NCBI GenBank assembly: GCA_963728205.1
Contig: CAVSIV010000001.1
Span: forward strand, 736,001-800,000
DNA: 64,000 bases
Origin: an uncultured Chloroflexia bacterium
Lineage (GTDB): Bacteria > Chloroflexota > Dehalococcoidia > UBA2979
Direction: 5' to 3'
The position numbers were made by a program, and so were the translations under genes. The notes beneath the pieces are model-generated. The model had not been told where the DNA came from, ran no database searches, and worked only from the letters and a program-made list of their open reading frames with translations. Of this stretch, positions 1 through 64,000 are shown one piece after another (position 1 is the stretch's first letter; each line of letters begins with the position of its first letter).

Positions 1-54
1 CGGCGTCGTGCGCTGGGACGTCACCGAGGACTGACGCCGCCGGGAGGCGCGACG

Positions 55-1035
55 ATGGCGGACGCGACGCAGGGCCTCTACGCCTCCGCTCGCTTCTTCG
101 CCCGATTCGACGCCGACCTCAGGCGCATCGAGCAGGCGACGGGCGTCGCGTTCGAGCGCATCGCCGTCCCCGAGGAGGGCCGCCTCGACGAGGCGACGCT
201 CGCGCGCATCGAGCTCGCGTTCTTCTCGGGCGACGTCCAGCAGTCGCCGGCCACGATGCGTCGCTTCTACGGCCCGGTGCGGCTCGCGCGGAACCTGCGG
301 TGGCTGCACGTCGCGCACGCCGGGACCGACGCGCCGATCTACGCGGAGCTGATGGCGCGCGGCGTGCGCGTGACCACGTCGTCGGGCGACACGGCGGTGC
401 CGATCGCGCAGACGGCGATCGCAGGTCTGCTGATGCTGGCGCGCGGCTTCCCGCGCTGGATCGACGCCCAGCGCCGGCATGCGTGGGAGGAGCACCCGCG
501 CGACGCGCTGCCCGACGACCTCGCCGGCCAGACGCTCGTCGTGATCGGCGTGGGTGCGATCGGCAACGAGATCGCGCGGCTGGCGCGCGCGCTGGGCCTG
601 CGCGTGATCGGCGTGCGGCGCAGCCCACAGCGGCCCGAGGACGACGTCGACGAGCTGCGGCCGCCGAGCGCGCTGCCCGACCTCTACCCGCGCGCGCAGT
701 GGCTGGCGATCGCGTGTCCGCTGACCGACGAGACGCGGGGGCTGGTCGACGCGGCGGCGCTCGCCGCGCTGCCGTCGGGGGCGCGCGTGCTCAACGTCGC
801 GCGCGGCGCGATCGTCGACGAGGACGCGCTGATCGCGGCGCTCAGCGCGGGACGGCTCGGCGGCGCGTACCTCGACGTGATGCGCGAGGAGCCGCTGCCG
901 GCGGACTCGCCGCTGTGGGATCTGCGGAACGTCGTCCTCACGCCGCACGACTCGTCGGCGTCGAGCGGCAACGCCGCGCGCACGAACGCGCGGTTCCTGC
1001 GGAACCTCGACCGCTGGGCGCGCGGGGAGTTGTAG
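55..1035 (+). CDS. D-2-hydroxyacid dehydrogenase (NAD-binding)
   Basis: GVGAIG Rossmann motif, NVARG, LDV..EPL and LTPH motifs. Confidence 0.9.
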   Translation: MADATQGLYASARFFARFDADLRRIEQATGVAFERIAVPEEGRLDEATLARIELAFFSGDVQQSPATMRRFYGPVRLARNLRWLHVAHAGTDAPIYAELMARGVRVTTSSGDTAVPIAQTAIAGLLMLARGFPRWIDAQRRHAWEEHPRDALPDDLAGQTLVVIGVGAIGNEIARLARALGLRVIGVRRSPQRPEDDVDELRPPSALPDLYPRAQWLAIACPLTDETRGLVDAAALAALPSGARVLNVARGAIVDEDALIAALSAGRLGGAYLDVMREEPLPADSPLWDLRNVVLTPHDSSASSGNAARTNARFLRNLDRWARGEL

Positions 1036-1079
1036 AGAGCGAGGCCGCGGGGCGGTCGCGCGGCCGTCACTCGCGGCCG

Positions 1080-2078
1080 TCACTCCATCGTCAGCACCGG
1101 GGTGCGCTCGCCGCCTTCGCGGTCCATGCGCTCCAGCGCCGCGTTCGCGTCCGCCAGCGGCGCGGTGTCGTACAGCGTGCGCACGGGGAGCCGCGCGGCC
1201 AGCGCAAGGAACTCGCGCGCGTCGGCGCGCGTGTAGTTCGCGACGCTCTTGATCGACCGCTCGAGCCAGAGCATGTCGTAGTCAAACTGCGGGACGCGGT
1301 CGAGGTGGATCGCGTTGACGACCACCGTCCCCCCGCGATCCATCGCGCGCAGCGCCTCGACGATCACCTCGCCGACCGGCGCGAACGTCACCGCGGCGTC
1401 GAGCGGCACGGGGGGCACGTCGTCGGTGCCGCCGGCCCACGTCGCGCCGAAGTCGCGCGCCTGCCGCTGGCCGGCCTCGCCGCGCGTCACGACGTAGACC
1501 TCGCTGCCCCAGTGCAGCGCGACCTGGATCGCGAGGCGGGCGGAGTTGCCGAAGCCGTACAGGCCGAGGCGCCCGCCGCGCTCGGCGCCGGCGAGCTTGA
1601 GCGCCCGGTACCCGATCACGCCGCCGCAGAGGAGCGGGGCGGCGTCGAGGTCGTCGAAGCCGTCGGGCAGGTGGAAGGCGAAGTCGGCGCGCGACGTCAT
1701 CACGCCGGCGTACCCGCCGTCGCGGTCCCAGCCCGTGAAGCGCGCGTCGCGGCAGAGGTTCTCCACGCCGCGCCGACAGAAGTCGCAGTTGCCGCAGGCC
1801 GACGCGAGCCAGCCGACGCCGGCGCGATCGCCGACCGACCAGCCGTCGACGCCGTCGCCCACGGCATCGACACGGCCGACCACCTGGTGGCCCGGGATCA
1901 CCGGCAGCGCGTGCGCCTGCAGGTCGCCGGTGACGAGCTGGAGGTCGGTGCGGCAGACGCCGCACGCGGTCACGCGCAGGCGCAGTTCGCCGGGGCCCGG
2001 CTCGGGGTCGGCGCGCTCGACCGCGCGAAGTGGCCGCTCCGCGATGGGCGCGGGCCGGGCGAGTTCCTGCGCGTGCAT
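1080..2078 (-). CDS. Zinc-dependent alcohol dehydrogenase family protein
   Basis: C-terminal part of ORF 1080..3425: CGVCRTD, GHQVVG, C-x2-C-x2-C-x7-C structural Zn site, GLYGFG; start placed at the ATG 7 nt after a TAGCAT -10 box (ATG 2087 is an alternative). Confidence 0.88.
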   Translation of the reverse strand: MHAQELARPAPIAERPLRAVERADPEPGPGELRLRVTACGVCRTDLQLVTGDLQAHALPVIPGHQVVGRVDAVGDGVDGWSVGDRAGVGWLASACGNCDFCRRGVENLCRDARFTGWDRDGGYAGVMTSRADFAFHLPDGFDDLDAAPLLCGGVIGYRALKLAGAERGGRLGLYGFGNSARLAIQVALHWGSEVYVVTRGEAGQRQARDFGATWAGGTDDVPPVPLDAAVTFAPVGEVIVEALRAMDRGGTVVVNAIHLDRVPQFDYDMLWLERSIKSVANYTRADAREFLALAARLPVRTLYDTAPLADANAALERMDREGGERTPVLTME

Positions 2079-2128
2079 CGCACCCATGCTACGCGGCACC
2101 CCGATCGCCGCGCCGCGATCGTCACACT

Positions 2129-2232
2129 TCGAGCCGGGAGCGGCAGCGACCGGATCGGCACGGGGCGGGTCCCCGCCGCCGGGGGTATCCGCCGCGGGGG
2201 GCGCGATCCGGTCGCTGCCGCTCCCGGCTCGA
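2129..2232. repeat. Perfect 29-bp inverted repeat (REP-like) between divergent genes
   Basis: TCGAGCCGGGAGCGGCAGCGACCGGATCG at 2129-2157 and its exact reverse complement at 2204-2232. Confidence 0.85.
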
Positions 2233-2273
2233 CGGTGGCGATTGGGATGTGACGGTCCGCTAGCCTCGATCGC

Positions 2274-3341
2274 ATGACGAACCCGCCCGCCGAGCCGCTC
2301 GCGCCCGCCGACGTCCTCGAGCGCATCGCGTTCCGCCTCGAGGTCGCCGGCGCCCCGCGCTACCGGGCGCGGGTCTTCCGGCGCGCGGCCGCCGCCGTCG
2401 CGGCCTGCGACCCGGACGAGCTGCGTGCGCTCGCCGCCGGCGGGCGGCTCGACCGGCTCCCCGGCGTCGGCGCGGTGACGGCCGCGATCGTCGCCGAGGC
2501 GCTGGCGGGCGAGCGGCCGCGCTACCTCGTCGCGCTCGAGGCGGCCGACGCGCGCCTGGCCGCCGAGACCGCGGACGGCGCCGCGCTGTGCGACGCGTTG
2601 CGCGGTGACTGCCACGTGCACTCCGACTGGTCCGACGGCCGCGCCCCGATCCGCGCGATGGCCGAGGCGGCGCGCGACCTCGGGCACGACTACATCGTGC
2701 TCACCGACCACTCGCCCAGCCTCAAGGTGGCGCGCGGCCTCAGCCCCGCGCGGCTGCGCGAGGAGCTCGACGTCGTCGCCGCGCTGAACGCGGAGCTCGC
2801 GCCGTTCCGCATCCTCACCGGCATCGAGGTCGACATCCTGGAGGACGGCGCGCTCGACCAGGAGGACGAGCTGCTCGCGCGGCTCGACGTGGTCGTCGGC
2901 AGCGTCCACAGCAAGCTGCGCATGCCCGCCGCGGCGATGACGGAGCGGCTGGTGGCAGCGCTCGCGAACCCGCACCTCGACGTCCTCGGCCACTGCACCG
3001 GGCGCATGCGCCGCCGGCGCGGCGACCGGCCGGAGTCGGAGTTCGACGCCGAGGCCGTGTTCGCCGCGGCCGCGTGGCACGGGAAGGCGATCGAGGTGAA
3101 CGCGCAGCCCGCGCGTCGCGACCCGCCGCGCCGGCTGATCCGCGCCGCGGCGGCGGCCGGCTGTCGCTTCGCGGTCGACAGCGACGCGCACGTCCCCGGC
3201 GAGCTCGCGTGGCTGCCGTACGCGTGCGATCGGCTCGCGTCGTGCGGCGTCGGCGCGGACCGCGTCGTGAATGCCGGCGACGCGGAGTCGCTGCGCGCGT
3301 GGACGGCCGCGCACGCGACGGCCGCGCCGGAACGCCGCTAG
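2274..3341 (+). CDS. PHP domain protein with PolX-like N-terminal helical/HhH region, no polymerase core
   Basis: HVHSDWSDG, TDHS, GIEVDI, HCTGR and DSDAH PHP motifs; N-terminal LERIAF...LPGVG. Confidence 0.88.
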   Translation: MTNPPAEPLAPADVLERIAFRLEVAGAPRYRARVFRRAAAAVAACDPDELRALAAGGRLDRLPGVGAVTAAIVAEALAGERPRYLVALEAADARLAAETADGAALCDALRGDCHVHSDWSDGRAPIRAMAEAARDLGHDYIVLTDHSPSLKVARGLSPARLREELDVVAALNAELAPFRILTGIEVDILEDGALDQEDELLARLDVVVGSVHSKLRMPAAAMTERLVAALANPHLDVLGHCTGRMRRRRGDRPESEFDAEAVFAAAAWHGKAIEVNAQPARRDPPRRLIRAAAAAGCRFAVDSDAHVPGELAWLPYACDRLASCGVGADRVVNAGDAESLRAWTAAHATAAPERR

Positions 3342-3351
3342 GCTGCCGCGC

Positions 3352-4406
3352 ATGACGTCGCCGCGCCTCGACCTGCCGCTGCAGCCGCCGATCGAGCCGA
3401 TGCTCGCCAAGCGCGTCGACGCCATCCCGGCGGGCGACGGCTGGCTCTACGAGCCGAAGTGGGACGGCTTCCGCGCGATCGTGTTCTTCGACGGCGCGCG
3501 CATCTACCTGCAGAGCCGCGACCGCAGGCCGTTCGCGCGCTACTTCCCCGAGCTCGAGCGGGAGCTGCCGGGGCACCTCGGCGCCGCCGGCGTGTACGAC
3601 GGCGAGATCGTGATCGCCGGCCCGGACGGGCTCGACTTCGACGCGCTGCAGCAGCGCATCCACCCCGCGGCGTCGCGCGTCGCGATGCTGGCCGAGGCGA
3701 CGCCGGCGACGTTCGTCGCGTTCGACCTGCTCGCGACGGCAGAGGCCTCGCTGCTCGCCGCGCCGTTCGCCGAGCGCCGCACGCGGCTCGAGGCGGCGCT
3801 CGCGCACGCGCGCGGCCCGCTGCGCCTCACCCCCGCGACGCGCGACGCCGCGGAGGCAGGCGACTGGTTCGACCGCTTCGAGGGCGCCGGCTTCGACGGC
3901 GTGATCGCGAAGCCGCTCGACGGCGCCTACGAGCCGGGCGTGCGCGCGATGTTCAAGATCAAGCACGTGCGCGACGTCGACTGCGTGGTCGCGGGTCTGC
4001 GCTGGGCGAAGGGCGAAGAGGGCACGGCGGTGGGGTCGCTGCTGCTGGGGCTCTACGACGCGAGGGCACGCTGCAGTACGTCGGGCACACGTCGAGCTTC
4101 AAGGCGCCGGAGCGGCGCGGGCTGGCGCGGGAGCTCGCGTCGCTGTTCAGCGAGGACGAGACGCAGGGCTTCGGCGGCGGTCGCACGCCCGGCGGCGAAA
4201 GCCGGTGGTCGCGCGGCAAGGACACGTCGTGGGTGCGGCTGCGCCCGGAGCTCGTGTGCGAGGTGGCGTTCGACCAGCTGCAGTCGGCGCGCTTCCGCCA
4301 CGGCGCGACATTCCGTCGCTGGCGGCCGGACAAGCCGCCCGAGGCGTGCACGTTCGACCAGCTGGAGGTCGCGCCGCCGGCGGAGCTGGCGCAGCTATTT
4401 GGCTAG
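3352..4406 (+). CDS. ligC: ATP-dependent DNA ligase, LigC-like (single frameshift near 4060)
   Basis: PMLA, EPKWDGFR (KxDG adenylation motif), DGEIV, FDLL, GVIAK, KIKH; C-terminal OB domain (FRHG...WRPDKPP) continues in another frame. Confidence 0.85.
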
Positions 4407-4542
4407 CGGTGAGCAGGGGGCATGCGCCCGCTGTCTCCGGTGGCGTTTTCTTCGCAGCGTCACCTCGGGCCCCGGGGCGCATGAGGCGATCACGTCGCGC
4501 CGGGTCACCCGGTTCGACTCGGGGCCGCCGAGAACAGCGGGC

Positions 4543-5559
4543 TCACGCCCCCTGCTCGCCCTTCCGGCGCCGGCTCGGGGCGACGCGGCGCGGCTCGCCG
4601 GCCGCCTTCGGGAAGTGCGGCGGGTAGGGGGCCTCGCCCTGACCGGCGGCGGCCTGCTCGGCGGCGAGCGCGAGCAGCGGTTCCAGCGAGAACGCCTCGT
4701 CGTCGATGCCGGCCGCGGGGTCGCCGCGCTCGGCGATGCGCGCGGGGACCGTCGCGATGGTGAAGGCGGCCGGGTCGACGGCGGGGACCTCGTCCCAGGT
4801 CAGCGGCGTCGAGACGCGCGCGTCGGGGAGCGCGCGGATGGAGTAGGCGGACGCCATCGTGCGGTCGCGGGCGTTCTGGTTGTAGTCGATGAACACGCCG
4901 TGCCGCTCCTCCTTCCACCAGGCCGTCGTGGCGAGCTCGGGCGCGCGGCGCTCGACCTCGCGGCCGAGCGCGAGCGCCGCGGTGCGCACGTCGGTGAACT
5001 CCCAGCGCGGCTCGATGCGCACGTAGATGTGGATGCCGCGCGAGCCCGACGTCTTCGCGAACGAGCGGTAGCCGAGGCCGTCGAACACCTCGCCGACGAG
5101 CAGCGCGACGCGGCGCACGTCGTCCCACGTCGCCTCGGGCGTGGGGTCGAGGTCGATGCGCAGCTCGTCGGGGTGGTCGACGTCGTCGCGCCGCACCGGC
5201 CACGGGTTGAGGTCGAGGCAGCCGAGGTTCGCGGCCCAGGCGATGTCCGCGACCTCGTCGCAGACGGCCATGTCGGCGTGGCGACCGCTCGGGAAGGTGA
5301 TGCGGGCGGTGGCGACCCAGTCGGGGCGCGCGTCGGGCGCGCGCTTCTGGAAGAAGGGCTCCGCGGCCGCACCGTTGACATAACGCTTGAGCACCATGGG
5401 CCGGTCACGCACGCCGCGCAGGGCGGCCGCGCCGACGGCGACGAAGTAGCGGACGACGTCGAGCTTCGTGTAGCCGTGTTCGGGGAAGAACACCTTCTCG
5501 GGGTTCGTCACGCTCACGGCGCGGTCGCCGACCTCGAGCTCGACGCTGCGTGACGGCAC
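4543..5559 (-). CDS. LigD-type primase-polymerase (stand-alone, Prim-PolC-like)
   Basis: FFQKR, RIDLDP, KTSGSRGIHI, DYNQN, SAYSIR and STPLTW AEP motifs. Confidence 0.92.
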   Translation of the reverse strand: MPSRSVELEVGDRAVSVTNPEKVFFPEHGYTKLDVVRYFVAVGAAALRGVRDRPMVLKRYVNGAAAEPFFQKRAPDARPDWVATARITFPSGRHADMAVCDEVADIAWAANLGCLDLNPWPVRRDDVDHPDELRIDLDPTPEATWDDVRRVALLVGEVFDGLGYRSFAKTSGSRGIHIYVRIEPRWEFTDVRTAALALGREVERRAPELATTAWWKEERHGVFIDYNQNARDRTMASAYSIRALPDARVSTPLTWDEVPAVDPAAFTIATVPARIAERGDPAAGIDDEAFSLEPLLALAAEQAAAGQGEAPYPPHFPKAAGEPRRVAPSRRRKGEQGA

Positions 5560-5722
5560 GGCGGGCTCCTTCCCGGTGCATCGATGCTACGACGGCCGAC
5601 ACGGCGGGCGTGGAGTGTCCCGGCCGCATCGCCGGCCCCGGCTGGTTCCGATCCGACCGCGGCGCCCCCCGCGCCCGTCCTCGGCTTGCTAGCATCCGGC
5701 GCGCTGCGGAGGGGGGACCGCG

Positions 5723-6637
5723 ATGACCGTGACGCTCGACTGGCTGGGCTGCGCGACCTTTCGGCTGACCGTCGATGACCTCGTGCTCTACCTCGACGCC
5801 TACATCGACCGCGTGCCGTCGGCGCCGCCGGTCGGGCTGACCGCCGCCGAGGTCGACCGCGCGGACTTCGTGCTGGTCGGGCACGCGCACTTCGATCACA
5901 TCGCCGGCGCCGAGGTGATCGCGCGCAACACCGGCGCGCGCGTGATCGGGTCGCACGAGAGCATGCGGGTGATGCGCGACGCGGGCGTTTCCGAGGCGCA
6001 GCTGCTGCCGTCGCAGGGCGGCGAGCGTCACCGCCTCGGGCCGGGCGTCACGGTGCGAGTGTTCCCGAGCCTGCACTCGTGCATCTGGGTCGGCGGGTCG
6101 TGGGACGTGACGAAGCCGGTGACCGGCCACGAAGGCCTGACCGAGGACGAGCGCGCCGCCGTCCGCGCCGAGCGCGGCGGCGGCATCGGCGAGCGGCCGG
6201 CGGCGCCGGACCCGCGCGCCGTGGAGGAGATGCGCTCGCACCTGCGCACGGCGACCGGCAGCAGCCACATCGGCGGCGCGCTGGCGTACCTGGTCGAGAC
6301 GCCCGAAGGCAGCGTCTTCTGGCACGACACCTCGGGCTGCTGGACGGGCGTGCTGCGGCGGCTGCATCCCGACGTCGCCATCGTCGCGATGGCCGGCCGC
6401 CCGAACCTCGACGGCGAGCCGATCCAGGGCTCGCTCACGCAGTTCGTCGGCCACGTCGCGGGGCTGATGCAGCCGGGCCGCATCGTGCTCGGGCACCACG
6501 ACGACTGGATGCCGCCGACGACGCACGACATGACGGGGCCGGAAGCGATGGCGGCGGTGCGCGGAGAGCTTGCTGGCGTGGCACCCGGAACGGAGCTGTT
6601 GACGATGGGCTACCGCGAAGGCGTGCGCCTGTTCTAA
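5723..6637 (+). CDS. MBL-fold metallo-hydrolase
   Basis: GHAHFDH motif, SLHS, HDTSG, GHHDD. Confidence 0.88.
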   Translation: MTVTLDWLGCATFRLTVDDLVLYLDAYIDRVPSAPPVGLTAAEVDRADFVLVGHAHFDHIAGAEVIARNTGARVIGSHESMRVMRDAGVSEAQLLPSQGGERHRLGPGVTVRVFPSLHSCIWVGGSWDVTKPVTGHEGLTEDERAAVRAERGGGIGERPAAPDPRAVEEMRSHLRTATGSSHIGGALAYLVETPEGSVFWHDTSGCWTGVLRRLHPDVAIVAMAGRPNLDGEPIQGSLTQFVGHVAGLMQPGRIVLGHHDDWMPPTTHDMTGPEAMAAVRGELAGVAPGTELLTMGYREGVRLF

Positions 6638-6693
6638 CGGACGGCTGCGCGGCGACGGCCACGCTGGGCGGCGACGGCGCGCGACGGCGACCC

Positions 6694-6830
6694 CCGCGAC
6701 CGCGACCGCGACCGCGACCCCGACCGCGACCGCGACGAGGACGGCGAGGTCGGAGGGCCGCAGGCCCTCCGACCTCGCGAGCGGGGCGACGGAGGCTCGC
6801 GCATCAAGTCGGAAGGCCGCAGGCCTTCCG
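6694..6830. repeat. (CCGCGA)n hexamer run followed by two related GC hairpins
   Basis: About 7 CCGCGA-type units at 6694-6737; 16-bp stem at 6744-6778; related 9-bp stem at 6810-6830. Confidence 0.7.
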
Positions 6831-6891
6831 CTCGCCATTTCGGGACGAGCAAGCGGGCTGCGCGCCCGCGCCGAGCATCGAAGGACCGCCA

Positions 6892-8123
6892 ATGACCGCC
6901 CTTGGCCACATCCGCATCTGCGACTTCACCGGCCAGCTCGCCGGGGCCGGCGCGACGAAGTTCCTCGCCGCGTTCGGCGCGCAGGTGATCCGCATCGAGG
7001 ACCCGGTGAACGAGGGCCGCTGGGACATCCTGCGCGGCGGCCAGCCGTTCGTCGACGAGCGCCGCGGCATCAACCTCGGCGGCGCGTTCAACAACCACAA
7101 CGTCGAGAAGCTGGGCGTCACGCTCAACCTGCGCACCGAGCGCGGCCGCGAGCTGCTGCGCGAGCTCGTGCGCATCTCCGACGTCGTCACCGAGAACTTC
7201 GCCGCCGGCGTCTTCGACCGGCTCGGCTTCTCGTACGAGGCCCTGCGCGCGCTGCGACCGGACATCATCTACGTCTCGAACTGCGGCTTCGGCCACTCGG
7301 GTCCGTACCGCGACTTCAAGACGTGGGGCCCGATCGTGCAGGCCGTCTCCGGGCTGACGTTCCAGTCGGGCCTGCCCGACCAGCCGCCGGCCGGCTGGGG
7401 CTACTCGTACATGGACCACACCGGCGGCTACTTCATGGCGATGGCGATCCTGATGGCGCTGCACCACCGCAACGTCACCGGCGAGGGCCAGTGGGTCGAC
7501 ATGGCGTGCACCGAGGCCGGCGCGACGCTGAACGGCCCGGCGATGCTCGACTACACCGTGAACGCGCGGCCGCTGCGCCGGCCGGGCATGCCGAACAGCA
7601 ACCGCAACCAGTTCCCGCCGATGGCGCCGCACGGCATCTACGCCGCCGCCGGCGACGACGACTGGATCGCGCTCTCGTGCCGCGACGACCACGACTGGCG
7701 CGCGTTCGCCGGCGTCGTCGGCGAGCCGTGGGCGAACGACCCGCGCTTCGCCACGCTCGACGGGCGGCTCGCCGCGCAGGACGAACTCGACGCGCTCGTC
7801 GGCGCGTGGACGGCCGCGCGCGAGCGCTTCGCCACCGCGGCGGCGCTGCAGGCTGCCGGCGTGCCGGCCACCGCCGTGCAGCAGCCCGGCGAGCGCGTCG
7901 ACGAGGATGCCGACACCGCGTACTGGGGGCTGTGGCCGACCGTGCACCACTCGGAGATGGGCGACGTGCGGGTCGACGGCCTGCCGGTGCACCTCTCGGC
8001 GACGGACTGGTCGATGAGCGCGGCGCGCCGTGCCTCGGCGAGGACAACGAGCGCGTCTTCGGCGACCTGCTGGGGCTCGGCCGCGACGAGATCGCGTCGC
8101 TGCGCGAGGAGGGTGTGCTGTGA
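6892..8123 (+). CDS. Class III (CaiB/BaiF) CoA-transferase (single frameshift near 8016)
   Basis: RICDFTGQLAG, VTENF, SYMD; C-terminal APCLGEDN lies in another frame. Confidence 0.85.
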
Positions 8124-9367
8124 CCGCATCGCCCGGGAGCGCGCCCTCCGCGCGCGGACCGCTTGCCGACCTGCGTGTCGTCGAGCTGGCGAACGAACGC
8201 ATCGCCTGGGCGGGCAAGCTGCTCGCGGACGCCGGCGCCGACGTCGTGCTGGTGGAGCCGCCCGGCGGCGACGCCATGCGCGCGTGGCCACCGTTCCTCG
8301 ACGACATCCCCGGCGCGGACCGCAGCCTCGCGTTCTGGCACTACCACACCAGCAAGCGTGGCGTGGTCATCGACCTCGACGACGACTCGGGGCGCGACGG
8401 CTACCGGCGCCTCGTCGCCGGCGCCGACCTCGTGATCGACAGCGAGCCTCCGGGGCGGCTGGAGGCGCTCGGGCTCGACGCCGCGACGCTGCGTGCGGCC
8501 GACCCGCGCCTGATCACGGCGTCACTGTGGCCATTCGCACGTGGCGGGCCGCGCGCCGGCGAGGCTGCGACCGACCTCACGCTGCTCGCGGGCGGCGGAC
8601 CGGCGTGGAGCTGCGGCTACGACGACCACTCGCTGCCGCCCGTGCGCGGCGGCGGCTACCAGGGCTACCAGACCGCGTGCCACTACGCGGTGATGGCGGT
8701 GCTCGTCGCGGTGGTCTCGCGCGACCTCACCGGCGCGGGGCAGCACGTCGAGGTCGACATGCACGCCGCGCAGAACGTGACGACCGAGGCGGCGAGCTAC
8801 TCGTGGCTGGTCGCGCAGCAGACCGTGCAGCGCCAGACCGGGCGGCACGCCGGGGTGAACCCGTCGGCACCGTCGCAGGTGCAGTGCGCCGACGGCCGCT
8901 GGGTGAACACGGGCTTCCCGCCGCGCCGCGGGCAGGATTTCCGGCGCATCCTCGAGTGGCTCGACGAGGCCGACCCCGCCGGGGAGTTCACCGCGCGCCC
9001 GCTGCTCGAGCACGGCGCCGAGCGCGAGCGGCTCGATCTGACGCGGATCGCCGAGGACGCGGAGGTGCGCGAGATCTTCGGCGCCGGCCGGGACGCGATG
9101 AACTTTCTCGCCTCGCGGCTCGGCGCCTACGACTTCTTCGCCGGCGGCCAGGCGCGCGGCTTCCAGGTCGGCATCATCTACTCGCCGGAAGAGGTGATCG
9201 AAGACCCGCACTTCGTCGCGCGCGGGTTCCCGGTGCAGGTTGAGCACCCGGAGCTCGGGCGCGCGTTCACCTATCCCGGCGCGCCGTATGTCTTCCACGC
9301 GTCGCCGTGGGCGATCCGCTCGCGTGCGCCGCTGCTCGGCGAGCACGACGCGGAGGTCCTGGGGTAG
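8120..9367 (+). CDS. Class III CoA-transferase (probable partner subunit)
   Basis: LRVVEL, LADAGADVVLVEPPGGD, HTSKRG, APLLGEH; GTGA overlap with the upstream gene. Confidence 0.88.
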   Translation: MTASPGSAPSARGPLADLRVVELANERIAWAGKLLADAGADVVLVEPPGGDAMRAWPPFLDDIPGADRSLAFWHYHTSKRGVVIDLDDDSGRDGYRRLVAGADLVIDSEPPGRLEALGLDAATLRAADPRLITASLWPFARGGPRAGEAATDLTLLAGGGPAWSCGYDDHSLPPVRGGGYQGYQTACHYAVMAVLVAVVSRDLTGAGQHVEVDMHAAQNVTTEAASYSWLVAQQTVQRQTGRHAGVNPSAPSQVQCADGRWVNTGFPPRRGQDFRRILEWLDEADPAGEFTARPLLEHGAERERLDLTRIAEDAEVREIFGAGRDAMNFLASRLGAYDFFAGGQARGFQVGIIYSPEEVIEDPHFVARGFPVQVEHPELGRAFTYPGAPYVFHASPWAIRSRAPLLGEHDAEVLG

Positions 9368-9550
9368 CGCGCCGGCGGCGCGGGGGCGGCATACGCCGCG
9401 TGCTCGCCGCCGGAGGCGCGTTCCCGCGATCGAGCGCGTGCTCGTGCGTCCGGGGCGCGGTTGCTCGAGCACGATGCTTCGCGCTCGCCCATGCGGTGGC
9501 GTCCGACTAGTCTCCTGCACGGCATGCGCCCGTACTGGAAGGAAGCCCGC

Positions 9551-10318
9551 GTGGCCTACGCACCGTTCGATCTCACCGGCAAGGTCGCCCTCGTCACCGG
9601 CGGCAACAGCGGCATCGGCTTCGGCATGGCCGAGGCGCTCGCACAGGCCGGCGCCTCCGTCTGCGTCTGGGGCACGAACGAGGAGAAGAACGCCGCCGCC
9701 CAGGAGCGGCTCGCGCAGACCGGCGCGAACGTGCTCGCGCTGCGCTGCGACGTCGGCGACGAGGCGGCCGTCGCCGACGCCTTCGCGCAGACGGTGCAGC
9801 ACTTCGGTCGCGTCGACTCCTGCTTCGCGAACGCCGGCATCGGCGGTGGCGCGGCGTTCGTCGACATGACGAGCGAGCAATGGCGCCGCGTCACGCGGGT
9901 CGACCTCGACGGCGTCTTCTTCACCTTCCGCGCCGCCGCGCGGCACATGATCGAGCGCGGGGGTGGCGGCCGGCTGGTCGGCACGTCGAGCGTGTCGGCC
10001 ATCCACGGGGCGGCGCGCAACGAGGCGTATGCGTCGACGAAGGGCGGCATGCTCGCGATGGTGCGCGGGCTCGCCGTCGAGCTGGCGCGCTACGGCGTGA
10101 CCGCGAACAGCATCATCCCCGGGTGGATCGAGACGCCGATGACCGAGCGCAGCTTCGGCAACGACCGCTTCGTGGACGCGGTGCTGCGCCGCGTGCCGGT
10201 GCGCCGCTGGGGCACGGGCGCCGACTTCGGTGGGATCGCCGTGTACCTGGCGAGCGAAGCCAGCGCCTATCACACCGGCGATGAGTTCGTGATCGACGGC
10301 GGCTACACGAGGTTCTAG
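9551..10318 (+). CDS. Short-chain dehydrogenase/reductase
   Basis: TGGNSGIG, NAG and YASTK (YxxxK) motifs. Confidence 0.92.
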   Translation: MAYAPFDLTGKVALVTGGNSGIGFGMAEALAQAGASVCVWGTNEEKNAAAQERLAQTGANVLALRCDVGDEAAVADAFAQTVQHFGRVDSCFANAGIGGGAAFVDMTSEQWRRVTRVDLDGVFFTFRAAARHMIERGGGGRLVGTSSVSAIHGAARNEAYASTKGGMLAMVRGLAVELARYGVTANSIIPGWIETPMTERSFGNDRFVDAVLRRVPVRRWGTGADFGGIAVYLASEASAYHTGDEFVIDGGYTRF

Positions 10319-10383
10319 ACCGTCCGGACGCAGTACCCTGTGCGCAGCTCCCGGCGGCGGGGACAGGCGACCGGGGTCGACGC

Positions 10384-11139
10384 ATGGTCGAGCGGACCGA
10401 GCAGTCCGACGCCGAACAGGGCGAGATCCGCGTCGGCGGGACCACGATCCGCTACGCGGTGGTCCGCAGCCACCGACGCCGTCGCACCATGGAGATCGTG
10501 GTCGACGCGCGCGACGGCGTCCGTGTCTCCGTTCCGCAGTTCACCCCCCGGCACGAGGTCGCGTCGTTCGTCGAACAGCGTGCGCCCTGGATCGCGCGCC
10601 ACGCCGCCGTAGCCCGCGGCTTCGCGCCGCGCGCGTGGGTCAGCGGCGAGACGCTACCGTACGTCGGCGGCCCACTCACGCTGCGCGTCGCGCTCGCCGA
10701 CACGCGCGCCGCCTTCGTCACCCACGACCGCGAGCGCGCCATTTTGCGCGTTGACCTCCCTGACGCGCTCGTGCCGGATGCGCGCGGCGCGGCGGTGCGC
10801 GACGCCGTCCTGCGCTGGTACCGCGCGCGCGCCGAGCGCGTGCTCGTGGCGCGGACGGCGCGCTGGTCCGAGCACCTGCGGCTGTTCCCGCGCCGCGTGA
10901 TCGTGAAGGAGCAGCGGCGCCGCTGGGGCAGCTGCAGTCGCGAGGGCACCATCCGCCTCAACTGGCGCATCGTGATGGCGCCGCCGCCGCTCGTCGACTA
11001 CGTGATCGTCCACGAGCTGATGCACCTGCTGGTGCGCAACCACTCAGCTTCCTTCTGGGCACACGTCGGGCAGGCGCTGCCCGACAGCGAAGCGCGCCGC
11101 GCGCGGCTGCAGGAGCTGGCCGCGGCGTTCGACCTGTAG
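10384..11139 (+). CDS. YgjP-like/M48-family metallopeptidase (DUF45)
   Basis: RRWGSCS, LNWR, DYVIVHELMH..NHS..FW. Confidence 0.88.
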   Translation: MVERTEQSDAEQGEIRVGGTTIRYAVVRSHRRRRTMEIVVDARDGVRVSVPQFTPRHEVASFVEQRAPWIARHAAVARGFAPRAWVSGETLPYVGGPLTLRVALADTRAAFVTHDRERAILRVDLPDALVPDARGAAVRDAVLRWYRARAERVLVARTARWSEHLRLFPRRVIVKEQRRRWGSCSREGTIRLNWRIVMAPPPLVDYVIVHELMHLLVRNHSASFWAHVGQALPDSEARRARLQELAAAFDL

Positions 11140-11160
11140 GGCCGCGCTCCGGCCGTCGCC

Positions 11161-11838
11161 TCAGGCGCCCGGTCGTCGACCCAGCAGCGAGCTCAGCCCG
11201 CGGGTTGCGCGACGCCACGCGCCGCGCGCGCCCGACGGCGGCGACGTGTACGTGTTCCACAGCTCGCCGAGGAAAAAGCGCCCGAACGCGGCGAGCGCGA
11301 GCGCGCCGTCGCCGAGCGAGTCGGCGCCGGTCACGCGCATCGAGGCGGCGAGCCGCGCGAGTCCGTCGGTGCCGAGCGCGAGCACGCCGGCGCCGACAAT
11401 CGGGCCGCTGCGGTCGGTGCCTTCGTGGAGCGTCGCATAGAGGGTCGTCAGGTCCGACCACGCGTCGGGGCCGGCATCGTCGCGGATGTCCATGTGGCCG
11501 GCGAAGAAGTAGGGCGTGCCGCGCGTCGCGAACGCGAGCTCGTAGCTGGCGCGCTTCGTGCCGGGGCGGTCGGGCGACGCGAAGAGGTTGAACGTGCCGC
11601 GGCTCGCGCGCAGATCACGCCCGAGCGGCTCGAAGTCGATCGTGCCGTCGAGCGTGGCGACGTGCTGCGGATCGGCCATGAAACGGCGCACGTCGCCGAT
11701 GGTGATCGTCGCGTGCAGGTCGAGCCGCGTGCGTGCGGCTTCGCCCTGGCGGCGGCCGTCAACAGGATCCGACGCCCCCAGGTGGAAGCCGCCGGAAAGC
11801 GTCTCTCGGAAGGTGATGCCAGGGGTCGCGTCGTTCAC
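11161..11838 (-). CDS. Hypothetical protein resembling the beta-domain fused to some cholesterol oxidase/patatin proteins
   Basis: ITFRETLSG..., [18 protein letters not shown] pattern; family assignment from memory. Confidence 0.6.
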
Positions 11839-12037
11839 GCCGCTGCACTCGCATTCCGGGGCGCGCGGGACGGCGCACACGTTCGTCGCGCGCTCTGCAC
11901 GTCAGGGTAGTCGACACCGCCAGTGGCCCCGCCCCCGGCGGAGGCCGGGTCCGCGAACGTGCATTACGATGGGAGATAGCGCCCCGCGCGCCCGGGCGGC
12001 CTTTCCGGGGCGCGGGCGGCGCGCACAGGAGGTCGCC

Positions 12038-12709
12038 GTGTTTGGACGCAAGTCGCTCAGCATCCCCGCCGCCGAGGAGTCGCTCCCGGGTCGCGCCGAG
12101 CGCATGCCGGTGCCCGAGCGTCACCTCGTGCTCGGCACGCCGCTGACGGGCCCGTGGCCGGAGGGCTCGCGGCTGGCGACCTTCGCGATGGGCTGCTTCT
12201 GGGGCGCCGAGAAGTTCATGTGGCACGTGCCCGGCGTCTACTCGACGTTCGTGGGCTACGCCGGCGGCCACACCCCGAACCCGACCTATGAAGAGGTCTG
12301 CTCCGGTCGCACCGGCCACGCCGAGGTCGCGGTCGTGGTCTACCAGCCGGACCGCGTGGCGTACGACGACCTGCTCAAGGTGTTCTGGGAGAACCACGAC
12401 CCGACGCAGGGCATGCGACAGGGCAACGACGTCGGGACGCAGTACCGCTCGGCGATCTACACGCACGACGAGGAGCAGATGGCCGCGGCTCGGGCATCGC
12501 GCGAGCGCTACCAGGCGTCGCTGGGCGCGCAGGGCTTCGGCGAGATCACGACGGAGATCGAGCCGGCGGGCGCGTTCTACTACGCCGAGCCCTACCACCA
12601 GCAGTACCTCGAGGCGAACCCGTGGGGGTACTGCAACCACGGGTTCTGCCAGGTCGCATACGAGCCGGCAGGCTCCGCCGCCGAAGCCGGCTCGAGCGGC
12701 GCGCGGTAA
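12038..12709 (+). CDS. msrA: Peptide methionine sulfoxide reductase A
   Basis: [35 protein letters not shown]; AGGAGG before the GTG start. Confidence 0.96.
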
Positions 12710-12851
12710 GGCGGCAGCGACCCCGGCGAGCGCCGGGCTGACCGACCCGTGCTCACGTCAGACGCCACGCATGAGCGATCGGCCGTCGTTTCGGCGTGGG
12801 GCAAGTCGTGGATCGAGCACGCGGCGCCATGTCCCGCGCGCCGGGATCGCA

Positions 12852-13586
12852 TCAGGCGAGAAGTTGTCGCGCGAGATCCGGGAAGTCCACGGCGTTGACG
12901 TCGAAGTCCGGCTGCGGGGAGAGGTCGCCGTCGTTGCCCTCGCCGCGCTCGCCGGGCCGCGGGACGAAGGCGGAGCGCAGGCCGGCCGCCATTGCCGCGC
13001 GCAGATCGCTCGGGTGGGCGGCCACCATCATCGCTTGCTCCGGCCGGATGCCGAGCGCCGCCACGCCCGCGTGGTACGCGGCGGCGTCGGGCTTGTAGTG
13101 GCCGAGGAACTCGCACGACAGGATGCCGTCCCATCCGACGCCGGCGGCCTTGGAGCTGTCCACCGCGATCGACCAGCTCAGCACCGTGAGCACGACGACC
13201 GTGTAGCGCGAGCGCAGCGCCGCGATGGCGTCGGCGGCGTCGGGCCACGCGTTCAGGCGGTGCCAGACGCGGTTGAGGTCGTCGCGGTCGCCGGCCGTGA
13301 GCGCGAGCATCGCGTGCTGCGGCGCGACGTCGTCGAGCGCCATGCGGTGGAGCGCGTCGGCGTTCATCCACGGCAGGTCACCCGAGCGCACGCGCCCCAG
13401 CAGCTCGAACATGCGCCGGCGCCAGTCGTTCGCGAAGCGCGTCGGGTCGACCGCGTCCGCGACGCCGCGGGCGGCGGCGAGCGCCCTCACCTCGTCGCGG
13501 ATCGTGTGATGCCAGTCGAAGACCGTGCCGCCGACGTCGAAGGTGAGCGCGCGGATCTGCGACCGGTCGACGGGCGCAGGGTTCAT
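12852..13586 (-). CDS. HAD superfamily hydrolase, haloacid dehalogenase type II-like
   Basis: FDVGGTVFDW, YKPD, MVAAHPSDL. Confidence 0.88.
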   Translation of the reverse strand: MNPAPVDRSQIRALTFDVGGTVFDWHHTIRDEVRALAAARGVADAVDPTRFANDWRRRMFELLGRVRSGDLPWMNADALHRMALDDVAPQHAMLALTAGDRDDLNRVWHRLNAWPDAADAIAALRSRYTVVVLTVLSWSIAVDSSKAAGVGWDGILSCEFLGHYKPDAAAYHAGVAALGIRPEQAMMVAAHPSDLRAAMAAGLRSAFVPRPGERGEGNDGDLSPQPDFDVNAVDFPDLARQLLA

Positions 13587-13737
13587 GGTGGCGATCCTCT
13601 CGATGCCGCCGGCCGGCGCGGCGCGCAGTGGGGGAGCGAACGGTACTATCCGGCGGCCATGCGCCGCGACACCGCCTCCCTGATCCGGCGCAGCGCCGCC
13701 GCCCGCCGCAGCCCCGCCGCTCCGGGCGAGCCCAACC

Positions 13738-15549
13738 GTGGGTGAGCGCGGCAGGGCCCGCCGCGCGGCGATCGGTGTGCTGGCGCGCCGCTTCCCCGCG
13801 CGCACCGGGGCGCTCGGCGTCCTCAGCGCACTGCAGGGCGCGCTCCCCGCCGGCTTCGCGCTCGCGGTCGGCGCGCTGGTGGGCGCCGTGCCGGTGGCGG
13901 TCGGCGCGGGATTCGACTCGCCGCCCGGGCGGCGGATGGTGGCCGCGCTCGTGGCGATCGCCGTCGTGCTCGTCGCGCAGGAGCTCGCCCGCGTCGCGCA
14001 GCACCTGCTCGCCAACGACCTCTACCGCCGCTTCGACGAGTACCTGACGGGGCGCGTGATGGCCGCGGCGCTCGCCCCGCCGGGGTTGGAGCTGTTCGAC
14101 GATCCGGAGCTCGCCGCCCAGCTCGACCGTGCGGTGCGCGTCGCGCGCTACGGGCCCGGCGAGCTGGTGAGCGGACTCGCGACGAAGTGGGTGCTGCTCG
14201 CCGAGGGCGCGGCGTCATGCGTGCTCGTCGCGCGGACGTGGCCGCTCGCGGCGCTCGGGCTGGCCGCGGCGTGGCTGGCGCTCGGCGCCGCGCTGCTGGC
14301 GTCGTACTACCACGCGAACCCGTTCTGGACAGACCCGCTGCGGCGGGCGCGCTACGTGCAGCGGATCGCGCTGATGCCCGAGTGGGCGAAGGAGGTGCGC
14401 GTCTTCGGGCTCGCGGGCTGGCTCGTCGAACGCTACTCCGAGCGCTGGCGCGAGGTGATGGACGAGCTGTGGCGGTCGCGACGCGCCGACTGGCGGCTCG
14501 TGGCGCCGCTCGCCGCCGTCGTGCTGGCGGTGAACGTCGCGGTCGCGGTGACGGCGGGGCGCGCGGCGGCCGCCGGGAGCATGTCGCTCGCGACGCTCGC
14601 GGTGCTCATGCAGGCGCTGTTCGGCGCCGCGGCGCTGGCGAGTCAGGAGGGCGACGTCTGGATCGAGAACGGCGCCGTGCCGGTGCCCGACGCGCTCGCC
14701 CTCGAGCGTGCGCTCGCGGCGCGGGCCACCGCGGCCGGGGCGCGCCCGGTGGGGGCGCTGGCCTCCGAGACGGTGCGCTTCGAGGGCGTGCGCTTTGCGT
14801 ACCCGGGTCGCGAGACCGCGGTGCTCGACGGCCTCGACCTGGAGATCCGCGGCGGGCAGTCGCTCGCGGTGGTGGGGCTGAACGGGGCCGGCAAGACGAC
14901 GCTGGTGAAGCTGCTGATGGGTCTGCACCGGCCCACCGTCGGCCGCGTGACCGTCGGCGGCGTCGATCTCGCCGCGCTCGACCCGGAGGGCTGGCGCCGC
15001 GCGACCGGCGCGATCTTCCAGGACTTCGCGCGCTACGAGCTGCCGGCGTTCGACAACGTCGTCTTCGGCGCGATCGACCGTCGCGACGACCGCGACGCGC
15101 TTGCGCGCGTGCGCAGCGCGGCCGACCGGGCCGGCGCGCTGGCGTTCCTCGACGCACTGCCTGCGGGGCTCGCGACCCCGCTCTCGCGGCGGTTCGCCGG
15201 CGGTGTCGACCTCTCGGGCGGGCAGTGGCAGCGCGTCGCGCTCGCGCGGGCGTTGATGGCCGTGGAGGGCGGCGCGCGCGTGCTCGTGCTCGACGAGCCC
15301 ACGGCGCAGCTCGACGTGCGCGGCGAGGCCGAGCTGTTCGACCGCTTCCTCGACGTCACGCGCGGCCTGACCAGCGTGCTGATCAGCCACCGCTTCTCGA
15401 CGGTGCGACGCGCCGACCGCATCGTCGTGATCGAGCACGGCCGCGTGGTGGAGCAGGGCACGCACGACGCCCTGGTCGCCGCCGGCGGGCGCTACGCGCG
15501 GCTCTTCCGGCTGCAGGCCGAGCGCTACCGGGACCGGGCTCGTGGCTGA
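13738..15549 (+). CDS. ABC exporter, fused TM + ATPase
   Basis: GLNGAGKTT, LSGGQWQR, LDEPT, SHR; N-terminal hydrophobic helices. Confidence 0.92.
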   Translation: MGERGRARRAAIGVLARRFPARTGALGVLSALQGALPAGFALAVGALVGAVPVAVGAGFDSPPGRRMVAALVAIAVVLVAQELARVAQHLLANDLYRRFDEYLTGRVMAAALAPPGLELFDDPELAAQLDRAVRVARYGPGELVSGLATKWVLLAEGAASCVLVARTWPLAALGLAAAWLALGAALLASYYHANPFWTDPLRRARYVQRIALMPEWAKEVRVFGLAGWLVERYSERWREVMDELWRSRRADWRLVAPLAAVVLAVNVAVAVTAGRAAAAGSMSLATLAVLMQALFGAAALASQEGDVWIENGAVPVPDALALERALAARATAAGARPVGALASETVRFEGVRFAYPGRETAVLDGLDLEIRGGQSLAVVGLNGAGKTTLVKLLMGLHRPTVGRVTVGGVDLAALDPEGWRRATGAIFQDFARYELPAFDNVVFGAIDRRDDRDALARVRSAADRAGALAFLDALPAGLATPLSRRFAGGVDLSGGQWQRVALARALMAVEGGARVLVLDEPTAQLDVRGEAELFDRFLDVTRGLTSVLISHRFSTVRRADRIVVIEHGRVVEQGTHDALVAAGGRYARLFRLQAERYRDRARG

Positions 15550-17347
15550 GCGGGGTCGCGCCATCGGCCGCGTGCGCGCCGCGCACGCCATCCTCGGGCT
15601 CGCGTGGGAGGCCGACCCGCGGCGGGCGCTGCTGACGTGCGCGCTGTTCGCGCTGAACGCACTTGTGACGTCGCTCTTCGCGCTGTGGCTCAAGCTGCTC
15701 GTGGACGCGGTGCGCGCCGGCGACGCGCGCGCCGTGACGGCGGTCGCCGCGGCGATCGGCGTCTCGGTCGCAGGCGGCGCCGCGGTCGGCTTCGTGAGCT
15801 CGCGCGCCCGGATGACGCTGAACGACCGCACGCGCCACGTGCTCGACCGGCGGCTGATGGCGCTGGTCGGCGGCGCGCGCACGCTGGCGCTGCACGAGAC
15901 GCCGGAGCACCTCGCGCAGCTCGAGCTGCTGGAGCAGGAGTCGTGGGAGTTCGGGGAGGTGATCCCGTCGCTGGTCTCCCTGTTCGACACCGCGATCCGC
16001 GCCGCGATCACGGCGGTGCTGTTCGCGCAGGTCGACGCGCGGCTGCTCGTCCTACCGCTGTTCGCGCTGCCGATGCTGCTGCTCAGCCCGCGCACGAGCG
16101 ACCTCTACCGGCGGGGCGCCGACCTCACGGCGGAGCCCGCGCGCCGCGCGACGGCGATGTTCGAGCTGGCCACGCAGCCCGGCCCCGCCAAGGAGGCGCG
16201 GCTCTTTCGGCTGCAGGGCGAGCTGCTCACGCGCTTCCATGACGCGCACGAGGAGGTGCGGCGGGCACAGCGGCGGCTCTACGTGGAGGGCGAGTTCGTC
16301 GCGCTGGCGGCGCGGGCGTTCTTCCTGGCCGGGTACCTCGGGGCGATCGTGTTCGCCGCGCGCGAGGCCGCCGCCGGCCGCGTCACCGCCGGCGACGTCC
16401 TGCTCACCGCGGTGCTCGCCGGCCAGGTGCTGGGGCTCGTCACGTGGTCGGCCGAGCTGCTGCAGCAGACGTTGCGCACGCTGACGGCGGCCGGTCGCTA
16501 CGTCTACCTGGTCGACGTCGCCGAGCGCGAACGGCGGCCCGGGGCGCGCGCGGGGGCGGCGCCGGCGCGGCTGGAGAGCGGGATCCGCCTGGAACACGTC
16601 TCGTTCGGCTATCCCGGCACGACCGCCGAGGTGCTGCACGACGTGACGTTCGCGCTCCCGGCGGGATCGACGGTGGCGATCGTCGGCGAGAACGGCGCGG
16701 GGAAGACGACGCTGATCAAGCTGCTGGCCGCGCTCTACGCGCCGACCGCCGGCCGGATCCTCGTCGACGAGGTCGATCTCGCGACGGTCGACCCCGAGGG
16801 CTGGCGCGCGTGCGTCGCGGCCGGCTTCCAGGACCACGCGCGCTTCGAGTTCCTGGTGCGCGAGGCGGTTGGGCTCGGCGACCTGCCCGCCATCGACGAC
16901 GAGGTCGCGGTGGCGGCCGCGCTCGCGCGCGGCGCGGCGGAGGACGTGCTCGATGGCCTGCCGCGCGGCCTGGGCACGCAGCTGGGACCGAGCTGGCCGG
17001 GAGGCGTCGAGCTGTCGGGCGGGCAGTGGCAGAAGCTCGCGGTGGGCCGCGCCATGATGCGTCGTCATCCGCTGCTGCTGGTGCTGGACGAGCCGGCGGC
17101 CGCGCTCGACCCGCCGACCGAGCACCGCCTCTTCGACCGCTGGGCGGACGCCGCGCGTCGCGACGCCGCGGAGGCATCGACGATCACGGTCTTCGTCTCC
17201 CACCGGCTGTCGACGGTGCTGATGGCCGACCACATCGTGGTGCTCGGCCACGGCCGGGTGGTCGAGCAGGGGACGCACGACGAGCTGATGGCGCGGGACG
17301 GCCTCTATGCCGACCTGTTCGCGCTGCAGGCGCGCGCGTACCGCTGA
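15542..17347 (+). CDS. ABC exporter, fused TM + ATPase (heterodimer partner)
   Basis: GENGAGKTT, LSGGQWQK, LDEP, SHR. Confidence 0.92.
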   Translation: MAERGRAIGRVRAAHAILGLAWEADPRRALLTCALFALNALVTSLFALWLKLLVDAVRAGDARAVTAVAAAIGVSVAGGAAVGFVSSRARMTLNDRTRHVLDRRLMALVGGARTLALHETPEHLAQLELLEQESWEFGEVIPSLVSLFDTAIRAAITAVLFAQVDARLLVLPLFALPMLLLSPRTSDLYRRGADLTAEPARRATAMFELATQPGPAKEARLFRLQGELLTRFHDAHEEVRRAQRRLYVEGEFVALAARAFFLAGYLGAIVFAAREAAAGRVTAGDVLLTAVLAGQVLGLVTWSAELLQQTLRTLTAAGRYVYLVDVAERERRPGARAGAAPARLESGIRLEHVSFGYPGTTAEVLHDVTFALPAGSTVAIVGENGAGKTTLIKLLAALYAPTAGRILVDEVDLATVDPEGWRACVAAGFQDHARFEFLVREAVGLGDLPAIDDEVAVAAALARGAAEDVLDGLPRGLGTQLGPSWPGGVELSGGQWQKLAVGRAMMRRHPLLLVLDEPAAALDPPTEHRLFDRWADAARRDAAEASTITVFVSHRLSTVLMADHIVVLGHGRVVEQGTHDELMARDGLYADLFALQARAYR

Positions 17348-17374
17348 GCGCGCTCGGGCGCCGCGGGCCGTGGT

Positions 17375-17674
17375 TCAGCGGGTGGCTTCGAGGCAGGTCA
17401 CGCCCTCGCCGCCCACGCTCGCCGCGTGAAGGGTGCCCGGCTCGAGGTCGATCCGGTCGCCAGCCCCGAGCTCGAAGTCGCCGTCGTCCGTGTGGAAGAC
17501 GATGTCGCCGCGGAGGCACAGCAGGACCTTGTGGTAGTCGTGGGCATGGGGCGCGTACATGTCGCGCGGGACGTTCGACCACGCATAGGGGGTGAGCCCC
17601 TGCGCGCGGAACCACGCGACCGCCGCGCCGTGGGTGGGCGCTTCCAGGACCTTGGTGCTGAGCGTCGCCGCCAT
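17375..17674 (-). CDS. Cupin domain protein
   Basis: PHAHDY...G.I.F...GD.I..EPGTLH; AGGAG before the ATG. Confidence 0.8.
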   Translation of the reverse strand: MAATLSTKVLEAPTHGAAVAWFRAQGLTPYAWSNVPRDMYAPHAHDYHKVLLCLRGDIVFHTDDGDFELGAGDRIDLEPGTLHAASVGGEGVTCLEATR

Positions 17675-18003
17675 CGTCACTCCTACCGCTGACCTCGGGT
17701 GCCCAGCGTAGCGAGGCGACCGCGTAGGGGCGGAATGCGCGTGATGTGGCTTCGTGATGCGCGCGTGCGGTTTCGGCGGAGACGGGTGCGCCGTCGCCGG
17801 GACGTCCCCGGCTCCGCCGGCGTCCCGTGCCTCCGTCCTGCTCCTCGCTCAGCGCGTCAACGCGGCTGCCCGGCGCCCGTCCTCCCGCCGCGCCACCCGC
17901 CACGACCGGTAGCGCGAAGCTATCTGCCTGCGCTCGCTCCGTGAACGCTGCGCTGGTTCCGGCGAGCGCGTCGCCTGCGGCGACCCGCCGCCACTCCCTC
18001 ACA

Positions 18004-18063
18004 GAAACAGCACCGCAACCGGAAGTTCATCTGCCCGAAACGCGCGAGCAAAGCTCGTGAAAC
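18004..18063 (+). promoter_or_regulatory. GlnR-box-like 11-bp-periodic operator array upstream of amt
   Basis: GAAAC-n6-GCAAC-n6-TTCAT-n6-GAAAC-n6-GCAAA-n6-GAAAC. Confidence 0.55.
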
Positions 18064-18138
18064 CTCACATGCTGAAGATGCGCTGAGGGAAAGCTGAGGC
18101 AGGGCCGCGGCGCGCGGTCCCCGGGGAGGAGAGCTCGC

Positions 18139-19569
18139 TTGGGTGCAGCGATGGGTCGGATGGTGAGGACGCGGCGGTTCTGGCTCGCGCTCGCGCTGTT
18201 GCTGGTCGGGGTGATTCCCCGCGGCATCGCGTGGGCCGATGGTCCGGACCCGACCGGCGCCGCGACGATCGACGTGGCGGCCGATCCGGGCGGCGCGGCG
18301 GTGGTGGCCGTCAACTTCACCTGGACGCTGATCGCGGCGTTCCTCGTGTTCTTCATGCAGGCGGGCTTCGCGCTTCTCGAGGCGGGGGCCACGCGCGCGC
18401 GCAACGCGGGCTCGGTGTTCATGAAGAACTTCATGGACTTCTGCATGGGCGGCCTGGCCTTCTGGGCCTTCGGCTTCGCCATCATGTTCGGCGGGTCGCA
18501 GGCGGCCCCGGGGCTCACCGACGGCAACAGGTTCTTCGGCCTGTCGGGCTTCTTCCTCGGCGGCGGCGCGAACGACGTCACGACGATGATGCTGTGGTTC
18601 TTCCAGCTCGTCTTCGCGGCGACGGCGGCGACGATCGTTTCCGGCGCGATGGCCGAGCGCACGAAGCTCAACGGCTACATGGCGTACAGCTTCCTGATCA
18701 GCGCGGTGGTCTACCCGGTCTACGGCCACTGGGTGTGGGGTGGCGGCTGGCTCGCCACGCTGTCGTTCGGCGCCGGTGCGAAGGATTTCGCGGGCTCCGG
18801 CGTCGTGCACGCGGTCGGCGGCATCGCGGCGCTGGTGGGCGCGGTGATGGTCGGTCCGCGGGTGGGCAAGTTCGGGCCGGACGGCAGGCCGCGGTCCATC
18901 CCGGGCCACAACATGGGCTACATCATCATCGGAACGATGGTCCTGTTCTTCGGCTGGTTCGGGTTCAACCCGGGCAGCACGCTGGCGGCGACGGACCTGC
19001 GCATCTCGGTGATCGCGGTGAACACGTTCCTCGCCGGCATCGCCGGCGGCGTGGTCGCGTACTACGTCCAGTTCATCCGGACGGGGCGCGCCGACATCGC
19101 GGCAACGGCCAGCGGCGCGATCGGCGGGCTCGTCGCCATCACGGCCCCGTGCGCCTACGTGGACACCTGGGCGGCCGTGGTCATCGGGGCAATCGCGGGC
19201 GTGCTGGTCATCGTCGTGGCGGAAACGCTCGAGCGGCGCTTCCACATCGACGACCCGGTGTGGGCGGTCGCGTGCCACGCCGGCGGCGGCCTGTGGGGGC
19301 TGCTCGCCGTGGGCATCTTCGCGAACGGCACGTACGGCGACGTCGGCGGGCTGCTTTCCGGGGACGGCGGCCAGATCGTGGCGCAGGTCATCAGCATGGT
19401 CGCCGTGGTTGCGTGGACCGCCATCACCTCGATCGTCATCTTCGGCTTTATCCGGGCCACGATGGGGCTCCGGGTCTCCGAGGCCGACGAGGTGGTGGGG
19501 GTCGATGCCAGCGAGTTCACGCAGCCGGGCTACGTCTTCGCGGCCGAGGAGATCGCGGCCGCCAGCTAG
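18139..19569 (+). CDS. amtB: Ammonium transporter (Amt family)
   Basis: FMQAGF..LEAG, FQLVFA, SGAMAER, HWVWGGG, DFAGSGVVH, WFGFNPGS, DDP...CH; N-terminal signal-peptide-like segment. Confidence 0.95.
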   Translation: MGAAMGRMVRTRRFWLALALLLVGVIPRGIAWADGPDPTGAATIDVAADPGGAAVVAVNFTWTLIAAFLVFFMQAGFALLEAGATRARNAGSVFMKNFMDFCMGGLAFWAFGFAIMFGGSQAAPGLTDGNRFFGLSGFFLGGGANDVTTMMLWFFQLVFAATAATIVSGAMAERTKLNGYMAYSFLISAVVYPVYGHWVWGGGWLATLSFGAGAKDFAGSGVVHAVGGIAALVGAVMVGPRVGKFGPDGRPRSIPGHNMGYIIIGTMVLFFGWFGFNPGSTLAATDLRISVIAVNTFLAGIAGGVVAYYVQFIRTGRADIAATASGAIGGLVAITAPCAYVDTWAAVVIGAIAGVLVIVVAETLERRFHIDDPVWAVACHAGGGLWGLLAVGIFANGTYGDVGGLLSGDGGQIVAQVISMVAVVAWTAITSIVIFGFIRATMGLRVSEADEVVGVDASEFTQPGYVFAAEEIAAAS

Positions 19570-19623
19570 CGGACGGGCAACACCAGGAGGGCCGCCGGGC
19601 CCGTGCATGGAGGGATCGAGATC

Positions 19624-19734
19624 ATGGTCATCGTCGCAGCGCTCGCGTTTGTCGCGCTGTTCGGGGTCTTCGTCGTGCTGCCGACGCAGGTGCAGAAGTA
19701 CCACGAGCGCCGCGCGGAAGCCGAGCAGGAGTAG
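19624..19734 (+). CDS. Putative 36-aa single-pass membrane protein (MVIVAALAFVALFGVFVVLPTQVQKYHERRAEAEQE)
   Basis: GGAGG 10 nt upstream (in-frame GTG at 19603 follows AGGAGG); GC3-rich codons; one TM helix plus charged tail; lies before a terminator-like hairpin. Confidence 0.65.
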   Translation: MVIVAALAFVALFGVFVVLPTQVQKYHERRAEAEQE

Positions 19735-19768
19735 CGACCCGCCGGCGCCTCCCGGGCGAACGAGACGC

Positions 19769-19800
19769 GAGGCGCCCCCGGCCACGGGGGCGCCTCTGTG
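19769..19800 (+). terminator. GC hairpin, probable terminator of the amt unit
   Basis: GAGGCGCCCCCG-GCCA-CGGGGGCGCCTC followed by TGTG (weak U tract). Confidence 0.5.
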
Positions 19801-19902
19801 CGCGCGTGCGGGGCGGGCACGGTCGGCGCCCGGTTGCGGGCCCGGCGCGTGGTCGCTATCGTCCGCGGCTTCCCCCGGGGAAGCGCGCGAAGGAGAGCGA
19901 CG

Positions 19903-20820
19903 GTGCGCCCGCGATACGCAGCCGGCCTGGCGGCCGTCGCCCTGATCTGGGGCGCGAGCTTCCTGTTCATCAAGATCATGGTGGGCGCGATTGAGCCGGT
20001 GGCGGTGGGCTGGATCCGGCTTGGGGGCGGAGCGCTGTTCATCCTCGCGGTCGTGGCGGCGCGCGGGCGGCGGCTGCCGCCGCCGGGGCGCTGGCCGGAC
20101 GTCGCGGTCGTCGCGGTGTTCGGGAGTGCGCTGCCGTACGTGCTGATCCCCTGGGGGGAGACGCGCATCGCGTCGGGCCTCGCGGCGATCTTGAACGCGG
20201 CCACGCCGTTCTTCGCGGCGATCTTCGGGCACCTGCTGCTGTCCGCCGAGCGCATCACGCCGCGGCGCGCGCTGGGGCTGACCCTGGGGTTCATCGGCGT
20301 CGCGGTCGTGATCGGGCCGGACCTGCGGAACGTCACGAGCGGCGGCACGGCCGGCGAGCTCGCGGTCGTCGCGGCGGCGGCGAGCTACGGGATCGGGGCC
20401 GTGTACCTCCGGCGACGACTGCTCGGGATCGACTCGATGGTGCTGGCGGGGGTGCAGAGCGCGGTGGCCTGGGCGATCCTCACGCCGGTCGTGCTCGGCG
20501 CGGGGGTGGTGCCGGCGTTCGGCGAGCTGCCGCGGCGCGTGCTGCTGGCGTCGGCGGGGCTGGCGCTGCTGTCGTCGGGCGTCGCCCTGATCGTCTACTA
20601 CTGGCTGCTGAGCCACCTGCACGCCGCGCAGGCGTCGCTCGTCACCTACCTGGTCCCGGTGTCGGCGCTGTTCTGGGGGTGGCTCGTCCTCGGCGAGGTG
20701 GTGTCGCCGGACGTGCTGCCGGGCGTCGCGCTCGTGCTGACGGGGGTCGTGCTGGTGAACCGCGCGCCGCACGCCCGGCCGACGGCGGCCGCCGTCGCGA
20801 CGGTGGAGGCGGCCGAGTAG
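19903..20820 (+). CDS. DMT/EamA family transporter
   Basis: IWGASF, SGLAAIL, about 10 TM helices, VLGE. Confidence 0.88.
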   Translation: MRPRYAAGLAAVALIWGASFLFIKIMVGAIEPVAVGWIRLGGGALFILAVVAARGRRLPPPGRWPDVAVVAVFGSALPYVLIPWGETRIASGLAAILNAATPFFAAIFGHLLLSAERITPRRALGLTLGFIGVAVVIGPDLRNVTSGGTAGELAVVAAAASYGIGAVYLRRRLLGIDSMVLAGVQSAVAWAILTPVVLGAGVVPAFGELPRRVLLASAGLALLSSGVALIVYYWLLSHLHAAQASLVTYLVPVSALFWGWLVLGEVVSPDVLPGVALVLTGVVLVNRAPHARPTAAAVATVEAAE

Positions 20821-20832
20821 CGCGCCGGGCGC

Positions 20833-20866
20833 CGAACGGGCCGCCGGAATCCCGACGGCCCGTTCG
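20833..20866. terminator. Hairpin between convergent genes
   Basis: CGAACGGGCCG ... CGGCCCGTTCG, 11-bp stem. Confidence 0.45.
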
Positions 20867-20888
20867 CTCATGGGTGCTGGGTCGAGGC

Positions 20889-22010
20889 TCAGCGGCTCGA
20901 CGCGTGCTCGTTGGCGTGTCCGTTGGCCGGGCTTCCCGAGCCGTCCGCGGTTGCCGTCGCTGCTGGCGCCGTCCCGGTCGCGATCGGCGACGCTGTGGCG
21001 GTCGCGTCGTCGCCGTTCGCGTGCGCGGCGTCACGGTGCTCGACGCCCTGCGGCGACGCGTGCTCCGACTCGGCCGTAGCGGCCGCGCCGGCGCCGGCCG
21101 GATTCCCCTGCTGCTGCTGGCCCGCCTGGCCGAGCACCTGGATGCGGTCCACCTGGAGGTGATCGGCGTCGCAGCCCGCGAGCGTGTCCGGCAGCGGCGC
21201 GGCCGTGCACGTGCCGGAGATGAACACGCCGTAGCCGACGTAGTCGCCGAGGTTGACGCCGGTCACGTCCTCGGACGCGTCGGCGGTGGCGGTCGCCGTC
21301 GGGGTGACGGTTTCGGTCGCCTCCGCCGTCGGGTGGCCCTGCGGGTGCGCGGTTGCCGCGTGCTCGGCGGCCGGCTTGCCGGTCGCGTGCACAATCGACG
21401 GGTCGTACGCGAAGGTGATGTCGCCGTCGGCGGTCGTCACGGTCACGGTGCCGGCGTCCGCGCTCGCGACCTCGCCGCGGACGGTGAAGCTGCCGTCTGC
21501 GTGAAGCTGCGTGGTGAGATTGCCGGGAAGCTGCGTGCCCGTCGCGTGCGCGTGCTCCGCGGTCGCCGTGGCGGTCGCCGTGGCGGTCGCGGTGGTCGTC
21601 GCGGTGCCTTCCAGTTGCAGCGCCGCGTGCTCACCCGACGCGTGCGCGATGGCGTCGTGCACCGCCGGCGCGACGCCGGTCGTCTCTACGGCGACCGTGC
21701 CGCCCACCAGCACGGTCGCGCCGATGGCGACCGCCGCGATCTTGTTCGCCACGATGGCGGATAGCAGTCCACTCCACATGCTGAAACCTCCAGCCATGCG
21801 CCACCGCAGGCGTTGCCACGCCGCGCGGTTGACACGTCCGCTCGATCGATCGGTCGCAACCAGGTTCGCGATGCGTGCGCGGGCGCGAAGCATGTCGCTC
21901 GCGTCCGGCTCGAGCCCGTCGTGCGCCTCTCGAAAGAGCATCGACAGGTCCGGGTCGAGTCCGTCGCCCGGGACCGCGTCGTGCGCTCGGAGCCGCGAGA
22001 AGAGCCGCAT
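20889..22010 (-). CDS. Membrane-anchored protein, putative anti-sigma factor (Thr/Ala-rich, DUF5666-like beta domain)
   Basis: Starts 2 nt after the sigma factor stop; N-terminal cytoplasmic helix, one TM segment, extracellular TA repeats and FTVRGEVASA..TVTV motif. Confidence 0.6.
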   Translation of the reverse strand: MRLFSRLRAHDAVPGDGLDPDLSMLFREAHDGLEPDASDMLRARARIANLVATDRSSGRVNRAAWQRLRWRMAGGFSMWSGLLSAIVANKIAAVAIGATVLVGGTVAVETTGVAPAVHDAIAHASGEHAALQLEGTATTTATATATATATAEHAHATGTQLPGNLTTQLHADGSFTVRGEVASADAGTVTVTTADGDITFAYDPSIVHATGKPAAEHAATAHPQGHPTAEATETVTPTATATADASEDVTGVNLGDYVGYGVFISGTCTAAPLPDTLAGCDADHLQVDRIQVLGQAGQQQQGNPAGAGAAATAESEHASPQGVEHRDAAHANGDDATATASPIATGTAPAATATADGSGSPANGHANEHASSR

Positions 22011-22012
22011 CG

Positions 22013-22543
22013 TCAGCCTGCCTGCTGGTACTCGCGCTTGAATGCTCGGGTGGCACGGTGCATCAGCGCGCGGAACGCACCGTGTGAGCGGCCCATCGCC
22101 GCCGCGGCCTCGTCGCCGCTGAGGCCGACGACGTACCGCAGCTGGATCGCCTCCTGGTACTCGGCCGGCAGTCGCCCCAGCGCGTCGCGCACATCGACGG
22201 CCAGGAACTCGTCCGTCGGGCTTGCATCCACCTCCGAGAGCGCGCTGTGCGTGCGGCGCGACCGGACGTGCATGAGGAGCCGGTGGCGGGCGATGCCGAA
22301 GAGCCAGGCTTCGAACGGCTTGCCCCGCCACTCAAAGCAATCGAGCGAGCGGAACGCTTCCACGAAGGTCTCGGCAGCGAGGTCCTCGGCCGTCTCCCGT
22401 TCGGGGACGCGCACGCGGAAGTAGCGGATGAGCTTCGGGTAGTGCACCTCGAACAGCTCCTGCCAGGCGCGGCCGCTGCCGGCTCGCGCCGCCTCCACGT
22501 GCTCGCGGCCCCGGTCGGGGGTGATGGCTTCCTCCGCCGTCAT
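22013..22543 (-). CDS. ECF RNA polymerase sigma factor
   Basis: AEDLAAETF, AWLFGIARH (region 2); LPAEYQEAI.LRY..GLS..EAA..MG (region 4). Confidence 0.9.
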   Translation of the reverse strand: MTAEEAITPDRGREHVEAARAGSGRAWQELFEVHYPKLIRYFRVRVPERETAEDLAAETFVEAFRSLDCFEWRGKPFEAWLFGIARHRLLMHVRSRRTHSALSEVDASPTDEFLAVDVRDALGRLPAEYQEAIQLRYVVGLSGDEAAAAMGRSHGAFRALMHRATRAFKREYQQAG

Positions 22544-22725
22544 CGCGTTTCCGCTCACATCCTGATCAGTGCACCGGGCAGGCCGGTTGTTACTCACGGT
22601 TCGAGCAGGAAACGCGCAGAATCGGCGAGCGTTCGCATGGATGCGACGGCGGGCAGGCGCTTTTCGCGGCTGCGCGGGCGACGCCGGGACTGGAGCGCCG
22701 GCGCGCGGCGGGGCAGAATCGCCGC

Positions 22726-23499
22726 ATGAAGGTCGTCACCTGGAACGTGAACTCGATCAAGGCGCGGCTCCCGCGCGTGCTCGAGTTCCTCGAGCGCCAC
22801 GAGCCCGACGTCCTCTGCGTGCAGGAGACGAAGGTCGAGGCGTCGGCCTTCCCGCACGCCGACCTCGTCGCGGCCGGGTACCGCGCCGCCGATCACAGCA
22901 CGGGGCGCTGGGCGGGGGTCGCGGTGATTGCGCGCGAGGACCACCCGCTCACCGACGTCGTCCCCGGGCTGCCCGGCGCGCCCGCCTCCGAGGAGGGGCG
23001 CTGGGTGGAGGCGACGGTCGCGGGCATCCGGGTGGCGAGCGTCTACGTGATCAACGGGCGGTCACTCGACGACCCCATGTACGCGGCGAAGCTGGAGTTC
23101 CTCGCGGCGATGAAAACGCGCGTCGCCGCGCTCGCCGCGGGGCCGCTCGTCGTCGCCGGCGACTTCAACATCGCACCCGCCGACGTCGACGTGTATGACC
23201 CGGCGGCCTTCGTGGGCGCGACGCACGTGAGCGAGTCGGAGCGGCGCGCGCTCGCCGAGATCCTCGAGGCGGGCGTCATCGACGCGTTCCGAGCGGTCGA
23301 GCCCGAGGCCGTGCAGTACACGTGGTGGGACTACCGCGCCGGGCACTTTCACAAGGGGCTGGGGCTGCGCATCGACCTCCTCCTCGCGAGTCAGCCGCTC
23401 GTCCCACGGCTGTGCGGCTGCCGGATCGATCGCGACTTCCGGAAGGGGCCGAAGCCCTCGGACCATGTGCCCTTGATCCTCGAGATCGAGGACGCGTAG
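22726..23499 (+). CDS. xth: Exodeoxyribonuclease III
   Basis: TWNVNS, QETK, GDFNIA, YTWWDYR, RID, SDH. Confidence 0.93.
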   Translation: MKVVTWNVNSIKARLPRVLEFLERHEPDVLCVQETKVEASAFPHADLVAAGYRAADHSTGRWAGVAVIAREDHPLTDVVPGLPGAPASEEGRWVEATVAGIRVASVYVINGRSLDDPMYAAKLEFLAAMKTRVAALAAGPLVVAGDFNIAPADVDVYDPAAFVGATHVSESERRALAEILEAGVIDAFRAVEPEAVQYTWWDYRAGHFHKGLGLRIDLLLASQPLVPRLCGCRIDRDFRKGPKPSDHVPLILEIEDA

Positions 23500-23546
23500 G
23501 CCCGGTGCGCGGGACCGGTGGAGGCGCGTCGTGCGATGATCGGTCC

Positions 23547-24110
23547 ATGACCGGTGCGAACGGCTCGCTGGCGGGGCGGCTCCTGGTGGCGAGCCCGGAT
23601 CTGCTCGACCCGAATTTCCATCGCACGGTGCTGCTGCTGTGCGCGCACGACGAGCGCGGTGCGCTCGGCGTGGTGCTCAACCGCCCGCTGGCGGCGCTCG
23701 TCGCGGACCATCTCCCCGAGTGGGGGGCGCGCGTGGCGCAGCCCGGGAACCTCTTCGGCGGCGGGCCGGTCGAGCCGGGCGTTGCGCTCGCGCTCGGGCT
23801 CAGCGACGGGCCGCGCGACGAGGCGTGGTGGTCCCCCGTGACCGACCGCCTCGGCCTCGTCCAGATTGGGGACGACCCGGTGCCTGCCTTGCCCGAGCTC
23901 GAGCAGGTGCGGCTGTTCGGGGGCTACGCCGGCTGGGGTGAGGGGCAACTCGAGGGCGAGATCCTCGGGAAGTCGTGGTTCGTCCTCGACCCACTCCCCG
24001 GGGACCCGTTCACCCCGGAGCCCGAGCGCCTCTGGTACCGCGTGCTCCGGCGTCAGCGCGGCATCCTTGCGATGTACGCGTTCGTGCCGGTCGATGAGCG
24101 GGTGAACTAG
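23547..24110 (+). CDS. YqgE/AlgH (DUF179) family protein
   Basis: LDPNFHRTV, GVVLNRP, GGPV, GYAGWG.GQLE.E. Confidence 0.9.
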   Translation: MTGANGSLAGRLLVASPDLLDPNFHRTVLLLCAHDERGALGVVLNRPLAALVADHLPEWGARVAQPGNLFGGGPVEPGVALALGLSDGPRDEAWWSPVTDRLGLVQIGDDPVPALPELEQVRLFGGYAGWGEGQLEGEILGKSWFVLDPLPGDPFTPEPERLWYRVLRRQRGILAMYAFVPVDERVN

Positions 24111-24151
24111 GGCGCGGACACCCGTATGCGCCCCGGGGGCTGCTCGCGCGG

Positions 24152-25090
24152 CTACGCCTCCGGCGCGACCTGCATGCGGAACCAGTCGACGGTTTCGCGC
24201 ATCCCGTCGTCCAGCGCGACCCGTGGCTCCCAGCCCCAGGCCAGGCCGGCGTGACCGGGATCGAGCGCGATGCGTGCGATGTCGCCGGGCCGCTCGGGCC
24301 CGTAGATCACCGGGCGCTCGTAGCCGGTCAGGCCCGCGAGCCCGTCGAAGATCTGTTGCGTCGACGTCTCGACGCCCGTGCACACGTTGCAGGTCGCCGG
24401 CTCCGGGGCGTCCGCCGCCGCCCGCACCGCCGCGACCACATCACCGACGTAAACGTAGTCTCGCGTCTGGCTCCCGTCGCCGAAAATCGTGACGGGTTCG
24501 CCCCGCAACATGCGCTGGGCGAAGATCGCCACGACCCCCGCCTCGCCGTGCGGGTCCTGCCACGGCCCATAGACGTTCGACGGGCGCACCACCGCGACCT
24601 CCATGCCGGTCTGGCGAGCCACGACCTGCAGGTACAGCTCGGCCGCGGCCTTCGAGGCCCCGTAGATCGACTCGGGCGCGACGCGCGTCGACTCCGGCGC
24701 GGGCAGGGTGTCGGGCTGGCCGTACATCGCGCCGCCGCTGGATATGAAGACGAAGCGCCGGCAGCCGGCGTCGGCGGCGGCGCGTGCGAGCTCGACGGTC
24801 GCCAGCACGTTCGTCTCGATGTCCTCGCGCGGCTCGCGCATCGACACCGACACCGACGCCTGCGCGGCGAGGTGGTACACGACGTCCGGCGCGGCCTCGG
24901 TGACCGCCGCGCGCATGCGGTCGGCGTCGCGCAGGTCGAGCGTGACCTCGCGCGCGCCGTCCGGGAGTGCCCGTCGGCACGGCCGGCGGTCGATCGAGGT
25001 TACGGCGACGCCCGCGGCGCCGAGCGCGGCGGCGACATGCCCGCCGATGAAGCCGGCGGCCCCGGTGACGATCGCGCGGCCGGGCGTCAT
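24152..25090 (-). CDS. NAD-dependent epimerase/dehydratase (GalE-like)
   Basis: TGAAGFIG, HLAAQ, SSGG, YGASK, NVYGP, GDG.QTRDYV. Confidence 0.92.
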   Translation of the reverse strand: MTPGRAIVTGAAGFIGGHVAAALGAAGVAVTSIDRRPCRRALPDGAREVTLDLRDADRMRAAVTEAAPDVVYHLAAQASVSVSMREPREDIETNVLATVELARAAADAGCRRFVFISSGGAMYGQPDTLPAPESTRVAPESIYGASKAAAELYLQVVARQTGMEVAVVRPSNVYGPWQDPHGEAGVVAIFAQRMLRGEPVTIFGDGSQTRDYVYVGDVVAAVRAAADAPEPATCNVCTGVETSTQQIFDGLAGLTGYERPVIYGPERPGDIARIALDPGHAGLAWGWEPRVALDDGMRETVDWFRMQVAPEA

Positions 25091-25149
25091 GTTGTGCTCG
25101 CGGTCGGAGGACTGGTCATGCGACGAGGATACGGGGCGCACCGCTCCGC

Positions 25150-25518
25150 TCAAGCGAGCTCCAGCGCGATCGGCAGCGCCGTGTTCCGCCAGTTCGTCAG
25201 GTCGTTCGCGTAGCCCTCCTGGTACTTCGCGAAGAGGAGGTCGCGGGCGGTGGCGTCCTCGGGCGTGCCGGCGTCGACGACGCGCGCACGCGCGTCGAAG
25301 GTGCGCTCGGCGATGCGCACACTCACCGACGCGTCGCGGCGGATGTTGCGCACCCAGTCGGAGCCGTCGCGGCCGCCGGACATGAGGTAGATGGTGTCGG
25401 GCCGCTCGGCCGTGTGGCCGAACCAGATCTCGATCGTGTGCGGGCGCCCGGTGACGCGCCCGGTGGTCGTGAGGTAGCAGTACGGCTCGGCGAGCTCACC
25501 GTCGGTCAGAGGCATCAT
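25150..25518 (-). CDS. Deazaflavin (F420)-dependent oxidoreductase family protein
   Basis: LTTTGRVTG.P...EIWF and SDWVRN motifs. Confidence 0.8.
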   Translation of the reverse strand: MMPLTDGELAEPYCYLTTTGRVTGRPHTIEIWFGHTAERPDTIYLMSGGRDGSDWVRNIRRDASVSVRIAERTFDARARVVDAGTPEDATARDLLFAKYQEGYANDLTNWRNTALPIALELA

Positions 25519-25601
25519 GGGGTCCTTTCGGCGCTGGAGGCGATGCAGTGACAGGGCGGGACCAGCGGGGGTGGCTCGCTGCCCTCGATGCTTGTCGTCC
25601 G

Positions 25602-27011
25602 TCAGATCTCGGGCCACGTCTGCCACGGGCGCGCCTGCTCGAACGCATGCGACGCCTGCAGCACGAGGTCGTCGCCGTGGCGCGGGCCGACGATCTGCAG
25701 CCCGCACGGCAGCCCCGCGTCCGTGAACCCGGCCCGGACCGTTGCCGCGGGATGTCCGCTGTAGTTGAACGGCGCGGTGAACGCGATGAAGTTGATCGGC
25801 TGGTCCTCGACCTGCACGGGCAGCGGCCCCGCGGCGGCGAAGGCCTCGAGGGGCATCGTCGGTGTGAGCAGCAGGTCGTAGGCGTCGAAGAGCCGCGTCG
25901 TCCAATCGTTCAGGGCGGCGCGGCCGCGCGCGAACTCGCCGAACTCCTTCGGGCCGACCGTCATCGCGGCGTCCAGCCCGCGGCGGTAGCCCGCGCCGAA
26001 CTCGTCCGGACGCGCCGCGTACGCGTCCCACAGCTGGGCGCGGCCCTGGAAGCCCGTCATCCGCGGCCACCACTGGCCGAGTTGCGGGATCGGCTCGTCG
26101 TAGCGCTCGAGCGCGTGCCCGGCCTCTGCGAACGCGAGCACCGCGAGCTCGACCTGCACCGCGACGTCCGACTGCACGTGCGTCGCCCCCAGCGTCGGGC
26201 TGTACGCGATGCGCAGCGGGCGGAGCGGCGCGTCGAGCCGCTCGAGGTACGAGTAGCCGGGGTGCGGGAGCGAGTTCGGGTCGGCCGGGTGCGCGCCCGC
26301 GACCTGGTCGAGCATGAGCGCAGCGTCGCGAACGGTGCGCGTGAGCGGCCCGTAGACGCTCGTGTCGACCCACGACCAGAAGTCGGTGGGCCCGACCGGC
26401 ACACGGCCGAACGAGGTCTTCAGACCGTAGGCGCCGACGAAGCATGCGGGGATGCGCACGGACCCGCCGCCGTCGGAGGCCGTCACGAGCGGCACCATGC
26501 CCGACGCGATCGCCGCCGCGCTCCCCCCGCTCGACCCGCCCGGCGTGCGCTCGGCGTGCCACGGGTTGCGCGACGCGCCGAACAGCGCGTTGTCGGTGAA
26601 GCCCGTATAGCCGAACTCCGGAGTGTTGGTCTTGCCGATCGGAATCGCGCCCGCCGCCCGCAGCCGCGCGACCTGCACGGAGTCGCGCTGGCGGCGGTTG
26701 TCGCGGAAGGCGCGCGATCCGTACGAGGTCACCATCCCCGCGACATCCTCGAGGTCCTTCACGCCGAACGGCAGCCCACCGAGCGGGCCGAGGTCGTCGC
26801 CCTGCGCCACGCGGTCGGTCTGCGCGGCCGCCGCCGCCAGCGCGCCCTCACGGTCGAGCGCGACGAAGGCGTTGATGCGCGGGTTGAGCGCGTCGATGCG
26901 ATCGAGGGTGTGGCGCATCAGCTCGGTCGGCGAGAGCCGACGCTCGCGGATCCAGCGGGCGACGTCTTCGGCCGGCGCGAAGTCGAGCTCGGCGTCGGCA
27001 GTGTTGGCCAC
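25602..27011 (-). CDS. Amidase signature family protein
   Basis: [32 protein letters not shown]; AGGAGG before the GTG start. Confidence 0.92.
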
Positions 27012-27054
27012 GGCGCGCCTCCTGTCCGAGGGCATCCTACCCGGCGCGCGGCAG

Positions 27055-27198
27055 AGCCTGTCCTGAGCCAGTCGAAGGGCTCCGGGCCTCGTCGGAAAGT
27101 CCAAGCGGCGGCAGAGATGCCGCCGACAGAAGCGCGGCGCCAGCCGCGGACGTGCGTCCGGGTGCTGTCGGCGGCACGTCTGCCGCCGCCTGACGTTC
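27055..27198. repeat. Composite REP/MITE-like palindromic element, copy 1
   Basis: About 88-bp core (27103-27191) nearly identical to 57777-57863, with imperfect terminal inverted arms; preceded by CCTGTCCTGAGCCAGTCGAAGG. Confidence 0.75.
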
Positions 27199-27386
27199 AT
27201 GCCTGCATGGCGCCCCCCACCCCCCGGCCGGCTGCCGTGAACCGCGAGCGCCGCTTGCGGCGTGGTGAGGGAGCTGCTGCACACGGCAGGCCAGAAGCCC
27301 GCCGCGCGGCGGAAGGCGTTGCTGCCTCCGGCTACCATGCGCGTGATGACGCGCCCGCCGCCCGCGGGCGCAGGAAGGGGAGCGCC

Positions 27387-28631
27387 ATGGCCGCGGCACT
27401 AGACGGGATGCGCATCCTGGACATGACCCAGTACGAGGCCGGTACCTCGTGCACGCAGATGCTTGCCTGGCTCGGCGCCGACGTCGTCAAGCTGGAGTCG
27501 CCGGCCGGCGACCCGGCCCGTCTTTCGTTCACGCGCGGCACCGACGACTCCCAGTACTTCCTCAACTACAACAGCAACAAGCGCAGCGTCTCGCTCGACC
27601 TCAAGTCGGAGCACGGCCGCGAGCTGTTCCTCCGCCTCGTCCCGCGCTTCGACGTCTTCGTCGAGAACTACGGCCCGGGCGTGATCGAGGCGCTCGGCAT
27701 CGGCTACGAGGCGTTGAGCGCACTGCATCCCGGCCTCATCTACTGCCGCATCAAGGGCTACGGCCTCTCCGGCCCGTATGCGAACTACAAGTGCTTCGAC
27801 CCGCTCGCCCAGGCCGCCGCCGGAGCGCTGTCGGTCACCGGCGAGCCGGACGGCCCACCGGTGAAGCCCGGCCCCACCGTCGCCGACACCGGCACCGGCA
27901 TGCAGGCGGCGCTCGCGATCACCGCCGCGTGGGCGCAGCGCATGCGCACCGGCGAGGGCCAGCTGATCGAGCTTTCGATGCAGGAAGTGATGACGATGTT
28001 CATGCGCACGACCGGCGTCGTGGACTGGAACGAGCGTCCCACGCAGCGCCGCAGCCACCGCGCGGGCGTCCCGACCGGCCTCTACCCCTGCGCCGGCGGC
28101 GGGCCAAACGATTACATCTACATGCTCATCGGCACCACGCGGATGTGGGACCAGCTGTGCGCCGCGATGGGCCGCGACGACCTCCTCCTCGACCCTCGCC
28201 TGCACTCCGGCGCCGGCCGGCGCGAGCACGCCGACCACGTCGACGCCGAGATCGCGAAGTGGACGCGGGAGCACGACAAGCACGAGGCGATGCGCATCCT
28301 CTGCGAGGCGGGCGTCGCGGCGAGCGCGGTCTTCGACACGATGGACGTCTTCCACGACCCGCATCTCCGCGCGCGCGGCTTCATCGTGGAGGTCGAGCAC
28401 CCGGCCGAGGGCACCGTGACGCTGATGCGCTCGCCGATTCGCATGAGCGCGTCCGAGGTGCCGCTGCGGCCGGCGCCCGTGCTGGGCGCCGACACCGAGG
28501 CGGTGCTCGGCGCCGAGCTCGGGCTCACGCAGGCGGACCTCGACGCGCTCTGGGGCGAGCGGGTCATCCACTCACGCGAGCGAGAGCGACGTGAGCGGCC
28601 GGCGGCGAACGCGCCGGCGCGCAGCGGATAG
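27387..28631 (+). CDS. Class III CoA-transferase, formyl-CoA transferase-like
   Basis: LDMTQYEAGTSCTQMLAWLGADV, NSNKRS, VENYGPG, VADTGTG. Confidence 0.85.
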   Translation: MAAALDGMRILDMTQYEAGTSCTQMLAWLGADVVKLESPAGDPARLSFTRGTDDSQYFLNYNSNKRSVSLDLKSEHGRELFLRLVPRFDVFVENYGPGVIEALGIGYEALSALHPGLIYCRIKGYGLSGPYANYKCFDPLAQAAAGALSVTGEPDGPPVKPGPTVADTGTGMQAALAITAAWAQRMRTGEGQLIELSMQEVMTMFMRTTGVVDWNERPTQRRSHRAGVPTGLYPCAGGGPNDYIYMLIGTTRMWDQLCAAMGRDDLLLDPRLHSGAGRREHADHVDAEIAKWTREHDKHEAMRILCEAGVAASAVFDTMDVFHDPHLRARGFIVEVEHPAEGTVTLMRSPIRMSASEVPLRPAPVLGADTEAVLGAELGLTQADLDALWGERVIHSRERERRERPAANAPARSG

Positions 28632-28747
28632 GCATCGCGTAGCGAGTGGGCATGACGATCGGCACCCTGCCGGGATGCCGCTCGACGCACACCAATCGGT
28701 TCGAGCGGGACCAGGCAGGGTGCCGATCACAGCGAGGGGGACTGACG

Positions 28748-30480
28748 ATGACGACCGGGGGAGCACAGACGGCACAGCCGGCGGCGAACGGCGCCGGCAC
28801 GCCCGCGCAGATCGACGGCGCGACGATCCTCGCGCGCAGCCTGAAGCAGCAGGGCGTCGACTACATGTTCGGCGTGGTCGGGTTCCCGATCACCGCCTTC
28901 GCGTCCGCCGCGCAGAAGGCAGGCATCCGCTACATCGGCATGCGCAACGAGCAGGCCGCGTCGTACGCGGCGCAGGCCGCGGGCTACCTCACCGGGCGGC
29001 CGCAGGCGTGCGCCGTCGTGTCCGGCCCGGGCGTCGATGCACGGCCTGGCGGGCCTCGCGAACGCGCAGGCGAACTGCTGGCCGATGATCCTGATCGGCG
29101 GCGCGTCGGCCGTCTACCAGAACGGCATGGGCGCGTTCCAGGAGGAGCGGCAGGTGCTGCGCGGCCACGCCGTTCACGAAGTACGCGCACGCCGTCGAGC
29201 GCGCCGAGCGCATCCCGTTCTACGTCGAGCAGGCGGTCCGCACGTCGCTCTACGGCCGGCCCGGCGCCCGTCTATCTCGACCTGCCGGACGATGTCCTCT
29301 CGGAGCGAGGTCGACGAGAGCACCGTGACGCTGGGCGCGCACCGTGCCCGAGCCGCCGCGCGGTCAGCCGCGCCGGCGGAGAGCGTCGCGGCGGCGCTCG
29401 CGACGCTGAAGGCGGCGCAGAACCCGCTCGTGATCGTCGGCAAGGGCATGGCGTGGGCGCGCGCCGAGGACGAGGTGCGCGAGTTCATCGAGCGCACGCA
29501 GATCCCGTTCCTCGCGACGCCGATGGGCAAGGGCGTCATGCCGGACGATCACCCGCTGTCGGTGGCCGCCGCGCGCACGCTCGCGCTGCAGGGCGCCGAC
29601 GTCGATCATGCTGCTCGGCGCGCGCCTCAACTGGATCCTCCACTTCGGCATGCCGCCGCGCTATCGGCCCGACGTGCAAGATGATCCAGCTCGACATCGC
29701 GGCCGAGGAGATCGGCACGAACGTGCCGGCGGAGGTCGGGCTCGTCGGCGACGGGCAAGCGCCGTCATGGCGCAGCTCAACGCGGCGCTCGACGCCGAGC
29801 CGTGGCAGTACCCGGCCGAGACGCCGTGGCGCACGCAGCTCGCAGAGCAAGGCCGAGGAGAACGGCCGCGTGAGCGCGGCGATGATGGCCGACCGACTCG
29901 AAGCCGATGAACTACTACGTCGCGCTGCAAGCGACGTCCAGCGAATCGCTGCCGGCGGACGCCATCATCGTGAGCGAGGGCGCGAACACGATGGACATCG
30001 GCCGCACGATCCTGCTCAACCGCGAGCCGCGCACGCGCCTGGACGCCGGCAGCTACGGCACGATGGGCGTCGGGCTCGGCTTCGCCGTCGCCGCGTCGGT
30101 GGCGAACCCGGGCAAGCGCATCGTCGCGGTCGAGGGCGACGCGGCGTTCGGCTTCAGCGGCATGGAGCTGGAGACGATGTGCCGCTACCGGCTGCCGATC
30201 ACCGTCGTCGTCATCAACAACAACGGCATCGGCGGCGGCGTCTCTGAGCTGCGGCCGGACCGCGACCCGCCGCCGTCGGTGATGCTGCCGGGCGCGCGCT
30301 ACGAGAAGGTGATCGACGCGTTCGGCGGGCAGCGGCTACTACGTCGACGACCCGGCGGACCTGGAGGCGACGCTCCGGGCGGCGAACACGGGCGACGGCC
30401 CCGCGATCGTGAACATCGTGATCGCGCCGCGCGCGAACCGCAAGCCGCAGCAGTTCGACTGGCACACGGGCCGAACGTAG
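28748..30480 (+). pseudogene. TPP-dependent 2-hydroxyacyl-CoA lyase / oxalyl-CoA decarboxylase family gene with many frameshifts (probably assembly errors)
   Basis: [68 protein letters not shown] and RKPQQFDWH are scattered over all three frames. Confidence 0.85.
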
Positions 30481-30505
30481 CCGGCTGAGGCGCGAGCCGG
30501 GGGCG

Positions 30506-31948
30506 CTACGCCCCCGGTGCGCCGGGTGCGCCGGGTGCGCCGGGTGCGCCGGGTGTGCCGGGTGTGCCGGGTGTGCCGGGTGTGCCGGGTGTGCCGGGTG
30601 TGCCGGGTGTGCCGGGTGTGCCGGGTGTGCCGGGTGTGCCGGGTGTGCCGGGTGCGCCGCGTGCGCCGGGCGCGCCCAGCCGGGCCAGGACCTCGGCCGC
30701 CGCGCGGCGGCCCGACTCGATCGCGCCGTGGACCGTCGCGGGGCGCTCCAGGCTCGTCGCCTCGCCGGCGAACGCGAGCGCGCCGACCGGTGCGGCGAGC
30801 TGCGCGCGCAACTGCAGCCCGCCCGGTGGCAGCGACGAGTAGCCCATCCACGTGTGTGCCTCCGCGCCCCAGGCGATGAACCGCGAGTCGCGCAGCGCGC
30901 CCGCCACCGACCGGCCCAGGATCGCCTCCAGGTCGTGCACCGCCAGCTCGGCCGCCTCCGCGGGGGTCGCGTCCTCGACGCGCTTCGCGGCGGCGCCGCC
31001 GAAGAACGCGGTCAGCACCGGCTCCTCGTCCGCGCGGCCCTCGCCGGGGCGCCACCACAGCTGCGTCTCGAGCGGCGTCCAGAGGAACGTCAGGTCGGCA
31101 GGCCAGAAGACGCGGTCGAACTTCAGCACCACCTTCGCGATGTGGCCCGGGTTGAGCCGGCCAATCGCCGTGCGCTGCTCGAGCGACAGCGGCGGGTCGA
31201 AGTCCACCACACGGCGCTGCAACACCCCGAGCGGCAGCGTGACCACCACGCCGTCCACGCGGTGCGTCGCGCCCGCCGCCCTGACCTCCGCGCCGCGCTC
31301 GTCCCAGCGCACGCGGTCGACCACCGCGCCGAAGCGGATGTCGAGGCCGTTGGCCGCGCGCCGCAGCAGCGCGCCGTAGCCGTCGGCGAGGCGGAAGTGC
31401 CGCAGGTCGCCGTCGCCGGCGTAGGTCGCCTGCGTGCCGCGGTATGCCGCGAGCGATCCCGGGTCCGTCGACGTGCCCTGCGCGAGGTAGTGCTCGACGA
31501 GCGCGCGGTCCTCGGCCGACAGCGCGCCGCCGACGAGCTCGGGCCACGCGTCGATCACGGCGGCCATCGGCGCATCCGGGCGGCCGCGTCGGACCCAGGC
31601 CGCGGTCGCGCGACGGACCGCCGCGCGCAGGTCGCTGCCTGCCGCGGCCGCGAACTCGTCCTGGTGCATCAACCGCCCGTGGTAGTGCGTCCACTGCACC
31701 GAGCGGTGCGCGTCGTCGAGCGTCGCCGCGTCGAACGCGCGGATCCAATCCCACGTCGCGACGTACTGCCCGTGCACGAACTCCGCGCCGAGCTCGACCG
31801 GGTGGCGCGCGAAGTCGAGAGCGGTGAACACGCGGCCGCCGACGCGATCGCGCGCCTCGAGCATCACGACGTCGACGCCGCCCTCGCGCAGCGCCCTCGC
31901 CGCCGCGATGCCCGCCGCGCCGGCGCCGATAACCGCAACCGTCGGCAC
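30506..31948 (-). CDS. Flavin monoamine oxidase family FAD-dependent oxidoreductase with a collagen-like C-terminal tail
   Basis: [33 protein letters not shown]...TVHGAIESG. Confidence 0.9.
30512..30676. repeat. 9-bp tandem repeat (GCCGGGTGY) x about 18
   Basis: 11 consecutive GCCGGGTGT units at 30548-30646, flanked by GCCGGGTGC variants. Confidence 0.92.
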
Positions 31949-32211
31949 GCGCGCCCTCCCTCTCCCCCGCGAGAGCCTAGCGCGCCCCCTCCCCACGGGG
32001 CCGATTCGCACCCTCGCGCCTCCACTGACGTGAGCGCGGGCATCGGGCCCCGTGCTCGACCCCGCTCGTTCCTTCCCGGGCGCATCGCGCCGACGATCGC
32101 CGGGAGTGCGGCGGACCGGCGGTTCTCACGCGGGTCTTCCCCCATCGGCGCGGGCCCGCGCGGGGTGAGCGCCTTGCGCGCGCCGACGATGATCCGGAGG
32201 AGGAGGCCGCG

Positions 32212-32574
32212 ATGTTCGCTCTTCCGCTGCGCCTGCGCGTGAGCCTGCGGCAGGTCGCGCCCGTGAGCGCCGTGCTGTTCGTGCTCGGGTTCTCCGGGCT
32301 GGCCGCGCGCGGCACCGTCGTTGCCGGGACCTTCTCCGCAGGGGTGACGGCGGTGATCGTTGCCGGCGCCGTGCTGTTCGCCGCCGCGCTGCTGGCCGTG
32401 ACGGCAGCGTTCGCCGCAGTGGAGACGCTGTCCGGCCGCGCGTGGGCGCTCGGCTTCCGCCGCCTCGCGCCGGGCGAGGCCGGCTGGCGCGGCATCGCCC
32501 ACCGCGCGTTGCGTTACGCGACGTTCCTCTGGCTCTGCAACGGCGCCGCGTTCATCGTCGCGGGCTTCCGCTAG
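32212..32574 (+). CDS. Hypothetical membrane protein
   Basis: GGAGGAGGAGG RBS, three hydrophobic segments. Confidence 0.6.
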
Positions 32575-32644
32575 CCTCGGCCGCCGGCGGCGTTGCGGCC
32601 CGGCGGCCGAACGCCGCGGAGTGCGACGGCGTCGCGGCGCCCCC

Positions 32645-33859
32645 CTACTGGTAGATCACCAGGTCCGGCGGCGGTTGCAGCGCCTCGATCTGCGACGGCG
32701 GCATCAGCGGCGTGTCCCAGTCGACGAAGAGCTTGATGCCCGCCCGCTCCGCGTAGCTCGCGAGCGAGAACGTCGCGTACTTCGTCAGCTTCGCGTACTC
32801 CCCGCCGAACCCGTCCATGTCGATCACCACGTCCACGCCCGCGTAGTCCGCGAAGGCCGTCGGTGTCGGTTGGATCATGCTCGTCAGGAACTGGTGCACG
32901 ACGAGCAGCTTCGGCGGCAGGTCGTGTGCCGTCACGAGGCCGTCGAGGTACGCCTGCACCGCGTTCACGGTCGCCGGGTCGATGCTCCCGATCACCTGCC
33001 CGGGCGCCTCACCGCGCGCCTTCGTCATGTACTCCGGGTCGAGCGCGAGGTGCACGAACGGCAGCGCGAGGAACGGCTCGAGACGCTGCACCTCCGTCAT
33101 CGGATCGGCCCAGCCGAGTTGCAGGTCGAGGATGACCAGCATGCCGTGCGCTTTCGCGACGTCGACGTACTGCTGGATGGTGGCGGTCGGCAGGCGGCTG
33201 GCGTAGAGGCCGTCGGCGCCGGGGTCGGCCTGGCCCACGACCGCGATCGGCTCGAACGCGGCGACGACGCCGCGGGCGCCGTTCAGCGCGTCGTACTGCG
33301 CGGCGCGGCGCTGCGCCTCCGCGGCGGCGTCCTCGGCGCTGTACGCGCCGAGCAGGCCCTGCGCCGGGTGACCGGGGTAGCCGTAGAGCGCGACCACCTG
33401 GTTGTCGGCGAGCACCGACTGTGCGGGCGGGGGCGGCGGCGGCGCGCCGCACGTCACGTAGAGCGCCGAGCGCGGCAGCGGCCCTGGGACCGCCGCCGTC
33501 CACCCGGCGTTCGCGAATGCCGGCGCGCCGACCACGTAGGTGACCGCGCCGCCGGGCGCGCCGAAGTACCACACGGAGATCGGGGGACAGCCGCGCGTGG
33601 TGGCCGCGGCGACGAGGTCCCCGACGTCGCCGCCGCCCCAGATCACGACCCGCCCGTCGCCGTTGACGGCGGTCCAGCCGTCAATCGTGCCGGTGGCCGT
33701 CGCCCCGGCGGCGCGGGCGGGCGCGGGCGCGCCGAGCGCCGGAATGAGCGTCAGCGTCAGCGCGAGCAGCACCGCCACCGCCGCCCGGCGATGTCGGGGA
33801 AACCCGGCGTCGCCGCGCGCGGCGAAAGGGCGGCGCGCACCGCCCGAGAGCACAGCCAT
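32645..33859 (-). CDS. Secreted protein: small Cys-pair N-domain, poly-Pro linker and conserved uncharacterised alpha/beta domain
   Basis: Signal peptide ending APARA; VALYG, LDLQ.G, HLALDPEY, LVVHQF, MDGFG and GIKLF motifs. Confidence 0.75.
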   Translation of the reverse strand: MAVLSGGARRPFAARGDAGFPRHRRAAVAVLLALTLTLIPALGAPAPARAAGATATGTIDGWTAVNGDGRVVIWGGGDVGDLVAAATTRGCPPISVWYFGAPGGAVTYVVGAPAFANAGWTAAVPGPLPRSALYVTCGAPPPPPPAQSVLADNQVVALYGYPGHPAQGLLGAYSAEDAAAEAQRRAAQYDALNGARGVVAAFEPIAVVGQADPGADGLYASRLPTATIQQYVDVAKAHGMLVILDLQLGWADPMTEVQRLEPFLALPFVHLALDPEYMTKARGEAPGQVIGSIDPATVNAVQAYLDGLVTAHDLPPKLLVVHQFLTSMIQPTPTAFADYAGVDVVIDMDGFGGEYAKLTKYATFSLASYAERAGIKLFVDWDTPLMPPSQIEALQPPPDLVIYQ

Positions 33860-33984
33860 CACGGGGTTCCGATCTTCCGCGCCGCCGCGCGAGGAGCGTG
33901 TCGCGCCGACCCAGCGCGAGCGCCGTCCAGCGTGCCGGGAGCCGCCGCTAGGCTCCACCGCGGTGCGGGAGCGGTCGATCGAGC

Positions 33985-35082
33985 TTAATCGAGCAATGCA
34001 AAGCCCGGCGCACCGTCGCGGCAGAGCTCGTACGTGATTGGGTCGTGCGTCTCGAAGAGGCCGTAGGTCGTCTCTCCGTCGCACGTCACCTCGCAGTGGT
34101 GGTTCGCGCCGCCGGCGAGCCGCCGCTGCACGTCGGGCTGCGTCACGTCGTAGGTCTCGCCGGTCACGACGTCGTCGCCGACGTACTGGCCGTGCCAGAC
34201 GTCGCCGTCGGGCGTCCCGCCCTCGCGCCCGCCGTACATGCCGCAGCGCAGGAACGCGATCTGCGAGCCGAGCCGGCGGTAGTGCAGCTCCTTCACCGCG
34301 CCGCCCTCGAGCGTGTTGCGCACGACGCCGCCGACGAAGAGGCGCGTCTCCGGGTCGAACCGCAGCCGCCTGTCCTGGTGGATGATGCGGCCGGTGCCGG
34401 GCCGCGCGTCGCCCAGCGGATAGAGCACGCGGTGCAGCCACACCGACCAGTCGCCGAACTCCACCCACTGGCCGGCGGTCGCGGTGCTCGTGCTCGCCGC
34501 GCGCAGCGCGTGGCCGCGCCCGCCGACGCCGTCCCGCACGCCCCAGTGGTGGTCGCGCAATCCGTTGTAGGCGTCGCGCGTCAGCTCGAAACGCTCGCCG
34601 CGCACGACGACGGTGCCCTCCATCGTCCCGAACGACTCGTAGCCGCCGAGGAAGGCCGGCTGCCGCACGGCACGTTTCGTGTCGAACCAGCGGATGTCGT
34701 ACTCGACGCGCTGGTCGTTCGCGCCGAGCGTGAGCCGCCACTCGCGGAAGGGCGCGACGAGCTCGAAGTTGAGCGGGCCGGCGCGCATGTCGAGGCGGTT
34801 GGGGGTGAGCCGGCGGTGCGCGCGCACGGTCGTGTGCCGGCCGCGCAGGTTGACAATCGCGAAGGCCTCGGCGGTGCCCAGGTTCGGGTAGAGAGCGAAG
34901 CCGGCGACGACGAGCAGATCGCCGGTGCGGTCCTGCGCGGTGAACCAGTAGCGCTCGTAGGCACGCGGGTCGCTCGTCGCCTCCATCAGCATGTCCTGCG
35001 GCGCCCACTCGTGGACGGGCATCTCGGTGAGCGCCCACATCGGCGCGTGCTCGGAGCTGACCTCGACGTCGAGCTGGTGCAT
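33985..35082 (-). CDS. Conserved hypothetical protein, Rv3169-like
   Basis: SDPRAYERYWF..DRTG, YPNLG...AF and RDHHWGVR resemble mycobacterial Rv3169 as recalled; GGAGG RBS. Confidence 0.7.
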   Translation of the reverse strand: MHQLDVEVSSEHAPMWALTEMPVHEWAPQDMLMEATSDPRAYERYWFTAQDRTGDLLVVAGFALYPNLGTAEAFAIVNLRGRHTTVRAHRRLTPNRLDMRAGPLNFELVAPFREWRLTLGANDQRVEYDIRWFDTKRAVRQPAFLGGYESFGTMEGTVVVRGERFELTRDAYNGLRDHHWGVRDGVGGRGHALRAASTSTATAGQWVEFGDWSVWLHRVLYPLGDARPGTGRIIHQDRRLRFDPETRLFVGGVVRNTLEGGAVKELHYRRLGSQIAFLRCGMYGGREGGTPDGDVWHGQYVGDDVVTGETYDVTQPDVQRRLAGGANHHCEVTCDGETTYGLFETHDPITYELCRDGAPGFALLD

Positions 35083-35112
35083 GCGAGCCTCCGGTCCGGC
35101 GGTGCGGGCGCG

Positions 35113-35150
35113 AGTCTAGGCACGTGATGGACGCGCGACAACGCTAGACT
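35113..35150. promoter_or_regulatory. Back-to-back putative -10 elements (TAGACT on both strands)
   Basis: AGTCTA at 35113-35118 and TAGACT at 35145-35150, between divergent genes. Confidence 0.4.
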
Positions 35151-35159
35151 GCGCCGAGC

Positions 35160-35355
35160 GGTTCGAGCGGCGGCGCGGAGGTGGTTCGAGCGGCGGTGCG
35201 GAGGTGGTTCGAGCGGCGGCGCGGAGGTGGTTCGAGCGGCGGCGCGGAGGTGGTTCGAGCGGCGGTGCGGAGGTCGTTCGAGCGGCGGCGCGGAGGTGGT
35301 TCGAGCGGCGGTGCGGAGGTCGTTCGAGCGGCGGCGCGGAGGTGGTTCGAGCGGC
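35160..35355 (+). repeat. 23-bp tandem repeat, 8 full copies plus 1 partial
   Basis: (G/C)GTTCGAGCGGCGG(C/T)GCGGAGGT head-to-tail, no spacers. Confidence 0.95.
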
Positions 35356-35447
35356 AGCCGGGAGGGTGCCGATCAGGCGGTCGCGCGGGGCGATCCCGTC
35401 GCTCCCGCTCCGGGCTCGAAGCGAGCGGCGGCGGAACGGACGAGCAC

Positions 35448-36482
35448 GTGACAGTCGAGCCCGAAGCCGTCGTCCGCTACCTGCGCCATTCGATGCCGGC
35501 CGCCGAGGACGTCGCCGTCGACGGGCTGCGGCGGATCGTCGGCGGGGCATCGCGCCAGACCTGGTCCTTCGACGCCACCTGGCGCGAGGGCGGCGTGGCG
35601 CGGCGACGCGGGCTGATCGTGCGGCTCGACCCCGGCGCGTCGCTGCTCGAGACCGACCGCGCGCTCGAGTTCGCCGTCTATCGTGGTCTTGCCGGCGCCG
35701 ATGTCCCGGTGCCGGACGCGCTCTGGCTCGAGCCGTCGGGCGATTGGCTGGGAGCCCCGTTCTTCGTGCTTGAACGCATCGACGGCTGCGAGACCAGCCC
35801 CCAGCGCATGTTCGCGCCGCCGTATGCGGGCGGTCTGCCGCGCCTCGGCCGGCGCCTGTTCGAGATCGGCGGGCGCATCTCCGCCGTCGACTGGGACGCC
35901 GCCGGGTGGCGGTTCCTCGAGGCGCCCGCGCCGGGCGACTGCTGGCGCCGCGAGCTCGCCCACTGGGCCGGCGTGATCGAGCGGTACCGCGCCGACACGC
36001 AGCCGATCGCGCGTGCGGCCGCGGACTGGCTGCGTCGACACCCGCCGCCGCCCGCGCAGCGCATCGCGGTCGTGCACGGCGATTACCGCACCGGTAACGT
36101 GCTCTTCGACGAGGCCGGCGAGATCCATGGCGTCCTCGACTGGGAGATGTGCCACCTCGGCGACCCGCTCGAGGACCTCGCGTGGACGTGCATGCCGAAC
36201 TGGCGCTGGGGGCGACTCGACCGTGCCGGCGGGGCGATCGACTTCGACACGGCCTTCCGCACGTGGGAGCAGGCGAGCGGGCTGCGCCGCGACCCGGAGG
36301 CCTTCCGCTGGTGGTCGATCTTCGCGCACGTGAAGGCCCAGGGGATCTGGGTGACGGGCGCGCGCAACGTCGCAGACGGGCGGACGAACGAGGTGCAGCT
36401 CGCGGCGATCGCGACGCGGCTGCTGCCCGCCGAGGATCGCGGGCTCGTGAGCCTGCTCGGCTGGGACGGAGACGCCGCATGA
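35448..36482 (+). CDS. Phosphotransferase family protein (APH-like / ACAD10-type kinase)
   Basis: GGASRQTW, HGDYRTGN, LDWEM.H.GDP.EDL. Confidence 0.9.
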   Translation: MTVEPEAVVRYLRHSMPAAEDVAVDGLRRIVGGASRQTWSFDATWREGGVARRRGLIVRLDPGASLLETDRALEFAVYRGLAGADVPVPDALWLEPSGDWLGAPFFVLERIDGCETSPQRMFAPPYAGGLPRLGRRLFEIGGRISAVDWDAAGWRFLEAPAPGDCWRRELAHWAGVIERYRADTQPIARAAADWLRRHPPPPAQRIAVVHGDYRTGNVLFDEAGEIHGVLDWEMCHLGDPLEDLAWTCMPNWRWGRLDRAGGAIDFDTAFRTWEQASGLRRDPEAFRWWSIFAHVKAQGIWVTGARNVADGRTNEVQLAAIATRLLPAEDRGLVSLLGWDGDAA

Positions 36483-36943
36483 CGCTCATCGACCACCCCA
36501 CCCCGTCCGAGATGCTCGAGCTCACGGCGCGCGCGCTGACCGAGACCGTCGGCCCGGAGCTGGCCACGGACTACGCGCGCTCGCAGCTCGGCGCGGCGGT
36601 GGGGCTGCTGCGTTACCTGGCCGACCACGTCGACGGCGCGGCGCAGGAGCTGCTCGACGCGACCGCGGAGCTCGCCGGCGCGCTCGAGGTCGCGGCGCCG
36701 GCGCTGACGCGCGCCGGCCACGGCTGGCTCGCCGAGCGGATCGCGGCGCTCGCGGCCGAGAGCGCGCCGGACGTGCGGCTCTCGACGCTGCTGCGCCGCT
36801 CCGACGCCCTGCAGTCCGCGCTGCTCGACGTGCTGCTCGTGGTCGAGCCGGCCGTCGAGGCCGGCGACGCGAGGCTCGCCGGCGCGCGGGACGCCGCGCG
36901 AGCGGCGCTCGTCGCCGCGAACGCGCGCCGACTGCGCCCCTGA
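36479..36943 (+). CDS. Hypothetical helical protein (DUF6285-like partner of phosphotransferases)
   Basis: ATGA overlap with the kinase gene; DHPTPSEML N-terminus. Confidence 0.65.
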   Translation: MTLIDHPTPSEMLELTARALTETVGPELATDYARSQLGAAVGLLRYLADHVDGAAQELLDATAELAGALEVAAPALTRAGHGWLAERIAALAAESAPDVRLSTLLRRSDALQSALLDVLLVVEPAVEAGDARLAGARDAARAALVAANARRLRP

Positions 36944-36958
36944 GCGCCGCGGGGCGCG

Positions 36959-37970
36959 CTACTGCGTGATCCGGATCGCGTGCGTGCCGTCGGTCGCCCG
37001 GTACGGACCCCACTCGCCGCCGCGCACCACGGTCTCGATGTAGCGCCCCGTCACCGCCGCGCCGCTCCCGCAGCCGTCGATGAAGAACAGCCCGAACCCC
37101 TGCACGACCGCCTCGCCTCCGCCGGGGAACGTGACGAGCGGCAGGATCCCGAGACGCGGGCTCGACCAGTCGAGAATGCGGGCGCCGGTGGCGTCCTCCT
37201 CGACGACGTCGTCGAAGGTCTGCGCGTTGCCGTCGAGCCGGCCCCCCAATCCCGTGCAGCCGAGCCCCTGCTGCGTCGGTCCGGCCATGTTGCCGGAGGC
37301 GATGTTGATGTGCTCGCCGACGCGCACCGTCGTGAGCGACCCCCCGTCGACGCGATCGCGGTATTCGTTCGCGCTGTCGCTCCCCGTGTTGTCGATGTCG
37401 AGCGCGTGGAAGTTGCCGTTCTGGGGGCTGTTGCAGGCGCCCTCGTCGGCGCTGCCCGATGTCAGCTTGAGGCAGTACGTGTCGCCGAAGACCAGCCCGC
37501 CCGCCGGCTGCTCCACGCCGAACGGCAGCACCCCGGCCATGCCCGACAGGCTGCCGAGCTGCACCGCGGCGGTGGCGTGCACCGTTCCGCTCGACGATCC
37601 CGACCACGCGAGCGAAGGCGAAGTCGACGGCGCGCTGCGCGTTGACCACCACGGTGTCGCTCGCGACCGCGGTCGAGAGGATGGACACGCCGACGTCGCC
37701 CGCCGCGACGTCGTTCTCGCCGGCGACGGTGATGGCGGCGGACTGCGCGGCGACGAGGTGGGCGGAGTCGGTCGCCGGCAGGTAACGAGCGGCGGCCAGG
37801 GCGGCGGCGTCGACGGCGTTTTGCAGCTGACGGCGCGCGACGAAGTAGCGACCGGTGTCGAGCGTCAGCGACGTCATGCCGATGAGCGCCGTGAGCGCGA
37901 CGGCGGTGAGCACGAGCACACTCCCGCGCTCGTCGCCGGCTCGACGCCACGGCCGCAGCATGCTTCGCAT
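36959..37970 (-). CDS. tadG: TadG-like Flp pilus assembly protein (single frameshift near 37595)
   Basis: DERGSVLV pseudopilin cleavage site, LTLDTG, LQNAVDAAALAAA; C-terminal half is ORF 36959..37582. Confidence 0.8.
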
Positions 37971-37993
37971 CAGCGCACCTCCACGGAGTGCGG

Positions 37994-38740
37994 TCACGGG
38001 ATTGCGTTCGCCGTCGGGAGCGGCTCGGGGGCCGTCGTGTCGGAGGTTCCGGGCGGTGCGAGCTGCACCCAGCTCACGACGTGTCCCGCCTGCACGAGCA
38101 CCCACCCGTCGCAGCGACCGAGGCCGCGCGCGAGGATCTCGATGGACGCAGCGTCGACGCCCGTCGCGATCGGCGGGGCGGACGCGTCGCAGAGGAGGCG
38201 GAGGTCGAGGCTCGCGGGCAGGACCGGCGGCGCGGGCTCGGCGATCGCTGCCGCCGCGGGCGCGGTGGGCGGCTCGGTCGCCGCCGCACGCGTCCGGGCC
38301 GGGTCGGCGGGGGCAACGGCGACGCCCCGCGCGTCTCGCGACGGCGGCAGCGCCGTACGCCAGGCCGCGGCGACGGCGAGCAGCCCGAGCGCGAGCAGCG
38401 AGGCGAGCACGGCGACGCGCAGCGGCGAGCGGCGCCGCGGTCCGGGGCGGCGGCGCCGGAGCGAGCGCGCGGCCGTCACGAGCGCGACCGCCGCGCTCGC
38501 CGCCCGGCGCAGCGCGCGGCGCCACCGAGCGGGCGACCACGGTGGCGCGCGGCGCGGCGGGGGCGGCGCGACGACGTAGGTGAGCGCGGCGGCGGCGGGC
38601 GTCGCGCCGAGCCAGCGGCGGCGGAGCGACTCCGCCGCCAGCTCCTCCACGGGGGCCGGCACGGGCATGCCCGGCGGCAGGTCGGGCGTGACCGCTGGTT
38701 CAGGGATGCCCGCGCGGGGCGGGCCGGCTGTTGCCTGCAC
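37994..38740 (-). CDS. Hypothetical membrane protein with a C-terminal SH3-like segment
   Basis: One TM helix, Pro/Ala linker, ILARG..CDGWVLV...VSWV; start uncertain. Confidence 0.5.
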   Translation of the reverse strand: MQATAGPPRAGIPEPAVTPDLPPGMPVPAPVEELAAESLRRRWLGATPAAAALTYVVAPPPPRRAPPWSPARWRRALRRAASAAVALVTAARSLRRRRPGPRRRSPLRVAVLASLLALGLLAVAAAWRTALPPSRDARGVAVAPADPARTRAAATEPPTAPAAAAIAEPAPPVLPASLDLRLLCDASAPPIATGVDAASIEILARGLGRCDGWVLVQAGHVVSWVQLAPPGTSDTTAPEPLPTANAIP

Positions 38741-38750
38741 GTCGTGCTCA

Positions 38751-38840
38751 CTTCGGCGGATCGGCGGCCGTGCCCGCGGGTGCGGGGGTAGGCCCGTATC
38801 TTTGCGTCCCCGCCTTTCGACGGGTTTGCCGTTGTCGGTG
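38751..38840 (-). ncRNA. c-di-GMP-I (GEMM) riboswitch, internal to the tad locus
   Basis: Minus strand reads GGCAAACCCGTC-GAAA-GGCGGGGACGCAAAG...GGGCCTA...GGCCGCC...GCCGAAG; GNRA loop and G20/A47/C92 equivalents present. Confidence 0.92.
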
Positions 38841-38928
38841 TGCGCGCAGGGCGCGCGTGGGGCGGACCCCGCATCTCAATCATCGGCAGGCGGCGGCGCT
38901 TCTGAACCCCCGCCGGCCTGCACGGCAC

Positions 38929-39483
38929 TCACCGGATCACGAGCAGGAGCGCGACGGCGATCGCCGGGCCGTAGGCGAACGCGGCGCGCGGACCGCGCAC
39001 CGCGGCGACCACGATCGCGGTGAGGCCGCCGAGCACCACGGTCGCGAGCAGCAGCGCGCCCGCGCCCCCGACGCCGGCGAGCGCACCGGCGGCCAGCGCG
39101 AGCTTCGCGTCGCCCATCCCCATCGCCGCCGGCCGCGCGACCGCGAGCGCGAGGAAGGGCGCGGCACAGAGCGTCGCTCCCGCCAGCGCCGCCGGCCCGC
39201 TCGGCGCGGCGGCGAGCGCGCACGCCAGCGCGGAGAGCACGAGGATGTTGGGGATGCGCCGCGCATGCGCATCGACGAGCGCGGCGGCGACCACCAGGCC
39301 GACGCCCACCGTCCGGCCGGCACCCGGTTCGAGGGCCGCCGCGAACGCGACGGCGATGACGAGCGCGAGCCGCGGCGCGAGGCGGCGCGCCGCCGGCCAC
39401 CACGTCCCGGGTTCGGTGCGCGGCGCCCACGGTGGCGCGCCCGCGCCCGCGCGTGCCGGCGCCGTGCCGGTCGCGGCCCTCAT
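38929..39483 (-). CDS. Prepilin peptidase (A24 family, TadV/CpaA-like)
   Basis: VDAHARRIPN, MGMGDAKL and FAYGPAI motifs. Confidence 0.8.
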   Translation of the reverse strand: MRAATGTAPARAGAGAPPWAPRTEPGTWWPAARRLAPRLALVIAVAFAAALEPGAGRTVGVGLVVAAALVDAHARRIPNILVLSALACALAAAPSGPAALAGATLCAAPFLALAVARPAAMGMGDAKLALAAGALAGVGGAGALLLATVVLGGLTAIVVAAVRGPRAAFAYGPAIAVALLLVIR

Positions 39484-39857
39484 CCCGCGAGCGCCACGCG
39501 CAGGCGCAGCGCGAGCCGCTCGCCCGGCCGCAGGCCGCGCCGCGCGGCGGCGCCGGCCGGCAGCTCGACCGCCACGTACGCGTGCCGGGCGGCCGCGACG
39601 CGCCACGGTGCCAGCTCCGGGACGACCTTCAGCACGCGGTACTCGCGGTCGAGGAAGACGACGTCGATCGGGAACGCCATGAAGCACGTGTGCACCGACC
39701 CCGTCGGTTCGATCCACATCGCGGCGTCCTCGGCGAGATGGCTCCGACCGAGCAGGCCGCGCATCCGGCGTGGCGTCGAGCGCGCGAGCTCGACGTCTCC
39801 GGCCACCGTCCGGCCGTCGTCCGCGGTCGCGGCCAGTTGACCCCATCGCATTGCCAT
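39480..39857 (-). CDS. DUF192 family protein
   Basis: RRMRGLLGR, SVHTCFMAFPIDVVFLD, AVELPAG. Confidence 0.88.
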   Translation of the reverse strand: MAMRWGQLAATADDGRTVAGDVELARSTPRRMRGLLGRSHLAEDAAMWIEPTGSVHTCFMAFPIDVVFLDREYRVLKVVPELAPWRVAAARHAYVAVELPAGAAARRGLRPGERLALRLRVALAG

Positions 39858-40744
39858 CAGTGACCCCCGAGCACCTGCAGCGCGTTGAGCGCCGCCGGTC
39901 CGATCACGACGAGGAAGATCGTCGGGAACACGAAGCCGACGAGGGGAAACAGCATCTTCAGCGGCGCCTTCATCGCGGCCTCCTCGGCGCGCTGCCGGCG
40001 GCGCTGGCGCATCTGATCCGCCTGCGCGCGCAGCACGGGCCCCAGGCGCATGCCGGAGCGATCCGCCTGGTTCAGCGCGTTGACCACGGAGCGGAGCGGT
40101 GCGACCCCGGCGCGGTCGGCGAGCGCGACGAGGGCGTCGCGCCGGCGCCGCCCGAGCCCGATCTCCGACAGCGTCCGTCGCAGCTCCTCGTGCAGCGGGC
40201 CGTCGCCGCGCTGCGCGACGCGCGCCAGCGCCGCCTCGAGGGCGAGCCCCGCCTCGATCGACACCGTGAGCAGGTCGAGCACGTCGGGGAGCGCCGCCTC
40301 CGTCGCCTGCCCGCGGCGGCCGGCGCGGCCGTGCATCACGATCCACGGTGCTGCCGCGCCGATCGCGCCGACGAACGCCGCCATCGCGAGCGACCGGGCA
40401 TCGCTGCCGTGCACGCGGGCGATCGCCAGCACGCCGAGCGCGCCGGCGAGGCCGCTGCCGGTCGAGAGCGCGAGCAGGCCGTGCGGCGTGAGGCGCTCCG
40501 CCATGCCCGCCTGCGCCAGCACGCGGGTCGCGGGGTCGATCAGCATGCCGGGCGCGCGCATGCGGCTCAGCCAGGTGCGCGGTCGGAGGTGGGGCCGCCG
40601 GGGTTCGACGGCCGCGCGCGGGCCGGGCTGCAGCACCGCGCGCCACGCGGGGCGCGGGCGACGCGCGCCGGCCAGCTCCCGCGTGACGAGGTACGCGGCG
40701 ATCGCGAAGCAAAGCGGCGGCGCGAAGGCGAGCAGGGAGGTCAC
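39857..40744 (-). CDS. tadC: Type II secretion F-family protein TadC
   Basis: LPDVLDLLTVSIEAG, AEEAAMKAPLKMLFPL. Confidence 0.88.
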   Translation of the reverse strand: MTSLLAFAPPLCFAIAAYLVTRELAGARRPRPAWRAVLQPGPRAAVEPRRPHLRPRTWLSRMRAPGMLIDPATRVLAQAGMAERLTPHGLLALSTGSGLAGALGVLAIARVHGSDARSLAMAAFVGAIGAAAPWIVMHGRAGRRGQATEAALPDVLDLLTVSIEAGLALEAALARVAQRGDGPLHEELRRTLSEIGLGRRRRDALVALADRAGVAPLRSVVNALNQADRSGMRLGPVLRAQADQMRQRRRQRAEEAAMKAPLKMLFPLVGFVFPTIFLVVIGPAALNALQVLGGH

Positions 40745-40745
40745 G

Positions 40746-41784
40746 TCACACCCTCACGTTTGCGATGCGGCGCATCAGGAGCATGCCGACGACCTCGGAG
40801 CACACCGCCGCCCCAATCAGCACGTGGCCGAGCGGTGTCTCGAGCAGCGGCGCCATGTACGCGGGGTTGATCAGCGTGAGCCCGCCCGCCATCACCACCG
40901 GCAGCCCGCCGAGCACCCAGCTCGACATGCGCGCCTGGCCGGTGAGCGAACGGACCTCGCCGCGGATGCGGATGCGCTCGCGGATCGTCCAGCCGATGTT
41001 CTGCAGGATCTCGGCGAGGTTGCCGCCGACGCGTCGCTGGATCAGGACGGCGTCGACGACGAGGTCGAGGTCGTCGTCCAGCACGCGCGCCTGCAGGTGC
41101 TCGAGCGCCTCCTCGAGCGAAGCGCCGAGCTCGACCTCCGCGAGCGCGATCACCAGTTCCGCGCGCAGCGGCTCGGGGACCTCGTCGGTCGTCTGGTCGA
41201 GCGCCTGGAGAAAGGACTGGCCCGCGACGAGCGCTCCGGCCAGGACCTGCAGCAGGTCGGGCAGCTGGCCGTTCATCCGCGAGCGGCGGCTCTTGCGGCG
41301 CTGCGCGGTGAGCAGCATCAGGCCGGCGGGCGCTGCGACGGCGCCGCAGAGCCCGCCCACCAGCCCGCCGGCGCCCGCGCCGAGCGCCGCGCCGCCCCCG
41401 GTGAGCGTGAGCAGCAGCAGCACGAACGGGCCGGCGCCGGCGGCGATGCCGGCATGGCGCAGCCAGTCCTCGGTCGCCGCGAACCGCGGGCGCCGCAGCG
41501 TGCGCGCCCGGCTCGCGCCGCCCGGCAACGCGTCGCTGCGGTCGCCGTCGCCCTCGCCGGGCGACGCCGGTGCCGCGCCGTCGGGGCCGCCGGACGCGCG
41601 CCGGCCCGCGATCAACGCCGTGCGCCGCAGGCGGCGCGCCCGCTCGTCGCGATGCCGCGTGAGCGCGCCGTCCACGAGCAGCCACGCGGCCGTCGCGGCG
41701 CCCAACGCGAGCGCCGCCGGCGCGACGGACGGAATCCGCCGCGCGCGCGAGACCCCCGGCGAGCGCCGCGGCGACGGGCGTCAC
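40746..41784 (-). CDS. tadB: Type II secretion F-family protein TadB (5' end uncertain; possible frameshift near 41750)
   Basis: QLPDLL...AGQS, IQRRVGGNLAEIL, SLTGQARMS; the GTG overlapping the tadA stop is out of frame by one base, and an in-frame TTG lies at 41705. Confidence 0.85.
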
Positions 41785-43268
41785 GCGGCCCACCCGTCGC
41801 GTCCGGGTCGCCGCCGCGCCTCGCGATCCTCGAACGGGTCGGCCGGCGCGAGCGTGAACCCGAACTCCTCGAGCCGTTCCACGAACGACGGCCGCAGTCC
41901 CGTCGGCTTCAGCACGCCCTGGATGCGCCCCTGGTCGTCCACCCCGCGGTGCTCGAACAGGTAGAGGTCCTGCATCGTGACCGTCTGGTCCTCCATGCCC
42001 ACGACCTCGGTGATCGCGATCACGCGGCGGCTGCCGTCGCGCAATCGCGCGACCTGCACGACGACGTCGATCGCGGATGCGATCTGCTCGCGGATGGCGC
42101 GCACCGGGAGCTCGAAGCCGGCCATCAGCACCATGTTCTCGATGCGCCGCACCGCGTCGCGCGGCGTGTTGGCGTGCACCGTCGACATCGAGCCCTCGTG
42201 GCCGGTGTTCATCGCCTGCAGCATGTCGAAGGCTTCGCCGCCGCGGACCTCGCCGACGATGATCCGGTCGGGCCGCATGCGCAGCGCGTTCTTGAGGAGA
42301 TCCGCCTGGCGCAGCTGCGAGCCGCCGCCGGCGCGCGCCTCCAGCGAGACGACGTGCGGCTGGCGCAGCGAGAGCTCCGCCGGGTCCTCGATCGTGAGGA
42401 TGCGCTGGTCGGCCGGGATCCACGACGACAGCACGTTGAGCAGCGTGGTCTTCCCGGAGCCCGTGCCGCCGCTGACGATCAGGTTGAGGCCGCTGTTCAC
42501 GCACGCCTCGAGCAGCCGCGCGGAGTCCTCGCTGAGCGACCCGGCGGCCACCAGCTCCTCCGCGGTCAGCCGGTCCGCGACGAACTTGCGAATCGTGAGC
42601 GCGGGGCCGTGGGTCGCGGCCGGCGGGATCACCGCGTTGACGCGCGAGCCGTCCGGCAGGCGCGCGTCGACCATCGGCATCGACTCGTCGATGGTGCGTC
42701 CGGCCGGCGCGAGGATGCGCTCGATCACGTGCACGACGTGCGCGTCGTCGCGGAACTGCACGCCGGAGAGCGACAGCCGCCCGTGGCGCTCGACGAAGAC
42801 CTGCATCGCCCCGTTGACCATGATCTCGGAGACCGACGGGTCGCGCAGCAGCGGCTCGAGCGGGCCGAGCCCGAGCACGTCGTCGACGAGCTGCTCGACC
42901 AGCCGCTCGCGTGCGCCGCCGAGGCTCGGGGCGACGTCCCGGTCGACGAGCTCGCGGACGGCCTGCGCGACGAAGGTGCGCGCGGCGGCGTCGCCCATGC
43001 GGCCGAGCGCCGCCTGGTCGATCTCCTCGATCAGCGCGCGATGCAGGCGGCGGCGGACGTCGTCCGTCGTGGCCGCGACGGCGGCCGGCGCTCGCGGGGG
43101 TGAGACCGCGCGTTGGGCCGGGAACGCGGCCCCACCCCCGCGAGCGCCGGAGGAGCCGGCGCGTGCGCTCTGCTCGCCGCGCGCGTGCGGCGTCTCCGCC
43201 TCGCCCGCCGCCGGGTCGGACGGCGCGCGCGGCACGGGCGAGAGGTTCGGTCGTTCGAGCAACGGCAT
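41781..43268 (-). CDS. cpaF: CpaF/TadA pilus assembly ATPase
   Basis: GLGPLEPLL.D, GGTGSGKTT, IED, ALRMRPDRIIVGEVRG, MNTGHEG.MSTVHAN. Confidence 0.95.
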   Translation of the reverse strand: MPLLERPNLSPVPRAPSDPAAGEAETPHARGEQSARAGSSGARGGGAAFPAQRAVSPPRAPAAVAATTDDVRRRLHRALIEEIDQAALGRMGDAAARTFVAQAVRELVDRDVAPSLGGARERLVEQLVDDVLGLGPLEPLLRDPSVSEIMVNGAMQVFVERHGRLSLSGVQFRDDAHVVHVIERILAPAGRTIDESMPMVDARLPDGSRVNAVIPPAATHGPALTIRKFVADRLTAEELVAAGSLSEDSARLLEACVNSGLNLIVSGGTGSGKTTLLNVLSSWIPADQRILTIEDPAELSLRQPHVVSLEARAGGGSQLRQADLLKNALRMRPDRIIVGEVRGGEAFDMLQAMNTGHEGSMSTVHANTPRDAVRRIENMVLMAGFELPVRAIREQIASAIDVVVQVARLRDGSRRVIAITEVVGMEDQTVTMQDLYLFEHRGVDDQGRIQGVLKPTGLRPSFVERLEEFGFTLAPADPFEDREARRRPGRDGWAA

Positions 43269-43279
43269 CGCGCCCTCCT

Positions 43280-44464
43280 TCAGCTCGCGCGCAGCCAGCG
43301 GCGGCGCCGCACCGGCTCCCCGTGACCGAGGTACCGCGCGATGCGCCGCACCTCGCGGGCGAACGGGCTGCGCGGCCGCGACTCGCACACGGGGCTGCCC
43401 AGGTCCGACGCGCGCAGCACGGCCCCGTCGTGCGGCAGCGACCACGCGACCGGGATGCCGACCGCGGCGCCGACCTCTGCGTCGCTGTCGGCGCGGACGG
43501 GCAGGGGGCGGTTGCGCACCAGGCGCAGCCGGTCGTCGTCGATGCCCCAGCCGCGCAACGTCTGTACGACATAACGCACTGCCCGCAGCGAGGCGACGTC
43601 GGGGGTGGTGAGGAGCAGGACGACGGACGCCAGCTCCACGGCGGCGCCGGTGACCGGCGTGAACGACGCGGCGGTGTCGACCACGACGAAGTCGTGTGTG
43701 CTCGCCAGGTCCTCGATCACGGCTGCGGCCTCGGTGGGGCCGAAGTCGGCGTGGGCGTCGGGCTCGAAGGGGGCGGCCAGCACGCGCGCACCGCTGCGGT
43801 GTGTCGCGAGGTAGCGGCTGGCGGGCGCGGCCTCGCCGGCCGCGCGCGCGTGGAGCCACTCCTGCACGGTCACGTGCGGCATCACGCCGAGCGCGACGGC
43901 GGCGGCGCCGAAGAGCAGGTCGAGGTCGACGACGGCGACCGAGACGTCGGTCTCCTGCGCGAGCGCGATCGCGAGGTTGCTGGCGACGGTGGTCTTGCCG
44001 ACGCCGCCGCGCGGCCCGGCGACCGTGATCACGCGGCCGGCAGCGCGCGTGGCGGCCTCCTCGCCGCCGCCGCGGCGCAGGGCGGCGCCGAGCGCGCGCC
44101 GCGCCGTCTCGCGCAGGGCGTCGTCGCCGAGCGGGAGCGTGGCGAAGTCGTCGGCGCCGGCGTTCATCAGCCGGCGGATCGTCTCGAGGTCGCCCGCGCT
44201 GGAGACGACCGCGATGCCCGCGCGTGGCGCGGCGGCGGCGATCGCCTGGATGTTGCGCGCGGCCGGTCCGAGCGGGGACTCGGCGTGGACCACCACGACG
44301 TGGGGCTCCTCGTCGGCGGACCGGCGCACGGCGTCGATGCCGGGCCAGGCCTCCGCGGCCACGGCGAAGTCGGGCGCGCACAGGGCGCGCCGCATGGCGT
44401 CGAGGACGTCGGCGTCCGTGCTGACAATCACGGCGCGTGCGGGACGCGGCAGCGGTCCGGGCAT
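43280..44464 (-). CDS. cpaE: CpaE/TadZ-like receiver + MinD/ParA-type protein
   Basis: Degenerate N-terminal receiver, GPRGGVGKTT, VDLDL, VVVDT. Confidence 0.85.
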   Translation of the reverse strand: MPGPLPRPARAVIVSTDADVLDAMRRALCAPDFAVAAEAWPGIDAVRRSADEEPHVVVVHAESPLGPAARNIQAIAAAAPRAGIAVVSSAGDLETIRRLMNAGADDFATLPLGDDALRETARRALGAALRRGGGEEAATRAAGRVITVAGPRGGVGKTTVASNLAIALAQETDVSVAVVDLDLLFGAAAVALGVMPHVTVQEWLHARAAGEAAPASRYLATHRSGARVLAAPFEPDAHADFGPTEAAAVIEDLASTHDFVVVDTAASFTPVTGAAVELASVVLLLTTPDVASLRAVRYVVQTLRGWGIDDDRLRLVRNRPLPVRADSDAEVGAAVGIPVAWSLPHDGAVLRASDLGSPVCESRPRSPFAREVRRIARYLGHGEPVRRRRWLRAS

Positions 44465-45285
44465 CACTGGGCTCCCGTCGCGGGCGTGGCGGTGGTCGCC
44501 GGCGCGGCGGCCGGCGCGCCGGTAACGGCGGCGAGGTCGAGGCGCGCGGTCGTGCTGACGCCGTCGTCGCCGGGGCGGCGCAGCATCACGTGGAGCGTGC
44601 CGAACTCGTCCGCGATCGCGAGGCGCTGCGCCTGCAGCGGGCTCACGGCGAGCGTGACGGTCGCGCCGAGCTGCTTCGGGTTCGCGCCGGCCTTCGTGTT
44701 GCCCGGCGCGGCCGTGTCGGCGCCGCCGTCCGCCCCGACGATGTTCGCGGAGACGGCGAGCACCTCGACGTCGTCGACGACCAGCGCGCTGCCGTCGTAG
44801 TGCGCGTGCTGCTGGTCGAAGACGGCGACCACGTCGACGCGATCGCCGGGGGCGACCAGGCCGCCCGCCGCGCTCGCTTCGGAGATCGCCACGGAGATCG
44901 CGCGCGTGTCTTCCGGGACGGCGCGCGCGAGCGGGCTGCCGGCGGGGATATCGCTGATCGCGCTCGCGGGGATCTGCTGGCCGGCCGCGATCGGCTCGGC
45001 CGCGTAGCGGCCCACGGCGGCGTCGGACGTGCGGAGCGCGTCCGGCAGCACGTCCGCCGCCGCGAGCTCGCGCAGGTCGACGTCGCCGGCGGCGATCGTG
45101 GCGCCGGCGACGATGTCGCGCCGCGCGACGAGCGCGGCGATGCGGGCGTCGGGAGCGGACGGCGCCGCGGTCGCCTGCGCGTCGCGGACGTAGCCGTAGG
45201 TCAGCGCGCCCACGAGCAGCGCGAGCACCGCACCCAGCAGCGCGGGCCGTCGTGCGAGAGCGTCGAGCCATCCAAACACGCTCAC
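44464..45285 (-). CDS. cpaB: Flp pilus assembly protein CpaB/RcpC (SAF domain)
   Basis: VARRDI.AG, RAISVA, PGDRVDV, VTLAVSP.QAQ.L. Confidence 0.88.
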   Translation of the reverse strand: MSVFGWLDALARRPALLGAVLALLVGALTYGYVRDAQATAAPSAPDARIAALVARRDIVAGATIAAGDVDLRELAAADVLPDALRTSDAAVGRYAAEPIAAGQQIPASAISDIPAGSPLARAVPEDTRAISVAISEASAAGGLVAPGDRVDVVAVFDQQHAHYDGSALVVDDVEVLAVSANIVGADGGADTAAPGNTKAGANPKQLGATVTLAVSPLQAQRLAIADEFGTLHVMLRRPGDDGVSTTARLDLAAVTGAPAAAPATTATPATGAQ

Positions 45286-45289
45286 GACC

Positions 45290-45682
45290 TCATTCCAGCC
45301 GCATCACGGCGGTGCTGTGCACGGTGACGACGCCCCCGAGGATCGAGCCGATCAGCGGGGTCAGGAGGGTCACGTCGTGGCTGACCGCGACCGAGACCGA
45401 CTGGCCCGAGGGCCCGCCGAGGTTCGTCGCGGTCACGGTGAACGGCGTGACGTCCGCCATCGCGTCCTGCACCCGGACGTCGACGTCGCTCAGCGTTCCG
45501 CCCACCGCCGCCTCGCGCGCGCCCTCGCGCGCCGAGTTCGTCACGACCATCCACGCCGAGAAGACGCGCCCGCCATCGACCATGCCGAGCAGCAGCAGCG
45601 CGAAGAGCGGCAGGACAATCGCCGTCTCGACGAGCGCCTGGCCGCGCTCGCTGTGGAGGAACCGCTTCCAGGTGGTGGCCAC
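45290..45682 (-). CDS. tadE: TadE family pseudopilin
   Basis: ERGQALVETAIVLP, NSAREGAR. Confidence 0.9.
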   Translation of the reverse strand: MATTWKRFLHSERGQALVETAIVLPLFALLLLGMVDGGRVFSAWMVVTNSAREGAREAAVGGTLSDVDVRVQDAMADVTPFTVTATNLGGPSGQSVSVAVSHDVTLLTPLIGSILGGVVTVHSTAVMRLE

Positions 45683-45752
45683 GGGTGGGCCCCGGCGGTC
45701 GGCCGGCCGGGACGCGTTCCTGCGTCCCGCCGGCCGTCGCCGCGGCGGCTCC

Positions 45753-45938
45753 TTAGAACGCGCCGGTGACCGTGTTGATGGCGTTGGTGACCTGCGGGGC
45801 GAGCAGCGCCAGCGCGCCGACGGCCGCGATCGAGATCACCGCGAGGATCAGCGCGTACTCGACCATCGACTGGCCGCGGTCCTCGTTGGTCACGCGCGAG
45901 ACGAGCTGGCGCAGGGCGGTCGCAAGGATGAGCAGCAT
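45753..45938 (-). CDS. flp: Flp family type IVb pilin
   Basis: EDRGQSMVEYALIL cleavage/Flp motif; AGGAGA RBS. Confidence 0.92.
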   Translation of the reverse strand: MLLILATALRQLVSRVTNEDRGQSMVEYALILAVISIAAVGALALLAPQVTNAINTVTGAF

Positions 45939-45964
45939 GAGAGCGTCTCCTGTGTTCCAGGCGG

Positions 45965-46043
45965 GTTCAGTGGGTGGCGGCGGGGCCTGCCCCGCTGCGG
46001 GTTGGTGCGCCTTCGCGGATCCCCCTTCCGGCGCCCACTGAAC
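45965..46043 (-). other. Candidate structured RNA element in the flp 5' UTR
   Basis: Perfect 10-bp closing stem GTTCAGTGGG/CCCACTGAAC enclosing two inner hairpins. Confidence 0.45.
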
Positions 46044-46080
46044 AGCTCTTTCGCGTCTTCGCCGCGCGCCCCGCGCCGGC

Positions 46081-46124
46081 ACACACGAACAGGAGCCGCT
46101 ACCGGGCAACCCGATAGCGGCTCC
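46081..46124 (-). terminator. Intrinsic terminator-like hairpin, riboswitch expression platform
   Basis: GGAGCCGCTATCGGG-TTG-CCCGGTAGCGGCTCC followed by TGTTCGTGTGT. Confidence 0.65.
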
Positions 46125-46190
46125 GAAGTGGTGTCGACCAGCGGCGGCGCACGGCGTCCCTGCGAACGCTGGCGCAGCAGTGATCACTCG

Positions 46191-46286
46191 CTTCGGGAGG
46201 TCGGCGGCCGTGTCCCCGCGTCGCCGCGGTGAGGTAGGCCCGTGCCTTTGCGTCCCCGCCTTTCGACGGGTTTGCCGTTATCGGTG
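46191..46286 (-). ncRNA. c-di-GMP-I (GEMM) riboswitch upstream of the flp/tad operon
   Basis: Minus strand reads GGCAAACCCGTC-GAAA-GGCGGGGACGCAAAGGCACGGGCCTA...GGCCGCCGACCTCCCGAAG. Confidence 0.93.
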
Positions 46287-46410
46287 AGCGCCTCTGCATG
46301 GCGGCCCGCGTCCTCCATCGACGCCGTCACCGCCGAGGTCCGTGTGGACCCCTCGCCACCATCATCGGCCGGCCGGGCGGCGACTTGAGGGGTGCGGGGA
46401 GGAATTTCCC

Positions 46411-46514
46411 TCATCGGCGGCAAATCTGCCGCCGATGAGGGGCGGGCGTCCGCCCGCGAATCGGGCGGTGCGGCTGCCGCCGACCATCTGTCGGCGGCGT
46501 ATCCGCCGCCGCTG
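46411..46514. repeat. Palindromes related to the 27.1 kb and 57.8 kb element
   Basis: TCATCGGCGGCA-AATC-TGCCGCCGATGA and CTGTCGGCGGCGTATCCGCCGCCGCTG. Confidence 0.55.
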
Positions 46515-46623
46515 AGGTCCGGACGCGCCGACGGTCGGTCAATCCCGGGCCCGCGCCGACGGTCGGCCGTCGGCGCGGCCCGCCACTCGCCGCACACGCC
46601 CCTGATCGGGCACGATGTCGCGC

Positions 46624-47118
46624 ATGGCCGCGAAGCGACGAGCCGCGATGACCCCCGCCGTCGAGGCGCTCAACGCCGCCGGCGTCCCGTTCGAGCTCGC
46701 GGAGTACGCGCACGATCCAAAGGCGCCGGCGTACGGCCTGGAGGCCGCCGAGAAGCTGGGCGTGGCGCCCGAGCGCGTGTTCAAGACCATGATCGCGAAG
46801 GTCGATGGCAACCGGCTCGCCGTGGGCATCGTGCCCGTCGCCGAGCAGCTCGACCTCAAGGCGCTCGCCGCCGCGCTGGGCGGCCGGCGCGCGGAGATGG
46901 CCGACCCGGCGGAGGCGCAGCGCGTCACCGGGTACATGGTGGGCGGGATCTCGCCGCTGGGGCAGCGGCGACGGCTCGACACCGCGCTCGACGCGTCGGC
47001 GCTCGATCACGCGACCGTGTACGTGAGCGGCGGGCGGCGCGGACTCGATCTCGCGCTCGCGCCGGCGGACCTGGCACGGCTGACCGCGGCGACCGTCGCA
47101 CCGATCGCGCGCGCCTGA
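46624..47118 (+). CDS. ybaK: Cys-tRNA(Pro) deacylase YbaK
   Basis: MTPA, RVFKT, LDLK.LA, TGY.VGGISP.GQ, SGGRRG. Confidence 0.92.
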   Translation: MAAKRRAAMTPAVEALNAAGVPFELAEYAHDPKAPAYGLEAAEKLGVAPERVFKTMIAKVDGNRLAVGIVPVAEQLDLKALAAALGGRRAEMADPAEAQRVTGYMVGGISPLGQRRRLDTALDASALDHATVYVSGGRRGLDLALAPADLARLTAATVAPIARA

Positions 47119-47249
47119 GCGTTACCGAATCTTCACCGCCGCGCCGGCGCCCGTGGTCGGCCCGAACGGTAGGCTGGTCCGCGTGCGCGAGCCGCGCCGG
47201 GCGGGGCGTGTGCGGACGAGCCGGAGCGACCGATGGTCCACGCATGCGA

Positions 47250-48263
47250 ATGTCGAGCCGAGCCGTGCGCCGCGAGCGGCGGCGCCGCGTGACGGGCGCG
47301 CGCTCGGCGCCCGATGCGGCGACCGCGCGCCTCGACGCGGAGGCCGACGTGATCGCCGCGACGCCCGCCCGGTTCGCCCGCGACATGATCGCGACCGCGC
47401 GACCGGCGCAGTGGGTCAAGAACCTGCTCGTCTTCGCGGCGTTCATCTTCTCCGCCGGCACCGCGTGGTCGTGGCGCGAGCCGGGGCAGTGGCTGCCGCT
47501 GGTGAGACTCTCGGTCGCGACGTTCTTCATCTTCGACGTCGTCACCGCGGGCACGTACTTCGTCAACGACGCCATCGACGCCGAGCGGGATCGCCTCCAC
47601 CCGCGCAAGCGGTTCCGCCCCATCGCGGCCGGCCGCATCTCGCCGTGGACCGGGGCGGGCATCGGCGTGACGCTGATGCTGGTGGCCGTGCTGGCGGCCG
47701 GGGTGCTCGACATGGGCCTGGGGCTCGTCGTGCTCGGCTACGCGGCGCTCACGCTGTGGTACTCGGTGGCGCTGAAGCAGGTGGTCGTGCTCGACGTGCT
47801 GGTCGTGTCGGCGGGCTTCGCGATCCGGGCGATCGCGGGCGCGGTCGCGATCCACGTGCCGATCTCGCCGTGGCTCTACGTGGTGACGACGCTGGGCGCG
47901 CTCTTCCTGGCGGTGGTGCGGCGGCGACAGGAGATGCTGCTGTTCGGCGCGGACGCGAGCGCGCACCGCTCGGTGCTGCAGGAGTACACGCTGCACGCGC
48001 TCGACCAGATGGTCGCCGTGGCGATGTCCGCCACGATCGTCGCCTACACCCTCTACGTGACGACGGCCGAGAACCTCCCCGCGGACCACTCCATGCTGCT
48101 CACGCTCCCGATCGTCCTCTACGCGATCTTCCGCTTCTACCTCATCGCCGAGCGGTCTCCCGACCGCAACGTCGACGAGCTGCTGGCGCGCGACGTGCCC
48201 GTCGTGCTGTCGATCGCCGCGTTCGGGCTGACGGCGCTCGCCGTGCTCGCGCTACACCGCTGA
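47250..48263 (+). CDS. UbiA family prenyltransferase, decaprenyl-phosphate phosphoribosyltransferase-like
   Basis: RPAQWVKNLLVF, NDAIDAERDRLHPRKRFRPIAAG, RR.E; start uncertain. Confidence 0.85.
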   Translation: MSSRAVRRERRRRVTGARSAPDAATARLDAEADVIAATPARFARDMIATARPAQWVKNLLVFAAFIFSAGTAWSWREPGQWLPLVRLSVATFFIFDVVTAGTYFVNDAIDAERDRLHPRKRFRPIAAGRISPWTGAGIGVTLMLVAVLAAGVLDMGLGLVVLGYAALTLWYSVALKQVVVLDVLVVSAGFAIRAIAGAVAIHVPISPWLYVVTTLGALFLAVVRRRQEMLLFGADASAHRSVLQEYTLHALDQMVAVAMSATIVAYTLYVTTAENLPADHSMLLTLPIVLYAIFRFYLIAERSPDRNVDELLARDVPVVLSIAAFGLTALAVLALHR

Positions 48264-48287
48264 CGGCCGTCGATCGCGGAGGGTCGG

Positions 48288-49400
48288 ATGACGAAACGCT
48301 CCACGGTCGTCCTGGCAGCGGCGTGCGCCGCGGTCGCGCTGGCGGCGGCGACCGCGTGCGGCGGGGGCGGCGGCGCCGCGACGGCGACGCGAGCCCCGGC
48401 GGGCGCGACGGCCGGCGCGGCGACGCCGGCGCCGGCGTCCGCGACGATCCCCGCGGCGGCCGCGTCCGCGACGCACTTCGGCATCGCCGGCCTGGTGCCG
48501 GCGCACTTCCCCGGCTCGACCGCGGACGACTGGAAGGCGTTCTACGCCTCGATCCCGTCGCTGGGCGGCTGGCTGGGCGCGTACTTCGCGTATGACCCCG
48601 CGCACGGCATCCCTCCCGCCGCCGCGTCGCAGCTCGAGGGGGGCGCGCAACTGGGCTTCGAGTCGCTCGCGAACATCGGCTTCAACCACGACGCCGCCGG
48701 GCAGTACCAGTCGAGCGTCGACTTCACGTCCGGCGCGCAGGTGCGCGCGTACACGGCGGCGCTCGTCGCGCTGGCGGGCGCCACGCACCCGCCGTTCCTC
48801 GGCCTCGGCAACGAGGTGAACCGGTACTGGGAGCAGGACCCGGCCGGCTACGACGCCTTCGCGCGGGCGGTGCCCGGGATCGTGCAGGCGATCCACGCCG
48901 CGTCGCCTTCGACGCAGGTGTTCGCGACGTTCCAGTATGAGTTCGTGCTCGGCGCGGGCCGGTTGTCGCCGGTGCCGGGCGGCCGCCGCCCGGAGTGGGG
49001 CCTCGTCGAGGCGCTCGCGCCGTCGCTCGACCTCGTCGGGTTCACCACGTATCCCTTCTTCGACTACGCGTCGCCGGCCGACGTGCCGGCGGACTACTTC
49101 AGCCGCGCGCTCGCGCACACCGCCGGCAGGCCGGTCGGGTTCACCGAGATCGGGTGGCCGGCCGCGCCGCTCGCGCCGGCCCCGGCATCCGACCTCGGCG
49201 GCTCGCCCGACGAGCAGGCCGCGTTCGTGCAGCGGCTGCCCGCGCTCTTCGCCGGCGTCCACCCCGCGTTCGCACTCTGGCTCGACGAGTTCGACACGCC
49301 CGCTGCCGGCCCGACGTTCGAGTCGACCGGCCTCGCGACCCGAGACGGGGAGCCGCGCCCCGCGCTGCGCGCCTGGCGGCAGGTCGCTACCGCGCGCTGA
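48288..49400 (+). CDS. Lipoprotein with clan GH-A-like glycoside hydrolase barrel
   Basis: Lipobox-like ATAC; GNEVN (acid/base) and FTEIGW (nucleophile) motifs; GFTTYP. Confidence 0.65.
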   Translation: MTKRSTVVLAAACAAVALAAATACGGGGGAATATRAPAGATAGAATPAPASATIPAAAASATHFGIAGLVPAHFPGSTADDWKAFYASIPSLGGWLGAYFAYDPAHGIPPAAASQLEGGAQLGFESLANIGFNHDAAGQYQSSVDFTSGAQVRAYTAALVALAGATHPPFLGLGNEVNRYWEQDPAGYDAFARAVPGIVQAIHAASPSTQVFATFQYEFVLGAGRLSPVPGGRRPEWGLVEALAPSLDLVGFTTYPFFDYASPADVPADYFSRALAHTAGRPVGFTEIGWPAAPLAPAPASDLGGSPDEQAAFVQRLPALFAGVHPAFALWLDEFDTPAAGPTFESTGLATRDGEPRPALRAWRQVATAR

Positions 49401-49490
49401 CCGCCGGCCGGACCGATACGGAATCCCCCGCGGGCCGCGGTCACGGCGGCCCGCGTTCGGCTATCGTGCGTCGCGCACGAGGAGGGGACC

Positions 49491-50852
49491 GTGGCCGACG
49501 ACGTTCCAGCGGTGGAGGTGGCCGAGCGTGCCGAGCGCGACGCCGTCGCGCGCATGCCGGCCACGGCCGACGGCGCCCCGGGCGCGCCGCGGCCGCGCAT
49601 GTACTACGGGTACTGGCTGCTCATCGGCGGCTTCGTCGCCATGTTCGTGTCGGTAGGCACGCAGAACTACATCGGCGGCGTGTTCCTCAAGCCGATGACG
49701 CAGGACCTGGGCTGGACGCGCACGGAGTTCACGCTCTCGCGCACCATCGGTCAGTTCGTCGTCGCATTCCTCGGGTTCTACCTCGGCGCGATCGTGGACC
49801 GGCACGGCGGTCGGCGCCTGATGCTGATCGGCGCGACCGTGCTGTTCTTCGCGATCCTCGGCCTCAGCCGTGTCACGCAGCTCTGGCAGTGGATCCTGCT
49901 CAACGGGATCCTGCTGACCTCGGGCGCGGTGATGGCCGGCAACCTGGTCGTCAACGTCACGCTGTCGAAGTGGTTCGTCGAGCGGCGCGGTCGCGTGATC
50001 GCGCTGGCGTCGATGGGCGTGTCGTTCGCGGGGATCGCGATCCCACCGCTGGCGACGGCGGCGATGAACGCGTGGGGCTGGCGGGGGGCATGGGTCGCGA
50101 CGGCGTTCGCGGCGGCGCTCCTGCTCTACCCGGTGGCGCTGATCATGCGCCGCGCCCCGGAAGACCACGGCCTCTATCCCGACGGCAAGACGCGCGAGCA
50201 GGTCGACGCGGGCGGCGGTCACGCGGCAGCGGTCGACTTCGCGACGTCGATGACGCGCGGCCAGGCGGTGCGGACGGCGACGTTCTACCTGATCGTCGTG
50301 GCGTTCGGGTTCGGCGGGCTCTCGATCAGCGTGATGCTGCTCCAGACCATCCCGTTCATGACCGACGCCGGGTACAGCCGCGGCGTGGCGTCACTGATGA
50401 TCGCGCTGACGTCGACGCCGTCGCTGCTGTCGAAGCCGGTGTGGGGCTATCTGCTGGACCGCGCGGCGCCGCGCGCGATGGCGGCGTTCGGGTTCGTCGT
50501 GAACGCGATCGCGCTCGTGCTGATCGTGGTCACGGTGCGACTGCATGCGGACCTCGCCGTGTACGCGAGCTTCGTGCTGCTGGGCTGCGGCTGGGGCGGC
50601 TTCATCCCGCTGCAGGAGGTGATCTGGGCGACGTATTTCGGCCGCCGCCACCTGGGGGCGGTGCGCAGCGCGGGGATGCCGGTGGCGCTCGTCATGCAGG
50701 CCGGCGGCCCCCTGGCGGCGTCGATCTACTTCGACCACGTGGGCAACTACAACGGCGCGTTCCTGGGCGTGGCGTTCCTCAGCGTGGTGGCGCTGCTGCT
50801 CGTGCAGTTCTTGAAGCGGCCGCAGCGCGGTGGCGTGCCGGCAGCGGCGTAG
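49491..50852 (+). CDS. MFS transporter (MCT/OFA-like)
   Basis: G.IVDRHGGRR motif A, WFVERRG, about 12 TM helices. Confidence 0.9.
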   Translation: MADDVPAVEVAERAERDAVARMPATADGAPGAPRPRMYYGYWLLIGGFVAMFVSVGTQNYIGGVFLKPMTQDLGWTRTEFTLSRTIGQFVVAFLGFYLGAIVDRHGGRRLMLIGATVLFFAILGLSRVTQLWQWILLNGILLTSGAVMAGNLVVNVTLSKWFVERRGRVIALASMGVSFAGIAIPPLATAAMNAWGWRGAWVATAFAAALLLYPVALIMRRAPEDHGLYPDGKTREQVDAGGGHAAAVDFATSMTRGQAVRTATFYLIVVAFGFGGLSISVMLLQTIPFMTDAGYSRGVASLMIALTSTPSLLSKPVWGYLLDRAAPRAMAAFGFVVNAIALVLIVVTVRLHADLAVYASFVLLGCGWGGFIPLQEVIWATYFGRRHLGAVRSAGMPVALVMQAGGPLAASIYFDHVGNYNGAFLGVAFLSVVALLLVQFLKRPQRGGVPAAA

Positions 50853-50991
50853 CGATCCGGCGGCGGCGTCGGGGCGAGCGCGGGGTCACACGCCCCGCGC
50901 TCGAGCGAGGGGGCCGGCCACGCGCCGCCGCGGCTGCCGTTGCTCCAGCAGTCCGGGTTCTCGGTCACGGGGCGCAGGTCCCGCGCTCGCC

Positions 50992-51492
50992 CTACGAGAT
51001 GCGCTCCAGCAGGCCGGTGCGCACGTCGTAGACGAAGCCGAGCACTTCGTAGTCCGGCGGGAAATGCTCGGAGCCGAGCAGGCGGCCGACGTCGTCGCGG
51101 ACGCTCTGCGCCACGTCGTCAAACGGCAGGAAGTCGATGTCGGGGGACGACCCTGCGACGGCCGCGACGCGCTCACGCAGACCCTCGTTGGTCTTCTCGA
51201 AGAGGCCGCAGTCGGTGTGGTGGATGACCACGCAGTGGCGCGTGTCGAGTAGCGCCGCCGAGAGGATGAGCGAGCGCAGCACGTCGGTCGTGACGCGGCC
51301 GCCGGCGTTGCGGATCACGTGCGCGTCGCCGAGCTCGACGCCGAGGATGCCCTGCGCCGTGTAGCGCGAGTCCATGCACGTGAGGATCGCAAGCCGCCGA
51401 CCGGGCCGGACGGGCAGCGCGCCGGCGGTGAAGCCGGAAGCGTAGGCGCGGTTGGCGGAAATGAACTGTTCGGCGAGCGACGGCTCGGGCAC
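50992..51492 (-). CDS. Beta-class carbonic anhydrase
   Basis: CMDSR, IRNAGG and HHTDCG Zn ligands. Confidence 0.92.
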   Translation of the reverse strand: MPEPSLAEQFISANRAYASGFTAGALPVRPGRRLAILTCMDSRYTAQGILGVELGDAHVIRNAGGRVTTDVLRSLILSAALLDTRHCVVIHHTDCGLFEKTNEGLRERVAAVAGSSPDIDFLPFDDVAQSVRDDVGRLLGSEHFPPDYEVLGFVYDVRTGLLERIS

Positions 51493-51722
51493 GCTGGCGT
51501 CACCTCCTGTGCGGTGGGACGCCGCGAAGGCCCGTCGTCCGGGGCGAGTGGGCGGCGGCCCTCGACGGTTTGCCGGCGCAGCATCCTGCGCCGGCGTCGA
51601 CGATACATGGCGGGTCCGCTGGGTTCACCGTGTCGGCCGCCGGACGCCGGCCGGCTGAGGTGTGCCTCCGGTTGCCCCCGCGCGACGACGGGTCCACGAT
51701 GAGGCCCCTCCCGCTCACGTCA

Positions 51723-53249
51723 ATGTCAGGTCGCCGCACACCGCGAAGGACGTTCGTGACCGAAGAACGACGGGACCCCGACGCGCGCGGGACGCGGCCG
51801 TCCACCCGGCGAGCCCCCTCTGCAACGGACCACGACCGCAACGGCGCGCGCCCGGCGCCCGGCGGCGGGCGCGACGGCGACGCCAACGGCATCGGCAACG
51901 ACAGCGGCGCCGGCCCCGGCGGCAGCGGCGGGGGACCGCGTGGCGGCACCGCGCGCGCCACCGGTGGCGCGCCCGAGCCGGCGCCGTCGGACGACGGCGG
52001 CGACGCGGGCGGGCGCTTCGCCGCGCTTCGCCGCATCCGCACCTTCGACTCCTTCTCCAACATCGGCTTCCGCTGGTTCTTCCTGGCGATGCTCGGTCAG
52101 ATGGCGTCGGTCAACATGCAGCAGGTCGTGCGCGGGTTCCTCGTGTACGAGCTCACCGGGTCGTACGCGGCGCTCGGCACCGTCGCGCTCGTCAACGCGC
52201 TGCCGGGCATGGCGCTCTCGCTCTACGGGGGTGTGATCGCGGATCGCGTGCGGCAGAAGAAGTACGTCGTGCAGGTCGGGCAGTTCCTGAGCGCGGCCAT
52301 CGCCTTCATCGTCGGCCTGCTGCTCGTCGCGGGGATGCTGACCTACGTCGATCTGCTGATCGCGTCGTTCGTCCAGGGCATCGTGCAGTCGCTCATGATG
52401 CCGGCGCGGCAGGCGATGATCCCCGAGGTCGTCGGGATGAAGCGGCTGATGAACGCGGTCGCGCTGAACGCCGCCGGGCAGAACACGATGCGGATCCTGG
52501 GGCCGGCCGTCGGCGGCCTGCTGCTCGCGATCGTGACGCCGCAGTGGGTCTACTTCTTCATGACCGCCGCGTACCTGTCGGCCGTCGCGTTCCTGGTGAA
52601 GGTGCCGAAGTCGCCGGCGCCGGACGCGGTGCCGGGCCGCGCGCGGCGCAAGGCCGGCATGCGCGAGATGTTCGACGGCATCCGCTACATCGCGAAGGAC
52701 CCGCCGCTGCGCGCGGTGCTCTCGGTGAACGTGATCGTGATCCTGCTCTCGATGCCGTACGTCTTCCTGCTGCCCGGCTTCGTCGCGAGCGCGCTCCACC
52801 AGGGCCCGGCGGTCCTCGGCCTGCTCCTGAGCTTGACCGGCGTCGGGGCGCTGCTCGGCGCGCTGGTCGTGGCGTCGCTGCCGCCGCGCAAGCGCGGGCT
52901 GCTCTACCTGCTCTCGGCGCTGCTGCAGGGCCTGATGCTGACGGTGTTCTCGTTCTCGCCGTGGCTGTGGCTGACGATGCCCGTGATGATCGTGATGGGG
53001 ATCGGCCAGGCGGGGCGGCAGTCGTTCAGCAACGTCCTGGCGCAGCAGTATTCGGCGGACGAGTATCGCGGCCGCGTGATGAGCGTGTACATGCTGCAGT
53101 TCAACCTGACGCGCATCGGCACGTTCATCGTCGGCATCCTCGCGGCGCTCTTCGGGGCGCGGCTGGCGCTCGGCGGGACGTCGCTGCTGATGGTGGGGAT
53201 GGTGCTGGCGACGCTGGCGTTCGCACCGAGCTTCCGCCGGCTGGAGTGA
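51723..53249 (+). CDS. MFS transporter (EntS/DHA3-like)
   Basis: GGVIADR, PARQAMIP, RGRVMS; Gly-rich N-terminus; start uncertain. Confidence 0.88.
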   Translation: MSGRRTPRRTFVTEERRDPDARGTRPSTRRAPSATDHDRNGARPAPGGGRDGDANGIGNDSGAGPGGSGGGPRGGTARATGGAPEPAPSDDGGDAGGRFAALRRIRTFDSFSNIGFRWFFLAMLGQMASVNMQQVVRGFLVYELTGSYAALGTVALVNALPGMALSLYGGVIADRVRQKKYVVQVGQFLSAAIAFIVGLLLVAGMLTYVDLLIASFVQGIVQSLMMPARQAMIPEVVGMKRLMNAVALNAAGQNTMRILGPAVGGLLLAIVTPQWVYFFMTAAYLSAVAFLVKVPKSPAPDAVPGRARRKAGMREMFDGIRYIAKDPPLRAVLSVNVIVILLSMPYVFLLPGFVASALHQGPAVLGLLLSLTGVGALLGALVVASLPPRKRGLLYLLSALLQGLMLTVFSFSPWLWLTMPVMIVMGIGQAGRQSFSNVLAQQYSADEYRGRVMSVYMLQFNLTRIGTFIVGILAALFGARLALGGTSLLMVGMVLATLAFAPSFRRLE

Positions 53250-53475
53250 ATCCGGAGGGCGAGGCGGCGAGCGCTCGCCGTGAGCGCTCCCGCCGGTGAC
53301 TCGCACCCGAAGAACGTCCACACGTCGACGCGCGCGCGGCGCCCGCCGCGCACCGCCCGTGACGATCCCACGGCAGCGCGTACGGCTGCCGCTCGCCGCG
53401 AGGAGCGGCGGCGTGCGCCGCCGGGGGCATCGGCGGCGTGCTGCCGCCGCTTGAGACGGGCGCCGCGGCGCGCGA

Positions 53476-54990
53476 TTAGCTGAAGAACGCTTCCACGGCG
53501 GCGCGCTCGTTGCCGAAGGGATCCTCGGCCAGCGCCGAGGCGCGGTCGAAGACCATCGTCGGCCGCGCGTGGTCGTCGTAGGCCGGCCAGGCGCCGATGC
53601 CTTCGTGGCTCGGATTGCCGGTGCGCGCGAACGCCAGCCACGCGTCCATCATGTTCGTCGAGAGCCGCTCCGCGTCCGGGCCCGTGCCGGCGAAGCGGTC
53701 CTGCGTCGGCGCGTCGAGCGTGCCGAAGACGAACGGCATCTCCAGCGCGTGGCATGCGCCGAACGCCCCGTGCCGCGCCGGCGACTCCCACGTGAAGAGG
53801 TAGACGTACGCGCGCGGCTGGTGCGCGCGCTGCGCGAGCGCGAGCCGCGCCGCCGGCACCCGGAAGCGCGCGTCCGTCTGGATCGCGTCGAGCACGTCGA
53901 CGTTCGCGTGCGGGAGCCCCAGCCCGCGGCGCGACTCGCGGTAGAGCGCGATCAGCCGGTGTGCGTCCTCGTCGTCGGCGCGCGGGAGCGTGGCGCGCAC
54001 GAGCTGCGGCAGCTGCTCGTCGGAGACGGTCGCGCGGTCGCGCGTGGCGTTGAAGAGCTTCACCTCGTCGCGGTTCGTGCCGATGAGCAGCGGCACCGAG
54101 GCGGCGGAGCCGCTCGCGACGGCGTCGAGCGGCCGCACGGGTAGCGTGTCGCCGTCGACGATCGGGCCGAACGACGGCAGGCCCTCGCGTTGCGCTCGCG
54201 CGGTGACGCGGCCCTGCGCCCCCACGATGTCCGCGGCGGGCGCCGCGAAGATCGGCTCGGGGTTCGTGCGGCCAAGGCCGAGCTCGCCGAGGAGCTCCTC
54301 GGCGAGGCGCGTGGCGGTCTCGCGGTCGCCGAGGCGCGCGGCGGTGCCGCTCTCGAGCACCGCGCGATGGAAGAGGCCGGCGGCCGCCGGCATCGCGAGC
54401 AGGCAGCCGACGGCCGAGGCACCGGCCGACTCGCCGAAGATCGTCACGTTGCCGGGGTCGCCGCCGAAGCCGGCGATCTCGTTGCGCACCCAGCGCAGCG
54501 CGGCAACGCAGTCGAGCAGTGCTGCGTTGGCGGTCACGCCGGCGCCGGGCAGGAGGTCGCCGAGGTGCAGGAACCCGAGGGCGCCCAGCCGGTAGTGGAT
54601 CGTCACGACGACGACGTCGCCGCGCTCGGCGAGCGGACCGCCGTCGTAGAGCAGCTCGGACCCGGAGCCGTGTGTGAAGCCGCCGCCGTGGATCCAGAAC
54701 AGCACCGGCCGATGCGCGCCGTCGGGACGCGGCGTGTAGACGTTGAGGTTCAGGCAGTCTTCGTCGCGCGGGCCGCTCGCGGCGAAGCCCTGGATCGGGT
54801 GGTCGCCCTGCGGGGCGGAGGCGGCGAATGCCTTCGCCGGGCGCACGTCCTCCCACGCGCCCGACGTCTCGGGCGCGGTCCACCGGCGGCGTCCGGTGGG
54901 CGCGGCGGCGAACGGGATGCCGAGGAACGCGTGGTGGTGCGGACGCTCCAGCCCCTCGACGGTTCCGTACGACGTGTCGACGCGTGCCAT
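53476..54990 (-). CDS. Type B carboxylesterase
   Basis: FLGIPFA, EDCL.LNV, HGGGF, GESAG, GACHALE. Confidence 0.93.
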   Translation of the reverse strand: MARVDTSYGTVEGLERPHHHAFLGIPFAAAPTGRRRWTAPETSGAWEDVRPAKAFAASAPQGDHPIQGFAASGPRDEDCLNLNVYTPRPDGAHRPVLFWIHGGGFTHGSGSELLYDGGPLAERGDVVVVTIHYRLGALGFLHLGDLLPGAGVTANAALLDCVAALRWVRNEIAGFGGDPGNVTIFGESAGASAVGCLLAMPAAAGLFHRAVLESGTAARLGDRETATRLAEELLGELGLGRTNPEPIFAAPAADIVGAQGRVTARAQREGLPSFGPIVDGDTLPVRPLDAVASGSAASVPLLIGTNRDEVKLFNATRDRATVSDEQLPQLVRATLPRADDEDAHRLIALYRESRRGLGLPHANVDVLDAIQTDARFRVPAARLALAQRAHQPRAYVYLFTWESPARHGAFGACHALEMPFVFGTLDAPTQDRFAGTGPDAERLSTNMMDAWLAFARTGNPSHEGIGAWPAYDDHARPTMVFDRASALAEDPFGNERAAVEAFFS

Positions 54991-55254
54991 GTGTCTCCCC
55001 TCCTCGATCCCACTCCGGCGCAGCTCGCCCCGGGGCCCAGGCGGTGACCGTGACCCGGGGCGGCCGAGCGGCTCGAGCACCGCACCGGGATTCTAGGACG
55101 GCGGAGGGTCGGGGAGTGTCCCGGGTCCTGGTGAGGCGGCGGCGCATCTGCCATCGCTTGCGAAGGGCTGCGGTCGGCGAGACCGGCGCGACGGGGGCAG
55201 GGAGGCGGCCCACCACGCTCCCCACCCCCGCCGCGGCTGCGCGAGAGGCTGCCG

Positions 55255-56175
55255 CTACGGCTTCGCCAGCGACCAGACGCCGCCGACGCCGTCACCGCTC
55301 ACGTCGGCCGGGAGGTGGTCGCCGGCGAACGTGTAGAGCGGCAAGCCCTGGTAGGTGATCTGCTGCGTCCCGTCGTCGCGCGCGAGCATGTCGAGCTTGC
55401 CGCTCGCCGCGCTCACCGCGGTCGGGGCCATGCCCTTCGGCAGGACCAGCGCCGGCCAGTTCGTCAGGCAGCTGCCGGTGCAGTTGCTGACCCCGGCGGT
55501 GTCCTTCGCGAAGGTGTAGAGCGAGAGCCCGTTCGGCGCGACCAGGTACGGGGCCTTCGCGCCGTCCGCGCGCACGCCGACGAAGGCGGTCGACGCGGTG
55601 TCGGGGCGCGCGACGAACCAGATGCCGCCGACGTTCTCGCCGTTGACGTCGCCGGGCGCCGCGTCCTTCGCGAACTCATAGAGCGGCGCCCCGTTGTACG
55701 TGACCTGCGTGCCCGAGGGCGTGTCGATGCTGTCGAGCGTCCCGGTGGCGGCAGCGTCGCCGGCGACCTGCTGGCCGCCGCCGAGGGTCAGTGGCGGCCA
55801 GGCCTGCAGGCAGCCGCCCGTGCAGTTGCTCTTCCCGGGCTCGTCTTTCAGGAAGACGTAGAGCGTCCGGCCATCGGGCGCGGTCAGGAAGGGGCCGAGC
55901 GCGGTGGTCTCGCCGACGCCGATCGCGAGCGTGGCGGCGCTCGCCGGTGCCGTGGTGGCCGCGGCGGCGGGCGTGCTCGTGGCCGTGGCCGTCGCGGCGG
56001 TGGTCGCCGCCGCTGCCGCCGCCGTCGCGGTACCGGCCGAGCTCGACGAGCTGCACGCGACGAGCGCAGCGGCGCCGACGAGGGCCAGCAGGGCTGCGAT
56101 CCCGCCTGTGCGCGCGCGGCGGAGGCCCCGGCGGCCGCGGGTGCGATGGTCGGATGACGCGTTGCGCGTGAACAT
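55255..56175 (-). CDS. Lipoprotein with repeated Y-x4-D secreted motifs (COG4315)
   Basis: LVAC lipobox; two copies of G.TLY.F.KD...SNC.G.C...WP...Q.TY.G.PLY.F..D. Confidence 0.88.
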   Translation of the reverse strand: MFTRNASSDHRTRGRRGLRRARTGGIAALLALVGAAALVACSSSSSAGTATAAAAAATTAATATATSTPAAAATTAPASAATLAIGVGETTALGPFLTAPDGRTLYVFLKDEPGKSNCTGGCLQAWPPLTLGGGQQVAGDAAATGTLDSIDTPSGTQVTYNGAPLYEFAKDAAPGDVNGENVGGIWFVARPDTASTAFVGVRADGAKAPYLVAPNGLSLYTFAKDTAGVSNCTGSCLTNWPALVLPKGMAPTAVSAASGKLDMLARDDGTQQITYQGLPLYTFAGDHLPADVSGDGVGGVWSLAKP

Positions 56176-56371
56176 GAAGCCGATCCCCTCTCGCGGCGCG
56201 TGCCGCCTTCGGTGTCGCGGTTGCCACTGACTCGCGCCGGCGGCGCGGACGGATCACCACGGGCGCGAACGCGGGCATCGGCCGCCGCGGGCGGGCTAGC
56301 ATGGGCGCCGGCGGCGCGTCCCCGCGCGCCGTTGCGGTGATCCGGAACGAGGGCTCGTGCGAGACAGTGAT

Positions 56372-56941
56372 GTGCACGACCAGCCCACCACGATCGCGGC
56401 GCGCATCCACGCGCGCGACGCCTCGGCGCTGCGCGAGCTCTTCGAACAGGAGGGGCGGCGTGCGCTGGGGCTCGCGTACCGCGTCCTGGGTGAGCAGGCG
56501 GCCGCCGAGGACGCCGTCCAGGAGGCGTTCACCCAGCTGTGGGAGCGCGCCGCGCGGCTCGATCCCGCGGGCGGCCGCATCGAGTCGCTGCTGATGACGA
56601 TGGTTCACCGTCGCGCGATCGACCTCGCCCGCCGGCGGAGCCGGGCGCCGCGCCCGCTGCCGAGCGTCGAGCTGCTGCCGCACGTCGACGAGGAGGCGCA
56701 GGCGGTGCTCGATCACGTCGTGGAGGCGGTCTCCAGCGAGGGGCTGCGCGCGCAGCTGCGCGGGATGCTCGGTGCGCTGCCGGACGAGCAGCGCCGCGTC
56801 GTCGAGCAGGTGCACTACGACGGGCTGACGCTGCGCGAGATCGCCGAGCGCGAAGGGGTGCCGCTGGGCACGGTGAAGAGCCGGCTGCGGCTGGCGATGA
56901 CGAAGCTGACCGAGGCGATGCGAACGAGGGCGCCGCGATGA
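56372..56941 (+). CDS. ECF sigma factor (SigK-like)
   Basis: AEDAVQEAF..LW, HRRAID, LPDEQR, GVPLGTVKSRLR. Confidence 0.9.
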   Translation: MHDQPTTIAARIHARDASALRELFEQEGRRALGLAYRVLGEQAAAEDAVQEAFTQLWERAARLDPAGGRIESLLMTMVHRRAIDLARRRSRAPRPLPSVELLPHVDEEAQAVLDHVVEAVSSEGLRAQLRGMLGALPDEQRRVVEQVHYDGLTLREIAEREGVPLGTVKSRLRLAMTKLTEAMRTRAPR

Positions 56942-57738
56942 CCCGGGCGATCACCTGCGACGAGGCGCGCGAGCTCTTGCCGGGCTACGCGTTCGACGCG
57001 CTCGAGGACGACGGGCGCGAGGCGCTCGAGGCTCATCTCGGCGCCGGGCGCGAGCACGACGCGGAGCTGGTGGAGCTGCGGGCGACGGTGTTCGCGCTCG
57101 ACACGCTGGCGGATGAGCGCGAGCCGTCGGGCGCGCTGGGTGCGCGGATCGCGAGCATCACGCGGGCCGCACCGGCGGTGGGCGCCGCGGATGCGGAAGC
57201 GGCCACGGCGGCGGACGCGCCGGGCGTGGGGGTCGCGGCCGCCGGGCCGCCGGGCGACGCGGTCGCGGCGCCGTTGACGGGGGCGACCGCGCGCGGCGGG
57301 CGCCGCGCGACGCGGCTGCGCTGGGCGCTCGCCGCGGCCGCGGTGGTTGCGCTGGTCGCCGTATTTGCCGCGGGTTGGGCGGTCGGTCGCGGCGGCCGGA
57401 GCGGCGCGGCGCCGCTGTTCGCGTTCTCGGTAGAGGGCGGCGGCGGCCAGCTCGTGCGCTTCTCCGGCGTGGCCGGCGAGAGCCCCGTCAGCGTGACGAT
57501 GGCCGGCCTCCAGCGTCTGGACCCCGAGCACGCCTACGAGCTGTGGGCGATCCGCGACGGCCGGTGGATGCGCATCGGCGTCTGCAATACGAATGCGGCC
57601 GGTGGCTGGGTCGGAACGTTCCCGTTCGCGCTCCGCGCGGGCGACGACGTGGCGCTCACGATCGAGCCGGCCGGCGGCTCCGCCGCGCCAAGCTCGACGC
57701 CGATCCTGCGCCGGGGATCCGGCGCGCGGCAGGGGTGA
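56938..57738 (+). CDS. RskA-like anti-sigma factor
   Basis: ATGA overlap with the sigma gene; N-terminal ELLPGYA..AL...E.HL, one TM, YELW and LTIEPAGGS..P. Confidence 0.85.
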   Translation: MTRAITCDEARELLPGYAFDALEDDGREALEAHLGAGREHDAELVELRATVFALDTLADEREPSGALGARIASITRAAPAVGAADAEAATAADAPGVGVAAAGPPGDAVAAPLTGATARGGRRATRLRWALAAAAVVALVAVFAAGWAVGRGGRSGAAPLFAFSVEGGGGQLVRFSGVAGESPVSVTMAGLQRLDPEHAYELWAIRDGRWMRIGVCNTNAAGGWVGTFPFALRAGDDVALTIEPAGGSAAPSSTPILRRGSGARQG

Positions 57739-57863
57739 AGCCTGCCCTGTGCCCCATGGGGTTGAACGTCATCGTGAAGCGGCGGCAGATATGCCGCCGA
57801 CAGAAGCGCGGCGCCAGCCGCGGACTGCGTCCGCGTCCTGTCGGCGGCGTATCTGCCGCCGCT
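57738..57863. repeat. Composite REP/MITE-like palindromic element, copy 2
   Basis: Core 57777-57863 nearly identical to 27103-27191. Confidence 0.75.
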
Positions 57864-57896
57864 GTGACTGTTCGACGAGACCGCCGCGCCTCGGCG

Positions 57897-59720
57897 TCAG
57901 GCGGGCACCGAGCGCATGCCGGCCGCCTGGGTCTGCTCCGCCGCGCCGACGGGGAGCGGGTCGCCGGAGTCGTCGACCGGCCAGAGCGGCAGCGTGAAGC
58001 GAACCTCGAGGCCGCCGCCGTCGCGCGGCATGGCCCAGATGGCACCGGAGAGCGCCTCGACGAGCCGTCGGCAGACGGTGAGGCCCATCCCGACGCCCGG
58101 GGCGTCGACGCGCTCGGAGCGATAGAACCGCTCGAAGATCAGGTCCAGTTCGTGCGGCGCCACGCCGATCCCGCGGTCGAGCACGGCCACCCACGCGTGA
58201 TCGGCGTCCACGCCGGCCGTCACGTCGATGGGCTCGCCGGCACCGCTGTACTTGTCGGCGTTCGTGAGCAGGTTGTGCAGCACCTGCTCGACGTAGGTCT
58301 GCTCCGCCGCCACCAGCAGCATGTCCTGTGTGGGCGTGAACCGCACCGCGCGGTCCCCGCGGAAGTGCATGAAGCGGTCGGCGCTCGCCTGCACCACGGT
58401 ATTGAGCGACACGGGCTCGGTGCCCAGGTTCGCGCCGACCTCGACGCGGGCGAGCACCAGGAGGTCCTCCACGATGCGGCGCAGGCGCTCGGACTCGCGC
58501 GCGAGGGTCTGGACCAGCTCGGAGCGGCGCTCCGCGGAGAGGGATCGGTCGCGGGACCACAGCATCTGCGCGCTGCCGTAGACGGTCGTGAGCGGCGTGC
58601 GCATCTCGTGCGAGATCAGCGCAAGGAACTCGTCCTTCGCCTCGCTCGTGCGGCGCAGCTCCTCGCGGACCTGCTCGGATTCCGTGAACAGGCGCGCGTT
58701 CTCCACGGCGAGCGCGCAGCGGTGCGCGAGGTCCTGGCCGAGCCGGAAGTCGTCGGCGTCGTAGACGCGCTCGCTATCGCCGAGGCCGAGCGCCATCGTC
58801 CCCACCGTGCGCAGGTGCGCGACGAGCGGGAACACCATGACCGAGCGGCGCCCGAGCAGGCGCAGGTGCGCGATCTGGTCGGCGTCGAGGTGCTCGTCCG
58901 GCTCGAGGGTCGACGGGTCGAGCACGATGCCGGGCCGTTCGCCGGCGAACGCGGCGAAGGCCTCGGCGCTGTTCGGCTCGGCATGCCGCGCGGAGAGCGC
59001 CGCCTCGAGCTCGGGGTCCGCGGCGGCAATCACGCGCCGACTCTGCCAGCCGTCGGCCTCGTCGATGTCGACGATGCACGCCGTGGCGACGGTCGGCACC
59101 GCCAGCCGCGCGATGCTGCGCAGCGTCGCGTCGTAATCGAGCGAGGTAAGGATCGTGCTCGCCTCGGCGAGGAAGGCGAGCCGCCGCTGCGCCGCGCGCG
59201 CCTCCGCGAGGGCGCTCTCGCGCTGCTCGAGCAGCTCGTCCTTGGCGCCGTTTGCCGCGAGCAGCTCGCGCGTGCGCTCGTGGACCGCCTCCTCGAGCTC
59301 GATGGCGCGGCGCTCGAGCGCCGACTGCTGCGCGTCCACCTGTCGCTGCAGCGCGCTCACCTGCAGCGCGCGCGCGAGCGACGCCACGAAGTAGTCACGG
59401 TCGATCGGCTTCTGGATGAAGTCGAACGCGCCGCCGCGCAGCGCCTGCACGGCGAGGTCGCGCTCGCCGTGCCCGGTGATCAGCACGGTCGGGGTGTGCG
59501 GCCGGAAGCGCCGGATCATCGCCAGCAGGCCCAGGCCGTCGATGCCCGGCATCTTGATGTCGGTGACGATCACGTCGTAGTCGACGGCCTGGATCTGGTG
59601 AATGGCGCGCGCGGCGGACTCGCAGACGTCGACCGCGACGCCGGGCATGCGCAGCCGCAGCGCGGCCGGCAGGGCGTCGAGGAGGGCCGCGTCGTCGTCG
59701 ACGATCAGGATGCTGCTCAT
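57897..59720 (-). CDS. Hybrid receiver-GAF-histidine kinase
   Basis: ILIVDDD/TDIKMP/FIQKP receiver; GAF (LAVENARL); SHEMRTPL H-box; NLLTNA, DRGIG and GMGL motifs. Confidence 0.92.
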   Translation of the reverse strand: MSSILIVDDDAALLDALPAALRLRMPGVAVDVCESAARAIHQIQAVDYDVIVTDIKMPGIDGLGLLAMIRRFRPHTPTVLITGHGERDLAVQALRGGAFDFIQKPIDRDYFVASLARALQVSALQRQVDAQQSALERRAIELEEAVHERTRELLAANGAKDELLEQRESALAEARAAQRRLAFLAEASTILTSLDYDATLRSIARLAVPTVATACIVDIDEADGWQSRRVIAAADPELEAALSARHAEPNSAEAFAAFAGERPGIVLDPSTLEPDEHLDADQIAHLRLLGRRSVMVFPLVAHLRTVGTMALGLGDSERVYDADDFRLGQDLAHRCALAVENARLFTESEQVREELRRTSEAKDEFLALISHEMRTPLTTVYGSAQMLWSRDRSLSAERRSELVQTLARESERLRRIVEDLLVLARVEVGANLGTEPVSLNTVVQASADRFMHFRGDRAVRFTPTQDMLLVAAEQTYVEQVLHNLLTNADKYSGAGEPIDVTAGVDADHAWVAVLDRGIGVAPHELDLIFERFYRSERVDAPGVGMGLTVCRRLVEALSGAIWAMPRDGGGLEVRFTLPLWPVDDSGDPLPVGAAEQTQAAGMRSVPA

Positions 59721-60895
59721 CGCGCACCTCCCGCACCGGGCACCGGCTCGGCGCGTGCGTGGACCGGATCCACGTACCGCGGCAGGCGGACGGTGAAGAT
59801 CGCGCCGCCGTTCGGCGCGTTCTCGACGTCCACGCTGCCCTCGTGCTCCTTCACGATGCCGTAGAGGATCGACAGCCCGAGTCCGGTGCCCTGGCCCACG
59901 TCCTTGGTCGTGAAGAACGGGTCGAAGATGCGCTGGTGGAGGTCGGCCGGGATGCCCGGACCGGTGTCGCGGACCTCCACTTCGACCACGTCGCGCTGGC
60001 GCTTGCTGGAGATCGCGACACGCCGGATCGGCGCGCCGGCGAGAGCATCGCGCGCGTTGGTGAGCAGGTTAATGAAGACCTGCTCCATCTGGATGCCGTG
60101 TCCGAGCACGATCGGATCCTCGGGCGTGAGGTCGAGGCTGACCTCGATCTGGCGCAGGCGCAGCTGCTCCTGCATCAGCGAGACGGAGCGCTCGATGGCT
60201 TCGTTGAGCGAGATCGGCTCCTTGGTCAGCGGCGCCGCACGCCCGAAGGTTCGCAGGTGCGAGATGATCTCGGTCGCCTTGCGCACCTGCTGCATCGCCT
60301 TCGTGAGCTCTTCGGTCATGCGCTCCCGGTGCGTGTGTCCGAGCGCGAGCTGGTCGATCACGTTGCCGATGTAGAGCCCGATGTTGTTGAGCGGGTTGTT
60401 CAGCTCGTGCGCGACGCCGGTCGTGAGCTCGCCGAGTGTCGCCAGCTTCGCGGTCTGGACGAGCTGCTCCTGCTTCTCGCGCAGCTCCTGCTCGCGCTGC
60501 TGGATCGCCTCCGTCGTGTCGCGGAGGTCGCTCATGATGTGGATCATCGCCTTGCGGCTGTCTTCCAGCCTCAGCTTCGACCCGTGCAGGTCCTGGAGGA
60601 TGTGCATCACGGCGCGGCGCGAGCGGTCGAGACGGGCGGCCTGCTCGGCGAGCTGGCGGCGGTCGCGCTCGTAGTCGATCAGGATGTGCAGCATCGCCTT
60701 GCGCTGGTCGGAGAGGCGCCGGTTCCGCTCCGCCAGGTCGAGCATGATGTGGAGCATCGCGCGGCGGCGGTCCTCGCCTTCGCGCAGCCGCTTCTCGAGG
60801 GTCTCGATGCGCGCGCGCAGACGCTCGTCCGCTTCGACGAGTGTCTCCTGCGTGAGCGGGTCCGCTCCGACCAACGGGACGAGCTCAGTCACCAT
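59717..60895 (-). CDS. Sensor-less histidine kinase with N-terminal repeated coiled coil
   Basis: AHELNNPL H-box; NLLTNARDA, DTGPG, FFTTK, GTGLGL; no TM or PAS domain. Confidence 0.92.
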   Translation of the reverse strand: MVTELVPLVGADPLTQETLVEADERLRARIETLEKRLREGEDRRRAMLHIMLDLAERNRRLSDQRKAMLHILIDYERDRRQLAEQAARLDRSRRAVMHILQDLHGSKLRLEDSRKAMIHIMSDLRDTTEAIQQREQELREKQEQLVQTAKLATLGELTTGVAHELNNPLNNIGLYIGNVIDQLALGHTHRERMTEELTKAMQQVRKATEIISHLRTFGRAAPLTKEPISLNEAIERSVSLMQEQLRLRQIEVSLDLTPEDPIVLGHGIQMEQVFINLLTNARDALAGAPIRRVAISSKRQRDVVEVEVRDTGPGIPADLHQRIFDPFFTTKDVGQGTGLGLSILYGIVKEHEGSVDVENAPNGGAIFTVRLPRYVDPVHARAEPVPGAGGAR

Positions 60896-62571
60896 CAGGA
60901 CGTGGCCACGCGGCCTCCGCGAAGTTGCTCCATGTCGCTCCGCTGCTTCTCGAGCTCCTTCTCGAGGGCGATCATCTTGAGCTCGCGCCCGACGACCACT
61001 TCCTCGAACTTCTCGAGGTCAAGGATCTTCTCCTGGAGCTCGGACTTGGACTCCTCGAGGTCGCGCACCACGCGCTCGTACGCGCGCATGTCGCGGAGGA
61101 TGCCGATGGCGCCGATCACCTTCCCGTCGACGTCGCGGAGCGCCGAGGCGTTGAGCGTCGTGGGGATCACCTCGCCCGACGCGCTCGTCGGGTTGAGGCT
61201 GGCGTTGCGCGTCACGCCCTTCTCGACCACCTCGCGCAGCGCCTCGGTGAACTGGCGCGTCTCTTCCTGCGAGATGAAGCGCGAGAGGGACTGCTCGACC
61301 ACTTCGTCGGTGCGGAAGCCGAGGAGCCCGGAGACGGCGTCGTTGGCCAGTGTGATCTTGCCTTCGAGGTCCGAGACGAACACGGGGTCGGGGGCGTTCT
61401 CGATCAGGCTCATCGCGAACGCGCGCGCCTTGTCGAGCTCGCGCATGTCGCGAAGGATGCCGATGACGCCGATCACGACGCCGTCGGGGTCGCGCAGGGC
61501 GGACGCGTTGAGGCTCGTGGAGATGACCTCGCCCGAGACGCTTCTCGGGTTGAGGAGCACGTTGCGCGTGACGCCCTTCTCCACCACCTCGCGAAGGGCC
61601 GCAGTGAACTCCCTGGCCTCCTCGGCGGAGATGAACTGGGAGAGCGACTGCTCGACCACCTCGTCGGTGCGGAACCCGAGGAGCTGGAACACCGCGTCGT
61701 TGGCCTGGAGGATCTTCCCTTCGAGGTCCGAGACGAAGACGGGGTCGGGGGCGTTCTTGATCAGGCTCTCGGCGTAGGCGCGGGCTTTGTCGAGCTCGCG
61801 CATGTCGCGGAGGATGCCGATGGCGCCGATCACCTCGCCGTCGGGGTCGCGGAGGGCCGACGCGTTGAGCGTGGTGGAGATGACCTCGCCCGAGGCGCTG
61901 CGCGGGTTGAGGAGGACGTTGCGCGTGACGCCCTTCTCGACGACCTCGCGCAGGGCGGCGGTGAACTCGCGCGTCTCCTCGGGGGAGATGAAGCGGGAGA
62001 GCGACTGCTCGACGACTTCGTCGGGGCGGAAGCCGAGCAGCTGGGAGACCGCGTCGTTGGCGAGGGTGATCTTGCCCTCGAGGTCCGAGACGAACACGGG
62101 GTCGGGGGCGTTCTTGATCAGGCTCTCGGCGTAGGCGCGGGCTTTGTCGAGCTCGCGCATGTCGCGGAGGATGCCGATGGCGCCGATCACGACCCCGTCG
62201 GGGTCGCGCAGCGCGGCCGCGTTCAGCGTGGTGGCGATGATCTCGCCGGAGGCGCTGCGCGGGTTGAGGACCGCGTTGCGCGTGACACCGTGCTCCACGA
62301 CCTCGTCGAGGGCGGCGAGGAACTCGCGCGTCTCCTCGGGCGAGATGATGCGGGAGAGCGACTGCTCGACGAGCTCGTCGGGGCGGAAGCCGAGGAGCTC
62401 GAAGACCGCGGCGTTCGCCTGCAGGATCTTGCCTTCGAGATCGGAGACGAACACCGGGTCGGGGGCGTTCGCGATGATGATGTCGGCAGCGAGGGCGCTG
62501 CCGGCGCGTAGCTGATCGCGCTCACGTTCTGCCGTCGCGGTCCGTGCGCGCGCGCCCGAATCAGCCTTCAC
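60895..62571 (-). CDS. Tandem 4xPAS protein with C-terminal coiled-coil tail, no catalytic domain
   Basis: Four 119-aa PAS/PAC repeats (APDPVFVSDLEGKI...GILRD); GGAGG before the GTG start. Confidence 0.9.
   Translation of the reverse strand: MKADSGARARTATAERERDQLRAGSALAADIIIANAPDPVFVSDLEGKILQANAAVFELLGFRPDELVEQSLSRIISPEETREFLAALDEVVEHGVTRNAVLNPRSASGEIIATTLNAAALRDPDGVVIGAIGILRDMRELDKARAYAESLIKNAPDPVFVSDLEGKITLANDAVSQLLGFRPDEVVEQSLSRFISPEETREFTAALREVVEKGVTRNVLLNPRSASGEVISTTLNASALRDPDGEVIGAIGILRDMRELDKARAYAESLIKNAPDPVFVSDLEGKILQANDAVFQLLGFRTDEVVEQSLSQFISAEEAREFTAALREVVEKGVTRNVLLNPRSVSGEVISTSLNASALRDPDGVVIGVIGILRDMRELDKARAFAMSLIENAPDPVFVSDLEGKITLANDAVSGLLGFRTDEVVEQSLSRFISQEETRQFTEALREVVEKGVTRNASLNPTSASGEVIPTTLNASALRDVDGKVIGAIGILRDMRAYERVVRDLEESKSELQEKILDLEKFEEVVVGRELKMIALEKELEKQRSDMEQLRGGRVATS
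61087..62480. repeat. 357-bp intragenic tandem repeat x4
   Basis: GTCGGGGGCGTTC anchor at 61387, 61744, 62101 and 62458. Confidence 0.9.
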
Positions 62572-63032
62572 GATCCTCGCCTCCAGCCCGGGTGAGCCCG
62601 ATCCACGCAAGAAAACCCGCGCCACCATACGCAGGCACTCGGAGGCGGCGTATTGCGGAATCGCGACACGCTGGGACTGGCGATGTTGAGGATTCGTAAC
62701 ACTCGATACAGAGCGGACGCTCGGCGGTCCGCGCAGATGCGCCGGGCGGTCCGGGACGCCGCTGGACGCCCGAGGCCGGGCAAGAGGGCGTCCAGCGGCG
62801 CGACTAGCGGTGGCGACGCCGCGGCGGGTCGATCACGAACAGGCCGACGGCGAGGGGCCGCCGATCGCAATCTGCGCTGCGCGTGGAGCATGACGAGGGA
62901 CCAATGGCCGGTCTTCCGGGTGACCTTCGCCCCGGGGACGAGGCCCGCCTCGGCTCATCCTCGACCCGGGCGCGGCCTATGATGGCGCCGCTGCGCTCGT
63001 CCGGTCGGACGCGGCCGCTTTCGAGGGAGGGC

Positions 63033-64000
63033 ATGACGATGGCGGACCAGTACAAGTACCTGCTCGAAGAATCCGAGATCCCCACGCACTGGTACAACAT
63101 CGCCGCCGACCTGCCGAACCCGCCATCGCCGCCGCTGCACCCGGGCACCGGGCAGCCGATCGGCCCGGACGACCTCGCGCCGCTGTTCCCGATGGGCGTG
63201 ATCATGCAGGAGGTCGCGACCGACCGCTGGATCGAGATCCCGGAGCCGGTGCGCGAGGCCTACAAGAACTACCGACCGTCCCCGCTCTACCGCGCACACC
63301 GGCTGGAGCGCGCGCTGCAGACGCCGGCGCACATCTACTACAAGTACGAGGGTGCGAGCCCGGTGGGCTCGCACAAGGTGAACTCGGCGCTCGCGCAGGT
63401 CTACCTGAACAAGCAGGAGGGCGTGAAGCGCATCACCACCGAGACGGGCGCCGGCCAGTGGGGCTCCGCGCTCGCCTACGCGTGCCAGATGTTCGGCATC
63501 GAGCTGAAGGTCTACATGGTGCGCGTGTCCTACGAGCAGAAGCCGTACCGCAAGGCGATGATGAAGGTCTACGGGGCCGACGTCGTCCCGAGCCCGAGCC
63601 CCGACACCGAGGCCGGCCGCCAGGTGCTCGCCGCCGACCCCGACTCGCGCGGGTCGCTGGGCATCGCCATCAGCGAGGCCGTCCAGGATGCGGCGAGCCG
63701 CGAGGACACGAAGTACTCGCTGGGCTCGGTGCTGAACCACGTCCTCATGCACCAGACGGTGATCGGCCAGGAGGCCATCAAGCAGATGGAGAAGGCCGGC
63801 GAGATGCCGGACGTCGTCATCGGCTGCGTCGGCGGCGGGTCCAACTACGCGGGGCTCGCGTTCCCGTTCATGCAGGGCGTGCTCAAGGGCGAGCAGGGTC
63901 CGCGCTTCCTGGCCGCCGAGCCGGCGTCGTGCCCGTCGCTGACCAAGGGCCTCTACACGTACGACTTCGGCGACACGGTGGGACTGACGCCGCTGGTGCG
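63033..64000 (+). CDS. trpB2: TrpB-like PLP enzyme (TrpB2), truncated by the window end
   Basis: Read directly: [57 protein letters not shown]; GGAGG RBS. Confidence 0.93.

Follow-up and report, generated by a model that had tools for sequence, protein, structure and literature searches.

H-NOX proteins often regulate the activity of histidine kinases, as summarised in PMC4436077, and in the H-NOX/HnoK pairs an output-less sensor is encoded beside the kinase. The locus studied here has the same arrangement, with an adjacent output-less sensor gene; regulation in trans belongs to the described pairs and is presumed for ours. No H-NOX heme sensor was found in our sensor protein, in which only PAS families exceed the Pfam cut-offs, over well-matched stretches, and the sensor is thus a tandem PAS array rather than a heme H-NOX protein. 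The pair in our window (the whole stretch of 64,000 nucleotides that was analysed) further differs in carrying two dedicated helical modules, a tail on the sensor and a stalk on the kinase, which recur with other outputs; no description of such modules was found for H-NOX systems.

MopJ of Caulobacter is a single-domain PAS protein that acts through contact with the kinase DivJ, an interaction found genetically and by co-purification according to the abstract of PMC4432633. Here too a PAS-only protein is paired with a histidine kinase, on which it would act by contact. Compared by description only, MopJ differs in having a single PAS domain, and its abstract mentions no tail or stalk motif (PMC4432633). 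In split kinases such as CheA3:CheA4, one kinase function is spread across two complexed polypeptides, as outlined by Amin, Porter and Soyer 2013 (PMC3591291). By that outline the split separates ATP binding from phosphotransfer, while the window cassette separates the sensor and keeps the DHp and catalytic domains together; with HisKA and HATPase_c in one chain, our kinase is not a split kinase as the outline of Amin et al. 2013 uses the term.

Our analysis suggests that the window probably holds one member of a widespread and undescribed three-gene signalling cassette, in which a tail-bearing sensor would drive a kinase in trans through patches on the kinase stalk. The three genes are co-inherited and adjacent, their stops and starts usually overlapping or nearly touching, and they are not fused. 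Gene 1 would encode a cytoplasmic sensor made of tandem PAS domains and an invariant C-terminal helical tail (...LEKFEEVVVGRELKMIALEKE...). Gene 2 would be a kinase without its own sensor, whose first ~150 residues form a heptad-phased stalk leading into the DHp domain and bearing 3-6 patches of the form [RK][RK]A[ML]xHI[ML]xD. Gene 3 would be a REC-headed protein that takes the phosphoryl group.

The sensor gene, the kinase gene and their junction

The PAS-only sensor gene lies at 60895-62628 on the minus strand and encodes 577 aa from its first ATG; the start used in the database cluster is 62571, giving 558 aa. Pfam identifies the PAS fold, in four stretches (E 1e-79), and no other domain, the output domain being absent. 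The four near-identical PAS-coding units form a tandem array at 61083-62475 (minus strand), for which Tandem Repeats Finder gives a 357 bp period, 3.9 copies and 85% matches. Relatives fall into length clusters of ~317, 436, 555 and 674 aa, the longest having 1078 aa, and the four-PAS sensors have a mean column identity of 87%. The tail LEKFEEVVVGRELKMIALEKEL occupies residues 538-559 of 577, with 18 residues beyond. It belongs to a 36-residue block (D..E), DLEESKSELQEKILDLEKFEEVVVGRELKMIALEKE, encoded at 60955-61062 (minus strand), which is essentially invariant on all helix faces across 79 related loci and is predicted to be one long helix. In the AF2 monomer of the 558-aa form, whose overall model is poor (mean pLDDT 51.5), a helix at 488-554 has pLDDT 70-79, a level reached by the tail helix only. 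Counting families as 90%-identity protein clusters, as for the stalk below, we found 2064 proteins matching the tail, and the best 120 of the 2064 are all PAS-only. We also considered the tail (VVGRELKM) as a degenerate H-box (V[AS]HEL[RN]) and rejected this, as Pfam HisKA misses both tails even at E up to 10.

The kinase gene (59717-60895, minus strand) encodes 392 aa. Its HisKA (DHp) domain spans residues 154-220 (60236-60436, minus strand) and scores 27.3 bits against a Pfam cut-off of 26.9. The phospho-acceptor His163 (60407-60409, minus strand), within ..GVAHELNNPL.., is invariant in 94 relatives, as are N280, D310, G312, G314, G338 and G340. The GHKL ATP-binding domain is represented by HATPase_c at residues 268-373 (59777-60094, minus strand; Pfam E 5e-26), and histidine kinases are the top Foldseek matches of the protein. 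A sensor domain in the same chain is usual for HisKA kinases, though not obligatory. None was detected here: Pfam is silent on residues 1-153, and the NCBIfam matches there are just whole-kinase models reaching partly in.

Instead of a sensor, this region contains four copies of one motif, all on the minus strand and placed by sequence and alignment: RRAMLHIMLDL (residues 44-54, 60734-60766), RKAMLHILIDY (residues 65-75, 60671-60703), RRAVMHILQDL (residues 93-103, 60587-60619) and RKAMIHIMSDL (residues 114-124, 60524-60556). Together they span 60524-60766, and a fourfold repetition of this kind in the sequence is far beyond chance. Their histidines, His49, His70, His98 and His119, are spaced by 21, 28 and 21 residues, exactly as reported in the preliminary description, which also described correctly the four-PAS protein without a catalytic domain and with a coiled-coil tail (borne out by the ORFs and Pfam), and the TGATG overlap with a sensor-less histidine kinase. 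In the AF2 monomer the N-terminal part of the kinase consists only of helices 13-103 and 110-184, with a conserved break at 104-109 separating motifs 3 and 4. Mean column identity among the kinases is 72%. Residues 25-140 match 3281 proteins; the best 120 of these are short (most ~370-390 aa, with some shorter fragments), have kinase domains only or none, are ~72% identical over the stalk and carry source names from several phyla. Four apparent genome matches to the N-terminus (L020, L057, L034 and L059) were discarded as ordinary membrane or multi-PAS kinases free of the motif.

The stalk resembles the S-helix, reportedly described by Anantharaman, Balaji and Aravind in 2006 as coiled-coil linkers of sensor kinases and cyclases, in being a heptad-phased helix that runs into the DHp domain. 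The likeness extends to single-motif relatives, whose linker has the motif 21-22 aa ahead of HisKA or GGDEF. The S-helix description is not known to include an LN..ED / LH..D patch, tandem arrays of such a patch or its link with a tail-bearing neighbour; in the sequences examined the patch motif lies upstream of an ..ERT.. stretch.

The sensor gene runs into the kinase gene through a TGATG stop/start overlap at 60893-60897 (minus strand). In a metagenome-assembled genome, overlapping adjacent ORFs could mean that a single gene has been broken in two by misassembly or a recent frameshift, and a database protein (P0333) does hold tail and kinase in a single chain. However, P0333 is garbled over its full length and looks like a sequencing error. 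Of 84 related loci, 80 have a tail ORF immediately ahead of the repeat kinase, a stop separates the two ORFs in all 80, and their relative frames vary; of the remaining four, three have <100 nt upstream and one carries two motifs only. Taking for each locus the candidate start codon closest to the stop, we found overlaps of -1 or -4 in 45 of 81 loci and a gap of at most 21 nt in 80 of 81. No kinase domain occurs in the best 120 tail proteins or in the two tail matches >1010 aa, and no stalk match exceeds 662 aa among the 150 best representatives. Comparison of the related loci thus rules out one gene broken by an indel, and the single-gene reading is left with practically no probability; the split is genuine. 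Twenty metagenome runs (soil and other) contain parts of the stretch, the best of them 0.43 of its words; none of the listed runs is an RNA run, and their contigs, which are short, include none that spans the junction at 60895 with 31 letters on either side.

Tail and stalk as gene neighbours

The two modules are found together across genomes. In a sample of 401 genomes of the phylum, the repeats occur in 23, and these very 23 also have the tail, which lies on the contig of the repeats and a few hundred bases off. The other 378 have neither, apart from one weak tail match (G065), which is a distant version of the tail/kinase pair. A second phylum sample yielded AxLNILED-array kinases in three of 391 genomes, each immediately preceded by a protein with ...ERFQ[KR]LTVGRELKMIELKKEIEELK. 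All four distant AxLNILED kinases have an upstream protein with a ...VGRELKMIELK tail. Their cores belong to a different subfamily from those of the window type (27% identical overall), the best NCBIfam neighbours being AtoS/FixL for one core and LvrA/PhoR for the other, and the PAS proteins of the two kinds are 26% identical, the tail being the best-kept part. A kinase has 3, 4 or 6 motifs, or up to 9 in the distant arrays. In one relative (P0251) a GAF domain is fused in cis to the repeat stalk and no tail sequence is present, so that the repeats also serve as an ordinary signal-carrying stalk.

We defined a neighbour pair by a tail matching ..F..hhh[GDN]RE.[KR]M[IV].L.. no more than ~40 residues from the C-terminus of an output-less protein, followed by a next same-strand gene with at least one [RK]A.[LIMF][HN][IL][LM].D in the helix before its output domain. 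In the window, 24 residues follow the FEEVVVGRELKMI match of the PAS-only protein, and the kinase has its four motifs at residues 44-124 ahead of a HisKA domain that begins at 154. Tail-like modules of a broader class also end output-less PAS proteins; they are C-terminal in 23 of 27 loci, and in the other four they are internal and followed by a V4R domain. Among 22 assessable loci of this class, 13 have one strict ..A.LN[LI][ML]ED motif in a same-strand downstream ORF, which is the very next ORF in 8 of the 13. The GRELxM tails and AMLNILED-like motifs that the preliminary description mentions for other signalling proteins were verified.

All 13 motif matches in the 180 kb of these loci lie downstream of the tail gene and on its strand, with no strict match elsewhere in the 180 kb, and a control of 932 kb of kinase loci, from phyla that differ from those of the broad class, contained a single strict match. 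The neighbours that bear the motif comprise HisKA hybrid kinases, HisKA_3 kinases and GGDEF cyclases; the single motif is 21-22 aa ahead of HisKA or GGDEF in six loci, and in all 13 neighbours Asn stands at the position equivalent to His. The presence of the same two modules beside three kinds of DHp domain and beside GGDEF cyclases suggests that the signalling helix is the target of a general mechanism.

Tail and motif thus co-occur as neighbours in 23 of 23 genomes, for 4 of 4 distant kinases and in 13 of 22 broad-class loci, with fewer independent events than loci, because neighbouring genomes are kin and the broad class contains near-duplicates (L219/L220; L212/L231/L233). The proposal in the preliminary description that the tail is a plug and the repeats are its sockets is, on this adjacency and co-occurrence, well supported as a rule about neighbouring genes. 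Two motifs found in neighbouring genes of many bacteria suggest an as yet undescribed route by which sensors are plugged into signalling enzymes.

How the tail may act on the stalk

We propose that the PAS protein is the sensor of the kinase, working in trans, and that its tail is its output and would pack on outward, His/Asn-centred patches of the stalk, with A at heptad position 'c', hydrophobics at 'e' and 'g' and G at 'b'. The residue pairings put forward in the preliminary description, R/K of the tail against the conserved Asp and Glu against RR/RK, would be putative contacts of such packing. Changes that a ligand causes in the PAS array might then alter the geometry of the stalk and so autophosphorylation at His163. 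Since all tails come from a single gene, the 3-6 patches may be occupied by several copies of one sensor and not by different sensors. A complex prediction from alignments with two copies of kinase residues 1-235 and two of tail residues 497-558 scored 0.00 against a mark of 0.32, in a run that was control-free and with the fold of the partner uncertain, and it weighs on binding in neither direction.

The tail might also be a coiled coil for homo-oligomerisation only, with the sensor either reaching the kinase via its PAS domains or making no contact with it, and the stalk motifs having a role of their own, by carrying signals as a rigid or hinged helix, by offering the REC protein a site, or by sensing temperature or redox state themselves. 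Nine of the 22 tail-like loci have no motif within the downstream 6 kb, and together with the four internal modules before V4R this means that a tail can occur with no socket in its neighbourhood. The retention of repeats in the GAF-fused relative that has no tail, the single motifs in ordinary inter-domain linkers, and the break at 104-109, which in the monomer model could be a hinge, are likewise consistent with homo-oligomerisation. However, it leaves unexplained why a tail protein stands beside every repeat kinase examined, why the tail is the best-conserved part of PAS proteins only 26% identical, and why all 13 motif matches are downstream on the same strand. We regard it as a real but rather unlikely alternative to docking.

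The preliminary description also offered the histidines as metal or heme ligands across the dimer. In the alignment of 94 relatives His49 and His70 are invariant and His98 and His119 are His in 93, His104 is invariant as well, and the motifs are rich in Met, all of which would suit a redox or metal sensor in the stalk formed by the four His and their Met neighbours. Yet Asn replaces His at His98 and at His119 in the one other relative, at the fourth site of one family member, in the related 21-residue arrays and in each of the 13 neighbours with a single motif. Nearly all faces of stalk and tail are conserved, and variation in the stalk falls mostly on heptad 'f'; the four histidines occupy 'f' all the same, in a register deduced from hydrophobic periodicity without a structure. 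At 'f' the paired histidines of a parallel dimer would face opposite ways, and within a chain they are 21-28 residues apart, too far for a shared ligand on a straight helix. With His changed to Asn in relatives and an outward heptad position, metal or heme binding is improbable.

The same description had seen the kinase as a multi-input hub for separately encoded sensors, which would here be different tail-bearing proteins docking one per motif. The several motifs per kinase would fit this, as would one genome of the second sample (G627) that has five tail-like matches, four of them weak, for one array kinase. But each of the 23 genomes, G000 (89% complete) and 22 others, has exactly one tail and one repeat kinase, and PAS copy number (1-6+) does not track motif number. 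With one tail per genome the multi-input part of the proposal is unsupported and very improbable, while the plug and socket part stands in the form given above.

Beyond the cassette, we tentatively suggest, as a possibility on which we would not insist, that the tail together with the LN..ED / LH..D patch makes up a portable docking code for any tail-bearing PAS sensor. Such a sensor would dock in trans on the signalling helix of a HisKA, HisKA_3 or hybrid kinase or GGDEF cyclase encoded next to it, and arrays of 3-9 tandem patches would load several sensor copies per kinase dimer, giving a cooperative or graded response. The logic would be comparable to that of the docking domains of modular synthases.

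The third gene and the reach of the cassette

The third gene, at 57897-59720 on the minus strand (607 aa), encodes REC-GAF-HisKA-HATPase_c by Pfam, and its start at 59720 overlaps the end of the kinase ORF at 59717 by four bases. The REC head (59379-59711) is its conserved part, while the remainder varies among loci. A REC domain follows the repeat kinase in 54 of 56 loci, and elsewhere the REC head precedes other outputs, e.g. REC-REC or REC-HisKA-HATPase-REC. As the third gene here is a REC-GAF-kinase, the output of this cassette would be a second, REC-controlled kinase. LvrB of Leptospira is presented in the outline of PMC13269768 as a prototype of Rec-controlled kinases, and by structure our modelled kinase core is nearest to LvrB chains. 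The likeness to our REC-headed kinase concerns the downstream step only, and it differs in that REC heads of other loci precede other outputs.

Neither module matches any model in Pfam or NCBIfam, and searches of the PDB by sequence with the stalk, the tail and the AxLNILED array gave nothing below E 0.07 (best E 0.07-0.8). The motif strings of tail and stalk appear in no relevant paper among the main texts of freely accessible papers searched, and MLHIL was met only as unrelated words. A search by concept brought up H-NOX, MopJ and split kinases and nothing on the tail and stalk modules.

The cassette is large, with thousands of 90%-identity protein clusters per partner, and extremely conserved. 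Genome annotation commonly leaves output-less PAS proteins and sensor-less kinases as orphans, and a sequence rule linking sensor to transmitter would allow partners to be predicted from sequence and adjacency alone. If the docking code is true, many tail-ended PAS-only proteins would gain a predictable partner, and the tail/patch pair could be transplanted for rewiring of signalling. The AxLNILED array had no match among plasmids by tblastn. The metagenome loci of the cassette and the matching public runs are mostly from soil.

The sensor and kinase genes and their relatives

Three minus-strand ORFs in the window are packed closely together. The first (60895-62628) encodes a protein of 577 aa from the first ATG, or 558 aa from the start at 62571 used in the database cluster, with four PAS stretches and no other domain based on Pfam. 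Its stop codon overlaps the start of a kinase gene as TGATG. The kinase (59717-60895, 392 aa) carries HisKA at residues 154-220 and HATPase_c at 268-373 in Pfam, and is itself an ordinary HisKA/GHKL enzyme. The third gene (57897-59720, 607 aa) encodes REC, GAF, HisKA and HATPase_c (Pfam). Neither kinase residues 1-153 nor the PAS protein's C-terminal ~60 residues matched a Pfam model, even with E up to 10, and the NCBIfam models partly entering these two regions were whole-protein kinase or PAS models only. We call the former region the stalk and the latter the tail. ORF reading and Pfam thus gave the ORFs, domain content and overlap of the preliminary description, and the four R[RK]A..HI[ML].D motifs of the stalk, with His at 49, 70, 98 and 119, match it exactly. 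The PAS stretches form a tandem array (61083-62475, minus strand) with a 357-bp period, 3.9 copies, 85% matches and no indels. Just past these genes, two ORFs lie on the opposite strand (56357-57738, plus); by eye, the first (194 aa) is a putative ECF-type sigma factor and the second a putative anti-sigma-like protein.

The sensor and the kinase had been proposed to be a split pair; the alternative is one gene broken by an error. Searching with kinase residues 25-140 gave 3281 database proteins of 215-686 aa at E<=1e-3. The best 120 of these are mostly ~370-390 aa long with some shorter fragments, have kinase domains only or none, and share ~72% identity across residues 25-140; their source names include Betaproteobacteria, Gemmatimonadales and Deltaproteobacteria. 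The tail query (residues 520-577) gave 2064 proteins of 317-1010 aa, and HisKA and HATPase_c are absent from the best 120. Among the matches listed, the lengths cluster at ~317, 436, 555 and 674 aa, corresponding to differing numbers of PAS units; the only two tail matches longer than 1010 aa are both PAS-only. The stalk, run by exhaustive HMMER against 1.84 billion representatives, matched just 200 at E<=1e-3, and none of the best 150 exceeds 662 aa. One metagenome protein, P0333 (424 aa), has tail and kinase in one chain, but its sequence is garbled along the whole length and looks like the product of frameshift errors rather than a natural fusion.

We collected 84 loci, comprising four full-length loci from species genomes (MAGs of Acidobacteria, Pirellulaceae, Planctomycetaceae and Actinomycetes) and 80 metagenome loci. 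An ORF ending ILDLEKFEEVVVGRELKMIALEKE.. lies immediately 5' of the kinase in 80 of the 84. Three of the other four have <100 nt available upstream, and the fourth (L161) has just the last two motifs. A stop separates the tail and kinase ORFs at every locus. Taking the candidate start codon nearest to the stop, a heuristic biased to short distances, we observed overlaps of 1 or 4 bases at 45 of 81 loci and a stop-start distance within 21 nt at 80 of 81. With this adjacency, coupling of reading frames and lack of fusions, the ORFs are, judging by the compared genes, a conserved split pair and not a broken gene. The relative frame differs between loci, 19 being in frame with a single stop (L086, L087, L089, L093-L097, L099, L117, L118, L126, L147, L148, L150 and L154-L157) and the rest in other frames. 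A conserved frameshift or read-through design was therefore rejected, and we saw no sign of read-through as a rule among the related loci. The stop in the 19 same-frame loci is mostly TAG.

A REC domain starts directly 3' of the kinase at 54 of the 56 loci with at least 400 nt downstream, and the kinase ORF is shortened at both exceptions. The part after REC is variable, e.g. a GAF-kinase in the window, REC-REC in L083 and HisKA-HATPase-REC in L101.

Co-inheritance and recurrence of the two modules

The tail and the stalk are inherited together. Among 401 genomes sampled from the phylum of G000, the genome containing the window, 23 have the stalk, in single copy each, and these 23 also carry the tail, which shares a contig with the stalk match and lies a few hundred bases away from it. 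G000 itself (89% complete) has one tail and one repeat stalk. Since each of these genomes has one tail and one stalk, there is one sensor per kinase, and the multi-input hub suggested in the preliminary description, with several different sensors docking on one kinase, is unlikely. The sole hint of more than one tail per genome is G627, from a second phylum sample, with five tail-like matches (one strong, four weak) and one kinase headed by an array of AxLNILED repeats.

The number of PAS copies per locus ranges from 1 to 6 or more, and by length up to about eight; the motif number is 3, 4 or 6, independent of it. The PAS-unit count differs widely between close relatives, with proteins up to 1078 aa, while a single unit remains ~80% identical across phyla. 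These sequences suggest that whole PAS units are rapidly gained and lost under strong purifying selection.

One extra genome of the 401, G065, has a tail match (E 7e-6) and encodes a divergent form of this arrangement. The multi-PAS ORF, whose product ends ...ERFQKLTVGRELKMIELKNEIEELKNRSVKE, shares its last bases with the start of the gene for a kinase of 402 aa; six 21-residue repeats (..QRAxLNIL[ED]D..) head this kinase, and one REC comes next. Identity between the window and G065 kinases is 27%, and they belong to different subfamilies, the best NCBIfam neighbours being AtoS/FixL for the window kinase vs LvrA/PhoR/WalK for that of G065. The PAS proteins are 26% identical, and the tail is their best-preserved stretch. 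AxLNILED arrays of 5-9 copies head several of the weaker stalk HMMER matches that we read, one of them in a His version (ALLHILED). In the second sample, 391 genomes of the phylum to which the L039 genome belongs (Thermodesulfobacteriota), three genomes encode AxLNILED-array kinases, and in all three a multi-PAS ORF with ...ELERFQ[KR]LTVGRELKMIELKKEIEELK.. lies directly 5'. The proposed co-occurrence of tail and motifs is hence found in 23 of 23 stalk genomes and with the distant kinases of G065 and these three. As far as these gene neighbourhoods indicate, the pairing holds in unrelated contexts and is broader than first proposed.

Anatomy of the stalk and a possible mechanism

In an alignment of 94 kinases, stalk positions spaced by seven (26, 33, ... 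145) are hydrophobic 16 times out of 18. Four residues on from these, the side chain is hydrophobic inside the motifs only (M51, L72, L100, M121), whereas the intervals between motifs have Arg, Asn or Lys there. This pattern suggests a single unbroken heptad register that starts at residue 26, continues into the DHp and has a sparse core. Most of the variable columns would then be 'f' positions (35, 63, 77, 84, 91, 105, 112, 126), and 'f' is where variability is expected, on the outer side of a coiled coil of two strands. All four invariant His would be 'f' residues too, with Ala at 'c', Gly at 'b' and hydrophobic residues at 'e' and 'g' around them, so that each chain would present a flat, hydrophobic patch facing outward at each of four levels. 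The preliminary description had also considered that these His residues bind metal or heme across the dimer; with His at the predicted outward position and Asn in the AxLNILED repeats, a role of the stalk His as metal or heme ligands is unlikely. Nearly all other stalk faces are conserved too, and in the tail a stretch of 36 residues is essentially invariant on every face (79 loci). Such all-round conservation would be expected of helices buried by a partner, not of spacers. The AlphaFold2 monomer model of the kinase (mean pLDDT 78) has helices at 13-103 and 110-184; the interruption (104-109) falls between motif 3 and motif 4. The kinase core resembles LvrB, YF1 and HK853. The tail is modelled as a single helix in a model of low confidence overall.

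We lean towards the PAS protein being the kinase's sensor in trans: its tail would pack onto the stalk at the His/Asn patches, and the stalk would relay changes of the PAS array to the DHp. We infer that the two proteins touch, and likewise the geometry of this contact and which way regulation runs. The third protein would then receive the phosphoryl group on its REC head, which in the window would control a second kinase. A protein of 555 aa, P0251, has a GAF fused in cis to a four-motif stalk and kinase, and has no tail sequence. Its sequence shows that a sensor can also be attached to the repeat stalk in cis, which fits a stalk relaying signals by whichever entry. P0251 also leaves room for the motifs having a role of their own, as it keeps the repeats without a tail.

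The proposed trans sensor resembles H-NOX/HnoK and MopJ-DivJ in logic, a sensor-only protein acting on a kinase. A split kinase as published separates ATP binding from phosphotransfer (PMC3591291), and the present pair is not of that kind. No Pfam or NCBIfam model covers the tail or stalk module, PDB sequence searches with the tail, stalk and AxLNILED array gave nothing under E 0.07, and the motif strings were not found in the literature searched. We found no earlier description of the tail module, the stalk motif module or their pairing; a trans-acting sensor plus kinase is the known part, and the two modules and their pairing are the apparently new part.

A broader class of tail-like modules

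A search with the array-type tail (LTVGRELKMIELKKEIEELK) gave matches in 55 of the 391 genomes. We inspected the best 30 loci, three of which are the array-kinase loci. The other 27 share a broader module, ..LE[RK][FW]x[RK]..[VIL][GDN]RE.[KR]M[IV].LK..N.L..G, which lies 2-38 residues before the stop of an output-less PAS protein in 23, one of them with a PilS-like membrane domain. In the remaining four it is internal and is followed by ~208 residues ending in a V4R domain. This variant, seen in L183-L185 and L190 (and L210, L211, L215, L234), joins PAS to a small-molecule-binding domain in cis. The L193 / L218 protein (G728:C13) has a PilS-like six-helix membrane domain and PAS, ends in the tail module (..WHKLTVGRELKMVELKK..) and has no kinase domain. 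By eye its next ORF is a putative aspartyl-tRNA synthetase. No motif occurs within 6 kb, so any partner would lie elsewhere.

We fetched ~6 kb downstream of each locus and could assess 22. At 13 of the 22, a downstream ORF on the same strand has a single strict motif (A.[LIMF][HN][IL][LM].D, within ..[RK]A.LN[LI][ML]ED..), and in eight of the 13 this is the immediately next ORF. Several of the loci are near-duplicates from related genomes, leaving roughly five distinct types. The ~6 kb is motif-free at the other nine, and no further strict motif occurs in the six frames of these 180 kb. A control of 76 tail-less kinase-centred loci (932 kb), drawn from phyla other than those of the broad class, has one match. 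G000 (4.1 Mb) has two doubtful matches outside the cassette, and the family loci (428 kb) have none outside the kinases. The proposed association of tail and motif thus extends to these neighbours, and the modules recur with different cores and outputs. The motif begins 22 residues before HisKA in hybrid kinases (L209, L216, L221, L228) and 21 residues before GGDEF in cyclases (L219/L220), lies between HAMP and PAS in another GGDEF cyclase (L232), and is also carried by HisKA_3 kinases (L212, L213). In L216 and L221 the tail gene is followed by a PAS-STAS ORF and then the motif-bearing hybrid kinase, and in L217 a CheR-like ORF follows the tail gene. From their gene order, loci with such small intervening genes may be larger signalling modules.
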